The notes under the pieces were generated by a model. That model was not told the DNA's origin. It saw only the letters and a program-made list of their open reading frames with translations, and ran no database searches. A stretch of 64,000 nt of DNA from positions 4,918 through 68,917 of the forward strand of contig CAYFGK010000006.1 in NCBI GenBank assembly GCA_964342305.1. Direction: 5' to 3'. The stretch comes from an uncultured Saprospiraceae bacterium (GTDB lineage: Bacteria > Bacteroidota > Bacteroidia > Chitinophagales > Saprospiraceae). Below are positions 1 through 64,000 of the stretch, in pieces (positions within the stretch are counted from its first letter, which is position 1; each line of letters starts with the position of its first letter). The translations under genes were made by a program, and so were the position numbers.

Positions 1-43
1 CTGGCCGGGCAGGACCAACTACCCGATCGCCTGCTCCAGGCGT

Positions 44-1381
44 TCAGGCGTTTTCCGTAGGGGTACTTTTCAGCAGGCGTTCCAGAGCCAGTCGGCGGGA
101 CGCTTTCACTAGTATCCGATAGTGATCCCAGGTGCGGCCATCAAACCAAGCTTTAAGTTGAGCAACGTCCTCGAAATGCTGGGCACCCCCTTTTCGGGCC
201 GGACCGGCAAAAAGTGGCCCCACAAATATAACTTCATCCAACGCCAGCTCCCTGGTAAGTTCCACCATACGTTCGTGCTCCTGCTGGCTGGTATCTCCCA
301 ATTCCAGCATATCACCGATGATGGCCATTTTCTTTTCCCCGGTATTTACCGATGCCAGGTACCGCAGGGCATTTTCCAGGCTGGTGGGATTAGAGTTATA
401 GGCATCCAGCAGAAAAGTGGTTGTACCCCGTTCGACCAATTGCGACCGGTTGTTACCAGGCTGATAATCGGCGATGGCCTCCACTATCCGGTCGGGAGGC
501 ACCCCAAAGTGCAATCCTACCGCCAGGGCAGTGACAATATTCTGTACATTATAGGCTCCGAATAATTGCGCTTTACCACGGTAAGTTTGCTTTCGGTGCT
601 CAAAGGAATAGCTGATAAACGGTGCAGTTTCGTGTACAGTGCACACTATTGCCGCTTCACTTTTTTCGCCCTCAGCTACAGCCTGGTAGGTGATTAATTC
701 CGGTACACCGCGCACCAAATCCTTCAGGAAAGGTTCCCCCAGGTTCACGAAGGCAGTTCCCCCATTTTTTTCCAGGTGGCGATACAACTCTGACTTTCCT
801 TTCTTCACCCCCTCCATACCACCAAATCCTTCCAGATGGGCCTTACCTATATTGGTGATCAACCCGTAATCAGGGTTTGCGATGGCGGAAAGTTGGGCAA
901 TTTCTCCCTGGTGGTTCGCTCCCATTTCGATGACCGCAAACTCCGTTTTCACGGGCATGGCCAACAGGGTCAGGGGAACTCCCAGGTGGTTATTCAGATT
1001 ACCCTGCGTAAAATGCGTTTTGTAGCGCCGGCTAAGGACAGCGGCCACCAACTCTTTGGTGGTGGTTTTACCATTACTGCCGGTAATACCCAGTACCGGA
1101 ATAGTAAAACGTTGCCGGTAGGCGGTACCCAGTTCCTGCAGTGTGCGTTCGGCATCCTCCACCAACCAGCATTGGGCGTGCTTAGCCGCTACCGCCGGGT
1201 CGTCTACGATGGCGGCAGCGGCCCCTTTCTCCAGAGCTCCGAGCGCAAACGCATTGCCATCAAAGCGCTCCCCCCTGATGGCAAAGAACAAAGACCCCGG
1301 AGGTACCTGCCGGGAATCGATAGTTACTGCTTTTGCGGCCACAAAAAGCCCCAAGATCTCTTCTAAGGTTCGAAATGGCAT
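44..1381 (-). CDS. murF: UDP-N-acetylmuramoyl-tripeptide--D-alanyl-D-alanine ligase
   Basis: 445-aa ORF with Mur-ligase ATP loop GITGSNGKTTTKE and C-terminal DAYNSNP / GDMLELG motifs typical of MurF. Confidence 0.9.
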   Translation of the reverse strand: MPFRTLEEILGLFVAAKAVTIDSRQVPPGSLFFAIRGERFDGNAFALGALEKGAAAAIVDDPAVAAKHAQCWLVEDAERTLQELGTAYRQRFTIPVLGITGSNGKTTTKELVAAVLSRRYKTHFTQGNLNNHLGVPLTLLAMPVKTEFAVIEMGANHQGEIAQLSAIANPDYGLITNIGKAHLEGFGGMEGVKKGKSELYRHLEKNGGTAFVNLGEPFLKDLVRGVPELITYQAVAEGEKSEAAIVCTVHETAPFISYSFEHRKQTYRGKAQLFGAYNVQNIVTALAVGLHFGVPPDRIVEAIADYQPGNNRSQLVERGTTTFLLDAYNSNPTSLENALRYLASVNTGEKKMAIIGDMLELGDTSQQEHERMVELTRELALDEVIFVGPLFAGPARKGGAQHFEDVAQLKAWFDGRTWDHYRILVKASRRLALERLLKSTPTENA

Positions 1382-1435
1382 AAGCGTGGTATTTTATCTG
1401 GGACCCGCAATCTGGTGTTTTGTTTTGGGTTTCCC

Positions 1436-1443
1436 CAAAAATA
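1436..1443 (-). promoter_or_regulatory. candidate Bacteroidota -7 promoter box (TATTTTTG) for murF
   Basis: reverse complement of caaaaata fits the TAnnTTTG consensus; 55 nt upstream of the murF ATG. Confidence 0.35.
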
Positions 1444-1584
1444 TACCGCTTTCGAAAAGTTCTGGCTGTAACCCTGAAGCCATTTTTGCGAGACTATACC
1501 GCTTCCGAAAAGGTCTGCAGTCCCTGCCGTAGCAAAACCACTTCGTTGTCGGTATATGTGCAATACGGTGTGTCAGGTCCGTAA

Positions 1585-1627
1585 AAAGCAAAGAGGTGTG
1601 CGATTTGATCGCACACCTCTTTGCTTT
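1585..1627 (-). terminator. intrinsic terminator after gldJ
   Basis: perfect 20-bp inverted repeat aaagcaaagaggtgtgcgat / atcgcacacctctttgcttt with 3-nt loop, 18 nt past the gldJ stop, followed by TTTT on the minus strand. Confidence 0.7.
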
Positions 1628-1645
1628 GTTCCGTATGAAAGCCGA

Positions 1646-3145
1646 TTAATAGCGACGGCTCTTACGGCGGCTTTTGGTCTTGAAGGTATTACCGGCGGTA
1701 TCATCGTTGGAAGCGGTTCCACCTACGCGGTGCATAGCACAACGGAAACCGATGGTCCGGTCAGCCTCAAATTGATTTTTAAAGCGACGGGCACCAGGTG
1801 ACAGCCAGTAGGCGCGGTCTGCCCAGGAGCCACCCTTGAATACGCGGGCACTATCGTTGATCAGAGAGTGATTACCGTAGTCGTATACCACGTTGGAGGC
1901 TTTGTCACCATCGCGGTAATCAGAAGCCCGGGCAGTGTTGATATTATCGTACTCCGCTAATTCGTCTTTATCCATGTAGCGGTAGCGTACCCGGCCAAGG
2001 CTGTCTTTTTCAACCGGACGGCCGTCTTCGTCGCGTTCCATGACTTTGAACTCGTTACCACGGTAGGGGTTCATATCCTGGTTTTCGGCATCAGCCAGCG
2101 TCATACTGGTCAGCGGACGATACACATCCAGGACCCATTCGTTTACGTTACCGGCCATGTTATACAAGCCGTAGTCATTGGGGAGGTATTCCTGAACGCC
2201 GGCAGGACCAGCAGCATTATCGTTGGGGTTACCTGCCAGTCCCATATAATCACCGGCAGAGCGCTTGAAGTTAGCTAGAATTTTACCCTGGTACTTATCG
2301 CGTTTCTGATAGCGAACAGTGTTTCCATCCCAGGGGTATACGCGGCGATCGGTCAACAACTCATCCTGCTCACTGGCCAGCTTCCCTTTCAGACCGAGGG
2401 CTGCGTACTCCCACTCCGCTTCGGTAGGCAAGCGGTAGGAAGGCAATAAGATACCATCTTCGAAACGTACCCGGCGGGTTTCACCCGTCTGGAAGTCTTT
2501 CAGGTTTTTGCGGACGTTACCTTCGTATTGTCCAACCAGGTAAGACTGGGTAACGAAGTTGTCTTCGTCTTTCTGCTCGGGGTTGGGATTGAGGATACCT
2601 TCCTCGATCAACAGCATTTCGTTGACCCGATCGGTACGCCACATACAGTACTCATTAGCTTGTTTCCAACTTACACCAACTACGGGATAATTGTCGTAGG
2701 CAGGGTGGCGGAAGTAGGTTTCTACGAATGGCTCGTTATAGGCCAGCTCTTCCAGCCAGACCAGTGTATCGGGAAGGGCATCCCGGTATACTTCGGGGTA
2801 GCTTTCGCCAAAAATGCGATCGACCCAGTAGGTATACTCCCGATAGTCGATGTTGGCCACTTCCGTTTCGTCCATGTAAAAAGTGGTAACTGTTACCCGG
2901 CGTGGGACATTATCCCATTCGTACATAACATCTTCCTGGGTTTGGCCCATCAGGAAAGTACCCCCCTCGATCAAAACGAGGTTGGGACCGGTTATTTGTC
3001 CGTCGTAGTCTAGTTTTTCAAAACCACCCCACTTGGTATCGTTGTACTTCCAACCCGTGGTGGCGGATCGTTCTTTACTTTTACAGGACGTGAGCAGGGC
3101 CGCTGCTACCAACAGCAAAGCACCGAACTTCAACACTGTTCTCAT
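1646..3145 (-). CDS. gldJ: gliding motility / T9SS lipoprotein GldJ (FGE-sulfatase fold)
   Basis: 499 aa; lipoprotein signal ...LLTSC; blocks TGWKYND..GGF, FYMDETEV, YPVVGVSW, RLPTEAEWEYAA recalled from Flavobacterium johnsoniae GldJ; sits beside porU/porV as in F. johnsoniae. Confidence 0.85.
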   Translation of the reverse strand: MRTVLKFGALLLVAAALLTSCKSKERSATTGWKYNDTKWGGFEKLDYDGQITGPNLVLIEGGTFLMGQTQEDVMYEWDNVPRRVTVTTFYMDETEVANIDYREYTYWVDRIFGESYPEVYRDALPDTLVWLEELAYNEPFVETYFRHPAYDNYPVVGVSWKQANEYCMWRTDRVNEMLLIEEGILNPNPEQKDEDNFVTQSYLVGQYEGNVRKNLKDFQTGETRRVRFEDGILLPSYRLPTEAEWEYAALGLKGKLASEQDELLTDRRVYPWDGNTVRYQKRDKYQGKILANFKRSAGDYMGLAGNPNDNAAGPAGVQEYLPNDYGLYNMAGNVNEWVLDVYRPLTSMTLADAENQDMNPYRGNEFKVMERDEDGRPVEKDSLGRVRYRYMDKDELAEYDNINTARASDYRDGDKASNVVYDYGNHSLINDSARVFKGGSWADRAYWLSPGARRFKNQFEADRTIGFRCAMHRVGGTASNDDTAGNTFKTKSRRKSRRY

Positions 3146-3234
3146 TACGTTCGAGTTGTTTATTTAAGAAATGACCAACATTTTCATCTATAGGTCGCTC
3201 AGCCCCAACGGGAACCTTTTTGCGAAAGCAGGAG

Positions 3235-3242
3235 CAAAAGTA
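3235..3242 (-). promoter_or_regulatory. candidate -7 promoter box (TACTTTTG) for gldJ
   Basis: reverse complement of caaaagta fits TAnnTTTG; about 90 nt upstream of the gldJ ATG. Confidence 0.3.
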
Positions 3243-3299
3243 ACCATTTTGTCCTGTACGGCAAGCGACTCGAATCCTTTAACGAAGGCTGGTACCGAT

Positions 3300-4313
3300 T
3301 TATTTGAAAAGGCCGAAACAATCGTTGTAACGCGTGCGACTTCGGCGTCGTTGGCGGGCATCACTATCGGCAAAGCTTATCGACAGGGAGAGTTCGTGTG
3401 TCCCTCCGGTAGTTCCCACGGAGAGTCCGGAGATCGTCAGGTCGTAGCTGTACCCAATGCGCAGGGTTTGATAATGAAATCCGACCAGCGCGATGGCGGC
3501 ATCGGCATTGTTGCCGGTGTGTCGGTACCACAGACCACCAAATACACTTTTGTACCCGGAATACATCCCCACCGTTAGCTGGGAAAAATCGGCCTGGCGA
3601 GCATACAAAATACTCGGGGATATAAACGACTCCCCATATCGATTATTGCCTCCCTCAAAATTAATTTGCGCCCCCCCGTGGACCGTCAAACGTAAGGGCC
3701 TGCCGGTCCGCAGATTATCGTTGATCTCGAGCACACTTTCGTCGGGGCGATTCAGGTTATGCAGCACTATTCCGCCGTAAAAAGTCTCCCCGCTAACCAC
3801 CAGGCCTGCGGAAAAATCCAGATCGGTCCGCTGCAGGTTGTCAGGCCGGGTTTCCTCGGTAAACTGGCTGGCATCTCCTCCCAGAAGCGGATCCAATTGA
3901 TCGCCGAACAACAACTTATCCCAATCCAGACGGGTTTGGAGAATACCGGCTTCGATACCGAAACGGACACTGGTATTATTGTCCATCCGCAGGTGGTAAC
4001 CGTAAACGGCCGCTACCGAATTGGTGCGGTAGATACCGTCGCCGGCATCATCGGTGAGCGCCCGTATTCCCAGGCTGCTGTTGACAAAATCGAGCGGTTG
4101 CTCGTAAGAGATCGCATACGTACGATAGGCATTCGGCCAATTGGGCCATTGGTTGCGGTAGTTAATATTGATCCGGGGAGCACCGGTCACCCCGGCGAGA
4201 GCCGGATTCAGCTGGATGGGGGCGGCAAAAAACTGGCTGAACGTCACATCCTGCCCAAATGCAGGAACCAGGGTGATCAGTGAAAGGAAAAGGATATAGC
4301 TAATTTTAGACAT
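3300..4313 (-). CDS. PorP/SprF family type IX secretion system membrane protein
   Basis: 337 aa; signal peptide then FSQFFAAPIQLNPALAG, the N-terminal signature of PorP/SprF beta-barrels; T9SS gene neighbourhood. Confidence 0.8.
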   Translation of the reverse strand: MSKISYILFLSLITLVPAFGQDVTFSQFFAAPIQLNPALAGVTGAPRININYRNQWPNWPNAYRTYAISYEQPLDFVNSSLGIRALTDDAGDGIYRTNSVAAVYGYHLRMDNNTSVRFGIEAGILQTRLDWDKLLFGDQLDPLLGGDASQFTEETRPDNLQRTDLDFSAGLVVSGETFYGGIVLHNLNRPDESVLEINDNLRTGRPLRLTVHGGAQINFEGGNNRYGESFISPSILYARQADFSQLTVGMYSGYKSVFGGLWYRHTGNNADAAIALVGFHYQTLRIGYSYDLTISGLSVGTTGGTHELSLSISFADSDARQRRRSRTRYNDCFGLFK

Positions 4314-4500
4314 AGGATACTTTCTTACAATTGCCGTGGAAACTGTTCGGGCAGCCAGCGGGTTTCAGATTTCCGGTATGGAACCGGAAGGTGCTGGCTC
4401 GTTAAGAAGCAATATGCACTTGTAGGGAACGTTCCAAATGCGTAAAATCGCACGGCACAACACAGGTTTCTTCTCCAGGGGTATATAACAATTCTAAAGT

Positions 4501-7500
4501 ATGAAGTTTTTCGGTACGGCCTTCATTTGGTTTCTTCTTTTAAGTCCGTTATACGCCAATTCCACCTTTTTTGTGGAGCAATCCTTTGCCTGGCAGCAAA
4601 GATCCATTGCTGAAGGCATCAATATGGTGACGTTTGATGGGGCTATCCACAGCGACGAAGCACCACTCACGCCTTTCTTCCTGATCGAGCGACCCGTTGA
4701 TGGTCCGGGTACCATTAGTGTATCCGTAGAATCCGTCGAGTACGAGACCTTCACCTGGCCGGGCGGACCACGGAATACTTCTGTTATTAGCGAAGAACTG
4801 CAATTCAACACGTTTATCGAGTCCCACCGCGGGCAGTACTTCGGCGAAATTACCGTAGCTCCGATCATAAAGGTAGGTCAGCAGTACCGCCGGGTAACCC
4901 GGATGCGGTTGCGGATTGAACACCGGACCACCAACCGGCCGGCAAATCTGCGAAGTGACCCATTCGCGAATCAGAGTGTACTAGCAACCGGAACCATCTA
5001 TAAATTTGCCGTATCAGAAAGCGGCATCTATCGCCTGACCTACGATTTTCTGCAAGACGAACTGGGCATCGCCAATCTCAATAGCCTCAACCCCGGTAAT
5101 TTTCAACTATTCGGTAATGGCGGTGGTTACCTGCCCGAAAACCTTCGCGCCGACCGTCCCGACGATCTGATCGAGAACCATATCCGGATTGTCGGTGGTG
5201 ACGACGGCCAGTTTAATTCCGGCGACTACATCCTTTTTTACGCCGAAGGTCCCGACAAATGGCTGTTCAATACCGAGGATAGATCGTTCGATTACCAAAA
5301 GAATATTTACGATTCCAAATCGTACTACTACTTGAAAGTGGATGGCTCCACCGGCCAACGGGTACTGCCCCAACCAAGTGTCGGCAGTGCAGACTATCAG
5401 ACCAATGCCTTTGACGACCTGGTTCGTTTTGAAGAGGATGAAGTAAATCTGTTGCACTTCTGGGGCCAGGAACTGGGTAAAGCCCAGGGCTCCGGTCAGG
5501 ATTGGTTTGGCGATTATTTTTTACGAACGCGTTCCTATACCTACAGCCAACCCTTCGCTTTTCCGGGGCGCCTTTCCGGGGAACCAATTCACATCACAGC
5601 TTCCATGGCTCTGCGCGCCGAGCAAAGCTCGCGTTTCCAGGTCACAATTAACGGGCAGACTACCCTCGACAGCCCCCGGGCCCGAGCGGTCGGCATACTG
5701 AGTGGGGAACGGGACAATGAAATCAATTATGCCGAGCGGACCACTTTAGACGAAACGGTGCAGGTGAGCGGAGAGAACCTTACCATTGAGGTAAATTATC
5801 CCTATCCCCTCGGTCAGGGCGACGGTTCGCAGGGCTGGCTGGATTACATTCAGGTGCGTGCCCGGCGAACCCTCCAGATCACCAACGAACCCGTCGTATT
5901 CCGGGATCTGAACAGCCTGGATGCCATCCGTACCGAGTACCAGATCCAGGCGGGTAGTGGTGAATATCAGATATGGGACATTACCAATCCGCTGCAACCA
6001 CGACGCCAGGAATTCGCCTCCTCCGGGGGACAACTGATCTTCCGCCAGGCCTCCGAGGAACTGAAAACGTATATTGTCTTTCGTCCCAATAACGCTTCAA
6101 CCAACTTAGAAGCCCTGGGGCAAATTAGCAACCAGAACCTCCACGGGCTAAACCGGGCCGATATGGTCATCCTGTATCCGGAAAACTTTGCCGGGGAAGC
6201 CCGGCGGTTAGCTGATCACCGGAACAGCTATTCGGGCCTGGAAGTAGCTCTCGTGCCAATAGAACGAGTATACGATGAGTTCTCGTCCGGGAAGCTCGAT
6301 CCTACGGCCCTTCGTGATTTTTGTCACATGCTCTATCAACGGGATCCGCAATTCCGCTACCTTCTCTTATTTGGGGATGGATCGTTTGATGCCCGCGACA
6401 TCTACGGCCTGGGAGGCAACCTGATCCCCACCTACCAGCGCCAGTCCTTTAATCCGCTTTTTTCCTTTCCCGCCGATGATTACTATGGTCTTTTAGAAGA
6501 GCCAAACGAACAGGAACCCCTGGTCGGACGATTAAACCTGGCTATTGGCCGGCTACCCGTGCAAACGGCAGACCAGGCGCGATCAGCTATTGATAAAATT
6601 ATCCATTACGATGAGGGGCAAGGGGTGTTGGCCGATTGGCGCAACCGGGTTACTTTTTTGGCGGATGACGAGGACAATATGCTGCATACCCGGGACGCCA
6701 ATGCCATAGCCGACAACCTCAGCAGCAATAACGCGAATATTAACGTCGAAAAAATATACCTGGATGCCTACCCTCAGGTCTCCACTCCCGGAGGAAACCG
6801 GATACCCCAGGTAACCAGAGCTATCAACCAGGCAATCTTTAAGGGTACACTCATTTTAACCTACCTCGGCCATGGGGGTTCCCAGGGCCTGACACAGGAG
6901 CGTGTACTCAGCACCTCGGACATTGTCAACTGGCGTAACTACGACAACCTGGTGTTGCTCATGACGGCCACCTGCTCCTTCACCGGATACGACGACCCGG
7001 CCTTCACTACCGCCGGAGAAGAAGCATTCCTGAATCAGCGGGGAGGGGCCATTGCACTCATGACCGCGGTACGGGCCGTATTTGCCAGTCAGAATGCCGC
7101 CCTGACCCGACAGGCTATGTCGGCCTTATACACCCCGGTAAATGGTCAGTTACCCACTCTCGGCGAGGCCATTATGCGCGCCAAGAACAACTATTCCGGA
7201 AGTAATATTACCATCAACTCCCGAAAATTCACGCTGATCGGTGACCCGGCCCAGCGACTGGCCATACCCAGCCTGAACTACCAGGTAATTACCTCCAAAA
7301 TAGATACCCACCGGGTGGCCGGCAACCGTACCGACACCCTGCGGGCACTGCAACGCGTAATGATAACCGGTGAAGTCCGGCTTCCCGATGGACAGCTCGC
7401 CGAATCGTATAACGGTATCGTTTACCCCACCATCTTCGATAAAGAGCAGGAGACCACCACGCTGGGACAGGACCCCGGGAGTTATCCCTACGATTACGAT

Positions 7501-8388
7501 GTGCAGAAAAACGTCATCTTCCGCGGACGCGCACGAGTCACACAGGGGCAGTTCACCTTTGAATTCGTAGTACCGAAGGACATCAACTACACCTTCGGCC
7601 GGGGTAAGATCAGCTATTATCTGGCACCGGACCAGGGTCAGGAAGACGGTAGTGGTAGTTTTGAAGATATCGTGATCGGCGGAAATATCGAGGGGACCAT
7701 CGCTGATGACGAAGGACCCGAGATCGACGTATTCATGAACACGGAAGATTTTGTGTTTGGTGGCATTACCGATCCCGACCCTACCCTGCTGGTACTACTG
7801 GAGGACGATTTCGGGATCAATGTGGTGGGCAACAGCATTGGCCACGATCTGGAGGCCATTCTCGACGAGGATACCCAGAACAGCATCCTGTTGAACGACT
7901 TTTTTGAAACAGAACTGGGTGATTTCACCAGGGGGCGAGTTCGCTTCCCGCTGGAGGACCTGGAGGAAGGTCGCCACACACTACGCATCAAAGCCTGGGA
8001 TGTGGCCAATAATTCCGCCGAAGGTTATACTGAATTTGTGGTATCCGAATCGAGCGAGCTGGCCCTAAGGCACGTACTGAACTACCCCAATCCCTTTACC
8101 AATCGCACCTGCTTCCAGTTTGATCACAATTACGCCAATCAGGAATTGCGGGTACTGGTACAGATCTTCACCGTCTCCGGCCGATTGGTCAAAACCATCG
8201 AGCAACAGATGTTCAGCGACGGTGCGATCCGGCAGGATGATTGTATCGAATGGGATGGACTGGATGATTTCGGCAACCGATTGGCACGGGGTGTATACCT
8301 GTATAAAGTACGGGTTCAGGCATTGGTCCCGGGTTCGGATGTAATCCAGGGAGAAAGTGACTTTGAAAAAATGGTCTTGCTAAAATAA
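4501..8388 (+). CDS. porU: type IX secretion system C-terminal signal peptidase/sortase PorU
   Basis: 1295 aa; signal peptide; gingipain (C25)-like central region; C-terminal T9SS CTD (LNYPNPFTNRT...GVYLYKVRV); immediately upstream of porV. Confidence 0.85.
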   Translation: MKFFGTAFIWFLLLSPLYANSTFFVEQSFAWQQRSIAEGINMVTFDGAIHSDEAPLTPFFLIERPVDGPGTISVSVESVEYETFTWPGGPRNTSVISEELQFNTFIESHRGQYFGEITVAPIIKVGQQYRRVTRMRLRIEHRTTNRPANLRSDPFANQSVLATGTIYKFAVSESGIYRLTYDFLQDELGIANLNSLNPGNFQLFGNGGGYLPENLRADRPDDLIENHIRIVGGDDGQFNSGDYILFYAEGPDKWLFNTEDRSFDYQKNIYDSKSYYYLKVDGSTGQRVLPQPSVGSADYQTNAFDDLVRFEEDEVNLLHFWGQELGKAQGSGQDWFGDYFLRTRSYTYSQPFAFPGRLSGEPIHITASMALRAEQSSRFQVTINGQTTLDSPRARAVGILSGERDNEINYAERTTLDETVQVSGENLTIEVNYPYPLGQGDGSQGWLDYIQVRARRTLQITNEPVVFRDLNSLDAIRTEYQIQAGSGEYQIWDITNPLQPRRQEFASSGGQLIFRQASEELKTYIVFRPNNASTNLEALGQISNQNLHGLNRADMVILYPENFAGEARRLADHRNSYSGLEVALVPIERVYDEFSSGKLDPTALRDFCHMLYQRDPQFRYLLLFGDGSFDARDIYGLGGNLIPTYQRQSFNPLFSFPADDYYGLLEEPNEQEPLVGRLNLAIGRLPVQTADQARSAIDKIIHYDEGQGVLADWRNRVTFLADDEDNMLHTRDANAIADNLSSNNANINVEKIYLDAYPQVSTPGGNRIPQVTRAINQAIFKGTLILTYLGHGGSQGLTQERVLSTSDIVNWRNYDNLVLLMTATCSFTGYDDPAFTTAGEEAFLNQRGGAIALMTAVRAVFASQNAALTRQAMSALYTPVNGQLPTLGEAIMRAKNNYSGSNITINSRKFTLIGDPAQRLAIPSLNYQVITSKIDTHRVAGNRTDTLRALQRVMITGEVRLPDGQLAESYNGIVYPTIFDKEQETTTLGQDPGSYPYDYDVQKNVIFRGRARVTQGQFTFEFVVPKDINYTFGRGKISYYLAPDQGQEDGSGSFEDIVIGGNIEGTIADDEGPEIDVFMNTEDFVFGGITDPDPTLLVLLEDDFGINVVGNSIGHDLEAILDEDTQNSILLNDFFETELGDFTRGRVRFPLEDLEEGRHTLRIKAWDVANNSAEGYTEFVVSESSELALRHVLNYPNPFTNRTCFQFDHNYANQELRVLVQIFTVSGRLVKTIEQQMFSDGAIRQDDCIEWDGLDDFGNRLARGVYLYKVRVQALVPGSDVIQGESDFEKMVLLK

Positions 8389-8542
8389 GGACCCCGGTTT
8401 TAGCGTATGGTAGGCATACACGTTTTTTTGGCAAGACTTTTGATTACTACTAACATAGCGGCTCAGCGGACATATTATGCGGAAAACAACAGACGCACGG
8501 TACGGCCGGCCTCTTTTTTGGCAGCAGCCACCCAAAAGTCGC

Positions 8543-8550
8543 TATATTTG
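8543..8550 (+). promoter_or_regulatory. candidate -7 promoter box (TATATTTG) for porV
   Basis: TAnnTTTG match 30 nt upstream of the ATG at 8581. Confidence 0.35.
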
Positions 8551-8580
8551 CACCACACTATGTTAAATAAATGCGATCTC

Positions 8581-9789
8581 ATGAAGAACGTACTTCTTAA
8601 AGCTGCCCTCACCCTGTTGGTTATCAGCGCGATAGCCATTGACGGACAGGCACAGTGTTACCAGGGAGAGGATGGTTCCTACTACAACCTCGACGGGACC
8701 CCATGTACCAATACCGTTGTAACGGCGGTACCATTTCTGCGCATTGTGTCCGATGCCCGTTCCGGGGCGATGGGCGATGTCGGTATCGGCCTGTCGGCGG
8801 ATCCCAATGCCATGCACTTCAATGCTTCCAAATTGGTATTTGCGGAGGAAGACTTTGCCGTATCCGCCACGTATACTCCATGGTTGCGAGCGCTGGGACT
8901 CAACGATGTCTACCTGGCGTACCTTACTTCCTATTACAAACTGGATGACCTGCAGGCGCTGGGTTTCGGTCTGCGTTATTTCTCACTGGGTAGTATCCAG
9001 TTTACCGACCCCAACGGACAGCCACTAAATACCGGTCGCCCCAACGAATTTGAAGTGGCCCTGGCCTATTCCCGAAAGCTGTCGGAAAACTTCTCAGCTG
9101 CCGTTACCGGTAAATTTATCTACTCCAATCTGGCCGCCGGTCAGATCGTGGAAGGGGAAACTATCGAGCCCGGTATTGCCGGAGCGGCCGATGTTAGCTT
9201 TACCTACAAAACGGATATTGACCTCAACCAGGGAGATTCGGAGCTGACGCTGGGTATGGCGATCACCAATATTGGATCAAAGATCACGTATACGAACTCA
9301 TTGAACCGGGACTTCATCCCCACCAATTTCGGTATCGGTGGCGCCTGGAAAGTGGATTTCGACGAGTACAACAGCCTGACCGTAGCGGCTGATATTAATA
9401 AATTACTGGTACCTACTCCCTGTCAGGGAAATGATTGCGATCAGGACGGTGATGGCCGCCCGGACTACAAAGATCAGTCCCCCATTTCAGCAATCTTTTC
9501 TTCGTGGGGAGATGCTCCGGAAGGATTTAGCGAAGAACTACAGGAGTTTGTCTACTCCGTAGGCCTCGAGTACTGGTACGATCAGCAGTTCGCTGTCCGC
9601 GCCGGCTACTTTAATGAGCACGTGCAAAAAGGTAACCGGAAATTTATGACCGTTGGCCTCGGCCTGAAGTACAATATTTTCGGATTGAATTTCAGCTACC
9701 TGATCCCCACGACCAATCAGCGGAACCCGCTGGATAATACCCTGCGGTTCTCTCTGCTGTTTGATTTTGGTGAAGTCGCACAGAACTAG
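8581..9789 (+). CDS. porV: type IX secretion outer-membrane protein PorV (LptO)
   Basis: ORF track starts at 8407, but a signal peptide (MKNVLLKAALTLLVISAIAIDGQAQ) begins at ATG 8581; VPFLRIVSDARSGAMGDVG block typical of PorV; follows porU. Confidence 0.85.
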   Translation: MKNVLLKAALTLLVISAIAIDGQAQCYQGEDGSYYNLDGTPCTNTVVTAVPFLRIVSDARSGAMGDVGIGLSADPNAMHFNASKLVFAEEDFAVSATYTPWLRALGLNDVYLAYLTSYYKLDDLQALGFGLRYFSLGSIQFTDPNGQPLNTGRPNEFEVALAYSRKLSENFSAAVTGKFIYSNLAAGQIVEGETIEPGIAGAADVSFTYKTDIDLNQGDSELTLGMAITNIGSKITYTNSLNRDFIPTNFGIGGAWKVDFDEYNSLTVAADINKLLVPTPCQGNDCDQDGDGRPDYKDQSPISAIFSSWGDAPEGFSEELQEFVYSVGLEYWYDQQFAVRAGYFNEHVQKGNRKFMTVGLGLKYNIFGLNFSYLIPTTNQRNPLDNTLRFSLLFDFGEVAQN

Positions 9790-9803
9790 TGGCTTCACTT
9801 AGC

Positions 9804-9847
9804 AATAAAGAAAGGCCCCTTGTGTAAGCACGGGGCCTTTCTTTATT
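9804..9847 (+). terminator. hairpin terminator after porV
   Basis: perfect 16-bp stem aataaagaaaggcccc / ggggcctttctttatt with 12-nt loop, 15 nt after the porV stop. Confidence 0.6.
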
Positions 9848-9849
9848 AA

Positions 9850-9998
9850 GGTGAGTAGCTGTTGGTATTTGGTATTTGGTATAGAGTATTAGGTAGTCGG
9901 ACGTGTTCAGTCCTAATACCCTCTACCTACTACTCACTACCAAGAGGTTGGGCTTTGATTATCATCCCTCTACCAATTGATTTATGTCCAACCTCGTG
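9850..9998. repeat. GGTATNN-array hairpin element, copy 1 of 3 (two-hairpin module)
   Basis: heptamer run ggtatttggtatttggtatagagtattagg pairs with cctaataccctctacc (14/16); second stem caagaggttgggc / gtccaacctcgtg; homologous to 45157-45276 and 60001-60122. Confidence 0.6.
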
Positions 9999-10009
9999 AT
10001 CGTTAAAAT

Positions 10010-10404
10010 AGCTGCGGACCGGTAAGCCGGATTCTGTCGCCGCACGTGGCGGGTCCTGTCATTTATCTGGCTCCGTCGTCACCAACGGAGTCTATCTGCC
10101 TACCCCTCCCGGCTTTCCGGAGAAAACAGCCCGAGCAAGGCCGACCGCCGAAGCGGACCGAGATATACGTGGCATTTCAACCCACAAGGTTTATCCCCAT
10201 CCCGCATTACTGCGGGACGGCGTGCGCTCTTACCGCACGTTTTCACCCTTACCCCGACGGATCGGGGCGGTATCGCTTTCTGTGACACTTTCTGTCAGTC
10301 CGTACGGACTGCCCATCCGTTAGATGGTGTGGTGCTCTACGTTGTCCGGACTTTCCTCACGTGCGGGCCGTAGCACCGCACGAGCGACAGGATGGCCCGC
10401 AGCT
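10010..10404 (-). ncRNA. rnpB: RNase P RNA, bacterial type A
   Basis: minus strand carries GAGGAAAGTCCGG (rc of 10346-10358), GGGTGAAAACGTGCGGTAAGAGCGCAC and ACAGAATCCGGCTTACC near the 3' end. Termini agctgcgggcc (5') and ggtccgcagct (3') form P1. Confidence 0.9.
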
Positions 10405-10618
10405 AATATCTTCAACACCGGAGAAGCCGGTGAGGTTCCTCGATGAGCCCTGCAAGATACAACCGGCTTCCGATCCGCACAAGCGCCAATATACCGACAA
10501 CGAAGTGGTTTTGCTCCGCAATACTTCGTGCTGGGACACCAAACCAATTCGAGTCGAGTATATACTCGCGTGAAAAGGTTTGGGCTTTGCCAAACCTTTT
10601 CGGAAGCGGTAGAAATGC

Positions 10619-10626
10619 TATTTTTG
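10619..10626 (+). promoter_or_regulatory. candidate -7 promoter box (TATTTTTG) for the sensor kinase
   Basis: TAnnTTTG match 36 nt upstream of ATG 10662; same gctatttttgc context as at 17004. Confidence 0.35.
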
Positions 10627-10661
10627 CAACGCAAACACAACAAAAGCGTAGATAACTGCGG

Positions 10662-13600
10662 ATGATGCGACGTCGCCTGATCGGTTCAGCCATACTGGTT
10701 GCCCTGCTCACCGCCCTGGGGTTTGTTTTTCGGTCGAGTGCCGGAGATCAGCCATTGCCGTGCCGGCAACACCTGCAGAAAACCTTCCTGCAGGATCAAA
10801 AATGGGTCCAAAGACACGTTTCCGATACCCTGCTTCCCGGCTACTTCTCTTCGGCCAAAGGATTGCGTTACCTCAACGAGACACAGGTGGCGGTGGAAAC
10901 TCTTTCCGGACTGAATCACCCCCGGATTTCCATGTTTCTGTACGAAGCCGACTCCCTGGTGGCATGGACGGGTTCTGGACCACTCCCCCCTCTTAATCAG
11001 GTCAGTGAAACGCCCGGGTTAGTCGGTAATGAATGGTATGCCCGACATGAGATCGATACGGATCATTTTTGGATCAGCAGGATAAACCTGGATACCTCCC
11101 GGGCCTGTGACCTGCCAGCTGGGACCTTCTCCGTAAAGGGAAACTACTACCAATTCACCTTTGGCACCGGAACAGATTCTGATAAAGGATACCTGAGTGC
11201 TAAACAATCGTTCTTTCTCTTTGCGGCGGCCTTAATAGTGTTGCTATCCCTGTTTTTTGGAGGAGCTTCGGTACTCTTACGTTCCGGGAAATGGTTCACT
11301 GGAGGTTCCTTTTGGGCTCTTGGCCTGATTGCCCTGGTGATAAGTGCCAGCTTCCTCTTCGGAACTGCTCCCTTTCGGCACTGGCTATTTGCTCCCAATT
11401 GGACCGGTAATCTCATCGGCCCCACCGTCATCGATTACCTTTGGCAATCGATCCTATTGGTGCTTTCCATGTCTCTTTTCCGAAAGTTCCTACAGCCAAA
11501 TTTGCGGGCAATACCGAATACATTAAGGGCCATAATTGCCATTGCCCAGTACATCTTTACCGGAGGTTTCCTCATCATTTGGATTTGGGTACAACGTTAT
11601 TTGGTATTAGAGAGCGATGCCTGGCTGCAACTTGATAATGTCTTCCGCTTTGATGGATACACCATTGCTGGTTGCCTGGGAATGAGTTTGTGGTCCATTG
11701 CCTTTTTTCTGGCTTCTCACCGTGCTGCCGAACTTGCCCGGCAAGTTATCCGCCAAACGAATAAACGAATTCTTTTGATGGTCGTGGTCAGTATCGGCTT
11801 GCTCCCCCTCTTTATCGCACTGGATACCGGGGTACCCAACCTGGCGTTTCCTCCCCTCCTGCTGATATACCTCATTATCCTTGACCTTTTCTTTGATCGC
11901 AATCAATCTGATATTACCTGGTTTATTTTCCTGTTAATTACCTTCTGTCTCTTTAATGCGATCATCCTGTACGGCCATTCTCTGAACAGGGATGGCCAGG
12001 CTATGGCGGCTTACGCCAAAAAATTGTCAGAAGCCGAAGACTCCATACTCCTGCAACGGATTGAAGAATATCAAACTGCAACTATAACTACTGATCAGTG
12101 GATTAAGAAAGTACAGGTTGATCCCTATATCTTACGGCATTACGAGATCGATGAAAAGACAAAGCCCCTCTTCAATCGAAGGGATTCAACCGTTTCCTTT
12201 TTGCGCGAGCAACGTCCAGCGGGACTGGATACTTATTGGTTTCTGGGAGAACAGGATACCCTATCCATCTACCGCCCGCTCCGTCCTGTTTCTTTTTACC
12301 GCCCTTACGAAGATGTGCTACAGGTACCTCAGTACCGCGATTTACCACAATTAAACCGGTACAGATACCTGGTATTTCGTAACCAGCGGGTTGTGGACCA
12401 ACAGAGCATTCCCAACCGGACTCTATTAAAGGAAACCAACCGACTGGAGATAGGCAGTACACTCCAAACGGTAAACTGGTCGAGTCAGGCAGTACTTTTC
12501 CGCTATGCCGATGAGGGGTGGGTGCTGCTGGAACGTGGCCCGGGAGGTATTCTCAAACCGCTTTCTTTATGTGCGTTTTTCTTTATTTCCCTGCTTCTCC
12601 TGAGCTTGGTAATTGCCCTGTGTAATCCCTTTTTACGTATTGCCGAAGGAAACCTGATAACCTTGTTTGGAAGTACCTCTTCCCTGCGCACCAAGGTCCA
12701 ACTTGCCATTCTGGGGTTGATCGTCACTTCCTTTACCGCAATTGCCTGGATGACCATTTCCTCCTTTCGCCAGAGCACCATTACGGAGCAGGAAACACAG
12801 CTACTAAAGCGTATCACCTCTATTCAGGCCAGCCTAAGCAATGCCATTGATGACGACCCCACGATCCTTGCCTCTTCCCAGTCGTTAGATAGCATATCCC
12901 GCAAAATGCTGGAAGAGTATCAACTGGATATCAATTTTTACAATCGAAACGGGCGAAGAATTGCCAGTTCAAGCGGTGATATCCCCTTTCTGAGTAACCT
13001 GCACACCCTCATGCACGCTTCGGCCTATGAAAGCCTGCGAACGGGCCTCGAGGAATACCGGATCGTGGAGGACCAGTGGGGTGATATCTCCTTCAAAACC
13101 GTTTATGTTCCCCTGCGCGAGCGGAGCCGGCTATACATCGGTGTACCCTATTACGCACAAAACCGGGAAATGCTGGATGACCTGTACATTTTCATGGGTA
13201 AACTGTTCAGCATTTACGTATCTGCCTTGCTGGTTGCCGTTGCGGTCTCCTTGTTTGTCTCTAATCAAATCACCCGACCACTGGAAAGTATCAGAACGGG
13301 TATCCGCAACCTTCGCCTCGGCAGCAACGAACCCCTCGCCTACCAGGGTAATGACGAGATTGGCGAACTGGTCCGCGAATACAACGACGCCATCCACAAG
13401 CTGGAAGAAAGCACCGAACTACTCCGAAAATCAGAGCGGGAAAGTGCCTGGCGGGAAATGGCCAAACAGGTTGCCCACGAGATAAAAAACCCGCTCACCC
13501 CCATGAAACTGCGCATCCAGCATCTGATGCGTGCGTACCAACAGGACCCCGAGCGGGCTGCTCCTATGGTGAAAAAAGTATCCAATAGCCTGATCGAACA

Positions 13601-14105
13601 GATCGATACGCTGACCCGAATTGCCAATGAGTTCTCCCGTTTCGCGAAAATGCCCAAACCCCAGAACGTCGACTTTGATCTGCAAAAGCTGTTGGAATCA
13701 GTAACGACTGTTTTTGCCGAGGAAGATGCCGGTAGGGTCCTGCTTGCCAGTGACCTCACTACGGCACCGGTTCGTGCTGATCGCGACCACCTGACCCGGG
13801 TATTGAACAACCTAATCAAGAATGGCCTGCAAGCTATTCCCGACAACCGGGAAGGGATCATTCGGGTAACCCTCACCCGACATGAACACCATTTCCTGAT
13901 CACTGTTACCGATAATGGTAATGGGATTCCCGAAGACATTCAACACAAAGTTTTTAGTCCTAACTTCACCACCAAATCGTCCGGTACCGGACTGGGACTG
14001 GCCATGTCGCGCCAGATGATCGAACAAGCGGGTGGACGAATCTATTTTGAAACGGAACCCGAGGTAGGAACTACTTTTTTTGTGGAAATACCGAGACAGG
14101 TTTGA
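10662..14105 (+). CDS. large multi-pass membrane sensor histidine kinase
   Basis: 1147 aa; many predicted TM helices in the N-terminal half, HAMP-like linker, H-box AHEIKNPLTPM, and HATPase N/G boxes (NLIKNGLQA, DNGNGIP, GTGLGL). Confidence 0.85.
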   Translation: MMRRRLIGSAILVALLTALGFVFRSSAGDQPLPCRQHLQKTFLQDQKWVQRHVSDTLLPGYFSSAKGLRYLNETQVAVETLSGLNHPRISMFLYEADSLVAWTGSGPLPPLNQVSETPGLVGNEWYARHEIDTDHFWISRINLDTSRACDLPAGTFSVKGNYYQFTFGTGTDSDKGYLSAKQSFFLFAAALIVLLSLFFGGASVLLRSGKWFTGGSFWALGLIALVISASFLFGTAPFRHWLFAPNWTGNLIGPTVIDYLWQSILLVLSMSLFRKFLQPNLRAIPNTLRAIIAIAQYIFTGGFLIIWIWVQRYLVLESDAWLQLDNVFRFDGYTIAGCLGMSLWSIAFFLASHRAAELARQVIRQTNKRILLMVVVSIGLLPLFIALDTGVPNLAFPPLLLIYLIILDLFFDRNQSDITWFIFLLITFCLFNAIILYGHSLNRDGQAMAAYAKKLSEAEDSILLQRIEEYQTATITTDQWIKKVQVDPYILRHYEIDEKTKPLFNRRDSTVSFLREQRPAGLDTYWFLGEQDTLSIYRPLRPVSFYRPYEDVLQVPQYRDLPQLNRYRYLVFRNQRVVDQQSIPNRTLLKETNRLEIGSTLQTVNWSSQAVLFRYADEGWVLLERGPGGILKPLSLCAFFFISLLLLSLVIALCNPFLRIAEGNLITLFGSTSSLRTKVQLAILGLIVTSFTAIAWMTISSFRQSTITEQETQLLKRITSIQASLSNAIDDDPTILASSQSLDSISRKMLEEYQLDINFYNRNGRRIASSSGDIPFLSNLHTLMHASAYESLRTGLEEYRIVEDQWGDISFKTVYVPLRERSRLYIGVPYYAQNREMLDDLYIFMGKLFSIYVSALLVAVAVSLFVSNQITRPLESIRTGIRNLRLGSNEPLAYQGNDEIGELVREYNDAIHKLEESTELLRKSERESAWREMAKQVAHEIKNPLTPMKLRIQHLMRAYQQDPERAAPMVKKVSNSLIEQIDTLTRIANEFSRFAKMPKPQNVDFDLQKLLESVTTVFAEEDAGRVLLASDLTTAPVRADRDHLTRVLNNLIKNGLQAIPDNREGIIRVTLTRHEHHFLITVTDNGNGIPEDIQHKVFSPNFTTKSSGTGLGLAMSRQMIEQAGGRIYFETEPEVGTTFFVEIPRQV

Positions 14106-14193
14106 GGTTTGAGGTTTGAGGTGTGAGGTGTGAGGTTACCTACAACCAAACCTCAGACCTTACCTCTAACCCCAAACCTCAAACCTCAAACCT
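14098..14193. repeat. GAGGTKT heptamer-array hairpin element
   Basis: outer 20-bp perfect stem aggtttgaggtttgaggttt (14098-14117) / aaacctcaaacctcaaacct (14174-14193); the kinase stop codon TGA (14103-14105) lies inside the left arm. Confidence 0.7.
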
Positions 14194-14204
14194 GATTATT
14201 CTTT

Positions 14205-15701
14205 ATGGCAAAAGTGGGCATCATAGGCGCCGGCGTGGCCGGTTTGGCAGCCGCCATTCGCATGGCGGTCCAGGGGCACGAAGTGAACGTATACGAGGCG
14301 AACAGCTACCCGGGGGGGAAACTCTCCGAATTTAGTCTCGGTGAGTACCGCTTTGATGCCGGGCCCAGCCTGTTTACCATGCCCCAATACGTTGATGAAC
14401 TGATCCGGTTGGGCGGCCGTGAACCTGCCGATTATTTTGAGTACGAACGGCTACCCGTCGTTTGCCGGTATTTTTGGGAAGATGGCACCGACCTGAGTGC
14501 GCACGGCGACATTCAAAAATTTGCCCGTGAAGTGGAAGAAAAGCTGGAGGTCCCCGCCGGGCGGGTCATTGACATGCTGCGGGACAGTGAGCAGAAATAC
14601 GACCGTACCGGACGCATTTTTCTGGAAAAATCGCTGCATAAAGCATCTACCTGGTGGAGCCGTAAGGTAGCTCAGGCTCTAGTCAGGCTTCCTTCTTTTG
14701 ACCTTTTCACTACCATGAACCGGGTGCACGAGCGCCGGTTACAGCACCCGAAACTGGTTCAGCTATTCAACCGCTTTGCTACCTACAACGGCTCCAACCC
14801 CTATAAAGCACCGGGACTCCTGACCATTATTCCCCACTTTGAGCACGCTCTGGGCGCTTACTACCCCAAAGGAGGCATGGTGGCCATAACCAATACCCTG
14901 CATCAACTCGGCAAAGAACTGGGGGTCCGGTACCATTTTGATCAACCGGTCACTAAAATTATCGTGGATAATAAAAAGGCAACCGGATTGATCGTCAACG
15001 GTCAGACCCGACATTTCGATACGGTTATCTGCAATATGGATGTCTTTTTTGCTTACCGGAAGCTGCTGGCCGATCAGCCGCAGCCCGAACGCACTTTGAA
15101 GCAGGAAAAATCAACGTCTGCGCTCATTTTCTACTGGGGTATTAAACGACGCTTCCCGCAGCTGGATCTGCACAACATCTTTTTCAGCGATGATTACCGG
15201 GCCGAATTTGATCATCTGGCGGCCGGTAAGGTGTACGATGACCCCACGGTGTACGTGAATATCAGTAGCAAATACAGCCCCGAAGATGCACCGGAAGGTT
15301 GTGAAAACTGGTTTACCATGGTGAACGTCCCGTACGACGACGGCCAGGACTGGGATGCCATTATTCCGCGTGTCCGCCAACAAACACTGGCCAAACTGAG
15401 CCGGATGCTGGGTACGGACATCGAAAACCTCATCGACTGCGAAGATCTCCTCGAACCGCGTACCATCGAATCCAAGACACGATCCCACCTGGGGGCCTTA
15501 TACGGAACCAGTTCCAACGACCGCATGGCTGCGTTCATGCGTCACCCCAATTTCAGCAGTTCCATCGATGATTTGTATTTTTGTGGTGGCAGTGTGCATC
15601 CCGGCGGTGGTATTCCCCTGAGTTTGCTTTCGGCCCGCATTATTGATGAACTAATGCACGGTACGTCGGTTTCTTCCAGGACACCAGCAACATCCAAATG
15701 A
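14205..15701 (+). CDS. phytoene desaturase family oxidoreductase (CrtI/CrtD-like carotenoid desaturase)
   Basis: 498 aa; N-terminal FAD fold VGIIGAGVAGLAAA...YEANSYPGGK; C-terminal FCGGSVHPGGGIP typical of the CrtI family. Confidence 0.8.
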   Translation: MAKVGIIGAGVAGLAAAIRMAVQGHEVNVYEANSYPGGKLSEFSLGEYRFDAGPSLFTMPQYVDELIRLGGREPADYFEYERLPVVCRYFWEDGTDLSAHGDIQKFAREVEEKLEVPAGRVIDMLRDSEQKYDRTGRIFLEKSLHKASTWWSRKVAQALVRLPSFDLFTTMNRVHERRLQHPKLVQLFNRFATYNGSNPYKAPGLLTIIPHFEHALGAYYPKGGMVAITNTLHQLGKELGVRYHFDQPVTKIIVDNKKATGLIVNGQTRHFDTVICNMDVFFAYRKLLADQPQPERTLKQEKSTSALIFYWGIKRRFPQLDLHNIFFSDDYRAEFDHLAAGKVYDDPTVYVNISSKYSPEDAPEGCENWFTMVNVPYDDGQDWDAIIPRVRQQTLAKLSRMLGTDIENLIDCEDLLEPRTIESKTRSHLGALYGTSSNDRMAAFMRHPNFSSSIDDLYFCGGSVHPGGGIPLSLLSARIIDELMHGTSVSSRTPATSK

Positions 15702-16393
15702 TCCAAATAAACCGGAATGGTAGTACTTCCCTGCTTACCCTGCATTTGAAGCAGCGGTCATGGTCTATCCCAACCGAGTGGATAGGCATTCTATTTCTGA
15801 CCATTATCTATGTGGTTGGATTGGTTGGAATAGCATGGCCACTGTCCGACCAATTCATTCTGCTGACGCCTGTCAACCTGTTGGTTTCCCTGGCGGTGGT
15901 ACTGCTATTTCACCCGCGATGGCGACGGGCCACCCCCCTCATCCTGATCGTAAGTTATCTGGTTGGATTTTTTGCCGAATGGTTTGGCGTCCAGACCGGC
16001 TTGCTTTTTGGTGAATACCACTATGGGCCGGTCCTCGGGCCCCAGTGGCAAGGAACGCCTTTTATGATCGGGGTCAACTGGATGCTCCTGGTTTATTGTA
16101 GTGGTATCACCGTAAATCATCTCTTTGGCTCCCGGCCGTGGTGGGGTCGCGGCATTCTGGCCGCTTTGCTCATGGTTGTCCTCGATGTACTCATCGAACC
16201 GGTGGCCATGGAACTGAACTTTTGGCAATGGGCCGGTAATAAGGTGCCTCTGCAGAACTACCTGGGCTGGTTCCTGGTTGCCCTTCCGCTTACCCTCGCC
16301 TTTTCCCGCTGGCACAGCGGTGTCCGAAACAAAGTGGCGGTAGCATTGTTCCTTTGGCAGTTTCTCTTTTTCCTGATATTGTTTTTAGTTTAG
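15698..16393 (+). CDS. carotenoid biosynthesis membrane protein (DUF422 / CruF-like)
   Basis: 231-aa polytopic membrane protein overlapping the desaturase stop by 4 nt (ATGA), placed between the desaturase and crtZ. Family assignment is from memory of the gene context. Confidence 0.55.
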   Translation: MIQINRNGSTSLLTLHLKQRSWSIPTEWIGILFLTIIYVVGLVGIAWPLSDQFILLTPVNLLVSLAVVLLFHPRWRRATPLILIVSYLVGFFAEWFGVQTGLLFGEYHYGPVLGPQWQGTPFMIGVNWMLLVYCSGITVNHLFGSRPWWGRGILAALLMVVLDVLIEPVAMELNFWQWAGNKVPLQNYLGWFLVALPLTLAFSRWHSGVRNKVAVALFLWQFLFFLILFLV

Positions 16394-16417
16394 CTTTCGC
16401 AAAAAATTGATGGCCGT

Positions 16418-16894
16418 ATGCAAATTGCCCTCTATGTATTCATTACGATAGCCACTTTCGTTGGCATGGAGTATGTTGCCTGGGCTGCTCATAAATACCT
16501 GATGCACGGCGCCCTGTGGATCTGGCACGAAGATCACCATAACCCTGCCCATAAGGAAGGGCGTTTCTTTGAAAAGAATGATCTGTTCTTTATGGTTTTT
16601 GCTATACCCAGTGCCACCTCCTACATGGTGGGCCTATCCACGCCCGGCATGTACTGGCTTACCTTCATTGGTATCGGTATCTCCATTTACGGGTTGGTGT
16701 ACTTCCTGATCCACGATGTATACATTCACCGACGCTTCAAATGGTTCAACCAGCTCGATGGCACCTACTCTCGAGCCATCCTGCGTGCTCACGGAGCCCA
16801 CCACGCCAAAACGACTAAAGAGGATTGTGAATCCTTCGGCCTTTTGTGGGTAGACTCCAAGTTTTTCAAAAAGCGCCGTTATACCAGGTCTTAG
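16418..16894 (+). CDS. crtZ: beta-carotene hydroxylase
   Basis: 158 aa; histidine boxes HKYLMH, HEDHH, HDVYIH and HGAHH of the CrtZ / fatty-acid hydroxylase family. Confidence 0.8.
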   Translation: MQIALYVFITIATFVGMEYVAWAAHKYLMHGALWIWHEDHHNPAHKEGRFFEKNDLFFMVFAIPSATSYMVGLSTPGMYWLTFIGIGISIYGLVYFLIHDVYIHRRFKWFNQLDGTYSRAILRAHGAHHAKTTKEDCESFGLLWVDSKFFKKRRYTRS

Positions 16895-16998
16895 GTGTGA
16901 AGTGTGAGGTGTGAGATCTGAGGTGTGAGGTTTGAGGTTTGGGGTTTGAGGTTAGGTTCTAGGTAACCTCAAACCCCAAACCTCAAACCTATAACCTG
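16893..16998. repeat. GAGGTKT heptamer-array hairpin element
   Basis: perfect 27-bp stem 16928-16954 / 16964-16990 with 9-nt loop; more GTGTGAG units upstream; the crtZ stop TAG (16892-16894) abuts the first unit. Confidence 0.75.
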
Positions 16999-17005
16999 AA
17001 TTTGC

Positions 17006-17013
17006 TATTTTTG
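17006..17013 (+). promoter_or_regulatory. candidate -7 promoter box (TATTTTTG) only 7 nt upstream of ATG 17021
   Basis: TAnnTTTG match in the context tgctatttttgcgaaagcATG. Confidence 0.3.
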
Positions 17014-17020
17014 CGAAAGC

Positions 17021-17584
17021 ATGATGAAGAACAAGCTGGGTGATCGACTCTCCCGAACATTGGAAGTACAACTGCCCTACGCCGAGTCCCTGGATGAGTA
17101 TCTGGACACGGTCATACCCATTGTACGTCCGTGGGGAGAAGATCTGTACGAGTCGGAATACTACGAGGATACCCCGTGGCTGGAAGTTCGCGACGATGAT
17201 ACGTTCCACGAAACCGTCCTGCACTTCTTTAATGAAGGAGGTGAATACCTGGTTTCTATCAATGGCAACGTAGATGGTGGCTCTTGGCGATTTTTGGAGA
17301 AATCCAATAAGCTTCTGATCGAGATCGCCGGCCAGGCTGAACTCTACGAATTGGCCTTCCTGAACCGGAATTTTTTCATTCTCGCCAAACACGGCGATCA
17401 GCGTCGCCTGGGTGCTGCTAAGTACTTCGTCATGATCAACGAGCGAGTGGGCCGCCGCCTGGAATGGCGGGAAGCCATGGAACTGCTGTTCAATACCTAC
17501 CGCAGCAACAATAATATGTACATCATCCTTGCCCTGGTCATCCTGCTGATCGTGGCGGTAGCGGTGATTTTGTCTACGCAGTAA
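17021..17584 (+). CDS. hypothetical protein with C-terminal transmembrane anchor
   Basis: 187-aa ORF, acidic soluble domain, single C-terminal TM helix (IILALVILLIVAVAVIL); no family recognised. Confidence 0.55.
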   Translation: MMKNKLGDRLSRTLEVQLPYAESLDEYLDTVIPIVRPWGEDLYESEYYEDTPWLEVRDDDTFHETVLHFFNEGGEYLVSINGNVDGGSWRFLEKSNKLLIEIAGQAELYELAFLNRNFFILAKHGDQRRLGAAKYFVMINERVGRRLEWREAMELLFNTYRSNNNMYIILALVILLIVAVAVILSTQ

Positions 17585-17667
17585 TGTTGTTCCCTTTTCC
17601 CCTTTAATTTTTGCTCTTGCTAGTGTGAAGCGTCGAGCGTGGTGCGTCAACCGTGGAGCGTGGTGCC

Positions 17668-18579
17668 TTACCCGTCCACCGTACTGCGTTTTTGTGTTGC
17701 GATCAGCACCACTCCGAAGATCACCAGAGCCGCTCCGGCCCACTGCCAGCTTCCCAGGCTTTCGCCCAAAAAAATACTGGCCAGAATGATGGTGGATATC
17801 GGGCCCACACTTCCCAGAATGGCTGCATTCGATGCCCCGACCAGGCGGATCCCTTCCGAAATCATAAAGACGGGTAATACCGTTGCGATCAGTGCCATTA
17901 GTACCGATAAGCCGTAGACCGGCATCGGAAATTGCCAAAGGTCCCAGCGGTAAGCCACCAAATGGTGAAAGAGAATGGCTACACAAGCCGCCGACATGGC
18001 CAATGACGTATACCGCCAGGTTCCCAGCTTCGGTAACAGATGTCCGCTGCCCACCAAATAAACGGCGTAGGTCAACGCACACAGCATCACCAGTACCGCC
18101 CCGAGCAGGAACCGGGGCTCGTCGGAGAGCTGTGCCCCCTCCGCAAAGGTGACCCCAATGCCGATGTACGTGATGATCAGGGCCAGCCATTGGATGCGTT
18201 TGACCGGCTGCCGGAGCACCAACCAGGAGATCAGCACTACAAAGGTCGGGTAGGCAAATAATAGTAATCGCTCCACACTAGCCGGCACAAATTGCAGCCC
18301 CAAAAAATCGAGCAAACTAGCCAGGTAATAACCCGCTACCCCAAAAACCACGATTTGGATCTTTTCAGTTCGGGTTAGTGATTTGGTGCGGCGACGGCGC
18401 GCCCGGTAAGCTACTACCAGAAAGATGGGCAGAGAAAAAAGAAAGCGCAAGGTCAGCAAGGAGATTGGATCCACCCCGTATTGGTAAGCCAATTTAACGA
18501 TAACCGCCTTCGAAGAAAAGAAGATGGCTCCCAGTACAACCAAAAAGGCCCCAAACCAGGGACGACGATTTACCGACAT
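17668..18579 (-). CDS. EamA/DMT family transporter
   Basis: 303 aa, about 10 TM helices in two tandem EamA-like halves. Confidence 0.8.
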   Translation of the reverse strand: MSVNRRPWFGAFLVVLGAIFFSSKAVIVKLAYQYGVDPISLLTLRFLFSLPIFLVVAYRARRRRTKSLTRTEKIQIVVFGVAGYYLASLLDFLGLQFVPASVERLLLFAYPTFVVLISWLVLRQPVKRIQWLALIITYIGIGVTFAEGAQLSDEPRFLLGAVLVMLCALTYAVYLVGSGHLLPKLGTWRYTSLAMSAACVAILFHHLVAYRWDLWQFPMPVYGLSVLMALIATVLPVFMISEGIRLVGASNAAILGSVGPISTIILASIFLGESLGSWQWAGAALVIFGVVLIATQKRSTVDG

Positions 18580-18663
18580 ACTAAGGTTGTTTTAACAAGA
18601 CAGGTGAGTGGCTTTTCAGCACACTCACCTGTCATCCTTCTTTTCCGGAATGGAAAAGACCTA

Positions 18664-19536
18664 TTAGCCTTTAAGCGCTTTGGCCATGGTGGCTCCAATA
18701 TCCGCGGGTGATTTTACCACGTGGATGCCACATTCTTCCATGATCGCCATTTTGGCGGCAGCCGTATCATCTTTGCCACCGATGATAGCACCAGCGTGCC
18801 CCATGGTACGCCCTTCAGGAGCCGTTTGACCGGCGATGAATCCTACTACTGGCTTGGTGCCATGCTCCTTTACGTAACGTGCCGCTTCGGCTTCCATGCC
18901 ACCACCGATCTCGCCGATCATGATAATGCCCTCGGTGTCCGGATCATTCATCAGCAATTCCACGGCCTCTTTGGTGGTGGTTCCTACGATCGGGTCACCA
19001 CCGATCCCGATACAGGTTGACTGACCAAGGCCGGCCTTGGTCACCTGATCCACGGCTTCGTAAGTAAGCGTACCCGAGCGGGAAACGATGCCTATCTTAC
19101 CGGGATTGTGAATAAACCCGGGCATAATACCGCATTTGGCTTCATCTGGAGTGATCACCCCCGGACAGTTTGGTCCGACCAACCGGCAATCACGGGTAGA
19201 AATGTAATCCTTCACCTTCACCATATCCTGAACCGGAATGCCTTCGGTGATGCAAATAATAACCTTGATACCAGCATCAGCAGCTTCCATAATGGCATCT
19301 GCCGCAAAGGGAGGAGGCACAAAAATAACGGATGTATCGGCTCCTACTTTCTCGACCGCGTCGGCCACGGTATTGAAAACGGGACGATCGAGGTGATCAT
19401 TACCACCTTTACCAGGAGTAACACCACCGACTACGTTGGTGCCGTATTCAATCATCTGGCTGGCGTGAAAAGTACCTTCTTTTCCCGTGAAGCCCTGCAC
19501 AATGATCTTGGAGTCTTTGTTGACAAGAACTGACAT
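18664..19536 (-). CDS. sucD: succinate--CoA ligase subunit alpha
   Basis: 290 aa; [33 protein letters not shown] and GHAGAII motifs. Confidence 0.95.
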
Positions 19537-19565
19537 ATTTGCGTTTATTTGTCTGTTAATTTGGT

Positions 19566-19880
19566 CTACTGGTCTTCTTCATCGACAATGATGAACACAT
19601 CCTCGCCCGGCTTTTTCATGAAGTATTTTTCACGGGCGATCTTCTCCTTGTTTACCTCCAGATCGAGGCGTTCGCGCTCGGCGGCTTTGATTTGCTCGGA
19701 GTAGAGTGCTTTTTCTTCCTCCAATTTCTTCACCGTCCGCTGGAGTTTGAACTGGGTCAGTACATCGTGTTTGTCGATAAAGATCATCCAGGCGAAGAAC
19801 AGGGTTAGCACCAGGATGTATTTGTTGCGGAGTGGAGCGGGCACGGCACGGAGCAGATCTTGGAGTGGATTATTCTTCAC
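19566..19880 (-). CDS. septum formation initiator (FtsB/DivIC-like) family protein
   Basis: 104 aa; one N-terminal TM helix followed by a coiled coil; position next to eno is common for this family. Confidence 0.6.
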
Positions 19881-19994
19881 AGCACTCGGTTTTGCTCCAC
19901 AATTTACACCAATTCCTCCACAACTAAAATTCGCCGGGATATAAGTTTATACCGGGAACAAGACCCACAACGGATTTTGTTCCCGGTTTTCGTG

Positions 19995-21359
<1,365 letters not shown>

Positions 21360-21396
21360 TTACTAAGGCCTGACTTGGTCAGATGTTCAGGAGCGA

Positions 21397-22500
21397 TTAA
21401 TTCTCCATTAATTTTACGAAATCCCGGAACAGATATCGTGAATCGTGCGGTCCGGGACTAGCTTCCGGGTGGTACTGAACCGAGAACGCCGGCTTATCTT
21501 TTAAACGAATACCCTCAATGGTGTTATCGTTCAGGTTGATGTGCGTAATCTCCACCTTATCCATATTATCTTTTATGGCCTCGGGGCTTACGCCAAAACC
21601 GTGATTCTGGCTGGTGATCTCACAGTGGCCATTCAGCAGGTTCTTGACCGGATGATTGATCCCACGGTGACCGTGGTGCATCTTATAGGTTGGGATGTCG
21701 ACGGCACGAGCCAGCAACTGGTGTCCCAGGCAGATACCAAAGAGGGGCTTATCTTCCTGCAGGATCTTCTTGGCCAAATCCACGGCATAATCCATGGCGC
21801 CGGGGTCACCGGGACCGTTAGAGAGAAAGTACCCATCGGGATTGAAGGCTTGAAGTTCTTCCATTTCCGTATGAGCAGGAAAGACTTTCACGAAAATGTC
21901 GCGATCGCGCATGCACTCCAGGATATATTGCTTAATGCCGTAATCCAGAGCTGCTACCCGAAAATCGGCATCTTCGTGCCCAAAGGTATAAGCCTCCTTA
22001 GTGCTCACCTGCGAAGCAAGTTCCAGACCGTCCATAGAAGGAGTTGCCGCCAGGCGTTCCTTGAGTGACTTAATATCGGTAGTCTCCGAAGAGATAATGG
22101 CATTCATAGCTCCCTTGCTGCGAATATGACGTACAATAGCACGCGTATCCACATCGGAAATACCGACCATTTGTTCTCCTTCAAAGTATTCCTGAATAGA
22201 ATGGTCGGCCAATTGCCTGGAATAGGGAACGGTGAAGTTTTTGCAAACCAAACCAGCGATCTTAATGGATTTGGATTCAGACTCGCTGTTTTTTGCCCCG
22301 TAGTTACCGATATGGGCATTCGTCATAACCATGATCTGGCCATAATAAGAAGGATCTGTAAAGATCTCCTGGTAACCGGTCATTCCCGTATTAAAACAGA
22401 TCTCGCCGGTAGTAGTGCCAATCTTGCCTGCTGCCTGGCCGTGAAAGACCGTGCCATCCTCCAGCAGGAGTACGGCGGGTGTCTGGTTTACATCACTCAT
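21397..22500 (-). CDS. carA: carbamoyl-phosphate synthase small (glutamine amidotransferase) subunit
   Basis: 367 aa; GICLGHQLL catalytic Cys box and HGHRG.NHPV motif. Confidence 0.95.
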   Translation of the reverse strand: MSDVNQTPAVLLLEDGTVFHGQAAGKIGTTTGEICFNTGMTGYQEIFTDPSYYGQIMVMTNAHIGNYGAKNSESESKSIKIAGLVCKNFTVPYSRQLADHSIQEYFEGEQMVGISDVDTRAIVRHIRSKGAMNAIISSETTDIKSLKERLAATPSMDGLELASQVSTKEAYTFGHEDADFRVAALDYGIKQYILECMRDRDIFVKVFPAHTEMEELQAFNPDGYFLSNGPGDPGAMDYAVDLAKKILQEDKPLFGICLGHQLLARAVDIPTYKMHHGHRGINHPVKNLLNGHCEITSQNHGFGVSPEAIKDNMDKVEITHINLNDNTIEGIRLKDKPAFSVQYHPEASPGPHDSRYLFRDFVKLMEN

Positions 22501-22603
22501 ATTTGGAAGTGCTTATGTTGGGTCTGAATAAATTGGTGCAAATATAGGACAATCTGTTAAAAATGATCCCGTTTTGAGCAGGAATCCACCTTGGGAGTGG
22601 GGC

Positions 22604-22640
22604 AAAAAAAATCCCGAAGTCTTGTTTCAGACTTCGGGAT
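22604..22640 (-). terminator. Rho-independent terminator after rplQ
   Basis: minus strand reads atcccgaagtctgaaacaagacttcgggat followed by TTTTTTTT; 46 nt past the rplQ stop. Confidence 0.8.
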
Positions 22641-22686
22641 CGTTGATCGAACAGAACACAGACTTGGATCAGTCGTATATCCTGTG

Positions 22687-23187
22687 CTATTCTTCTTCCT
22701 CAGATTGGAGTGTCTGCTTGGTTTGTGTTGCAGCCGTATCGGTGCCGGTAGTGTTACCACCACGGCCACCACGACGACGACGGCGACGCCCGCCACCGGA
22801 ACCGGTGCTTTTTCCACCCTGGTAGACATCGTTAAAGTCTACGAATTCAATCATAGCCATCTCAGCGCCATCACTTTTACGGAATCCCGTGCGAATAACT
22901 CGGGTGTATCCGCCCGGACGGTCAGCAACAGCTTCGGCAATTGTTCCGAATAATTCGGTCACCGCTTCTTTATTGTGCAGGTAAGTGAATACAACCCGGC
23001 GAGAGTGGGTCGTATTAGCCTTCGATTTGGTTACCAGCGGTTCGATGTACTGACGCAGCGCTTTGGCTTTCGCCAAAGTAGTGGTAATGCGTTTGTGTTC
23101 GATCAGCGCTGAAGCCATGTTCCGCATCAATGCTTTGCGGTGGGCTGATTTACGCTTGAGGTGGTTAAATTTTTTACCGTGTCTCAT
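22687..23187 (-). CDS. rplQ: 50S ribosomal protein L17 with Arg/Gly-rich C-terminal extension
   Basis: [20 protein letters not shown]... L17 core; last gene of the alpha operon. Confidence 0.95.
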
Positions 23188-23347
23188 GACAACAGAAGTT
23201 CATCGCAACACCTTCTACTGACTGCCCCGTGAAGGGGAATAAACAACTGGCGTGTTCAGTCGCAGTTAGTTATTGCCGGGTTTATAAATGGAGCCCGCAT
23301 GGCCAGTAATGCAGGCTCGAAATCGAAAGTCCCCCCGAGGGGACTTC

Positions 23348-24346
23348 TTATTCTTCGTCTAATTTATACTTGGAGAGATCCATCCCGAAGGTAAGACCTT
23401 TGTCCTGCAGTAACTCTTCGATCTCGACCAGTGACTTCTTACCGAAGTTCCGGAACTTGAGAAGTTCGTGTGTATCGTATTGCACGAGTTCTGCCAGTGT
23501 ATTGATCTTAGCTGCCTTCAGGCAGTTATACGCCCGTACCGACAGGTCGAGATCCTCCAGGGAGGTCTTGAGCAGTTTCCGCATGTGCAGGATGTGCTCA
23601 TCCACGATATTATCTTCCCGGCTGGAAGCATCATCAAAGGTGATATTCTCATCAGTGATCAGCATCAGGTGCTGGATCAGGATGCGAGAGGCCTCTTTGA
23701 TAGCTTCTTCGGGGTGAATGGTACCATCGGTCTTTACTTCGATGGTAAGTTTTTCATAGTCGGTTCGTTGTCCAACCCGCGTATTCTCAATGTGGTAAGC
23801 CACATTCTTGATTGGCGTATAGATGGCATCCACCGGAATTACACCAATGGGAGCATCTTTGGGCAGGTTTTCGTCGGCAGGAACGTAACCACGTCCTTTA
23901 GTGACCGTAAGCTCCACCTCCAGATTCACAAAAGGTTCCATGGTGCACAGCAGCAGGTCGGGATTCATGACCTTGAAGATGTTGGTGTGGGCTTCGATAT
24001 CGCCGGCACGGAACTCTTCTTTACCACTAATGGTGAGGTAGATCTTCTCGTTGGTAACTTCCTCGTCGCTAATGACCTGCTTGAGGCGAACCTGTTTCAG
24101 GTTGAGGATGATTTCTACTACGTCTTCCACTACCCCACGGATGGTACCGAACTCGTGTTCAACACCGGCGATCCGAACGGCAGAAATAGCATGGCCTTCC
24201 AAAGAAGAAAGCAATACCCGACGCAATGAGTTACCGACGGTCTGCCCGAAACCAGGCTCCAACGGTTTGAATTCAAAAAGCCCTTCGAAGTCGTTGGCTT
24301 TTTGCATTACGATCTTATCGGGCTTTTGGAAATTTAGAATGCTCAT
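23348..24346 (-). CDS. rpoA: DNA-directed RNA polymerase subunit alpha
   Basis: 332 aa; conserved NTD and CTD (VRAYNCLK...NFGKKSL); operon position. Confidence 0.95.
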
Positions 24347-24467
24347 ATAGTTGCAATAAGACTTTTAAGAAAAACAGCGTCGACCAAAACAGTCTGTCAG
24401 ATACAAAACAAGGTTTTGGCTGCCACTGACGTGGCTGCCAAAACCGAATAAACAACGTACCAGCTAA

Positions 24468-25079
24468 TTATTTCGAGTACAACTCGACGATCAGCTGCTC
24501 GTTGATCTTTTCCGGAATCGCATCGCGCTCCGGCATCTCGAGGAAAACGCCTTCTTTCTTATCTGCGTTGAACTCGAGCCATTGGTATTTACGAACATCG
24601 GATTTGCTACCGATGCTATCGTTAATCACTTCCATTCCCTGTGATTTGCCGCGAACACCGACAACATCACCGGCACGCAACTGGCAGGAAGGAATGTTGG
24701 TTACAATTCCATTCACCGTAATGTGACGGTGGGTTACCAGCTGACGGGCTGCGCGGCGGGTAGGTGCGATGCCCATACGGAAAACCACGTTATCCAGACG
24801 TGCTTCCAGCATTTGCAACAGGATCTCACCCGTAACGCCTGACTTGCGGTTGGCTGCTTCGAAGAGGTTGCGGAACTGACGCTCAAGCACCCCGTAAGTA
24901 TACTTTGCTTTTTGCTTTTCCTGCAACTGAAGCGCATAATCCGACTTCTGGCGACGACGACGGGTATTTCCGTGTTGCCCCGGAGGGTATTTACGCTTTT
25001 CGAAGGACTTATCGTATCCGTAGATCGATTCTCCGAACGATCTCGATTTTTTTGTCTTTGGACCTGTATATCTCGCCAT
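24468..25079 (-). CDS. rpsD: 30S ribosomal protein S4
   Basis: [13 protein letters not shown]... 203 aa; operon order. Confidence 0.95.
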
Positions 25080-25102
25080 TACTTACCTTTGTTTTCTGAT
25101 GA

Positions 25103-25489
25103 TTATACGCGACGGCGCTTAGGTGGACGGCAGCCGTTGTGCGGAATCGGGGTCACGTCTTTGATCTTCGTGATCTTGATACCGGATGAATCCAGAGCGC
25201 GGATAGCCGCCTCCCGACCGGAACCAGGACCTTTCACAAACACCTCAGCGGTGCGCAGACCAGCATCGTATGCAACCTTGGCGGCATCACCGGCAGCTAC
25301 CTGAGCTGCGTAAGGTGTGTTTTTCTTTGACCCACGGAAACCAGCTTTACCAGCCGAACCCCAGGAAATAACCATACCCTGCTTATTAGTCAGGGTAACA
25401 ATGATATTGTTGAAGGTGGCCTGTACGTAAGCGTATCCCTCAGGATCCACCTTGACATTTCTTTTTTTGACTTTTTTTCCCTTAGCCAT
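25103..25489 (-). CDS. rpsK: 30S ribosomal protein S11
   Basis: 128 aa; [11 protein letters not shown].. and C-terminal [13 protein letters not shown]. Confidence 0.95.
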
Positions 25490-25544
25490 ACTACTTTTAT
25501 TGACGTATGAAGTGCATTGGAATAATTGGCGGCAGCAGCCTCAA

Positions 25545-25922
25545 TTATTTCGTAGCCTTCTTCTTGTTCGCAACTGTTTTCTTTCTACCCTTACGCGTAC
25601 GGGCGTTGGTCTGCGTACGCTGTCCGCGCAGAGGCAAGCCTTTACGGTGACGAACACCGCGGTAACAACCAATATCCATCAAACGCTTGATGTTGGTCTG
25701 TACCTCTGTTCGCAATTCACCTTCAACCGTGTATTCATTCGTCAGGATATTGGAGATCTCACGAATGTTGTCATCCGTCCAATCCTGGACTTTAGTACTC
25801 TCATCAATCTCGGCTTTCGCCAAAATCTGTTGTGCGCGGGAAGGGCCGATGCCGTAAATATAGGTCAGGCTAACGACGCCACGCTTATTCCTAGGTAAAT
25901 CTACACCTGCTATACGAGCCAT
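25545..25922 (-). CDS. rpsM: 30S ribosomal protein S13
   Basis: [14 protein letters not shown]... 125 aa. Confidence 0.95.
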
Positions 25923-25963
25923 AGAAAATGCTAATTTTTGTGGTTATAGACCGCTTCGCGATC

Positions 25964-26080
25964 TTAGCCCTGACGCTGCTTCAGCTTCGGGTTCTTTTTA
26001 TTAATGATGTAAATCTTTCCTTTGCGACGAACGATCTTGCAATCCACAGAACGTTTCTTCACGGATGCTCTGACTTTCAT
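25964..26080 (-). CDS. rpmJ: 50S ribosomal protein L36
   Basis: hand-translated 38-aa [41 protein letters not shown], below the ORF-track cutoff; lies between infA and rpsM as expected. Confidence 0.9.
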
Positions 26081-26208
26081 TATGTTTCCGTTTGCGGGAC
26101 GGGCCATCCAACTGATCTTGGAGCGGGCTACACGTTCCCAAATTCAACAAAATATGAGCCGGCACCCAGTCGGAGCCAGCGAAACATCCCGGTGGGATGC
26201 GCAAATGC

Positions 26209-26427
26209 TTATTTGTAACGATACGTGATTCGACCCCGCGATAAATCGTAGGGTGACATCTCAACTGCTACCTTATCACCAGGCAGAATCCGGATGTAAT
26301 TCATCCGCATCTTACCGGAAATAGTAGCAACAATTTCGTGATCATTTTCCAGACGTACCCGGAACATAGCATTCGACAATGCTTCCTCAATGATACCGTC
26401 CTGTTTGATCAGATTTTTCTTCGACAT
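26209..26427 (-). CDS. infA: translation initiation factor IF-1
   Basis: 72 aa; ...[33 protein letters not shown]... Confidence 0.95.
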
Positions 26428-26503
26428 AACTCAATTTTCGGAGTGCAAAGATAGATAAAATTATAGACAAATGCCTAACTGAAACCCGAAAAACTATTGC
26501 CAC

Positions 26504-27325
26504 CTAGGCATTTACCGTCTTCAAGGCTACCTCCCGGACATTCGGGTTATTCCGGATGGCCGCTTCAATGAGGCTGTGATCCGAAAGGATATCGGCTTTA
26601 TCCTTTTGAACAGCTACGGTGTGCTCGTAGTGAGCTGAAGGTTTCAGATCCTTGGCGCGAACGGTCCAGCCATCTTTCGATGTGCGAACCTCTTTACGTC
26701 CAAGATTAACCATCGGCTCGATGGCAATTGTCAGGCCGTCCTTAAGCAGGGTACCACGCCCCCGCTTGCCAAAGTTGGGCACCTGTGGATCTTCGTGCAA
26801 TTCGCGGCCGATACCGTGTCCGACCAGATCGCGTACAACCCCGTAGCCGTGCTCACGTTCCACGTAGTGCTGAATAGCATGGCCGATATCACCCAGCCGG
26901 TTGCCGGCAACTGCCTGCTCGATACCCAGATACAAGGACGTATTAGTGACCCGGCACAGTTCCATCACGTCTTCCGAAACCTCTCCCAAGGGAAACGTAA
27001 AGGCACTGTCGCCAAAAAAACCATTCATGAACACACCACAATCAACGGAAACTATATCGCCATCCTCAAAGACCTGGTCGGCTGTGGGTATACCGTGTAC
27101 CACGTGTTCGTTAACCGAAACACAAAGCGTAGCCGGAAAACCGTAGAGTCCCTTGAAACCGGGCTTAGCGCCGTGGTCAAGAATGACCTGCTCGGCGGCC
27201 TCGTCAATCTCTTTACCCGAAATACCGGGACGGATCAGTCGTCCTACTTCAGCCAGGGCCTGGCAAACCAACAGGCAGCTTTGGCGGATGTATTCAATCT
27301 CTTCTTCCGTCTTGTAATAAATCAT
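26504..27325 (-). CDS. map: type I methionyl aminopeptidase
   Basis: 273 aa; metal-binding blocks VHGIP, DIVSVD, GHGIG. Confidence 0.9.
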   Translation of the reverse strand: MIYYKTEEEIEYIRQSCLLVCQALAEVGRLIRPGISGKEIDEAAEQVILDHGAKPGFKGLYGFPATLCVSVNEHVVHGIPTADQVFEDGDIVSVDCGVFMNGFFGDSAFTFPLGEVSEDVMELCRVTNTSLYLGIEQAVAGNRLGDIGHAIQHYVEREHGYGVVRDLVGHGIGRELHEDPQVPNFGKRGRGTLLKDGLTIAIEPMVNLGRKEVRTSKDGWTVRAKDLKPSAHYEHTVAVQKDKADILSDHSLIEAAIRNNPNVREVALKTVNA

Positions 27326-27504
27326 TGTGTGCCTCTTTTATCATATCCAACAACCGGTTCCTTCAACAGGTTGTATGTACTCCGTTACACGCAATATGAG
27401 ACCTCAGCAACCGATGTGCTGACGTCTCATATGTGCGTAGGCCCTGAAGGGCGTATCATTCCCGGACCGGAATTGTATCCGGATCCGTTCGTATTTCAGT
27501 ATTT

Positions 27505-28869
27505 CTACATATTGGCACCGATGCCCTGTACCCGGCTACGACCTTGCAGGCGTCCCGATTTTACCAGACCATCGTAGCGACGCATCAACAGGTGGCTCTC
27601 AATCTGCTGCAGCGTATCGAGTACCACTGCCACCAGGATCAACAGCGAAGTTCCGCCGAAGAACATGGCAAACACACGGTTCACACCGAAAGCTACGGCA
27701 AAGGCCGGCAGAATAGCGATCAATCCGAGAAAAACAGAACCCGGAAGGGTGATCCGGCTGGTAACGGCATCGATAAAGTCAGCCGTTGGCTTACCGGGTT
27801 TTACCCCGGGAATAAAGGCATTCTGACGTTTCAGGTAATCAGCGTAATTCTGCGGGTTTACCAGCAGAGCGGTATACACGTAGGTAAAGATTACCACCAG
27901 CAGGAAGTAGATCGCATTGTACGGTGCGGTGAACGGGTCGTTCAGTGCACGCAAGATCGGACTGGCAGCAACTGCGCCATCCTGGGTTACGAATTGAGCT
28001 ACCGTTGCCGGCAAAAACATCAGAGCCTGCGCAAAGATGATCGGCATTACCCCGGAAGCATTAACCTTCAGAGGAATGTAGTCGCGCACACCAGCCTGTG
28101 GAAGACTGCTGCTGCCGCGTCCGACCATACGCTTGGCAAACTGAATGGGAATCCGGCGAACACCCTGTACGATCAGCACCGTAGCCATTACAATAGCGAA
28201 CAGCATGGCCATTTCCAGAACGAATACCAGCAGGCGACCGTTACCGATCTGAGACTGGAATTCGAAGGCTAAAGCTTGTGGTAAGGTTGCGATGATACCA
28301 ACGGTGATCAACAAAGACACACCGTTTCCGATTCCCCGGTCCGTAATCCGCTCACCCAGCCACATGGCGAAAACAGTACCCGCCGAAAGGATGATGATAT
28401 TGGAAAACCAGAAAATACCCTGAGGAATAGACGGATCAACAGCACCCATGGTATTAACGTACGTCAGGTAACCACCACCCTGTACCAGGGTAATTGCCAC
28501 GGTCAACAAACGAGTGATCTGTCCGATCTTCTTTCGGCCCGACTCCCCTTCTTTCTGTTGAAGACGTTGGAAGTAAGGTACCGCAAAACCCAAGAGCTGG
28601 ATGATGATCGAAGCTGTAATGTAGGGCATAATACCCAGGGCAAATACAGCTGCGTTCGAGAAGGCACCACCAGTAAATGCATTGATCAGGCTGAGCAGAT
28701 CATTAGAACTGTTGGCCGCTTGCTGTTTGAGAACAGAAGGAATAACGCCAGGAAGTACCACATAGCTACCAAAACGGTAGACTAGCAGGATACCCAGAGT
28801 AAAAATGATCCGATTGCGCAGCTCTTTAATACTCCAAATGTTCTGCAACGTAGTGATGAACTTCTTCAT
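27505..28869 (-). CDS. secY: preprotein translocase subunit SecY
   Basis: 454 aa, 10 TM; GIMPYITASII and operon position after rplO. Confidence 0.95.
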   Translation of the reverse strand: MKKFITTLQNIWSIKELRNRIIFTLGILLVYRFGSYVVLPGVIPSVLKQQAANSSNDLLSLINAFTGGAFSNAAVFALGIMPYITASIIIQLLGFAVPYFQRLQQKEGESGRKKIGQITRLLTVAITLVQGGGYLTYVNTMGAVDPSIPQGIFWFSNIIILSAGTVFAMWLGERITDRGIGNGVSLLITVGIIATLPQALAFEFQSQIGNGRLLVFVLEMAMLFAIVMATVLIVQGVRRIPIQFAKRMVGRGSSSLPQAGVRDYIPLKVNASGVMPIIFAQALMFLPATVAQFVTQDGAVAASPILRALNDPFTAPYNAIYFLLVVIFTYVYTALLVNPQNYADYLKRQNAFIPGVKPGKPTADFIDAVTSRITLPGSVFLGLIAILPAFAVAFGVNRVFAMFFGGTSLLILVAVVLDTLQQIESHLLMRRYDGLVKSGRLQGRSRVQGIGANM

Positions 28870-28878
28870 AGTTCGAGT

Positions 28879-29325
28879 TTATACGAGATTAACACTTCCG
28901 CCTGCTTTCTCTACAGCCTCCTTGGCACTGGCAGAAACGGCATTTACAGTCAAATCGACTTTGGTGGTCAGTTCACCACGGCCCAGAACTTTTACCGTTT
29001 GGTTCCGACGAATCAAACCGTGTTCGCGAAGGGCTTCCAGGTCGATTTTATTCAGTTTGTATTTATCAGCAATCGCTTGGATCTGTTCCAGGTTTAGTGG
29101 AACGTGCTTAACGCGATTGGGGTTTTTGAACCCTACTTTAGGCAAACGCATCTGCAGGGGCATCTGACCACCTTCAAAGTTGCGTTTGATCTTATAGCCC
29201 GAGCGTGATTTTGCTCCCTTGTGTCCACGGGTAGCAGTACCACCGTGACCAGAACCCTGGCCACGCGCGATGCGTTTTTTACCTTTAGTGGAGCCCGCAG
29301 CAGGCTTGAGGTTATGCAATTTCAT
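28879..29325 (-). CDS. rplO: 50S ribosomal protein L15
   Basis: MKLHNLKPAAGSTKGKKRIARGQGSGHG... Confidence 0.95.
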   Translation of the reverse strand: MKLHNLKPAAGSTKGKKRIARGQGSGHGGTATRGHKGAKSRSGYKIKRNFEGGQMPLQMRLPKVGFKNPNRVKHVPLNLEQIQAIADKYKLNKIDLEALREHGLIRRNQTVKVLGRGELTTKVDLTVNAVSASAKEAVEKAGGSVNLV

Positions 29326-29410
29326 GATCGCAATTTTTTAAAATGCTGGAACGATAAAGATACTATAATCCCGCTACGATTCGGGAAAGCACCTCAGTTT
29401 TTAACAAAGC

Positions 29411-29590
29411 TTACGCTTCCTCTACTTCTACCAGGTGACTCACCTTATTGAGCATTCCCTGGATTTGGGGAGTTACCTCCTTCACAACCGATTGGTTGGG
29501 TTTGCTCAGGCCCAGCGCTTTAAGGGTATCCTTTTGCTTCCTGGGACGGTCGATGATGCTTTTCACCTGCGTAATTTTCACCTTGGCCAT
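29411..29590 (-). CDS. rpmD: 50S ribosomal protein L30
   Basis: hand-translated 59-aa [62 protein letters not shown], below the ORF-track cutoff; lies between rpsE and rplO. Confidence 0.9.
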
Positions 29591-29635
29591 CGTATATCGT
29601 TTATATGTAGCCGGGAACCGGTAGGGGTCCCTGGA

Positions 29636-30154
29636 TTAGCCGTTAAACAATTTTTCTACAGAGATATTGCGGGTTTTGGCAACAGCCGCCGGGTCGCGCA
29701 ACAACGACAACGCTTTGATGGTCGCTTTGACCACGTTGTGCGGGTTGGGAGATCCCTGTGATTTTGCCAATACATTGTGTACGCCGGCACTTTCCAGAAC
29801 GGCACGCATCGCACCACCGGCAATTACTCCCGTACCATCACTGGCCGGTTTGATAAGCACTTTACCAGCTTTGTATTTCCCTTTGATCTCGTGGGGAATA
29901 GTCCCTTTATAGATCGGTACCTGGATCAGGTTCTTCTTGGCGTCATCCACTGCTTTGGAAATCGCTTCGGATACGTCGCGGGCCTTACCCAGACCATGAC
30001 CAACGGTTCCGTTACCATCGCCCACAACCACGATAGCCGCGAAGCTGAACGTACGACCACCCTTGGTTACCTTGGCAACCCGGTTAAGCTGTACCAGCTT
30101 TTCCTTCAGTTCCGTTTCGGTTGGTTTAACTCGATTGGAGTTTCTCTTAGCCAT
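29636..30154 (-). CDS. rpsE: 30S ribosomal protein S5
   Basis: 172 aa; [24 protein letters not shown]... Confidence 0.95.
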
Positions 30155-30173
30155 TATTCTATCGGGTTATGAT

Positions 30174-30527
30174 TTAGAAATTGAGACCACCTTCGCGGGC
30201 TCCTTCGGCGAAGGATTTCACACGGCCATGATACAAATAGCCACCCCGGTCGAATATGATCGCTTCAATATTTTCTGCTTTTGCCCGCTGGGCCAGCAGT
30301 TTTCCAGCCTCCTTAGACTGATCAGATTTATTTCCGTCGTTCGTTACTTCAGTCTCCAGAGAAGAAGCCGAAGCCAACGTTCGACCGGAAATGTCGTCGA
30401 TCAGCTGGCCGTAGATATATTTATTACTACGGTAGATGTTCAGGCGCGGCTTTTCGGCCGTACCTCTGATCTTTTGCCGCACGCGGGAATGAATCTTTTT
30501 CCGGCGTCTTGCTTTTGAAAATTGCAT
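30174..30527 (-). CDS. rplR: 50S ribosomal protein L18
   Basis: 117 aa; [19 protein letters not shown]... [13 protein letters not shown]. Confidence 0.95.
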
Positions 30528-30656
30528 GATGCTTTAATTTTTGGCCTTAGTGAAGGAAACTGTTTCATCCTTCCCAAAACCCTTTAATGTATAGCAAAAC
30601 CTGCCCAAGTACTTACCCCGCATAATATCGAAGCAGTTTAAAAGGGCATTATTCAA

Positions 30657-31211
30657 TTACTTGGCAGCAGATTTACCCTCTTTGCGGCGGATTTGTTCGC
30701 CAACAAAACGGATACCCTTGCCCTTGTACGGTTCTGGTGCCCGCAGCGAACGGATCTTCGCGGCAACCTGCCCGATAAGCTGTTTGTCGTTCGACTCTAA
30801 TCGAACCACCGGCGCCTTACCTTTTTCCGTTTTGGTTTCAACCTTCACTTCGTCGGGCAGCATGAAAAAGATGGGGTGCGAGTAGCCAATGGTCAACTCG
30901 AGCATTTGTCCGGTGTTAGCGGCCCGGAAACCCACACCTACCAGCTCCAGCTCTTTGACGTATCCTTCGGAAACGCCATCGACCAGATTCTGAATCAATG
31001 ACCGGTACAAACCGTGCATAGCACGGTGGCGTTTTTGTTCCGTCGGGCGCTCGATTACCAGTTCACCATCTTCCGTTTTGATGATCAGATCGGGATCGAT
31101 CTGTTGACTGAGTTCTCCTTTCGGTCCTTTAACCGTAACGAGGTTGCCTTTGCTGACATTTACGTCCACTCCTTTAGGCAATGTGATCGGAGCTTTTCCT
31201 ATCCTAGACAT
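30657..31211 (-). CDS. rplF: 50S ribosomal protein L6
   Basis: MSRIGKAPITLPKGVDV... 184 aa. Confidence 0.95.
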   Translation of the reverse strand: MSRIGKAPITLPKGVDVNVSKGNLVTVKGPKGELSQQIDPDLIIKTEDGELVIERPTEQKRHRAMHGLYRSLIQNLVDGVSEGYVKELELVGVGFRAANTGQMLELTIGYSHPIFFMLPDEVKVETKTEKGKAPVVRLESNDKQLIGQVAAKIRSLRAPEPYKGKGIRFVGEQIRRKEGKSAAK

Positions 31212-31239
31212 TATTCTGCGGTTTGGAGATGGTTAACAA

Positions 31240-31650
31240 TTAGTATACGTAGCACAGCAATTCACCACCGATGTGCTCCGAACGAGCCTGCTTGTCGGTC
31301 ATAAGTCCCCGTGACGTTGAAATGATGGCAACCCCCAGGCCATTGATGATTCGAGGGAGTTCATCAGCTTTAGCGTATTTACGCAGACCAGGACGGCTGA
31401 TACGGCCCAATTGACGAATAACCGGATTCTTGGTGCCGGGTTCGTATTTCAATGCGATCTTGATTACACCTTGTCCTCCTTTTCCCGCTTCGTCATCAAA
31501 TTTGTACTTCAGGATGAAGCCCTGGTCGTACAGAATTTCCGTAATCGACTTTTTCAGCTTGGAGGCAGGAATTTCGACAACGCGATGCCCTGCTTGCTGC
31601 GCGTTGCGTACACGCGTCAGGTAATCTGCTATAGGATCATTAACTGCCAT
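31240..31650 (-). CDS. rpsH: 30S ribosomal protein S8
   Basis: DPIADYLTRVRNA... 136 aa. Confidence 0.95.
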   Translation of the reverse strand: MAVNDPIADYLTRVRNAQQAGHRVVEIPASKLKKSITEILYDQGFILKYKFDDEAGKGGQGVIKIALKYEPGTKNPVIRQLGRISRPGLRKYAKADELPRIINGLGVAIISTSRGLMTDKQARSEHIGGELLCYVY

Positions 31651-31730
31651 TATACAATGGGTTGCGTCGGCCGGTTTTCCGGTAGTTTACTCGGTATCCG
31701 GAACCTGACCAACGGTTTATTAAAATATGC

Positions 31731-32000
31731 TTACCAACTTGCTTTGGTGACACCCGGAATCTTGCCCTCCAAGGCCATCTCGCGAAACTTCACCCGGCAA
31801 ATGCCGAACTGACGCATGTATCCTTTCGGACGTCCGGTCAGCTTACACCGATTGTGCAGGCGAATCGGATTGGAGTTACGGGGCAGTTTGTCGAGTTCGT
31901 CCCAGCGGCCTTCTTCTTTGAGCTGCTTACGCAGTTCGGCGTACTTTGCCACCATGCGTTCGCGTTTCTTTTCCCGAGCAATGACTGATTTCCTTGCCAT
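31731..32000 (-). CDS. rpsN: 30S ribosomal protein S14
   Basis: 89 aa; C-terminal ...[21 protein letters not shown]. Confidence 0.95.
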
Positions 32001-32008
32001 GGTATCTG

Positions 32009-32566
32009 TTATTTATTCTGATTTTTAAATGGTAGCCCCAATCCTTTCAGAAGGGCCAGTGCTTCGGCGTCCGTCTTGGCGGTCGTCACGAAGGTTACAT
32101 CCATACCGGTAATACGGCTTACCTTATCCAGATCGATCTCCGGAAAGATGATGTGTTCCGTAATACCCATGGAATAGTTACCGCGGCCATCGAAACTCTT
32201 ATCATTGATTCCCCGGAAGTCACGTACCCGTGGCAACGCCACTGAGATCAGGCGATCGAGGAAATCATACATGCGCTCGCGGCGCAGGGTTACACGGGTA
32301 CCGATAGTCATACCATCGCGCAACTTAAAGTTAGAGATCGATTTGCGGGCGCGGGTAGGAACGGCTTTTTGGCCGGCGACCATCGACATTTCGTTGATCG
32401 AAGTATCTACCAGTTTTTTATCCTGAGTGGCTTCGCCAATACCCTGGTTCAGGCTGATCTTCACCAGGCGGGGCACTTCCATAATAGAACCGTATTGGAA
32501 CTGCTCCATCAGAGCAGGGACCACTTCCTCCCGATATTTCTTTTGAAGTCTTGGTACGTAGCTCAT
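32009..32566 (-). CDS. rplE: 50S ribosomal protein L5
   Basis: 185 aa; operon order; start overlaps the rplX stop by 1 nt (TAATG). Confidence 0.95.
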
Positions 32567-32922
32567 TAGTTGATAATTTCTCCGGATTTTTTAGAATAGC
32601 GGACTACTTGCCCGTCTTCGTTCTTCTTACGGCCAACGCGCGTGGGCTCACCGGTTTTCGGATCGACCAACATCAGATTGGACAAGTGAATGGAAGCCGG
32701 TACCTCCTGGATACCACCCTGGCTGTCGGGTGTTGGCTTTTGGTGCTTTTTCACCATATTCACCTGATCAACGATGGCGCGGTTCTGATCGGGAAACACT
32801 TCCAGTACTTCCCGTGACTTATCCAGATCTTTATAGGCTCCGGAAATGACCACCACTTTATCCCCTTTCTTGATCTTCAGTTTCGGGGCGAAGCGCTTCT
32901 GATTATTAGATTTATTAGCCAT
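32566..32922 (-). CDS. rplX: 50S ribosomal protein L24
   Basis: 118 aa; [19 protein letters not shown] motif. Confidence 0.95.
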
Positions 32923-32976
32923 TGTTAGCTCATTAGTACAGCAACCGATTTCCGACCGGTGCTGTGTTATACAATG

Positions 32977-33345
32977 TTAGAGGACCTCTGGTGCCAGCGA
33001 TACAATACGCATGTAATCGCGCTCGCGCAATTCACGGGCAACTGGTCCAAAAATACGCGTACCACGAGGCTCATCGGCAGCGTTGAGCAGTACGCAGGCA
33101 TTATCGTCGAACCGGATGTAGGAACCATCACGGCGACGAATCTCTTTCTTGGTACGGACGATCACGGCCTTGGAAACAGAACCTTTCTTGACTCCGCCAC
33201 CCGGTGAAGAATCTTTCACCGACACGACAATGGTGTCACCGATGGAGGCGTAGCGACGCTTGGAACCTCCCAACACGCGAATACACAGTACTTCTTTCGC
33301 TCCACTGTTATCCGCTACTCGTAAACGGGACTCTTGTTGAATCAT
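32977..33345 (-). CDS. rplN: 50S ribosomal protein L14
   Basis: [27 protein letters not shown]... Confidence 0.95.
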
Positions 33346-33417
33346 GACGCCTAATATTTTTTAGAGGATTATACCACATCCCCTCACCGGGGCCGGGCAA
33401 ATCGTAAAGTCAGCAAA

Positions 33418-33675
33418 TTATTTAGCTCGTTCGAGGATCTCGACCAAACGCCAGCGCTTGCGCTTACTCAACGGACGTGTCTCCATGATCCGGACAGTAT
33501 CCCCTTCGTTGCAGGAGTTCTGCTCGTCGTGCGCTACGAGTTTAGTGGTCTTCTTCACGTATTTTCCATAAATAGGGTGACGCAGGCGACGTTCAACAAG
33601 TACCGTGATGGTCTTGTCCATTTTATTGCTGGCTACAACCCCAGTTCTGGATTTCCTTAGATTTCTTTCTACCAT
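33418..33675 (-). CDS. rpsQ: 30S ribosomal protein S17
   Basis: 85 aa; [26 protein letters not shown]. Confidence 0.95.
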
Positions 33676-33750
33676 GGTTATTGATTTGCAAGCCGCAACG
33701 GTTCTGGACTACCTACCTGGGCACCCAGCCTGTTGCGCGTGTTGCGAAAC

Positions 33751-34014
33751 TTATTTTTTACGACGTCTTCTCGAACGCAGTTTCTTGCGATTAGCAATAG
33801 TTTCCGCATCGGCCTGATCGAGCTCGCGGCGACGAATCTCCGTTTTCAAACGAGCCAGGTCGCGACGTACTTCACGCAAAACAAGCGGGTTCTCAAGCCC
33901 CTTAATGGCGTGGTCAAACTTCAGCTTTTTAAATTGTGCTTCCGTCTGATCCAACTCGCTCTGCAGATCGGCATCCGAATACTCCTGTAGTTCCAGGTAT
34001 TTCTTTGTTGCCAT
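33751..34014 (-). CDS. rpmC: 50S ribosomal protein L29 with basic C-terminal extension
   Basis: start placed at MATKKYLELQEYSDADL (ATG 34012-34014); L29 core then ...RKKLRSRRRRKK tail. Confidence 0.85.
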   Translation of the reverse strand: MATKKYLELQEYSDADLQSELDQTEAQFKKLKFDHAIKGLENPLVLREVRRDLARLKTEIRRRELDQADAETIANRKKLRSRRRRKK

Positions 34015-34108
34015 GATGTTGGACAATTAATGGATCTAAAAATATATTCTACCGGAAGCAGATTGGGGCCCGCGAACAGACCTAATATCTCGCTTCCTCA
34101 ACGTATGC

Positions 34109-34528
34109 TTATCCAGCGTAATCAGGACGTACCACAAACTTGCAACGGACCGGAAGCTTCTGAGCTGCCAGGCGCAATGCCTCCTGAGCTACTTCCTCCG
34201 ATACACCGTCAATCTCAAACAATACGCGGCCGGGTTTGACCTCAGCTACGTAATGGTCGAGAGCACCTTTACCTTTACCCATCCGTACCTCCTGCGGCTT
34301 GGCCGTAATCGGTTTGTCCGGGAAAATGCGGATCCAGGTCTTCCCCTCACGTTTCATGAAACGCGTCATTGCAATACGAGCAGCTTCGATCTGGCGGTTG
34401 GTAATCCGGCCGCCATCCATTGTCTTCAGCGCAAAATCTCCGAAAGAAATCTTGCTGCCTCGGTGCGCCAGGCCTTTGTTTCTGCCCTTCTGCTGCTTGC
34501 GGTATTTTGTTCTTTTTGGTTGTAACAT
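34109..34528 (-). CDS. rplP: 50S ribosomal protein L16
   Basis: [16 protein letters not shown]... Confidence 0.95.
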
Positions 34529-34626
34529 TACTCTCGTATTTGAAAGCCTTTCAAATAATTAAGGGGCCGGGACCCTTTCCTCTCTGAAAAAAGCCCGGCA
34601 AAGGTACGGCATTTATCCGACAAATT

Positions 34627-35349
34627 CTAGCGGCGGCGTTGGTTTCTTCCTCCGCCACGTCGGCCACCTCCGCGGCCTCCTTTGTCTTTGGGCTTCATGC
34701 CCGCATGGGGAGACAAATCGCGCTTACCCAATACTTCACCTTTGCAGATCCATACTTTTACCCCAATGATACCGTAAATGGTCTGTGCTTCGTACAGCGC
34801 ATAGTCGATATCCGCCCGGAACGTGTGCAATGGCACGCGGCCTTGCTTGAACTCCTCCGTACGAGCCATATCGGCACCGTTCAAACGACCGGCAATACGG
34901 ATCTTGATACCCTCGGCACCAGCACGCATCGTCGATTGAATAGCCATCTTGGTAGCGCGACGGAAATTGATCCGTGCTTCCAATTGCTTCCCGACAGACT
35001 CGGCTACGATGTTGGCATCCAATTCAGGCTTGCGGATCTCCATGATGTTGATCTGGACGTCCTTACCCGTCAGTTTTTTCAACTCTTCCCGGATGCGGTC
35101 CACTTCCGAACCACCTTTACCGATGATGATACCCGGACGAGATGTATGAATAGTTACGGTAATGCGCTTCAGCGTACGTTCGATGATGATGCGGGCAATA
35201 CCACCCTTAGCAACCCGCGCTTTCAAGTACTTGCGGATCTTTTCATCTTCGACCACTTTATCACCGAAGTCCTTTCCTCCAAACCAGTTGGATTCCCAGC
35301 CACGGATGATCCCTAAGCGATTGCCGATTGGATTTGTCTTCTGACCCAT
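34627..35349 (-). CDS. rpsC: 30S ribosomal protein S3
   Basis: [20 protein letters not shown]... 240 aa with RGG-rich tail. Confidence 0.95.
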
Positions 35350-35377
35350 GTTATGTGGTATGAATATTTAATTAATC

Positions 35378-35794
35378 TTATTCGTCTTCTTCGGTTGTAA
35401 CTTCTTCAACCTCAGCTATATCGTCGGCCGTTTCATCCTGTTCAACCGGAATGCGGTTCTCTACGATCAAGGTCACGTGGTTAGTGCGCTTGCGAATCCG
35501 GTGTGCCCGTCCGTGCGGTGCCGGGCGGAAACGCTTCAGCATAGAACCTTCATCACAGAAGGCGGTCTTTACGTACAAATCGTAGTCTTCCGCATTTTCC
35601 AGTCCACCCAATTTGTGCTCCCAGTTGGCAATTGCCGACATCAGCAATTTCTCCAGCCAGCCAGCTGCTTCTTTCTTGGTGAACCGCAGGATGGAAAGGG
35701 CCTCGTCAATGTCCTTACCGCGGATATTGTCGACCACCAAACGCATTTTGCGGGCCGACATCGGAACGTTTTTGAGTTTTGCTACTGCTTCCAT
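35378..35794 (-). CDS. rplV: 50S ribosomal protein L22 with acidic C-terminal extension
   Basis: start placed at MEAVAKLKNVPMSARKMRLV (ATG 35792-35794); the ORF-track start adds 8 residues. Confidence 0.9.
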   Translation of the reverse strand: MEAVAKLKNVPMSARKMRLVVDNIRGKDIDEALSILRFTKKEAAGWLEKLLMSAIANWEHKLGGLENAEDYDLYVKTAFCDEGSMLKRFRPAPHGRAHRIRKRTNHVTLIVENRIPVEQDETADDIAEVEEVTTEEDE

Positions 35795-35844
35795 GTCCTT
35801 AGTTATAAGGCGTACCATCCGGTACGCCGGCTCAACAATTCGAT

Positions 35845-36108
35845 TTAACGGTTACCGGTATGGCCTTTAAAGCTGCGAGTTGGTGCAAATTCACCAAGCT
35901 TGTGCCCAACCATGTTTTCGGTAACAAATACCGGAACAAATGTCTTTCCGTTGTGAACCGCAATGGTTTCACCGACCATGTCCGGAATGATCATAGAAGA
36001 ACGCGACCAGGTCTTGATGACCGTCTTCTTCTTAGATTCTTTCGCCTTCTCTACTTTCGTGAGCAACTTATGGAAGACGTAAGGCCCTTTTTTAATTGAT
36101 CTTGCCAT
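35845..36108 (-). CDS. rpsS: 30S ribosomal protein S19
   Basis: [16 protein letters not shown]... 87 aa. Confidence 0.95.
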
Positions 36109-36183
36109 GATTATTTGGATTTAAGGAGCGAGGCTACTGGTCAAATCAACGCAGGTTCCCCGTGCCTTTTCATCTGTTAATGA

Positions 36184-37014
36184 TTATTTGCGCTTCTTCT
36201 TACGACTGATGATCATCTTATCGCTAAACTTCTTGGGTTTACGCGTCTTCAGACCCTTAGCAGCCTGTCCGTTACGGCTACGGGGGTGCCCACCGGAGGC
36301 ACGACCTTCACCACCACCCATCGGGTGATCTACCGGGTTCATGGCTACACCTCGTACGCGAGGACGACGACCCAACCAACGCTTGCGACCGGCCTTACCA
36401 AGAACTACCAGACCGTGGTCGGCATTCGACGTCGTTCCGATCGTCGCTTTGCACGTTTGCAACACGCGGCGAACTTCACCAGAAGGCAATTTCACAATAG
36501 CGTATTTTCCTTCACGGCCCATCAGCACACCGTAAGTACCGGCGCTGCGTGCCAGAGAAGCTCCCTTTCCGGGACGCATTTCAATGGCGTGAACCGTAGA
36601 ACCAAGCGGAATCTCGCTCAGATACATAGCGTTACCAGTGACGGGAGCAACACCCTTGCCGGATTGGATCTCATCACCTACTTTCAGACCGTCGGGAGCG
36701 ATGATATATCGCTTCTCACCGTCGGTGTACTCTACCAGGGCGATGAACGCCGTGCGGTTCGGATCGTATTCGATCGTCTTAACCGTTGCGGCCATACCCT
36801 CTTTGTCGCGGCGGAAATCAATTACACGGTAGCGACGCTTATGGCCACCACCACGATTCCGCATGGTCATTTTACCGGTACGGCTACGGCCACCTGTTCT
36901 CTTCTGAGGGGCCAACAAGCTTTTTTCCGGCTTATCCGTAGTCACCTGAGTGAAGGTGTTACTCATTCGGGTCCGCAAACCCGGAGTTACTGGACTGTGC
37001 TTTCTAACTGGCAT
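36184..37014 (-). CDS. rplB: 50S ribosomal protein L2
   Basis: start placed at [14 protein letters not shown] (ATG 37012-37014); GRNNRG-type core and [14 protein letters not shown] motif. Confidence 0.95.
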
Positions 37015-37106
37015 GGTATTGGTTTTGTGGTTCATCGCCGGCTGAGTAAAACCATGCGCTACTCCCGACCCGAACCTTGATAAAATGTGTTTCTAACGAT
37101 CGGTGC

Positions 37107-37406
37107 TTACAGGTCGCCGAAGAAGTCGATCTCTTCCCCTTCGTTGAGGGTAATGATCGCTTTCTTAAATGCTGATTTGCGGCCCTGCAAAATACCCGAC
37201 TTGGTGGAACGGCTTACGAAACGCCCCGGCATAATCAGGGTGCGTACGTTCTCCACGGATACGCTGTACATATCCTCCACTGCGTTCTTAATCTCGATCT
37301 TGTTCGCACGCTTATCGACCACGAACGTGTACTTGTTCTGATCCTCCGAGAGGGTTTCCGACTTCTCCGTGATCAGCGGCTTGATCAGTATGTTCTTCTT
37401 TGCCAT
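37107..37406 (-). CDS. rplW: 50S ribosomal protein L23
   Basis: 99 aa; ILIKPLITEKS... Confidence 0.95.
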   Translation of the reverse strand: MAKKNILIKPLITEKSETLSEDQNKYTFVVDKRANKIEIKNAVEDMYSVSVENVRTLIMPGRFVSRSTKSGILQGRKSAFKKAIITLNEGEEIDFFGDL

Positions 37407-37453
37407 ATCACTTAGTTTATGATCCGGTGGCAGTCATGCCACTCTCAGGACCC

Positions 37454-38080
37454 TTAGGCCATGGATTCTTTAATTTTATCGATAGCGCCCTCCGACAGGA
37501 TCAGTGACCCTGCGTTCAGGATGTCGTAGGTGTTCAGATCCGATACGCGAACGACGTTTGATTTCTTCAGGTTCCGGCTCGACAGGTAGAGCGTCTTTTC
37601 GTGGTCAACCGTTACCAGGAGTGACTTGGTATCCTTCACCTTCAGGGCATCCAGAATATTGACGTACTCCTTGGTTTTGGGCGACTCAAACGAGAAATCT
37701 TCAACGACCACGATCTCACCGGCACTGGCTTTACCCGACAGGGCTGACAAGCGAGCCAGGCGCTTCACTTTCTTGTTCAGGCGCAGGCCGTAGTTGCGCG
37801 GACGAGGGCCGAAGATACGTCCACCACCGCGAAAGATGGGGTTTTTGATATCACCGGCACGGGCTGTACCCGTTCCCTTCTGGCGCTTGATCTTGCGGGT
37901 AGAGCCCGCAACTTCGTTCCGCTCTTTTGATTTATGCGTACCCTGGCGCTGGTTAGCCAGATATTGTTTTACCGCGAGATATACCGCGTGCTCGTTGGGC
38001 TCGATTCCAAAGATATCCTCCGGCAACTCCACGTCGCGTCCGGTAGGCTGACCCTGGATATTTACTACTTCGAGTTTCAT
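37454..38080 (-). CDS. rplD: 50S ribosomal protein L4
   Basis: 208 aa; operon order; KRQKGTGTARAG motif. Confidence 0.95.
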   Translation of the reverse strand: MKLEVVNIQGQPTGRDVELPEDIFGIEPNEHAVYLAVKQYLANQRQGTHKSKERNEVAGSTRKIKRQKGTGTARAGDIKNPIFRGGGRIFGPRPRNYGLRLNKKVKRLARLSALSGKASAGEIVVVEDFSFESPKTKEYVNILDALKVKDTKSLLVTVDHEKTLYLSSRNLKKSNVVRVSDLNTYDILNAGSLILSEGAIDKIKESMA

Positions 38081-38131
38081 TGCTTACTCTTTTAGTGAAA
38101 CTCCACCGCGGGGCAGAGATTCATGAATAGA

Positions 38132-38752
38132 TTACTTTTCCAAAATCACGAAAGATCCCTTGTGTCCCGGGATAGCACCTTTCACCAAAATCAGGTTCTT
38201 GTCCGGGAATACTTTCATTACGCGCAGGTTTTGGACCTTCACGCGACGGCCACCATCCTGGCCGGCCATGCGCATTCCCTTGAATACACGAGCCGGGTAA
38301 GAGGCGGCACCGATAGAACCCGGAGCACGCTGGCGGTTGTGCTGACCGTGGGTAGCGTCGTTCACACCGCGGAACCCGTGGCGCTTGACAACCCCCTGAA
38401 AGCCTTTCCCTTTGGAAGTACCAACAGCACTGACCATATCGCCCTCATTAAAGACTTCGTCTACTTTAATCAGGTCGCCGATCACTTTTTCGATATCGAA
38501 ATCGCGAAACTCAATAACTTTCCGCTTCGGACTTGTACTTGCTTTTTCGAAATGCCCTTGCAAGGCCTGGGAGGTATTCTTTTCTTTTGCCTCACCATAA
38601 CCAATCTGAAGTGCGTTGTAACCGTCTGTTTCTTCGGTCTTCACCTGCGTTACAACACAGGGTCCGGCCTCGACTACGGTACAAGCAATATTACGGCCAG
38701 CCTCGTCGAAGATGCTGGTCATACCGATCTTTTTACCTAATAGTCCGTTCAT
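38132..38752 (-). CDS. rplC: 50S ribosomal protein L3
   Basis: [17 protein letters not shown]... 206 aa. Confidence 0.95.
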
Positions 38753-38969
38753 CAGATTTTACATTTAATGGTTAACGTCCCCGATAAACGAAAAGCCCTT
38801 GAAAGTGTCCACTCCTGGCACCCATTCGTGGGTTGGCGGGGGTGGTCACTTCACCACATCACAGGATGTGGTGGGCTTCCGATTAACCTAAGGAGACTTA
38901 GGTTTGTTCTGAGCCGGCGCTTTCGCTAAAAAGCGCAGCAGAAGAACGATGTTACTTGAATCTGGTTGC

Positions 38970-39278
38970 TTACGTCAACTTAACTTGGATATCTACCCCA
39001 CTCGGCAATTCCAGCTTAGACAATGCATCGACTGTCTTTTGGGTGGGCGTGTAGATTTCAATAAGGCGCTTGTGGGTGCGCAACTGGAACTGCTCACGAG
39101 CTTTCTTGTTAACGTGCGGAGAACGGAGCACGGTAAAGATTTTCTTCTCGGTGGGCAGCGGAATCGGACCAGTGACAACAGCTCCACTATTCCTTACTGT
39201 TTTCACAATTTTCTCCGTTGACTTATCGACCAGATTGTGGTCGTACGAACGAAGCTTGATTCTAATCTTCTGATTCAT
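38970..39278 (-). CDS. rpsJ: 30S ribosomal protein S10
   Basis: [18 protein letters not shown]... 102 aa. Confidence 0.95.
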
Positions 39279-39348
39279 GCCTTAGTATCTACGATTTTCA
39301 AAGTTAAAAGAGTGGCCTGCTTCGTTCAGCAGACCACATATCTCATTG

Positions 39349-41487
39349 CTAGGCTTTTACTTCGCCTTTAGCTTTTTCCATTACCTCCTTGGCAATGCCC
39401 TCCGGAGCAACCGCATAGTGGCTGAACTCCATAGTAGAGGTGGCACGTCCAGAAGTGATCGTACGCAGTTGGGTAACGTAACCGAACATTTCCGCCAGGG
39501 GAACTTCAGCCGTGATGGACACCGCACCACCGGGGCGGGGCGTCTGGCCTTTCGGCAAACCACGACGACGGTTCAAGTCACCAACCACCGAACCAACAAA
39601 TTCTTCCGGAGTAGTTACCTCCAGCTTCATGATCGGTTCCATGATCTTCGGATTCGTTTTTGCTGCAGCAGCCTTGAACCCTTCCTTGGCACACAATTCA
39701 AAGGCAATCGGCTTCGAGTCAACGGCGTGCATTGAGCCGTCGAATACCCGTACCTTCATGCTCTCGATGTTGTAGCCCGCCAGGATACCGTTAGCCATAC
39801 AGGAAACGAAACCGTCCTTGATTGGCTTCTGGTAGTTCTTGTCGATGGATCCACCAACGATGCCCCATTCGAACTGCAGCTTCTCCTTACCATTCTTAAA
39901 CTCTTCGCTCTCCAGGAACTCCTCATCGGCTGGTCCGAGTTCGAATTCCATATCGGCGAACAGACCAGAACCACCTGATTGCTTCTTGAGGCGCTCGCGG
40001 TGCGTTACAGAATTGGTCAGTGCTTCTTTGTAGTTCACCTGAGGTTCACCCTGGTTACACTCTACTTTGAACTCGCGACGCAGACGGTCGACGATGATCT
40101 CCAGGTGCAACTCACCCATACCACGAATGATGGTCTGGTTGGTATCCTCATCGTATCGTACCTGGAAAGTGGGATCTTCCTCGGCCAGTTTGGCAAGGCC
40201 CATACCCAGCTTATCCATATCTTTTTGTGACTTAGGCTCTACGGCCACACCGATCACCGGATCGGGGAAGGTCATAGATTCCAGCGCGATTGGGTGCTTC
40301 TCGTCGCAAATGGTATCACCCGTACGCAGGTCTTTGAAACCTACACCCGCAGCAATATCACCTGCTTCGACAAATTCAATAGCGTTCTGCTTATTGGAGT
40401 GCATCTGGTACAAACGAGAGATACGCTCTTTCTTATCAGTACGCGTATTCAGCACGTAAGAACCGGCATCCAAACGACCAGAATATGCGCGGAAGAACGC
40501 CAGTCGACCTACGAATGGGTCGGTAGCGATCTTGAACGCCAGGGCAGCAAATGGCTCATCTACTGACGGGCGACGCTTTTCAGCTTCTTCCGTGTGCGGA
40601 TTGATACCCTCGATGGCTTCTACGTCAACTGGTGAGGGAAGGAAGGCACATACAGCATCCAGTACAGCCTGAACTCCTTTGTTTTTAAAGGCAGAACCGC
40701 AATAGATAGGCATAATGCTCATATCGCAAACCGCAGCGCGGATAGCCGCACGGATTTCTTCAACGGAGATCGAGTCGGGATCTTCAAAGAATTTCTCCAA
40801 CAGGGTCTCATCGTATTCAGCAACGGATTCGAGAAGAGCTTCACGACGCTCATTTACTGTTTCCAGCAAATCTTCGGGAATATCAACGATCTCATAGGTC
40901 ATACCCATGTCGTCCTCATTCCAGATACGAGCTTCGTTGGTGATCAGGTCGACCACTCCTTCGAAGGTTTCTTCCGAACCGATGGGCACCTGCATGGCAA
41001 TAGCGTTGGCACCCAGCTTCTCTTTGATATCTTCGATAACAGCGAAGTAGTTAGCACCGGATCGGTCCATCTTATTGACAAAACCGATACGTGGAACTTT
41101 GTAGCGATCCATCTGACGGAAAACCGTTTCAGACTGGGGCTCTACTCCACTTACCGCGCAGTACAAGGCAACTACACCGTCCAGGATGCGCAAGGAGCGC
41201 TCTACCTCTACGGTAAAGTCCACGTGACCCGGAGTGTCGATGATGTTGATGGTATATTCATCATCTTTCCATGGCCAGCTGGTTTTGGTGGCAGCAGAGG
41301 TAATGGTGATACCACGCTCCTGCTCTTGTTCCATCCAGTCCATAGTGGCCGCACCGTCGTGCACCTCACCGATCTTGTGACTGATACCGGTGTAGTACAG
41401 AACGCGCTCTGTGGTCGTTGTTTTACCGGCATCGATGTGGGCAGCAATACCGATATTTCGTGTGAATTTGAGATCTTTCTGTGCCAT
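39349..41487 (-). CDS. fusA: elongation factor G
   Basis: 712 aa; GTPase motifs [21 protein letters not shown]. Confidence 0.95.
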
Positions 41488-41528
41488 GACTACGCCTCGA
41501 AAGAGAGTTTTATGTTTGAAATAAATTA

Positions 41529-41996
41529 TTACACGCGGAAGTGCGCGAAGGCCCGGTTAGATTCGGCCATACGGTGCGTATCTTCTTTACGCTTAACCGC
41601 ACCACCTTCACCTTTACTGGCGGCCATCAACTCAGCAGCCAACTTCTCGGCCATGCCTTTTCCACTGCGCTGACGGGCAAATTTGATCAGCCATTTCATA
41701 CCGATCGACATTTTCCGCTTGGCGCGAATTTCCGTAGGAATCTGAAAGGTTGCACCTCCAATACGACGGCTGCGTACCTCAACCTGGGGCATGGCGTTGT
41801 TCAACGCTTTTTTCCAGATCTGGTGCTCATCTTGTTGTGTGCGCTCCTTAATAAGATCCATCGCCTCGTAGAAGATGGAGAATGCAGTTGATTTCTTTCC
41901 CTGCAACATCATATTATTGACGAACTGGGTCACAATCGGATCACCGTACCGGGGGTCGGGATCAATAATTCTTAGTTTTGGTTTTCTTTTACGCAT
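41529..41996 (-). CDS. rpsG: 30S ribosomal protein S7
   Basis: 155 aa; operon order between rpsL and fusA. Confidence 0.95.
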
Positions 41997-42029
41997 GAAT
42001 CAGCGGTTTCTTGAATGATTGAAACATAA

Positions 42030-42404
42030 TTACTTCTTAGGTCGCTTCGTACCGTACTTGGAACGGCTTTGCAGGCGATCGGTAACACCGGCAGTGTCCA
42101 GTGCTCCGCGAACTACCGTGTAACGTACACCCGGTAGATCTTTTACACGACCACCTCGTACAAGTACGATGGAGTGTTCCTGCAAATTGTGACCCTCGCC
42201 CGGGATATAGGCAATAACCTCGATACCGTTCGTCAGACGTACCTTGGCAACCTTACGCAAAGCAGAGTTCGGCTTCTTGGGTGTGGTCGTATATACACGA
42301 GTGCACACACCACGACGCTGAGGAGATGACTCCAGTGCACGAGATTTGCTCTTCTGCACGATTTTCTTTCTGCCCTTGCGTACCAACTGGTTGATTGTAG
42401 GCAT
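42030..42404 (-). CDS. rpsL: 30S ribosomal protein S12
   Basis: [14 protein letters not shown]...[11 protein letters not shown]... Confidence 0.95.
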
Positions 42405-42499
42405 ATTCTAAATACTGTTTATAAAACTTAACCTTTCAGATACATTCGCTTAATAAACATCCAAGTGTCACATGGACACAGCTTGCTCAAAAGCGATTG

Positions 42500-42507
42500 C
42501 AAAGGTA
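42500..42507 (-). promoter_or_regulatory. candidate -7 promoter box (TACCTTTG) for the rpsL superoperon
   Basis: reverse complement of caaaggta fits TAnnTTTG; 95 nt upstream of the rpsL ATG. Confidence 0.3.
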
Positions 42508-42701
42508 AAGCTTTAATTCTGAAAATACAAGGTAGATCTTGAAATTGTTGGACAGCCCGCTCCCTGCGCCGGCCATATAGTACCGGGCTTCAAATGCAGG
42601 ACGTATTTCCTTCTCATAAATGAGCAAACGGCAACAGTTTGTACCGGTCTCCCCTTAATTGAAAGATTGTATTTGGTAGCGGGTATTTTGTGGTAGGAAT
42701 C

Positions 42702-43172
42702 GCCCCCTATCTCCCTTTCCCCCCTTCTCCCTTTCCCCCTCTGATTGCCGATGCCACCTTTCATGCAGGTTGGCAATTCACTTCATGGATCGCGGCAGAC
42801 GCGATAAATCGCGTCTCTACCCGGATTGGGTTTTACCGGAACGATACCGCTCCCCCTATCTCCCTTTCTCCTATTCTCCCTATCCCCCCTTCTCCCTTTC
42901 CCCCTCTGATTGCCGATGCCACCTTTCATGCAGGTTGGCAATTCACTTCATGGATCGCGGCAGACGCGATAAATCGCGTCTCTACCCGGATTGGGTTTTA
43001 CCGGAACGATACCGCTCCCCCTATCTCCTTTTCTCCCTATCTCCCAATCTCCCTTTCTCCCTATCTCCCTTTCTCCCTTTCCCCCTATCTCCCTTTCTCC
43101 CTATCTCCCTTTCTCCCTTTCCCCCTATCCCCCCTTCTCCCTATCCCCCTTTCTCCCTTTCCCCCCTTCACC
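42702..43172. repeat. 165-bp tandem repeat (two identical 111-nt cores) embedded in a CYWTCYCC octamer array
   Basis: 42741-42851 and 42906-43016 are identical; flanks and 43021-43172 are runs of ctatctcc/ctttctcc/ctttcccc/ccttctcc octamers. Confidence 0.85.
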
Positions 43173-44017
43173 CGCTCCGCTCCCGCGTACACATTACAAC
43201 GGTTATTTCTGACAAACCCGATCAGCGTCATGCCACACTCCTCCGCCAGGTCAATCGCCAGGCTGGATGGTGCACCTACCGCCGATAATACAGGGACTCC
43301 GGCCATCCAGGCTTTTTGCACCAGCTCAAAACCAATGCGGCCGCTGAGAACAATCTGTGCATTGCTCAGGGGAAGCAGGTTCTCCTCCAACGCATAACCG
43401 ATCACTTTGTCGAGAGCATTATGCCGCCCCACATCCTCAAAAGCAGCCAGTACGTTCCCATCCGGCGAGACCAGGGCAGCAGCGTGTAAGCCTCCCGTGC
43501 GGGCAAATACCGATTGACTATCGCCCAATTGCTCCGGTAACAACTGGATGTCTTCGATCCGTACCTTGGGCCACCCCGGCCGTAACAGGTACACGGATTG
43601 CTGACGTACCAGTTCCATACTGCCCTTACCACATACACCGCAACTGGAGGCAGTATAAAAATGACGCTCCTGACTCGACCAGTCCAGGTCCAAATTCTTC
43701 CGTAAGGTTATATCCAGGGTATTTTCGTGGACCATATTCCCTACCCTCCGGCGGGGCTGATCCATCCGGACTACATCCGCCCGGCAGCCAATGATGCCCT
43801 CCGTAAACAAGAACCCCAATGCCAGATGCTGATCGTCGCCGGGAGTACGCATAGTTATGGATATGGTACGGAACGGCTCCCCTCCCCCGGCTACAGACAA
43901 CCGGATCTCCAGAGGTTCCTCCACCACCACCTCGTCTTCGTCCGGTGCCCATCCCCCGTTGGTATGCCGGAAGACACGGACCGATCGTACTTGTTTTTGC
44001 GAAAGCGGGCTTTCCAT
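43085..44017 (-). CDS. fdhD: formate dehydrogenase accessory sulfurtransferase FdhD, with repeat-encoded C-terminal tail
   Basis: 310 aa; FdhD blocks FYTASSCGVCGK and GGLHAAAL; the last 27 aa (KGGKGERGIGRRGDRGKGRKGDREKGR) are read from the octamer array. Confidence 0.8.
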   Translation of the reverse strand: MESPLSQKQVRSVRVFRHTNGGWAPDEDEVVVEEPLEIRLSVAGGGEPFRTISITMRTPGDDQHLALGFLFTEGIIGCRADVVRMDQPRRRVGNMVHENTLDITLRKNLDLDWSSQERHFYTASSCGVCGKGSMELVRQQSVYLLRPGWPKVRIEDIQLLPEQLGDSQSVFARTGGLHAAALVSPDGNVLAAFEDVGRHNALDKVIGYALEENLLPLSNAQIVLSGRIGFELVQKAWMAGVPVLSAVGAPSSLAIDLAEECGMTLIGFVRNNRCNVYAGAERVKGGKGERGIGRRGDRGKGRKGDREKGR

Positions 44018-44067
44018 AGTCAGATCATTTTTAGCGAAAGCTTGTTGTACAAAACAGAATAAGGAAT

Positions 44068-44397
44068 ATGGCTTTAAATCTGGAACTGGAAATATCGTTG
44101 GATGATGTGCGGCTGATGCTAGGCGACCGGTTTGAACAGGAATTCATCCGTCAGATGCATACCGCCACCTGTACCGGGTGCGAACGCCGGTATAATGCGA
44201 CTATCGATATATCCGAAATATGGCTAAACCACATTGGTGACCTCATTGTGGAGGGTACTTGCACCAATTGTCAAACCCCGATCAGTAAATACCTGGAAAC
44301 GAGTAATCTGCAAAATGCATACGACCAGGCTATGGCCATCCGGGAACTTCATATGCACGTCCTGAAAGAATATAACGCACGGCCACCCGGCGGCTAG
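44068..44397 (+). CDS. hypothetical small protein with two CxxC pairs (zinc-ribbon-like)
   Basis: 109-aa ORF; CTGC...CTNC spaced 34 aa apart; no family recognised. Confidence 0.5.
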   Translation: MALNLELEISLDDVRLMLGDRFEQEFIRQMHTATCTGCERRYNATIDISEIWLNHIGDLIVEGTCTNCQTPISKYLETSNLQNAYDQAMAIRELHMHVLKEYNARPPGG

Positions 44398-45080
44398 ACC
44401 ATTGTTTTAATAGCCTGGACCGTTCCAAAATAGCCCCGGCTGAAAGCGATCGATACTTGCGGAAAACCAGCTTCCCGCAACCATTTCATCTGGTCGTCGA
44501 AGGAGTCGGGGTGATCGTACTCCGCGTAGTGCTCCATCAGGTATTGCCAGTCTTCATCCGAACTACCCTGCTCCCTCGCCAACCGTTCCCATTCCGACAG
44601 AGCGTGCTGGTGTGTATCGTCATCCTTCGTATCCACAAAAATGTCACTGGCCAGGAATCGGCCGCCCGGGCGCAACCATTCGTGCACTCGTCCGAACAGA
44701 GCTTGTTTGTCGGCCGCCTCCAAATGATGCAGGGACAATCCGGCCACTACCAGATCAAAAGTCCGGGGCAAAAAGCTGAGTTCCTGCATGTACTTTTCCA
44801 CGTACGTAAAGGCCTCTGATGCTCCAAACCGGTCGGCACAGGAGGTAATCATTTTTGCGGAAGCATCCACTAACACCATATCGACCTCCGGAAATTGCTT
44901 GCGAACAACAAAGGTCGTATTGCCGTTTCCCGCACCGAGATCAAGCGCCGTTTGCGGCTCAAAGTCCTTGGGCAACCCGTCTACCAGTGAGAGTATCAGG
45001 TCGTCGTAATGCGGTACCCACCGGCGAATCTTGTCGGTGTAACCGTCCTCGAGCTTATCGAATTCTTGTCCTACCAGCAT
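44394..45080 (-). CDS. class I SAM-dependent methyltransferase
   Basis: 228 aa; motif I ALDLGAGNGNTT and post-I acidic residue; Rossmann-fold pattern. Confidence 0.8.
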   Translation of the reverse strand: MLVGQEFDKLEDGYTDKIRRWVPHYDDLILSLVDGLPKDFEPQTALDLGAGNGNTTFVVRKQFPEVDMVLVDASAKMITSCADRFGASEAFTYVEKYMQELSFLPRTFDLVVAGLSLHHLEAADKQALFGRVHEWLRPGGRFLASDIFVDTKDDDTHQHALSEWERLAREQGSSDEDWQYLMEHYAEYDHPDSFDDQMKWLREAGFPQVSIAFSRGYFGTVQAIKTMV

Positions 45081-45156
45081 ACCAAAGGTGATTGTAATTA
45101 ACGTAAAGTTGGGGCCGACCTGTTTGCTAAATAGCTGAGGGTCAGAATCGCACGTT

Positions 45157-45276
45157 GTAATAGGTATAGTGTATAAGGTAGTAAGACTTGCTTAAATCCA
45201 GATACCTATTACCCTATACCGGGAGGTTGGGCCTTAATTATCTCTATTTAAAAAATCATTTAAGCCCCACCTCGCG
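45157..45276. repeat. GGTATNN-array hairpin element, copy 2 of 3
   Basis: gtaataggtatagtgtataagg ... cctattaccctatacc, then stem cgggaggttgggc / gccccacctcgcg; aligns with 9850-9998 and 60001-60122. Confidence 0.6.
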
Positions 45277-45280
45277 GTAA

Positions 45281-45784
45281 TTAGGAAAAAACAGTTCCCA
45301 GGGCCATGCCCAGCGCCGATAAGATACGCCCCACTACCCAAAAGGACAAGATCAACAGTCCGGCCAAGACTAAAATGACCAACCCGATTACCGGCCAGGC
45401 ACTACCCCGGTGGCGGCCTTCCCCGTAATGGGCCAATAGTAAGCGAACGTTCTTCTTGTTGGCGCGGTACCGCCAATCAAAGAGGTCGCCCAATACCGGG
45501 ATGGTTCCCAGGGTACCATCAACGAACAGGTTACCCAGCATCAGGATCAACAATCGGCCGGAGGCTCCTCTTCGGGCCATCACGACGATCAGGAACCCGG
45601 ATACGAGAAAGGTGATCACATCGCCCACATAAGGTACTAACCCCACCAGCGCATCCAGGCCAAAACGTATCTGAGTGCCAGGTATCCGGAAACGATCATC
45701 CAGAAATTCCGCCATCTTATCCAGCCAGGCTAGTTCGGGATGATCATCAACTGTCGTTCCGGTACTGGTACGCGTTTTTGCCAT
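45281..45784 (-). CDS. DUF4112 domain membrane protein
   Basis: 167 aa; RFRIPGTQIRFGLDALVGLVPYVGD and PVLGDLFDWRYRAN blocks recalled as the DUF4112 signature. Confidence 0.7.
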   Translation of the reverse strand: MAKTRTSTGTTVDDHPELAWLDKMAEFLDDRFRIPGTQIRFGLDALVGLVPYVGDVITFLVSGFLIVVMARRGASGRLLILMLGNLFVDGTLGTIPVLGDLFDWRYRANKKNVRLLLAHYGEGRHRGSAWPVIGLVILVLAGLLILSFWVVGRILSALGMALGTVFS

Positions 45785-45786
45785 GA

Positions 45787-46530
45787 TTAATCCACCATAA
45801 AATGAACGGAAGTACGCAACTGATCACCGTCTATATCGATCAGACGGAAACCGGGGGCTGTATGCTCCGGCTCAAAATTCTCGACGTAGGGGTTTATTTG
45901 TACGTAGGAAGAAGGAGAAATGAATACCGACCCAAAAGGGGCCAGGATGGTCCGGGCGTGATGATAGTGACCGCAAAAAACATGCAGGGGTTCTGCTGCT
46001 TTCGCAAAAATCCGGGCCAGGGCTTCCCGAAAGGGCGCCTGAAGCGGGTAGTTATTATCCATATGCGGCACGCCCGCCCGAACCGGCGGATGGTGCATAA
46101 ACAGAATACGGCAGCGTTGTTCCCGCTGGGTTAGTTCAGCTTCCACCCACGACAATTGGTTGGCACTCAGGGTACCCGGGGAGGAATCCAGAAAGAGAAA
46201 GCGTTCACCACACCACTGGCGCCGGTAGTACAACTCTTCATCCTTAAGGTCTTCGGTTACCTCGAATACCCTCGCCAACAGACAAGGATTATCGTGATTC
46301 CCCGAAAGGACCTCATAGGGAATGGCAAGCGCCTCAATATGTTCGCGGAACCACCGGTATACGTCGGCATTTCCATCTTCCAGGCAGAGGTCACCGGTAA
46401 TAACCAGATGGTCGGGTTGTAGCTTACTAATGTGACTGCACAGTCGCAATAAATTGCTGCGTACATCCACCCCAAAAGGCTGCTCTCCCGCTGTACCCAC
46501 ATGTTGGTCCGTGATCTGGATTATCCTCAT
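45787..46530 (-). CDS. metallophosphoesterase (CpdA-like phosphodiesterase)
   Basis: 247 aa; calcineurin-like motifs ITDQH, GDL..DG, GNHD, HHPP, GHYH. Confidence 0.8.
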   Translation of the reverse strand: MRIIQITDQHVGTAGEQPFGVDVRSNLLRLCSHISKLQPDHLVITGDLCLEDGNADVYRWFREHIEALAIPYEVLSGNHDNPCLLARVFEVTEDLKDEELYYRRQWCGERFLFLDSSPGTLSANQLSWVEAELTQREQRCRILFMHHPPVRAGVPHMDNNYPLQAPFREALARIFAKAAEPLHVFCGHYHHARTILAPFGSVFISPSSYVQINPYVENFEPEHTAPGFRLIDIDGDQLRTSVHFMVD

Positions 46531-46562
46531 AGTACACCATTAACGTACAATTGTGGGCTTCG

Positions 46563-47468
46563 TTATGCCTCGGCCTTCGGTTTTTTACCAGATCCCCGGA
46601 TATTTACCAGTTTTTTCAGCAAGTCGAACCAGAAGGGAGCTCCCAGCGATACCGCCAGGGCAGTAACGATCCAACCCAGCACCTTGAGTGCCCAGTCTTG
46701 CCAGGAAAGGGATTGTACATCCACTCCGCCCCAACCCAAACCCAGGGGCGCAGAAGCTTCGTCGATCTCCTGATTGATCAGGTAATTGATCTTGTCAAGA
46801 GACTCCCGCATCAAGGGATTTTCGGTGGTCGTCAGGGAATCACCCTGAATCAGCAGATAGTCCTCCGCCATTGCCAGGATTTGCTGCAAAGCCTCGGGAT
46901 CGGATTCCAGTCGCTCGTAAATGGCGATGGTATCCGCATTGAAAATGACCGCGATGGCCAAGCCCACTGCCACGAGGATCTTTTGGATATTGCGTTTATA
47001 CCAACCGGATGCCCGGTCCATAACATTATCGTACCAATTCCGGATGTTACTCCGAAATTCGTCGAGCCGGTAATCGGCATCGTTCAGGAGTTGGTTCAAA
47101 ACGTGTTTGAGGTCGCGGTCGGGCAGGCTGTCAATTCGTTCCTGAATCCGGTCCACGCCCTCCCCTTCCAACAGTACATCAAAGAGAATGGACTGGAAGG
47201 AATCGGCACTCAGGTAGGATGGCGAGCGGCGGCGACTCTTCCCGTAGCGCTGGGACAACTGCTTGTAAAGGGAGTTGTCCTTGAATTGTTTAAACAGCTT
47301 TTCATCGGCATCGGCCGAAGCCAGCATATTGCGCAACGCCTTCTCCAGGTTTTTGCCCCGCAGGGCCAAACCGGAGCTCAGCAATTCCATAATAGTGGTT
47401 GCCAGCAGGCTGAGCAAGAGCAAGACAAAGACCAGCCCGATTACCACTTCTAATAATCCCAGCATCAT
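46563..47468 (-). CDS. hypothetical membrane protein
   Basis: 301 aa; N-terminal TM, one central TM and C-terminal TM segments; 4-nt overlap with the upstream S9 peptidase gene. Confidence 0.6.
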   Translation of the reverse strand: MMLGLLEVVIGLVFVLLLLSLLATTIMELLSSGLALRGKNLEKALRNMLASADADEKLFKQFKDNSLYKQLSQRYGKSRRRSPSYLSADSFQSILFDVLLEGEGVDRIQERIDSLPDRDLKHVLNQLLNDADYRLDEFRSNIRNWYDNVMDRASGWYKRNIQKILVAVGLAIAVIFNADTIAIYERLESDPEALQQILAMAEDYLLIQGDSLTTTENPLMRESLDKINYLINQEIDEASAPLGLGWGGVDVQSLSWQDWALKVLGWIVTALAVSLGAPFWFDLLKKLVNIRGSGKKPKAEA

Positions 47469-49846
47469 TTAAGGGTTTCCTGGAACAATTTGAAGATGCG
47501 TTTATACTCATCACTCCAACTGGAAGGCTCGATGAATCCGTGTCGTTCTACCGGGAATACGGCAAACTCCCAATTGTCTTTTTCCAGCTCGATCAGTCGC
47601 TGTGCCAGGCGGACTACATCCTGAAACTGCACGTTCGTATCGATCATCCCGTGCAGGATCAGCAATTGATCCTCCAGCCCGTCTGCGAAATTGATGGGTG
47701 AAGAGCGAGCGTAGGCAATGCTGTCCATTACCGGAGTATTCAAAATATTGGAGGTATACCCGTGGTTGTAGTGTGCCCAATCGGTCACGGAGCGCAGCGC
47801 TGCACCGGCGGCAAACGTGCCCGGCTCCGTAAACAGGGCCATCAGCGTTATGAACCCTCCGTAGGATCCACCATAAATACCGATCCGGTCGGGGTCGACA
47901 TCATAGGCTTCCGCCAAATGCCTGGCACCATCCACCTGGTCGTCCAGGTCTTTACCACCCATATAGCGATAAATGCCCGTGCGCCAGTCGCGGCCGTAGC
48001 CGGCACTCGCACGGTAGTCAATGTCCAGCACAGTGTACCCATTATCCACCAACAGGTTGTGGAACATGTACTCGCGGTAATAGCTACTCCACCAGCGGTG
48101 TACATTTTGCAGGTACCCGGCACCGTGTACGAAGATCACGGCGGGGCCATCGGGCTGGGGATTCTCAGGACGGTACAGTCGAGCCGGCACTTCGGCACCG
48201 TCGCGGGCGGTGAAGCGGATAATCTCCGGCTCCCGCCAATCGTAGGTATTGAAGGCATCGGTGGTCGATTCGGTCACCTGTATCGCTTCGGCCCCGGCCT
48301 CATTGGGCATCACGTAGAGTTCCCAGGGTTTATTGCTGTAGGAATAGCGAACGGCCAGGTATTCCTCGTCGGGCGACAGGTCCACTTCGTGGTTACCCGG
48401 CATAGTTGTAATGCGGGTCAGCTCTCCACCGCTGGCTGGCAAATGGTAGAAATGGTGTTCGTGGGGGCCCTCGGCACTGGCCGTAATATAGAAGGTGGAT
48501 CCGTCATTGGACAGGGCAGCTGATTGAACCTCAAATTCACCGGTGGTAAGCTGGGTTTTCCGTCCCGTTTCGGTATCCATAATATACAGGTGGGAATACC
48601 CGGTTGCTTCGGATTGGTAATAGATGGTCCGGTTATCCGGAAGCCAGCCGGCCGTTCCCGAGGCAAAAGACCAGCCAATACCAGGTCCGGCGATCCACGC
48701 ATCATCGTGCTGGTGGTCCAGGGTGGTCAGCTCTCCGGTTGCGGGATCCAGCAGGGTGATCCAGCGATCTTTATTATCCTGGGAGCGCAGGGTAAGGATG
48801 GCCTGACCTTCGCCATTAAAAATGGGCGAGGCAAAGGTCACTTCGCGGGCCTCTTTGAACGTATCTACGTATTCCTCCGATCCCGTGTGGTACTCTTCCA
48901 GATAGGCGGGCTTGTCGTAAATGCCCGGCAGCTGTGCGGGATCGATAGTATAAAAGGTATCCCGCTCCCGGTCGAAGATCCCCATCTCATAAGTTGTCTG
49001 GGGGCTTCCCACTTTTGCTCTCGAACGCAAGTCTTCAATGTAGCCGCTTTCGGTTACGTAATTGGGAACGCGGGTATTTTTGGCGTCGGCCGACTTGGCC
49101 ATCATCATGGTCACAAATCGCAGGTCATCACTGGCTTCCATGCCCCATAGGCGTTTTCCCTGCAAATACACCGGCGCGGGACGATCGGGTTGCAGTGCTT
49201 CCCGTTGAGCCGACCTGGCCTCCGATTGTGCATCCCGCCAGCGAAGCACCTCGAACAGGTCCATCTGTTGTTCCTGTAACCATTGCTGATACTCCGGATC
49301 GGGACGCGACCGGCGGGGGCCGTCACTTTGTACGTTGGTCAGTTGCTCGATCGCTCCCGTTTCCCGATCCCAGGAGAAAAGGTCATTTCCCGACCGGTAA
49401 ACGATCACCCGGTCTTGCCGGGCAAAGAAAGGACCGGACTCTCCGCTACTGGTATTGGTAAGCTGTGTTTCTTCACCGGTCTCCCGGTTAAGGAGGAAAA
49501 GATCACCGTTATCCGAGTACACTTTGTAAGTGCGGTCAGAGGAGTAACCACCATTACCTCCCCGAAGCATCTTTTGTTCTTCCACCGACACCAATACGGG
49601 ATCGCTACCGTTTCTATCGGTCTTGTACAGGGAGCTAATGGTGTCCATTTCGGGATTCCACGAGAAGTAGATCGTTTCACTATCATCACTCCAGTAGATA
49701 TTGGAGGGCAAAAATCCCACAAACCGATCCCCCTGCATGATCTGAGGAATGGTTAGGGTGGAGCTATTAGGAACATCAGGGGATTGGGCTTTCGCCAAAA
49801 AAGCAACCATAAGCATGGCCAGGCAGAACAGAACTCGTCTTGTCAT
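47465..49846 (-). CDS. S9 family peptidase (DPP IV / prolyl oligopeptidase type)
   Basis: 793 aa; signal peptide, beta-propeller-like N-terminal part, catalytic GGSYGG serine box and C-terminal Asp/His region. Confidence 0.85.
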   Translation of the reverse strand: MTRRVLFCLAMLMVAFLAKAQSPDVPNSSTLTIPQIMQGDRFVGFLPSNIYWSDDSETIYFSWNPEMDTISSLYKTDRNGSDPVLVSVEEQKMLRGGNGGYSSDRTYKVYSDNGDLFLLNRETGEETQLTNTSSGESGPFFARQDRVIVYRSGNDLFSWDRETGAIEQLTNVQSDGPRRSRPDPEYQQWLQEQQMDLFEVLRWRDAQSEARSAQREALQPDRPAPVYLQGKRLWGMEASDDLRFVTMMMAKSADAKNTRVPNYVTESGYIEDLRSRAKVGSPQTTYEMGIFDRERDTFYTIDPAQLPGIYDKPAYLEEYHTGSEEYVDTFKEAREVTFASPIFNGEGQAILTLRSQDNKDRWITLLDPATGELTTLDHQHDDAWIAGPGIGWSFASGTAGWLPDNRTIYYQSEATGYSHLYIMDTETGRKTQLTTGEFEVQSAALSNDGSTFYITASAEGPHEHHFYHLPASGGELTRITTMPGNHEVDLSPDEEYLAVRYSYSNKPWELYVMPNEAGAEAIQVTESTTDAFNTYDWREPEIIRFTARDGAEVPARLYRPENPQPDGPAVIFVHGAGYLQNVHRWWSSYYREYMFHNLLVDNGYTVLDIDYRASAGYGRDWRTGIYRYMGGKDLDDQVDGARHLAEAYDVDPDRIGIYGGSYGGFITLMALFTEPGTFAAGAALRSVTDWAHYNHGYTSNILNTPVMDSIAYARSSPINFADGLEDQLLILHGMIDTNVQFQDVVRLAQRLIELEKDNWEFAVFPVERHGFIEPSSWSDEYKRIFKLFQETLK

Positions 49847-49865
49847 AGATTTTGCGTCTTTCGGA

Positions 49866-50534
49866 CTAATGTACGAAAAACTTATACTTGATCAGCGTCG
49901 CCGTGCTACTGCAGAGTGTGGCTACTTTCTGTCGCCCCCGGTCCGCATCGGTACGGGCAATTATGATAGTAGGAGTTCCCATCACATCGGCTGCCAGGCG
50001 GGCAGCGGTTAATTTGTCGATCGCCTCCTGGGTGGGAACCAGGACCTTTCCGCCCAAATGCCCGCATTTTTTAGCACTCGACAACTGGTCCTCGAAATGC
50101 ACACCGGACGCTCCGGCTTCGATCATTCCCTTCATTAGCTCGTACGCATTCAGATTGCCGCCGAAGCCCGCTTCCGCATCGGCGATAATGGGTACCAGGT
50201 ACTCCCGGTCATCGCTTCCCGTGACCGACTGGATCTGGTCTCTGCGCAATAATACATTATTGATCCGGCGCACCACCATTGGCACTGAGTTGGCTGGACG
50301 GTATCTCTGCCTGTCAATGGCGAAGCCCCCCCCCATTCCCGTCAGCGTTACCCTGGGTATATTGATCAGTGAACCGGCCCGCACCCTCATTCGCTTTCTG
50401 AACGACCCGGCGCTACCTGAACGCGTGGTCCATACTACCTGCGAACGCTGCCCGATCATGGATTGCCGGGAGCGGATGGCCCAGCCCCTCATTTTGCAGC
50501 AAGAGGCCCACCGGTAACAAGAAATGGCCGCCAT
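49866..50534 (-). pseudogene. aceA: isocitrate lyase remnant (central third only)
   Basis: ORF residues 78-197 (49944-50303) match ICL: [27 protein letters not shown], the signature KKCGHLGGK, and ARTDAD. No ICL-like N-terminal SGWQ block, and the C-terminal half of a ~430-aa ICL is absent. Confidence 0.65.
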
Positions 50535-50673
50535 CGCCCGACTTGAGAAAATAAGTAAAGTATAAAGGAAGCCACCTCAAACCTGTTTAGTACTTATACC
50601 CAACAGAGATTCCATTATCGTGCCGTATTTTATTTTGGACGTGTTCTTGGCGCGATCCAGAGGATCAGTGCTC

Positions 50674-50734
50674 CACCCCACACCCCACACCTCACACCTC
50701 ACACCTCACACCTCAAACCTCAAACCTCAAACCT
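50674..50734. repeat. GAGGTKT heptamer array (C-rich strand on +), no inverted partner
   Basis: caccccacaccccacacctcacacctcacacctcacacctcaaacctcaaacctcaaacct; begins 14 nt after the stop of the 50748-51866 gene. Confidence 0.7.
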
Positions 50735-50747
50735 CAAACCTGTTATA

Positions 50748-51866
50748 TTACTTATCAAACCCAATGCTCAGATTGATCTTGGCACTCAATCCGACGAAAG
50801 GTCGAACGTACAGGGAGTTACTGGGGGCTTCCGCATCGGAGCGTTCCAGCAAGACGCCTCCGGCATTCAGGTAGACGAACTGAAAAAGCTTGTAGTCAAA
50901 GCTGGCGTAGATAGGTTGGCCTACTACCGGACCGGTAAATGTTTGTCCGGATTCGCGTTCCAGATCATTGAGCATAATACCTACTCCCACGTACAAATTG
51001 CTGAAGAATTTACCGCTGAAAGCGCTGTTCCCGAATGGAAAGCTCACACCAACATAGGGCGACGTGTCGTATTCAAAATCGTCTTCCGAATCGCCGGCCA
51101 GCCCGATACCGCCGTAACCTGCATTGATGGATAAGGCGCCCTGCTTGGTCTCCGTAGGGACGTTATCGAGGTAGCGCTCATCGGCCAGCGTATACCAGGT
51201 ATCACTTAGGTAATCGATCAACTCTTCCCGCATCAATCCCAGGGCAGCCTCCTGCCTGTCTTTCAGGGCGGGCACTTCCGCTTCTTCAAGAGCATTCAGT
51301 TGCTCGAGCAGGAGATCGGAGAATATCCGGTCCTGGCGTTTGAGGGACCGGTGATAGCCTGCTAATTTTTCCCGGATCAGGCTTTCCATCTTTTCCCGCA
51401 GGTTCTTTGGTCGCTCGTCCAGATCAATATCTTTCCCCGAAACGAGTATCTGGGCTTTCAAATATTCCTCCATCTGGTATCGCAGGCGATCGGTGATCTC
51501 CCGCATCTCCTTGTCCGAAGCAGCGCGGTAGAAAGCCAGACGGATATCGTAGCGGGTGGATGGTCGCAGTCGGTAGTGAACCGGGATAGTGTATTCACCT
51601 CCGGATTGCTCCATGGGTTTCTTCCAGGAACCTTCGTGCAGGGGCTTCCGGCTTTCCATCCCCTTCTCCGGGTAGATCGCCAATTGGACGTATTCAATGG
51701 CTGCGGGTATTTTTCCTTTAATCAGGAGATCTTCACCGGCCGGCAATTCCTGGTTATTGGCAAATATATTTTTGTCGTAATCTAATAACACTTCGCTGTA
51801 TTGACTTAAACCGGGTGTGACCCAGGTTATAAAACACAGGAATATCAGGGTACATCTCTTCAACAT
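50748..51866 (-). CDS. hypothetical secreted protein, possible outer-membrane beta-barrel C-terminal domain
   Basis: 372 aa; signal peptide MLKRCTLIFLCFITWVTPGLSQ; helical middle; alternating-hydrophobic C-terminal third. Confidence 0.6.
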   Translation of the reverse strand: MLKRCTLIFLCFITWVTPGLSQYSEVLLDYDKNIFANNQELPAGEDLLIKGKIPAAIEYVQLAIYPEKGMESRKPLHEGSWKKPMEQSGGEYTIPVHYRLRPSTRYDIRLAFYRAASDKEMREITDRLRYQMEEYLKAQILVSGKDIDLDERPKNLREKMESLIREKLAGYHRSLKRQDRIFSDLLLEQLNALEEAEVPALKDRQEAALGLMREELIDYLSDTWYTLADERYLDNVPTETKQGALSINAGYGGIGLAGDSEDDFEYDTSPYVGVSFPFGNSAFSGKFFSNLYVGVGIMLNDLERESGQTFTGPVVGQPIYASFDYKLFQFVYLNAGGVLLERSDAEAPSNSLYVRPFVGLSAKINLSIGFDK

Positions 51867-51910
51867 AAGGATATGACTTTTTATTTCTAGACGAATGATT
51901 GACTAAATGG

Positions 51911-52165
51911 TCACTGCACTGCGAGGCGTAACCGAATGGGACCCCGGAAGGACTTAGCCGGGTCAAGGACGTTGGGGCCTTGAGTGATGATTATGTCTCC
52001 CCGGTTGGCCAGGCGCCGCGCCTCTATTCGAACCTCTTCCATACGGGGCCGCCAATCAGATTGGAATAGATTGCGGGCGACCTCCGATGGACAAATCGTC
52101 TTCCCGGGCCCCCTTTTTCGGCAGAGGCCCAGAATGACGGATTCAATGTGCTCGTTGTGCTCCAT
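51911..52165 (-). CDS. DUF3253 domain protein
   Basis: 84 aa; ICPSEVAR...W...VR..A..L...G.I.ITQ...V.....RGPIRLR pattern recalled for DUF3253. Confidence 0.6.
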   Translation of the reverse strand: MEHNEHIESVILGLCRKRGPGKTICPSEVARNLFQSDWRPRMEEVRIEARRLANRGDIIITQGPNVLDPAKSFRGPIRLRLAVQ

Positions 52166-52271
52166 ACGCAGGTGAAACGCAATAGGTCAATGGTTGTTTA
52201 CTAGTTCCCCACGCCGGGAATTACTCCGGAAATCCGCGAACAATTCGGCTTTTTTCCCTTTCTAAAAGTGA

Positions 52272-52769
52272 ATGTTTACCTACAAAACACCTGACATGAA
52301 ACAGATTGCTATTAAATACGGAATGTGGATGCTGGCGGGATTTATCGCCTTTTTTCTAATCATGTATCTGATTGGACAAGCCGACAATACCTACCTCCGT
52401 CTGTTTAACGGTGTCATTCATTTAACTTTGATGGGGCTGGCGATTAATGAATACCGCAAGCTTCGCCCCGATACCGTGCATAACTATGTGTCCGGCGTGG
52501 GAACCGCCTTTTATACCTCTGCATTTGGTGTGATTGGTTTCGGTGTTTTCATGATGATCTTCCTGAGTTTTGATCCGCAGTTAATGCAGGCAATTAACGA
52601 CCATATTCCACTTGATACCGCTAAAACAGGATTTAATCCCGTAACCTCCGGTGTCATGGTCATTGCGGAAGGGATTGCCACTACTCTCGTTGGCTCCTAT
52701 ATCATAACGCGCATCATCGACGCCCGACTGGAGGAATCCAGCATGCCAACTTCCTCCTACGAAGGGTAG
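52272..52769 (+). CDS. DUF4199-like membrane protein
   Basis: 165 aa, four TM helices; family assignment from memory only. Confidence 0.5.
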   Translation: MFTYKTPDMKQIAIKYGMWMLAGFIAFFLIMYLIGQADNTYLRLFNGVIHLTLMGLAINEYRKLRPDTVHNYVSGVGTAFYTSAFGVIGFGVFMMIFLSFDPQLMQAINDHIPLDTAKTGFNPVTSGVMVIAEGIATTLVGSYIITRIIDARLEESSMPTSSYEG

Positions 52770-53054
52770 GCATAACAATAGCCTTACGGCAAAAAGATTA
52801 GAAGCCAGGCCATAGTGTCTGGTACAGTGTTCTGCACAGCGATTCTATCCAAACAAAATGGTTGTAAGCAGTAGTCAGGACCGGTTTGCCCGGAATCTCC
52901 CGACGACGCCTTACAACCTTTTCTTATGGCATTCACTATGTTTTTGGTAAATCTCCTACCAGTTTCTCAGTAAAAAGACTTGAAATTACACCAACTACAA
53001 TGACAACATTTTGAATGTATGCCCGTATAACCCCCTAACACAGAATTTACACCT

Positions 53055-53717
53055 ATGAACTATTCGCTGTTAGAGGATCTAATTGACGTACTGAAGCAGT
53101 ACGAGGCGGAAAACGGATCAGCCACTTTATCCGATTTTTCTGCCTGGCTCTACGAACAACAACATCACGAAGCAACCGACTCCGAAGCACACGGATCCCC
53201 CCGCATTCATCAGGAATTGAATGAATCCATTATGCAGCAATTGGTTGACCTTTACCAACACGCCCGCCATTACATCAAAACCGCCCTTAAAAACTCCCCC
53301 CTGAAAGGCATTTTTGACTTTACCTTCCTGAGTACCCTCGACGAGATGGGTGATCTGAGGAAATCTGATCTCATCCACTACAATACCGTGGAGTTTTCAC
53401 CGGGCATGGAAGTTATTCGCCGCCTCATTCGCAACGGCCTGATCGAGGATTACGATGATCCCGATGATGGGCGTTCCAAGAAAGTACGATTGACCACGAG
53501 TGGACGCAACATGCTAGAGCAAGTGCGTCCATCCATGGAATTGGTCCAGCAAATCCTGGCCGGCAACCTGAGTTTGCGCGAAAAACGGCATACCCTGTCG
53601 GGCCTGCGCAAACTAACCCATTTTCACGGTCCCATCTGGGAGCAACAACACGGAGAGGAACTCGACAAGATTGCTACCTTTGGAGCGAGAGCCCAAAGTG
53701 TCGAACAACCTTCGTAA
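53055..53717 (+). CDS. MarR-like winged-helix transcriptional regulator
   Basis: 220 aa; wHTH region KSDLIHYNTVEFSPGMEVIRRLIRNGLIEDYDDPDDGRSKKVRLTTSGR. Confidence 0.65.
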   Translation: MNYSLLEDLIDVLKQYEAENGSATLSDFSAWLYEQQHHEATDSEAHGSPRIHQELNESIMQQLVDLYQHARHYIKTALKNSPLKGIFDFTFLSTLDEMGDLRKSDLIHYNTVEFSPGMEVIRRLIRNGLIEDYDDPDDGRSKKVRLTTSGRNMLEQVRPSMELVQQILAGNLSLREKRHTLSGLRKLTHFHGPIWEQQHGEELDKIATFGARAQSVEQPS

Positions 53718-53720
53718 TGC

Positions 53721-54857
53721 ATGCACCTACTGGTCTGCTCGGACGCCTTTAAGGAAGGCGCCGACGCTCCAACTGTCTGCTCGGCTATGGCTCGGGGAGT
53801 ACGCTTGGTATACCCTGGGGCCAACGTCGATGAATGTCCTCTTGCCGATGGCGGGGAGGGTACCGCCCGTATCCTTACTCAGGCTTTAGGCGGCGAGTGG
53901 ACAGCCGTATCGGTATCTGACCCGCTGGGGCGACCGGTAACCGCCGGCTACGGATGGCTTGCCCACGACACCACGGCCCTGATCGATATGGCCGAAGCAT
54001 CGGGCTTACAGCACCTGGAAACCGGTGAACGCAATGCGCTGCAGGCTACTTCCTTTGGTACCGGGCAGCTTATTCGCCACGCCCTCGAGCGAGGTGCACG
54101 TACTATATATCTGGGCCTGGGCGGCAGCGCTACGACCGATGCCGGCATGGGTATGGCATCGGCCCTGGGCATCCGGTCATTCTCGGGGGGCAGACTTATC
54201 GAGTATCCTGCCGGTGAACACTTATCGCGCATTGATCAGATCGATCGATCAGACATGCATCCGCTTTTGGCGAAAGCTACCTTCCGCATACTGTGTGATG
54301 TCCGGAATCCACTATTTGGTCCGCAGGGAGCTGCCCATGTGTATGCCCCTCAGAAGGGAGCCAGCGGAGCACAGGTCGAACTTCTCGACGACGGTTTGCA
54401 AGCGATACACCAGTTGTGGAAGAAGACTTTGGAACGGGACGTCTCCCGACAACCCGGAGCTGGGGCTGCCGGCGGCTTGGGCGCAGCGGCCCTCCTGTTC
54501 TTAAACGGCGCATTAGTCTCCGGTGCCGAGACCGTATTGGATCTGGTAAATATAGATGAGCGCATGGCCCGCGCACAACTCATCCTTACCGGCGAAGGTA
54601 GCCTCGACGAACAGAGTTTGCATGGCAAGTTGATCGAACGGCTGGCTATCAGAGCAAATCGGCAACAAATCCCCATTATCGCTCTTTGTGGTCGCCTGGT
54701 ATTATCCCCCCGGCAGTTGCAATCATCTGGTCTGCTGGCCGCCTTCCCCATCCAACCCGGCCCCGTCTCCCTCGGGGACGCACTAGCCAATACCACCGAC
54801 AACCTGGAACAGACTGCCGCTCGCGTCGCAGCAACTTTTTTTGGCCGAAAGACCTGA
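53721..54857 (+). CDS. glycerate kinase
   Basis: 378 aa; N-terminal ..CSDAFKEG.. (DSFKGS-type), GGSATTDAG and ITGEGSLDEQSL.GK blocks of the GlxK/GarK family. Confidence 0.85.
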   Translation: MHLLVCSDAFKEGADAPTVCSAMARGVRLVYPGANVDECPLADGGEGTARILTQALGGEWTAVSVSDPLGRPVTAGYGWLAHDTTALIDMAEASGLQHLETGERNALQATSFGTGQLIRHALERGARTIYLGLGGSATTDAGMGMASALGIRSFSGGRLIEYPAGEHLSRIDQIDRSDMHPLLAKATFRILCDVRNPLFGPQGAAHVYAPQKGASGAQVELLDDGLQAIHQLWKKTLERDVSRQPGAGAAGGLGAAALLFLNGALVSGAETVLDLVNIDERMARAQLILTGEGSLDEQSLHGKLIERLAIRANRQQIPIIALCGRLVLSPRQLQSSGLLAAFPIQPGPVSLGDALANTTDNLEQTAARVAATFFGRKT

Positions 54858-54905
54858 ATCATGGAAACCGGTTACAATTGATTTTTTATTTTCCAGAAAA
54901 AAGCC

Positions 54906-56486
54906 ATGTACCGATATCTATTTTTCGTGCTCCTGCTAGCCACCGCCTGGGGCTGTCAGCAGGAGGCTCCCGCAACCACCTACTCCGAGGATAAAAAAGA
55001 ACTGCCACCCCGGGAACGATTCGGAGACCTGTTCATCGAAGCGCAAATGGCCGGTATCTTTCCCGACGGCAAAACCGTGGTGGATTGTATTCCGAAATAT
55101 CCTACCGACCAGATTATGGAGGAGTATAATGAAGCCCGCCAGCAGGAGGATTTCGACATTGAGGCCTTCTGGTTGGCCCACTTCGAGGAACCTCCTCAGT
55201 ACGCTACGGGTTTCGCCAGTGAATCCAGTCGCTCGGTCAGTGAGCACATCGAGGTGTTGTGGGACGTACTGACCCGCCAACCCGACGACCAGGATGCGGG
55301 CACACTCATTCCGTTACCCAATCCCTACATTGTACCCGGCGGCCGTTTCCGGGAGATCTACTACTGGGACAGCTATTTTACCATGCTGGGGCTCATTGCC
55401 GATGATCGCACGGATATGGTCGAAAACATGGTGGATAATTTTGCCTATCTCATCGATACCATCGGCTTTATCCCCAACGGGAACCGCACCTATTTCCTGA
55501 CCCGTTCCCAGCCCCCCTTCTTTGCCCTTATGGTCGAATTACTGGCGGAGGAGAAAGGCCCGGAAGTATTGGAGAATTATCTGCCGCAACTGGAACGCGA
55601 ATACGCTTTCTGGATGAACGGCCTCCAGGAAGTTTCCCAGCAAAATCCTATGGTAGAGCACGTAGTACGCATGCCCGACGGCGCTATTCTCAACCGTTAT
55701 TACGACCAGGGTGATTACCCGCGCGAGGAAATGTGGAAGGACGACGTGGAAGTAGCGGAAGCCAGCGGGCGGTCCGAATCAGACATTTATGCCGACCTGC
55801 GGGCAGCCTGTGAATCGGGCTGGGATTTCAGCAGCCGGTGGTTCTCCGATAGCGAGACCCTCATGACGGTACAAACGACCAGCATCATACCGGTCGATCT
55901 GAATGCTTTGTTATTCCAGCTGGAGAGTACCATTGCCCGCGCTCACCGCGAAGCCGGGTCAGCGGAGGAAGCGGAAGCCTTCGAAGCCAAAGCGCAGGCA
56001 CGCGCAGAGGCTTTGCAGCTCTATTGCTGGGACGAGGAAGGAGGGTTCTTCCGCGATTACCACTTTGTCGAACAACGCTTCACCCCCGTTCGCTCCCTGG
56101 CCGGTGTATTCCCCTTATTCGTAGGTATTGCTGATAACGAACAGGGCGAACTGGTAGCACAAACCCTGAGGGAAGCGTTTTTGTATCCCGGTGGCCTGGT
56201 CTCGACACCCAATGAAACCGGTCAACAGTGGGACGCGCCCAACGGATGGGCTCCTCTCCAATACATGGCCATCCAGGGGCTGCGCCGCACCGGACAAAGC
56301 GAACTTGCCACGGAAATCCGCGACCGTTGGGTCGCCCTGAATCGCCGGGTGTACGAAGACACCGGAAAGCTGGTCGAAAAGTATAATGTGGTCGACATAA
56401 CCCTTGAATCAGGCGGGGGAGAATACCCGGTCCAGGATGGTTTTGGCTGGACCAATGGTGTTCTGCAGGCACTGATCAAGGAATAG
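54906..56486 (+). CDS. treA: trehalase (GH37)
   Basis: 526 aa; signal/lipoprotein-like N-terminus; GH37 signature PGGRFREIYYWDSYF and QWDAPNGWAPLQ. Confidence 0.9.
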   Translation: MYRYLFFVLLLATAWGCQQEAPATTYSEDKKELPPRERFGDLFIEAQMAGIFPDGKTVVDCIPKYPTDQIMEEYNEARQQEDFDIEAFWLAHFEEPPQYATGFASESSRSVSEHIEVLWDVLTRQPDDQDAGTLIPLPNPYIVPGGRFREIYYWDSYFTMLGLIADDRTDMVENMVDNFAYLIDTIGFIPNGNRTYFLTRSQPPFFALMVELLAEEKGPEVLENYLPQLEREYAFWMNGLQEVSQQNPMVEHVVRMPDGAILNRYYDQGDYPREEMWKDDVEVAEASGRSESDIYADLRAACESGWDFSSRWFSDSETLMTVQTTSIIPVDLNALLFQLESTIARAHREAGSAEEAEAFEAKAQARAEALQLYCWDEEGGFFRDYHFVEQRFTPVRSLAGVFPLFVGIADNEQGELVAQTLREAFLYPGGLVSTPNETGQQWDAPNGWAPLQYMAIQGLRRTGQSELATEIRDRWVALNRRVYEDTGKLVEKYNVVDITLESGGGEYPVQDGFGWTNGVLQALIKE

Positions 56487-56525
56487 TGCACGGAGCGGAA
56501 CCGATTTGCTGTTTTTCCGTACAAA

Positions 56526-56560
56526 ATGCCAGCTACCGGTAGTGTTCCGGTAGCTGGCAT
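56526..56560 (+). terminator. hairpin terminator after trehalase
   Basis: perfect 14-bp stem atgccagctaccgg / ccggtagctggcat, 7-nt loop, followed by ctttgtt. Confidence 0.6.
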
Positions 56561-56591
56561 CTTTGTTCAAACAGCAATCAACCCAAACCTC

Positions 56592-59500
56592 ATGGCTACC
56601 CCTCTCCGGATGCTTCGCCCGGCATGCCTCCTGTCTCTTGTAATACCTTGTCTGTTTCCAAGCCTGTTGCGTGCCCAGGGAGGCAGCACCTGCTCTACGG
56701 CCCAACTCATTGCCCCCGGCACCCACCGTACGGAGGGACTGGTTTCCGGTAATGGTGCCTTCCGCTCCGATGCCCGCCACGCTCGCTGGTTTGCGTACGT
56801 GCCTCCTGCCAATGGTTTGTTATCGATCACCAGTTGCGGGGGTGCCGCTGACACCCGCCTTCAGATCTACCGAAACAATTGTAGTGGAGAAACCTGGTGG
56901 GTTTCCAGCGACGACGCCTGCGATATTGATGGAACTGCTGCCACCAGGAACACCTACGCCGCCGCCGTTGAAGGTTTGTATGTGGAGGGCGGCGACACCC
57001 TCCTCATCGAATGGGACGACCACTGGGATAATAATGGATTTGACTGGGAACTCCTCTTTCAGGAACAACCAACCGATGGGGGGCTGGCCCCGATTTCAGC
57101 CTTACGGCAAATTCCCGCTCACCGATACCCCGAGGGTTATGCATTACGGGTTAGATTAGCAAACCGCGGTTCCCGGGCTTTAAACCAGGCTCTGATTTCA
57201 ACCCGTGTACAATCGTCGGATTCCACTCTCTTCAATGAGACTATTCCGCTGCCCACCCTGCCCGGAAAAACAGAGCGCGACGTAACTACGGCAACACTAA
57301 CGTTAATCCCAAATACGGAATACCACATCACATTTATTCTGAGTGACCCCATCGACACCTACCCGGATAATGATACCATCCGACAAACGATACGCACCAC
57401 CGAAAACACCTATGCTCAGGACGAAGGCCTAACCGGCTCACTGGCGGGCACCGGTGATGAAATCACCCGGTTCGGGCAGGTGATACGCTTCGACCGCACC
57501 GAACTCCTGCGCGGCATCAGCATGTATCGCAGTGGCGGAACCAAAGGCGATTCCCTCTACCTCCACCTCTACGAGGTCACCGAATCAGGGCCGGGGCAAA
57601 AATTGCGCACCGCAGGGCCCTTTTTGCTGACAAGCAATTCCGAAGCCTGGCAATGGCTACCATTGGAATCCGCATGGTCCACAACCGCGGGGTTCCCCTA
57701 CCTCATAGCCGTAGAGCATCACCCTTCCGGCCATCGGTTACAGGTAGGTATTTCCCAATCCGAACCAGCCACGTCAGGCGGATGGCGCCAGATCGGAGGC
57801 GGCGATTGGCAAAGCAATGCGTCTGCCGGACTACCAGCCAACTGGCTTATCCGGCAACACCTCGACATCCCCACCGTACCCGTTACCCTCCCGGTGCAAT
57901 GGCCCGATAGTCTGAAACCGGAAGTTCCCATGGTCATCCTGGCTACCGGATCTGATACAACTGGCCCGTGGCCCATGGAAGCAGTGAATGATTCTACCTG
58001 GCAATACCAAACCAACCGGTCGGTGGGCGATACGGTCCGCTATCGCTTCGTACGGAGCGGAAACGGCCTTGCCGAACCAGTTCCTGTTGCCTGTTCAGTC
58101 ACCGGTCCCGACGGAGAAAACTGGCGGCAGTTAGTTATTCCCCAGGGTGGTGAGGCCACTGCCGGCCTGGTGTGCTGGTCGCGATGTACGCCCTGCTCGA
58201 TGGACCCGGCCTGCATAGGACCCGATTTACTACGCTGTGAGACCTTCGATCAATATACGTTGGGGACACCTCCCGGCACACAGGCTCCCTGGTGGATGCC
58301 CCGGCGACCAGCCGAAGACGGAGTTATCACCGCTCAACAGTCCGTGAGTCCCCCGCATGCCCTTTACCTTGACCCCGGCGGCCGCACCCGGACCGCCCTG
58401 CAATTGCCCGATCTGTCACCAGGAGGAATTTATCGGGTAGAGATGCAAGTACAGGTGCCGACGGGTGCCAGTGCCGGTTTGGAACTCACTAGTGCAGGTA
58501 GTCCCGATATGGCGCCCTTTTTTGGTGTATTGCTGGGTACCGATCCCCGGGGGGAAGCATCCTCCAGCGGGCAAGGATACACGCTGCCCAATCGTCTGGG
58601 ATTAAGCTATCCGGCCGGGGAGTGGTTTACCCTGGTTTGGTTGTTCGACATGAACCGACGACGTTTGCGTTGCACGCTGAACGGAAACCTCATCGACGAA
58701 GTCAGCCTGTCGGAAACACCTACCGAAGTGCGTTTTTTCTCCCCGAACCGTTCAACGGAGTTCTTCGTGGATGATGTCCGCATCCGTCAACTCGGCAATT
58801 GCCGGTCGGATGCTCTGGTCTGTGAATCCTTCGAATGGTATTTTGCCGGTCAGGCGCCCTCGGGACCGGCAAGCGACTGGTTGCGATCCGACACTTCCGG
58901 TATCGTCACCAATGACCGCTCGGGTACCGGGCTGCACAGTTTGTATTTTCAGCGTGGCTCCTTCGAACGATCCGACTTATTCTTAGGTGGTTTTCAGCAG
59001 GGACGGTTCGAACTGCGTTGGCAACAGTATATGCCCAGCAGTCAGGCCAGCGGACTGGAATTACGCGGTAGCGACGACCTTCCCTTCTTTCGGCTCCTGC
59101 ACAACCGCAACGGACAGCGGGGTGGAGAAGCCATGGTCGGTGCTTTCGAAGCTTTCTATGCCTATCCGGAATCACAATGGATGGATTACCGCCTGGTAAT
59201 CGATTTTTCCCTGCGAACCATTGATGTTGAACTCAATGGAGAAACCGTCGTCCGGGGGGTTCGCTTTCGCAAAAACAATTTGGGCTACCTGTCCTTCTTT
59301 GTACCCAATGCTTTTGGTCAATTTTGGGTCGATGATATCCAATTGCGCAGTCTGCCGGGATTACAATCCGAAGTAACTTTCGGGGTTGACCTGAGTCGGT
59401 TGCCCCGGGGGAGTGATCAGGCCTACCTGGTCGGGTCTTTCAATGACTGGACCCCTATTCTCATGGAACCCGCAGGTAATGGCCAGTTTACTACTACCCT

Positions 59501-59951
59501 GACACTACCTGCCGGAGACACCATTGGGTTTGCCTATCTCAACGAGATGCAGCTTCGCGAACCCGACGATGCACTTTTGGAATGTGGTCTGGGAAATGAC
59601 GCCGGTTCCATCGATCGGCTGCTGATCGTCGGAGGACAGCCCATAGACCTTGGCTTTCCTTGCTATGGATTCTGTTCGCCCTGCTCCAACGTTACCAGCA
59701 CTTCCGATGGAGATGCTCCGAAAGTCGATTGGCGGGTGTTTCCCAATCCGGCGCGGGATCAGGTGCAGATCGACTGGCCAGTTCAACGCCCCATCCAGGG
59801 GATCACCGTGAGGGACCTGACGGGGCGTACGGTCTGGAAGACCGGGAATCCGGTCACCTCCTTGGCGGTTAATAACTGGCCCCGGGGGACTTACTTCATT
59901 ACCATCTACTCGGATGGCTACGCTTATACCCGGAAACTCATGCGCTACTAA
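56592..59951 (+). CDS. large secreted multidomain protein with T9SS C-terminal sorting domain
   Basis: start moved to MATPLRMLRPACLLSLVIPCLFPSLLRAQ (ATG 56592); CBM20/48-like block YLVGSFNDWTPILMEP; C-terminal VFPNPARDQVQI...GTYFITIYSDG...KLMRY matches the T9SS type A CTD. Confidence 0.8.
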   Translation: MATPLRMLRPACLLSLVIPCLFPSLLRAQGGSTCSTAQLIAPGTHRTEGLVSGNGAFRSDARHARWFAYVPPANGLLSITSCGGAADTRLQIYRNNCSGETWWVSSDDACDIDGTAATRNTYAAAVEGLYVEGGDTLLIEWDDHWDNNGFDWELLFQEQPTDGGLAPISALRQIPAHRYPEGYALRVRLANRGSRALNQALISTRVQSSDSTLFNETIPLPTLPGKTERDVTTATLTLIPNTEYHITFILSDPIDTYPDNDTIRQTIRTTENTYAQDEGLTGSLAGTGDEITRFGQVIRFDRTELLRGISMYRSGGTKGDSLYLHLYEVTESGPGQKLRTAGPFLLTSNSEAWQWLPLESAWSTTAGFPYLIAVEHHPSGHRLQVGISQSEPATSGGWRQIGGGDWQSNASAGLPANWLIRQHLDIPTVPVTLPVQWPDSLKPEVPMVILATGSDTTGPWPMEAVNDSTWQYQTNRSVGDTVRYRFVRSGNGLAEPVPVACSVTGPDGENWRQLVIPQGGEATAGLVCWSRCTPCSMDPACIGPDLLRCETFDQYTLGTPPGTQAPWWMPRRPAEDGVITAQQSVSPPHALYLDPGGRTRTALQLPDLSPGGIYRVEMQVQVPTGASAGLELTSAGSPDMAPFFGVLLGTDPRGEASSSGQGYTLPNRLGLSYPAGEWFTLVWLFDMNRRRLRCTLNGNLIDEVSLSETPTEVRFFSPNRSTEFFVDDVRIRQLGNCRSDALVCESFEWYFAGQAPSGPASDWLRSDTSGIVTNDRSGTGLHSLYFQRGSFERSDLFLGGFQQGRFELRWQQYMPSSQASGLELRGSDDLPFFRLLHNRNGQRGGEAMVGAFEAFYAYPESQWMDYRLVIDFSLRTIDVELNGETVVRGVRFRKNNLGYLSFFVPNAFGQFWVDDIQLRSLPGLQSEVTFGVDLSRLPRGSDQAYLVGSFNDWTPILMEPAGNGQFTTTLTLPAGDTIGFAYLNEMQLREPDDALLECGLGNDAGSIDRLLIVGGQPIDLGFPCYGFCSPCSNVTSTSDGDAPKVDWRVFPNPARDQVQIDWPVQRPIQGITVRDLTGRTVWKTGNPVTSLAVNNWPRGTYFITIYSDGYAYTRKLMRY

Positions 59952-60000
59952 AAACGTGAGGTCATGGATTAGTTGGTTACTAAACATAGCATCTCACCTT

Positions 60001-60122
60001 GGTATAGGGTATATAGTGGCAGGGCTTACTGAAATCCATATTCCCTATACCTACTACCCTGTACCGGGAGGCTGGGACTTACCTATCTTCACTTTATCCT
60101 CTGGTCTGTGCCCAGTACTCTG
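60001..60122. repeat. GGTATNN-array hairpin element, copy 3 of 3
   Basis: ggtatagggtatat ... atattccctatacc stem, then taccgggaggctgggac...gtgcccagtactctg; aligns with the other two copies. Confidence 0.55.
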
Positions 60123-60368
60123 TAATCTAAGTTATTTGAAAATATGGGTAGGGCATTTTGGTAAAAGACAAGGTGTATATCCAAGAGTGGGGTGAAGGGG
60201 CCCTACTCTTGGATCGGAGCATCCGTACGGACGCGACCGACGAGCAACGAAGTATTTTGCCGAAAGGCACAGCCATAAGTCAAAGTTACTTAGGTTACAG
60301 AGTACTCAGCCTCACGATAAAAAAGTCGGGCAATCTTATTACTTTTCCGCCCGACCAACCCAAACGAT

Positions 60369-61313
60369 ATGTACGAGTACCGCACCGAGCCATTTGGACA
60401 ATTCGAAAAGCACGTCTTGTCCGACGACACCGGAAAACATGAAATCGCATTTGTACCCGAATACGGAGCCTGCATATTAAGCCTGCAGTTGCACGGAGTG
60501 CAGGTACTCGACGGTTATACGACGCCCATCGAACTCGACTTGAACCGATGGGGAAAAAGCGGACTGTTGTTCCCCTTTCCCAACCGCCTGGCCAATGGCC
60601 TCTACGAATGGGGCGGAATAGCTTACCGCTTTCCCATCAATGACCCCACCACGGGTACTGCCTTGCATGGTTTCGGGATGGATAAATCGTTCAAAGTGGT
60701 AACCGCCCAAACGGAAGGAGAAACTGCGCGCATTGCCTGCCGGTACGAATACGATGGAAAGTTCGACTCCTACCCCTTCCCCTTCGCCATTCAGGTTGAT
60801 TACGAATTATCAGACCGGGGTGACTTTCGCGTGAGCTACACCTGCTGGAATACCGGTGAGGCCCCGCTACCCTGGGGCTTTGGTTGGCATCCCTATTTTT
60901 GCGTAAGCGAAAAAGTGGAGGACACCCGTTTGCAAACTCCTCCACTCGACATGGTGGGGGTGGATGAACAGATGATCCCAACCGGGAAAAAATATGCCTT
61001 CACCGATTTTATCCAACCCAAACTGATTGGGGCCACTGTACTGGATAACTGCTTTGTGCCCAGTCAAAAGGACTCGGATACGCTCGAGATCCTGCTCGAA
61101 GGAGAACACGGAAAGCTGGCCTACTGGCAGGAAACCGGCGAGGCTAAGCTCAATTATACCCAGTTATTCACACCCCCCGACCGCAAGAGTATCGCCATTG
61201 AGCCCATGAGCTGTAATGTGGATGCCTTCAACAACCAGGATGGACTCATCAATCTTCAACCCGGGGAACAGGCATCCGGAAGCTTCGGAGTACGGTTCCA
61301 GGCCAGGGATTAG
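60369..61313 (+). CDS. aldose 1-epimerase family protein
   Basis: 314 aa; LFPFPNRL..G.Y....Y.FPIN.....ALHGF and IEPMSC blocks of the galactose-mutarotase-like fold. Confidence 0.8.
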   Translation: MYEYRTEPFGQFEKHVLSDDTGKHEIAFVPEYGACILSLQLHGVQVLDGYTTPIELDLNRWGKSGLLFPFPNRLANGLYEWGGIAYRFPINDPTTGTALHGFGMDKSFKVVTAQTEGETARIACRYEYDGKFDSYPFPFAIQVDYELSDRGDFRVSYTCWNTGEAPLPWGFGWHPYFCVSEKVEDTRLQTPPLDMVGVDEQMIPTGKKYAFTDFIQPKLIGATVLDNCFVPSQKDSDTLEILLEGEHGKLAYWQETGEAKLNYTQLFTPPDRKSIAIEPMSCNVDAFNNQDGLINLQPGEQASGSFGVRFQARD

Positions 61314-61325
61314 CAGTGTGGTATT

Positions 61326-61472
61326 GGTCCGAGGTTCAAGGTCCACGGTCCGTGCAGATTGACCGGGAATAGCCCCCCTGTTTTAACTCTTTACCTCATT
61401 GGTAATCAATAATAATTCTGAGTTCCCGGTCAGCCTCGTTGGCCCGTGGACCGTGGACCTTGAACCTTGGCC
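61326..61472. repeat. GGTYCRN heptamer-array nested inverted repeat between convergent genes
   Basis: perfect 20-bp stem 61332-61351 / 61448-61467 and inner perfect 10-bp stem 61360-61369 / 61423-61432 around a 53-nt AT-rich loop. Confidence 0.7.
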
Positions 61473-61480
61473 CGCGGCCC

Positions 61481-62731
61481 TTACTTCCGTACGATCCGAT
61501 CGATCTGGGAGGCTAGTGCATTGTGGTCTACATTGGAGTTTTTCCGCAACACATTCGACATTAAGGCGACCATGTAGGTGGTGCTATCCGGATGCTCGAC
61601 GATGGCCACGGAGTTCATGTAATTGTCTACGTTGCCTTGGTATTTGGCACAGGTGTAGCCTTCTTCGGGTTTGCATTTGTAGAGGCTACCCGATTTAAAA
61701 TAGACGCCCGCATCTTTCAGGGCCGGACTGGCGGCGTAGCGAATGCGCCGATCCGTCATATACATCAGGCGCTTGACTTCCAGGCTGGTCCAGGGATCGA
61801 TCAACTGGCCGCGCTCCATGGCCACCAGGAATTTCATCATACCTTCCGGGCTGGCCGCACTACCGCCCATGCCGGGGATCATCGCCTTGGCTTCCCGGGT
61901 AAAAAAGCTGCCCAGGCGCCATTCGTCATCCTCAATGCCCATGTTGCGCAGGGGTTCGTTCACCACCGACATGGCAATCTCCGACAACCGGGCTTTGGGG
62001 GTATTGGCAAAGAAGGAATCCACCTGCGCCTGCGTCATATCGGGATATTTCCTTCCAAACCAGCGCAACAGGACAGCTTCCCGCCAGACCACGCTGGCCG
62101 CGCCGTTCGAACTCACCGAAAGCATATGATCCAGCCACTCGTACAGCGAGAAAACGTCACCGGCCTGCAGGATTCGCTTTTGAAAAGCGCCGGTTTCCGG
62201 ATTGTAAAAAGGAACCGTATGCTCATTGGGAAGGGCCCAGCGACCGGCCGTTACCTGGTGGGTCCGCAGCAAATTGACCCGATCCGACACCGAATCCGGA
62301 AAAATGGTCTCCAATTCACACATGAAGCCGGTGATCACCGCGAGTTTGCCCACGCTGCCCGGCTGGAATGTCCGGGTTTCTTTGCGTTGGGCGTAGCGAA
62401 CGGGCCTGCCGGGCGTAATGTCCAGCAGTGCAACCGCGTAGCTTTCATCCAGATTGGGGAACAAGCCGTTCAGTGCTTTCTGCAGATCGGGATCTGCCGG
62501 TGGCAGGCTCCGGATGCTGTCGAACCGCTCACCGGTCAGATTCAGGGTAATACTATCGATCGACCACAGTGCCCCCGGGCCGGGAGGGGTTCCGGCAATC
62601 TCTCCGTTAACCACTTTTTGGACCTGGAGCAACCGGCGAATGCCGGTCCGCTCGTATCCATCAATCGGGTAAGGTCGCAGTGAAACAGCACCACTAATAA
62701 AAAATAAAAGAAGAAGCAGGCGACGGCTCAT
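61481..62731 (-). CDS. serine hydrolase, class A beta-lactamase-like fold
   Basis: 416 aa; signal peptide; SVGK (SxxK), SSN and KSG motifs in the canonical order. Confidence 0.7.
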   Translation of the reverse strand: MSRRLLLLLFFISGAVSLRPYPIDGYERTGIRRLLQVQKVVNGEIAGTPPGPGALWSIDSITLNLTGERFDSIRSLPPADPDLQKALNGLFPNLDESYAVALLDITPGRPVRYAQRKETRTFQPGSVGKLAVITGFMCELETIFPDSVSDRVNLLRTHQVTAGRWALPNEHTVPFYNPETGAFQKRILQAGDVFSLYEWLDHMLSVSSNGAASVVWREAVLLRWFGRKYPDMTQAQVDSFFANTPKARLSEIAMSVVNEPLRNMGIEDDEWRLGSFFTREAKAMIPGMGGSAASPEGMMKFLVAMERGQLIDPWTSLEVKRLMYMTDRRIRYAASPALKDAGVYFKSGSLYKCKPEEGYTCAKYQGNVDNYMNSVAIVEHPDSTTYMVALMSNVLRKNSNVDHNALASQIDRIVRK

Positions 62732-62745
62732 GTGGTCGGTATTTG

Positions 62746-64000
62746 TTATCCCGGATTCCGGACAAGGCGGGTATCCAGGGGAATATTTTCTGTAGGTAAT
62801 GCGGGCGTGATCGACTCCAGGTACGCGGAGCTAACCGCTTTTTTATTCTCAACGAAGGGACGAACCTGAAACAACCACAATTTATCATCCTGAAAGCCCA
62901 GCTCAATATCGAAGGGTCCGTCCGTTTCAATACCTGGTGCGCTGGGCAGTGTCTGCCGGATTTCCTGCGCGATCACCCGCAGGTCGTACACATTCTGGTC
63001 GTTGAGAACCGGCTGGTCAAAGCTGGCCGTCTGGCGCTGCGTACCCCCGGTAATCGGCAGTCGATTGTACAGACGCTCGCGGGCAGGTGACAACAACACC
63101 AGGGTTTGATCGGCGGTACTCAAATAGGTTTCAGCTGCTTGCCCGTCGACAGCCCCGCCGGCACCACGGCTGAAGGCGATGGTCATATCGCTGTCCTCAC
63201 CAGTCGTGATCCCCTTGGTGATCATTACCCCGGAATAGTCCACGTCAACACTGGGAATAACCAGAATGGAGGGGAATACATTTTCCGGGTTCAACAGGTA
63301 TTTTTGGCGCCATTTATAGCTGCGCTCGGTATAAGGCGAAGACCACACATCCCGGATGCCCTGGAAGATCTTTTCGGGGTCGACCACATTAAAGACCGTG
63401 AGGTTCAGGCCGGCACCCGTGAATTCTTTCAGGTCTTCCATATTGGTATCACTACGCAAAAACACCGGTACTTCACCCAGTGGTTTTTCGAAAGCGTCCA
63501 GCCATTTTTGACGGAAGTCTTCCCGGAAGGCAGGTAATAATTGAATATCTTTGATGGCGCTTCTCAAAGTCCCTAACTGTGCAAGCATAAAGGATTCAAT
63601 GGAGGCCTCCTCTTGCCCCTGTTCCCGCATTTGATCAGCTTCCGCAAAAACACTTTGCAGGAATTCCCAATAGGAACCATCCTGCCCGGGCATGGGTTGA
63701 TCGAGGTGCATCCGGAAAATGCCGAACGGAATGACAATCCCTTCGACCACGTGTTCGGGAAACATAGCCTTGAGCTGACCTAAATTCGCAGCCTTTGGAC
63801 CGCAAACCCGTCCGGAAGCTTCTGCTTGCACGGAACGCATATTGAGCACTTCGCGCTGGTCGAGCTGTATCTTATCGACGGGAACCCGTATCCGGCTCTC
63901 ATCGCGGGTTTGGGTAGTAAACAGGGCTTGTTCTTCGGCGGTCATGGCACTGGCCCGCTTCAGAAGCACGGTGCCCCGGTTCGATACGGCGTAAAACACC
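62746..64000 (-). CDS. PEP/pyruvate-binding (PEP-utilising, PpsA-like) domain protein, 5' end outside window
   Basis: ORF open to the window edge; GPKAANLGQL and RSDTNMEDL..FTGAGL blocks of the pyruvate phosphate dikinase PEP/pyruvate-binding domain. Confidence 0.7.
   Translation of the reverse strand, partial: VFYAVSNRGTVLLKRASAMTAEEQALFTTQTRDESRIRVPVDKIQLDQREVLNMRSVQAEASGRVCGPKAANLGQLKAMFPEHVVEGIVIPFGIFRMHLDQPMPGQDGSYWEFLQSVFAEADQMREQGQEEASIESFMLAQLGTLRSAIKDIQLLPAFREDFRQKWLDAFEKPLGEVPVFLRSDTNMEDLKEFTGAGLNLTVFNVVDPEKIFQGIRDVWSSPYTERSYKWRQKYLLNPENVFPSILVIPSVDVDYSGVMITKGITTGEDSDMTIAFSRGAGGAVDGQAAETYLSTADQTLVLLSPARERLYNRLPITGGTQRQTASFDQPVLNDQNVYDLRVIAQEIRQTLPSAPGIETDGPFDIELGFQDDKLWLFQVRPFVENKKAVSSAYLESITPALPTENIPLDTRLVRNPG

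Follow-up and report, generated by a model that had tools for sequence, protein, structure and literature searches.

A GTAG-tagged REP cluster nested in an octamer microsatellite between fdhD and rpsL of an uncultured marine Saprospiraceae bacterium

Between the genes fdhD and rpsL of an uncultured marine Saprospiraceae bacterium lies a block of tandem repeats, in which two identical structured cores are enclosed by arrays of pyrimidine octamers. A preliminary description, made from the sequence, regarded this block as the best local candidate for an undescribed system, which raises the question of what kind of DNA it is, how its two cores arose and whether it could serve a function for the host. 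The window, i.e. the whole 64-kb stretch of DNA that was analysed, is part of a 102-kb TARA Oceans metagenome scaffold, and the proteins that cluster with its S12 at 90% identity are assigned to Saprospiraceae by their sources. Here, the architecture of the block, the occurrence of its parts in other genomes and the state of the same site in related Saprospiraceae are considered in turn.

Architecture of the repeat block

The neighbours of the repeat were identified with Pfam as FdhD-NarQ and ribosomal protein S12. Both are encoded on the minus strand, so that the array is purine-rich in gene orientation, with the fdhD-side array reading GGGAGAWA on the gene strand and being rich in G runs. 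In this orientation the order is fdhD, ~19 octamers, core, ~7 octamers, core, ~5 octamers, ~300 nt and rpsL (Table 1), and the octamers at the locus number ~31 in all. A TTG-N20-TACCTTTG sequence at ~42500-42530, upstream of rpsL, matches the Bacteroidota promoter consensus and is a putative promoter.

The identity of 42741-42851 with 42906-43016 over 111 nt, which had been noticed before, was confirmed and is longer than described, as the identical blocks comprise 146 nt (42718-42863 and 42883-43028) and reach beyond the 111-nt cores by 23 nt on the left and 12 nt on the right. Tandem Repeats Finder (TRF) reported a 165-nt period in 2.2 copies (42705-43070, score 667) and octamer-based arrays at 42703-42739, 42851-42905 and 43019-43173. 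The last of these has a 16-nt period in 9.7 copies (~19 octamers) and a higher-order period of 40 nt in 3.7 copies with 93% matches; a separate repeat search agreed on the array structure. The octamer flanks, the run of ~19 uninterrupted units and the 40-nt period of the preliminary description are thus borne out. Both ends of the octamer spacer between the cores match exactly the array ends beside the opposite core copy.

Each core contains both of the pairings that had been proposed for it, the hairpin AGACGCGA-TAAA-TCGCGTCT and the pairing of ATTGCC with GGCAAT. The hairpin 20-mer occurs at two sites only in the 64-kb window, where none would be expected by chance, and the second hairpin is without a match elsewhere in the fetched loci and in JGI metagenomes. 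With two copies and a spacer composed of octamers, the locus lacks the three or more regular repeats and unique spacers of a CRISPR array. Without its loop, the stem GCGA-TTTA-TCGC of the minus strand (42800-42813 and 42965-42978) would read as GCGATCGC, the cyanobacterial HIP1 octamer, which may be a coincidence or a hint at a cyanobacterial origin.

Table 1. Coordinates of features at the fdhD-rpsL locus (positions in the 64-kb window)
Feature	Position	Strand	Basis or remark
rpsL (ribosomal protein S12)	42030..42404	-	ORF list and Pfam
rpsL upstream region	42405..42552	-	conserved in 9/9 sister loci, 92-95% identity
Spacer common only to window and sister locus L155	42553..42702	-	alignment
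rpsL-side octamer array, ~4.7 units	42703..42740	-	TRF 42703-42739
Span of both 146-nt identical blocks	42718..43028		pairwise identity
Core copy A, rpsL-side, 111 nt	42741..42851	-	identical to copy B
Second hairpin of core, ATTGCC ... GGCAAT	42744..42777; copy B 42909-42942		lineage-specific
REP unit A: GTAG + hairpin	42797..42820	-	sequence match
Octamer spacer between cores, 54 nt, 6.75 units	42852..42905	-	TRF and sequence
Core copy B, fdhD-side, 111 nt	42906..43016	-	identical to 42741-42851
REP unit B: GTAG + AGACGCGA-TTTA-TCGCGTCT	42962..42985	-	sequence match
fdhD-side octamer array, ~19.5 units	43017..43173	-	TRF and repeat search
fdhD ORF, 310 aa	43085..44017	-	last ~27 codons array-encoded; Pfam FdhD-NarQ

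That a single core was falsely doubled by the assembler is extremely improbable, even though the contigs of two other assemblies end in the repeat and the 146-nt identity exceeds the k-mer of 127. In a separate assembly, made with another assembler (megahit), a contig (L002) runs through core 1 and the distinct 54-nt spacer and stops after 83 nt of core 2. The duplication is therefore not the artefact of one assembler, and the three octamer stretches differ from each other, unlike those of a simple loop artefact. We conclude that the duplication of the core is real; as the data are short reads, its copy number can be stated only as at least two. A further contig (ERZ17175005 NODE_129699, L159) is expected from its coordinates to end in or near the repeat block. 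Searches for additional strains of the species yielded only this scaffold again or contigs that break off in the repeat. At the end of L002, a single base deviates from the window sequence (CGCGATCTATG in L002, CGCGATCCATG in the window).

On the minus strand, the fdhD ORF runs ~27 codons into the array, a feature which the preliminary description had missed. The Pfam FdhD domain reaches to residue 283 of the 310-residue protein, and the remaining ~27 codons are octamer array (43085-43168), encoding a G/K/R/E-rich tail beyond the domain. The plus-strand ORFs called across the block had been dismissed as genes, and rightly so: they are without a Pfam family and lie antisense to fdhD and the array, and a protein search with the DAINRVST frame found no homologue. 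The repeat block thus accounts both for the assembly breaks and for the spurious low-complexity ORF calls at this site.

The block had also been grouped with repeats elsewhere in the window into eight elements of a single system. This grouping is not tenable, as the heptamer arrays elsewhere in the window lack the GTAG hairpin described below and are therefore a different element from the fdhD-rpsL repeat. These arrays, (AGGTKTG)n / (CAMACCT)n, are located at 14098-14193, 16886-16997 and 50674-50741 and belong to one heptamer family; the first two are inverted, with long hairpins being possible, and the third is a single arm. Three further repeats were observed in the window. A (TTGGTAT)3 repeat with an imperfect inverted partner (9862-9941) lies ~65 nt past the 3' end of the RNase P RNA gene (10007-10403, minus strand) and may be the terminator hairpin of that gene. 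A 30-nt inverted repeat with 97% complementarity (1528-1557 / 10489-10518), the arms of which are 8.9 kb apart, brackets the RNase P RNA region, and a 34-nt inverted repeat with 79% complementarity and arms 125 nt apart (60114-60147 / 60273-60306) is located just upstream of an ORF at 60369-61313.

Distribution and anatomy of the hairpin unit

The exact hairpin 20-mer was found in more than 119 genome stretches of at least 11 phyla in a collection holding one genome per species, the phyla being assigned from record titles, and in 25 IMG/VR viral (phage) contigs. By our own calculation (2 x 596 Gb / 4^20), ~1 match would be expected by chance. Among the matches listed, the hosts are mostly Nostocales, Oscillatoriales and Bacteroidota, with ~60 stretches from Cyanobacteriota (Nostoc, Calothrix, Fischerella, Oscillatoria and others) and ~22 from Bacteroidota (Cytophagales, Flavobacteriales, Bacteroidales and one Saprospiraceae MAG). 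Patescibacteria, Omnitrophota, Gammaproteobacteria (Methylococcaceae), Planctomycetota, Chlorobiota, Abditibacteriota, Spirochaetota, Acidobacteriota and Cloacimonadota are also represented among the matches listed. The hairpin is present on plasmids of Nostoc PCC 7120, N. punctiforme and A. variabilis, and on the Nostoc PCC 7120 plasmid it lies between convergent genes. At least 3-7 separate loci per genome were found, among the matches listed, in several genomes, e.g. those of an Oscillatoria MAG, of Fischerella PCC 9431 and of an Omnitrophota MAG, and ~73 kb of the source genome contains one REP locus only. The recurrence of the hairpin in Cyanobacteria and Bacteroidota, which had been proposed in the form of peptide strings, therefore holds at the level of DNA (more than 119 stretches against ~1 by chance), whereas the peptide strings were not confirmed as protein; neither these strings nor the 20-mer appear in any paper of the literature collection searched.

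The part that is common to other DNA is very short. When the flanks of all copies are lined up, conservation ends at GTAG-[hairpin], and when the 146-nt block was compared with 1.15 Mb of fetched loci by a sensitive blastn-short search, only its positions 44-67, i.e. GTAG and the hairpin, matched, with nothing above chance 12-17-mers for the rest of the core. Two 23-24-mers of the core outside the hairpin were not matched exactly by any sequence in the JGI metagenomes, although sister genomes are represented there. The earlier inference that the entire 111-nt core belongs to a widespread element thus fails, as 24 nt are common to other DNA and ~87 nt were unmatched in these searches. Across those 24 nt, REP unit B is identical (24/24) to the commonest form in other genomes.

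The stem, AGACGCGA(T)-TT(TA)-(A)TCGCGTCT, has 8-9 perfect pairs and forms a short palindromic unit. In both window copies the minus strand carries GTAG and the hairpin followed by GCCG instead of CTAC, leaving GTAG unpaired. Of the 168 exact copies, 125 have GTAG at the 5' side of the TTTA-loop strand, and only 24 have CTAC on the opposite side. Pairing and genomic context were assessed with the 234 copies at up to 4 mismatches in the fetched loci (0 in shuffled sequence). Among these, 33 pairs are inverted with GTAG outside, 8 are inverted with GTAG inside and 13 are tandem. Long ORFs contain 24 of the 234 copies, compared with 156 for random positions, and the flanking genes are co-directional in 102 cases, convergent in 30 and divergent in 9. 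The REP site of the window is likewise extragenic, between the co-directional fdhD and rpsL, and its two copies are arranged head to tail at a distance of 165 nt, which is distinct from the inverted REP doublet of a REPIN.

Repetitive extragenic palindromes (REPs) form families that tend to be lineage-specific. The REP/RAYT system consists of a Y1/HUH gene flanked by its own REP, and RAYTs are usually single-copy. In the survey by Di Nocera et al. (2013), GTAG REPs are defined by the features listed above (PMC3733652), and the E. coli TnpA-REP/RAYT binds GTAG base-specifically and requires it for cleavage (PMC3479197). By its anatomy, the 24-nt unit is assigned to the GTAG-tagged REPs. Earlier thought to be uncharacterised, the shared unit has the defining anatomy of this class (PMC3733652, PMC3479197). 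The 2013 survey lists for Bacteroidetes only CGTC-type repeats and not GTAG (PMC3733652).

Further features support this likeness. The 24-nt length, the unpaired 5' GTAG, the GC-rich stem of 8-9 bp and the short loop agree with GTAG REPs, REPINs and BIMEs as described in PMC3733652, PMC3116915 and PMC3479197, and so do the extragenic position between co-directional or convergent genes and the mostly GTAG-outside inverted dimers of the family. Clusters of GTAG REPs arise by tandem reiteration along with flanking DNA, which fits the 165-nt unit. On the other hand, the window contains only two copies at one locus, which are head to tail (rare for REPs), lack an inverted partner and are embedded in an octamer microsatellite; no RAYT gene was seen in the window or in ~4 kb around ~150 sites, and a unit with 24/24 identity in at least 11 phyla and in phage contigs is unlike most REP families, which are lineage-specific. 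The locus is a GTAG REP cluster nested in a microsatellite, and hence a known kind of DNA and not a new RNA gene or system.

The fdhD-rpsL site in sister Saprospiraceae

Nine further contigs encode an identical S12 and share the fdhD-rpsL synteny. Their nucleotide identity to the window is 90-93% in fusA and 75-78% in fdhD, and the ~150 nt directly upstream of rpsL are common to all nine. The fdhD 3' end, in contrast to these shared regions, carries a variable short-repeat array that is different in every lineage. The closest locus (L155) has six G-rich octamers without the core, although the 297 nt between its array and rpsL agree with the window to 90%. Four loci (L149, L150, L152 and L154) have ~nine octamers and, behind them, a tandem pair of decayed hairpin copies, L151 has one decayed copy, the copies of L153 and L156 are decayed further, and L148 contains GTGGATAA octamers without a hairpin. 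The hairpin copies of the sister sites carry 2 to ~6 changes, compared with the perfect copies of the window, and alignment of their flanks with the window core shows nothing convincing outside the hairpin. As fdhD 3' ends vary between lineages (0 to ~31 octamers between sister species) and the hairpin flanks of the sister loci do not align with the window core, the site is a hot spot of long standing, where both short tandem repeats and REP copies have come to lie. With its ~31 octamers and two perfect cores, the window represents an expansion specific to its lineage. In L149 (3520-3850), as well as in L150-L154 and L156, the decayed hairpin is separated from the rpsL promoter region by a conserved block of ~330 nt that contains TCGTCTTTTTTTGGCGAAAGCC. 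This block, possibly a terminator or small RNA of the sister lineages, is missing from the window, L155 and L148.

FdhD of the sister species stops at varying points (284-308 aa), which indicates that the microsatellite alters the C-terminus of the protein. An 8-nt unit in 0 to ~31 copies that overlaps the end of a coding sequence is reminiscent of contingency-type microsatellites and of polypurine, G4-prone arrays. Unlike in contingency microsatellites, the affected tail lies beyond the FdhD domain, and phase-variable expression is not evidenced.

We consider it unlikely that the block is a selected structural or insulator element, in which the polypurine G-run array would act as G-quadruplex (G4) or triplex DNA or RNA together with the hairpins, halting read-through from fdhD or binding a protein. 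Such a role would be in keeping with the lack of an intrinsic terminator between fdhD and rpsL (0 terminator-like sites were found in 42350-43250, and the hairpin is followed by GCCGCG), with the array holding 29 of the 34 minus-strand G4-motif starts of the 64-kb window and with the presence of G-run octamers at the same site in 3 of 5 sister lineages. A weak bias of the GTAG strand to the sense strand of co-directional neighbours (54 vs 35) points in the same direction. However, the array is absent or G-run-poor in L148, L151, L153 and L156 and its length ranges from 0 to ~31 units, and is therefore not conserved as a function would require. Furthermore, G4 motifs near hairpins are barely enriched across the family (9/234 vs 4 expected), and a link to G-quadruplexes as a general property of the hairpin was rejected.

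Tandem small-RNA genes or cis-regulatory RNAs, with each 111-nt core as a structured transcript, had been among the first candidates for the locus and appear very unlikely. The two hairpins per core and the minus-strand fold (-37.6 kcal/mol, z = -2.26 vs shuffles) would suit this reading, whereas the plus-strand fold reaches a z of only -1.25 and the locus has no Rfam match on either strand, even at E = 10 and none at gathering score; in the whole window at gathering score, Rfam identified only RNase P RNA, elsewhere in the window. As the core is absent from 9 of 9 sister loci, neither conservation nor covariation backs an RNA structure. In addition, no promoter or terminator pattern was found inside the repeat by a scan for the sigma-70 type, a class that does not include Bacteroidota promoters, and the piece that is conserved is a DNA-level REP found in either orientation beside unrelated genes.

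A MITE-like non-autonomous transposon of 111-165 nt, which inserted into the array and was then duplicated, is a very improbable alternative. Like MITEs, the core is small, non-coding and intergenic, and its presence differs between close relatives, as it is missing from the otherwise 90%-identical intergenic region of L155. Unlike in MITEs, its hairpins are all internal, terminal inverted repeats are lacking, and neither a recognisable target-site duplication nor dispersed full-length copies were found: there is no further copy in the window or in 1.15 Mb of related and unrelated loci, and the absence of its two 23-24-mers from the JGI metagenomes extends to the sister genomes these include.

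Short tandem arrays, duplication and mobilisation

A hairpin is found within 30 nt of a 5-12-nt tandem array in 11 cases, compared with 3.5 at random positions, and within 100 nt in 22 compared with 6.9. As hairpins and arrays are both intergenic, this ~3-fold excess of adjacency is confounded and was not counted, and a specific link between hairpin and short tandem repeats was set aside. The hairpin adjoins heptamer arrays in Scytonematopsis and Oscillatoria loci (L009, L051, L055 and L084). Tandem arrays derived from the 3' arm of the hairpin or located directly beside hairpin copies were observed in L012, L021, L062, L071 and L114, including half-REP tandem arrays in L071, L012 and L114; in L071 (~2070-2250, a Flavobacteriales MAG) the array is built from the hairpin 3' half, GCGATTTATCGCGTCT, and a 10-nt spacer. 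An IMG/VR contig (L142:860-1881) contains a 448-nt tandem unit with three hairpins per unit.

For Cyanobacteria, Elhai et al. (2008) reportedly described eight consensus sequences of small dispersed repeats (SDR) of 21-27 nt, which are near-identical modules inside 7-8-nt tandem arrays (STRR), and are said to have proposed that SDRs settle in short tandem arrays or seed them. The window 24-mer, which is likewise very short, near-identical and located within 7-8-nt tandem repeats, can be likened to these modules by description, with the difference that its host is a Saprospiraceae bacterium. This cyanobacterial SDR and STRR heptamer work is cited in PMC4390886 and PMC3116915.

Taken together, the locus is probably a hypervariable intergenic repeat nest, in which a REP-bearing segment lies in a slippage-prone microsatellite and was duplicated via the octamers, with mobilisation of the REP by a RAYT transposase inferred by analogy. 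As read from the aligned sequences, a G-rich octamer microsatellite at the fdhD 3' end of this group of Saprospiraceae differs in length and sequence between species, presumably through replication slippage. In the window lineage, this array encloses a segment of ~111 nt, of which a single GTAG-tagged REP of 24 nt is the sole recognisable component. Together with some of the array, this segment was recently duplicated head to tail, most likely by unequal recombination or slipped-strand mispairing between the flanking octamers, which explains why perfectly identical cores stand beside drifting octamers. The very recent date that had been suggested for the duplication agrees with the 146 identical nt next to such octamers. 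Beyond the core, this identity extends into the array by 12-14 nt on one side and by 23 nt on the other, and the 54-nt spacer resembles the rpsL-side array at its start and the fdhD-side array at its end. Owing to a few extra differences in the middle of the spacer, the fit to unequal crossing-over or slipped mispairing is good and not exact.

The hairpin is a member of a REP family that is spread over many phyla. By analogy with characterised GTAG REPs, it would be bound and cut as single-stranded DNA by a REP-associated tyrosine transposase (RAYT/TnpA-REP; HUH/Y1). Screens for HUH...Y motifs detected no Y1/RAYT gene within ~4 kb of ~150 sampled hairpin sites or in the window. Among the 25 commonest families listed by a Pfam scan of 148 ORFs adjoining hairpins no transposase was found, a listing that a single Y1 match could escape, and all-against-all clustering of 2,236 ORFs around hairpins yielded only generic families, e.g. 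ABC-F ATPases and sensor kinases. As RAYTs are normally single-copy, their absence near the sampled sites is expected and says little. RAYT group 4, or TnpA-REP subclass 2.4, is frequent in Cyanobacteria and Bacteroidetes, with scattered occurrences in many phyla (PMC6006769; PMC5581495), and this host range mirrors that of the hairpin and offers a lead to the enzyme. For the host, any effect of the repeat would probably be a by-product: the fdhD transcript may gain a structured 3' end, or read-through into the ribosomal operon may be hindered.

Several observations weigh against the repeat nest with octamer-mediated duplication. The spacer corresponds only roughly to a chimera of both arrays, the head-to-tail arrangement is rare and the 24/24 identity across phyla unusual for REPs, and dispersal in the source genome amounts to one REP locus in ~73 kb. 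In addition, perfect copies in the window, as opposed to decayed copies with unrelated flanks in the sister loci, are not explained by pure neutral decay of one old insertion. These perfect copies, together with the half-REP arrays and the 165-nt tandem unit, would also fit a reading that we regard as unlikely, in which the 24-nt GTAG hairpin is an active horizontal micro-element of Cyanobacteria, Bacteroidota, candidate-phyla bacteria and phages that settles preferentially in short tandem arrays or seeds them. All three features could result from one HUH-driven nick-and-slip mechanism, or alternatively from unrelated slippage events.

Its identification as a REP removes the repeat between fdhD and rpsL from the candidates for undescribed systems. 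The occurrence of one exact GTAG-REP in at least 11 phyla and in phage contigs bears on the strict vertical inheritance of REP/RAYT systems. Finally, the co-occurrence of a REP with a 7-8-nt microsatellite in Saprospiraceae, as in Nostocales, hints at a common mechanism of local amplification.
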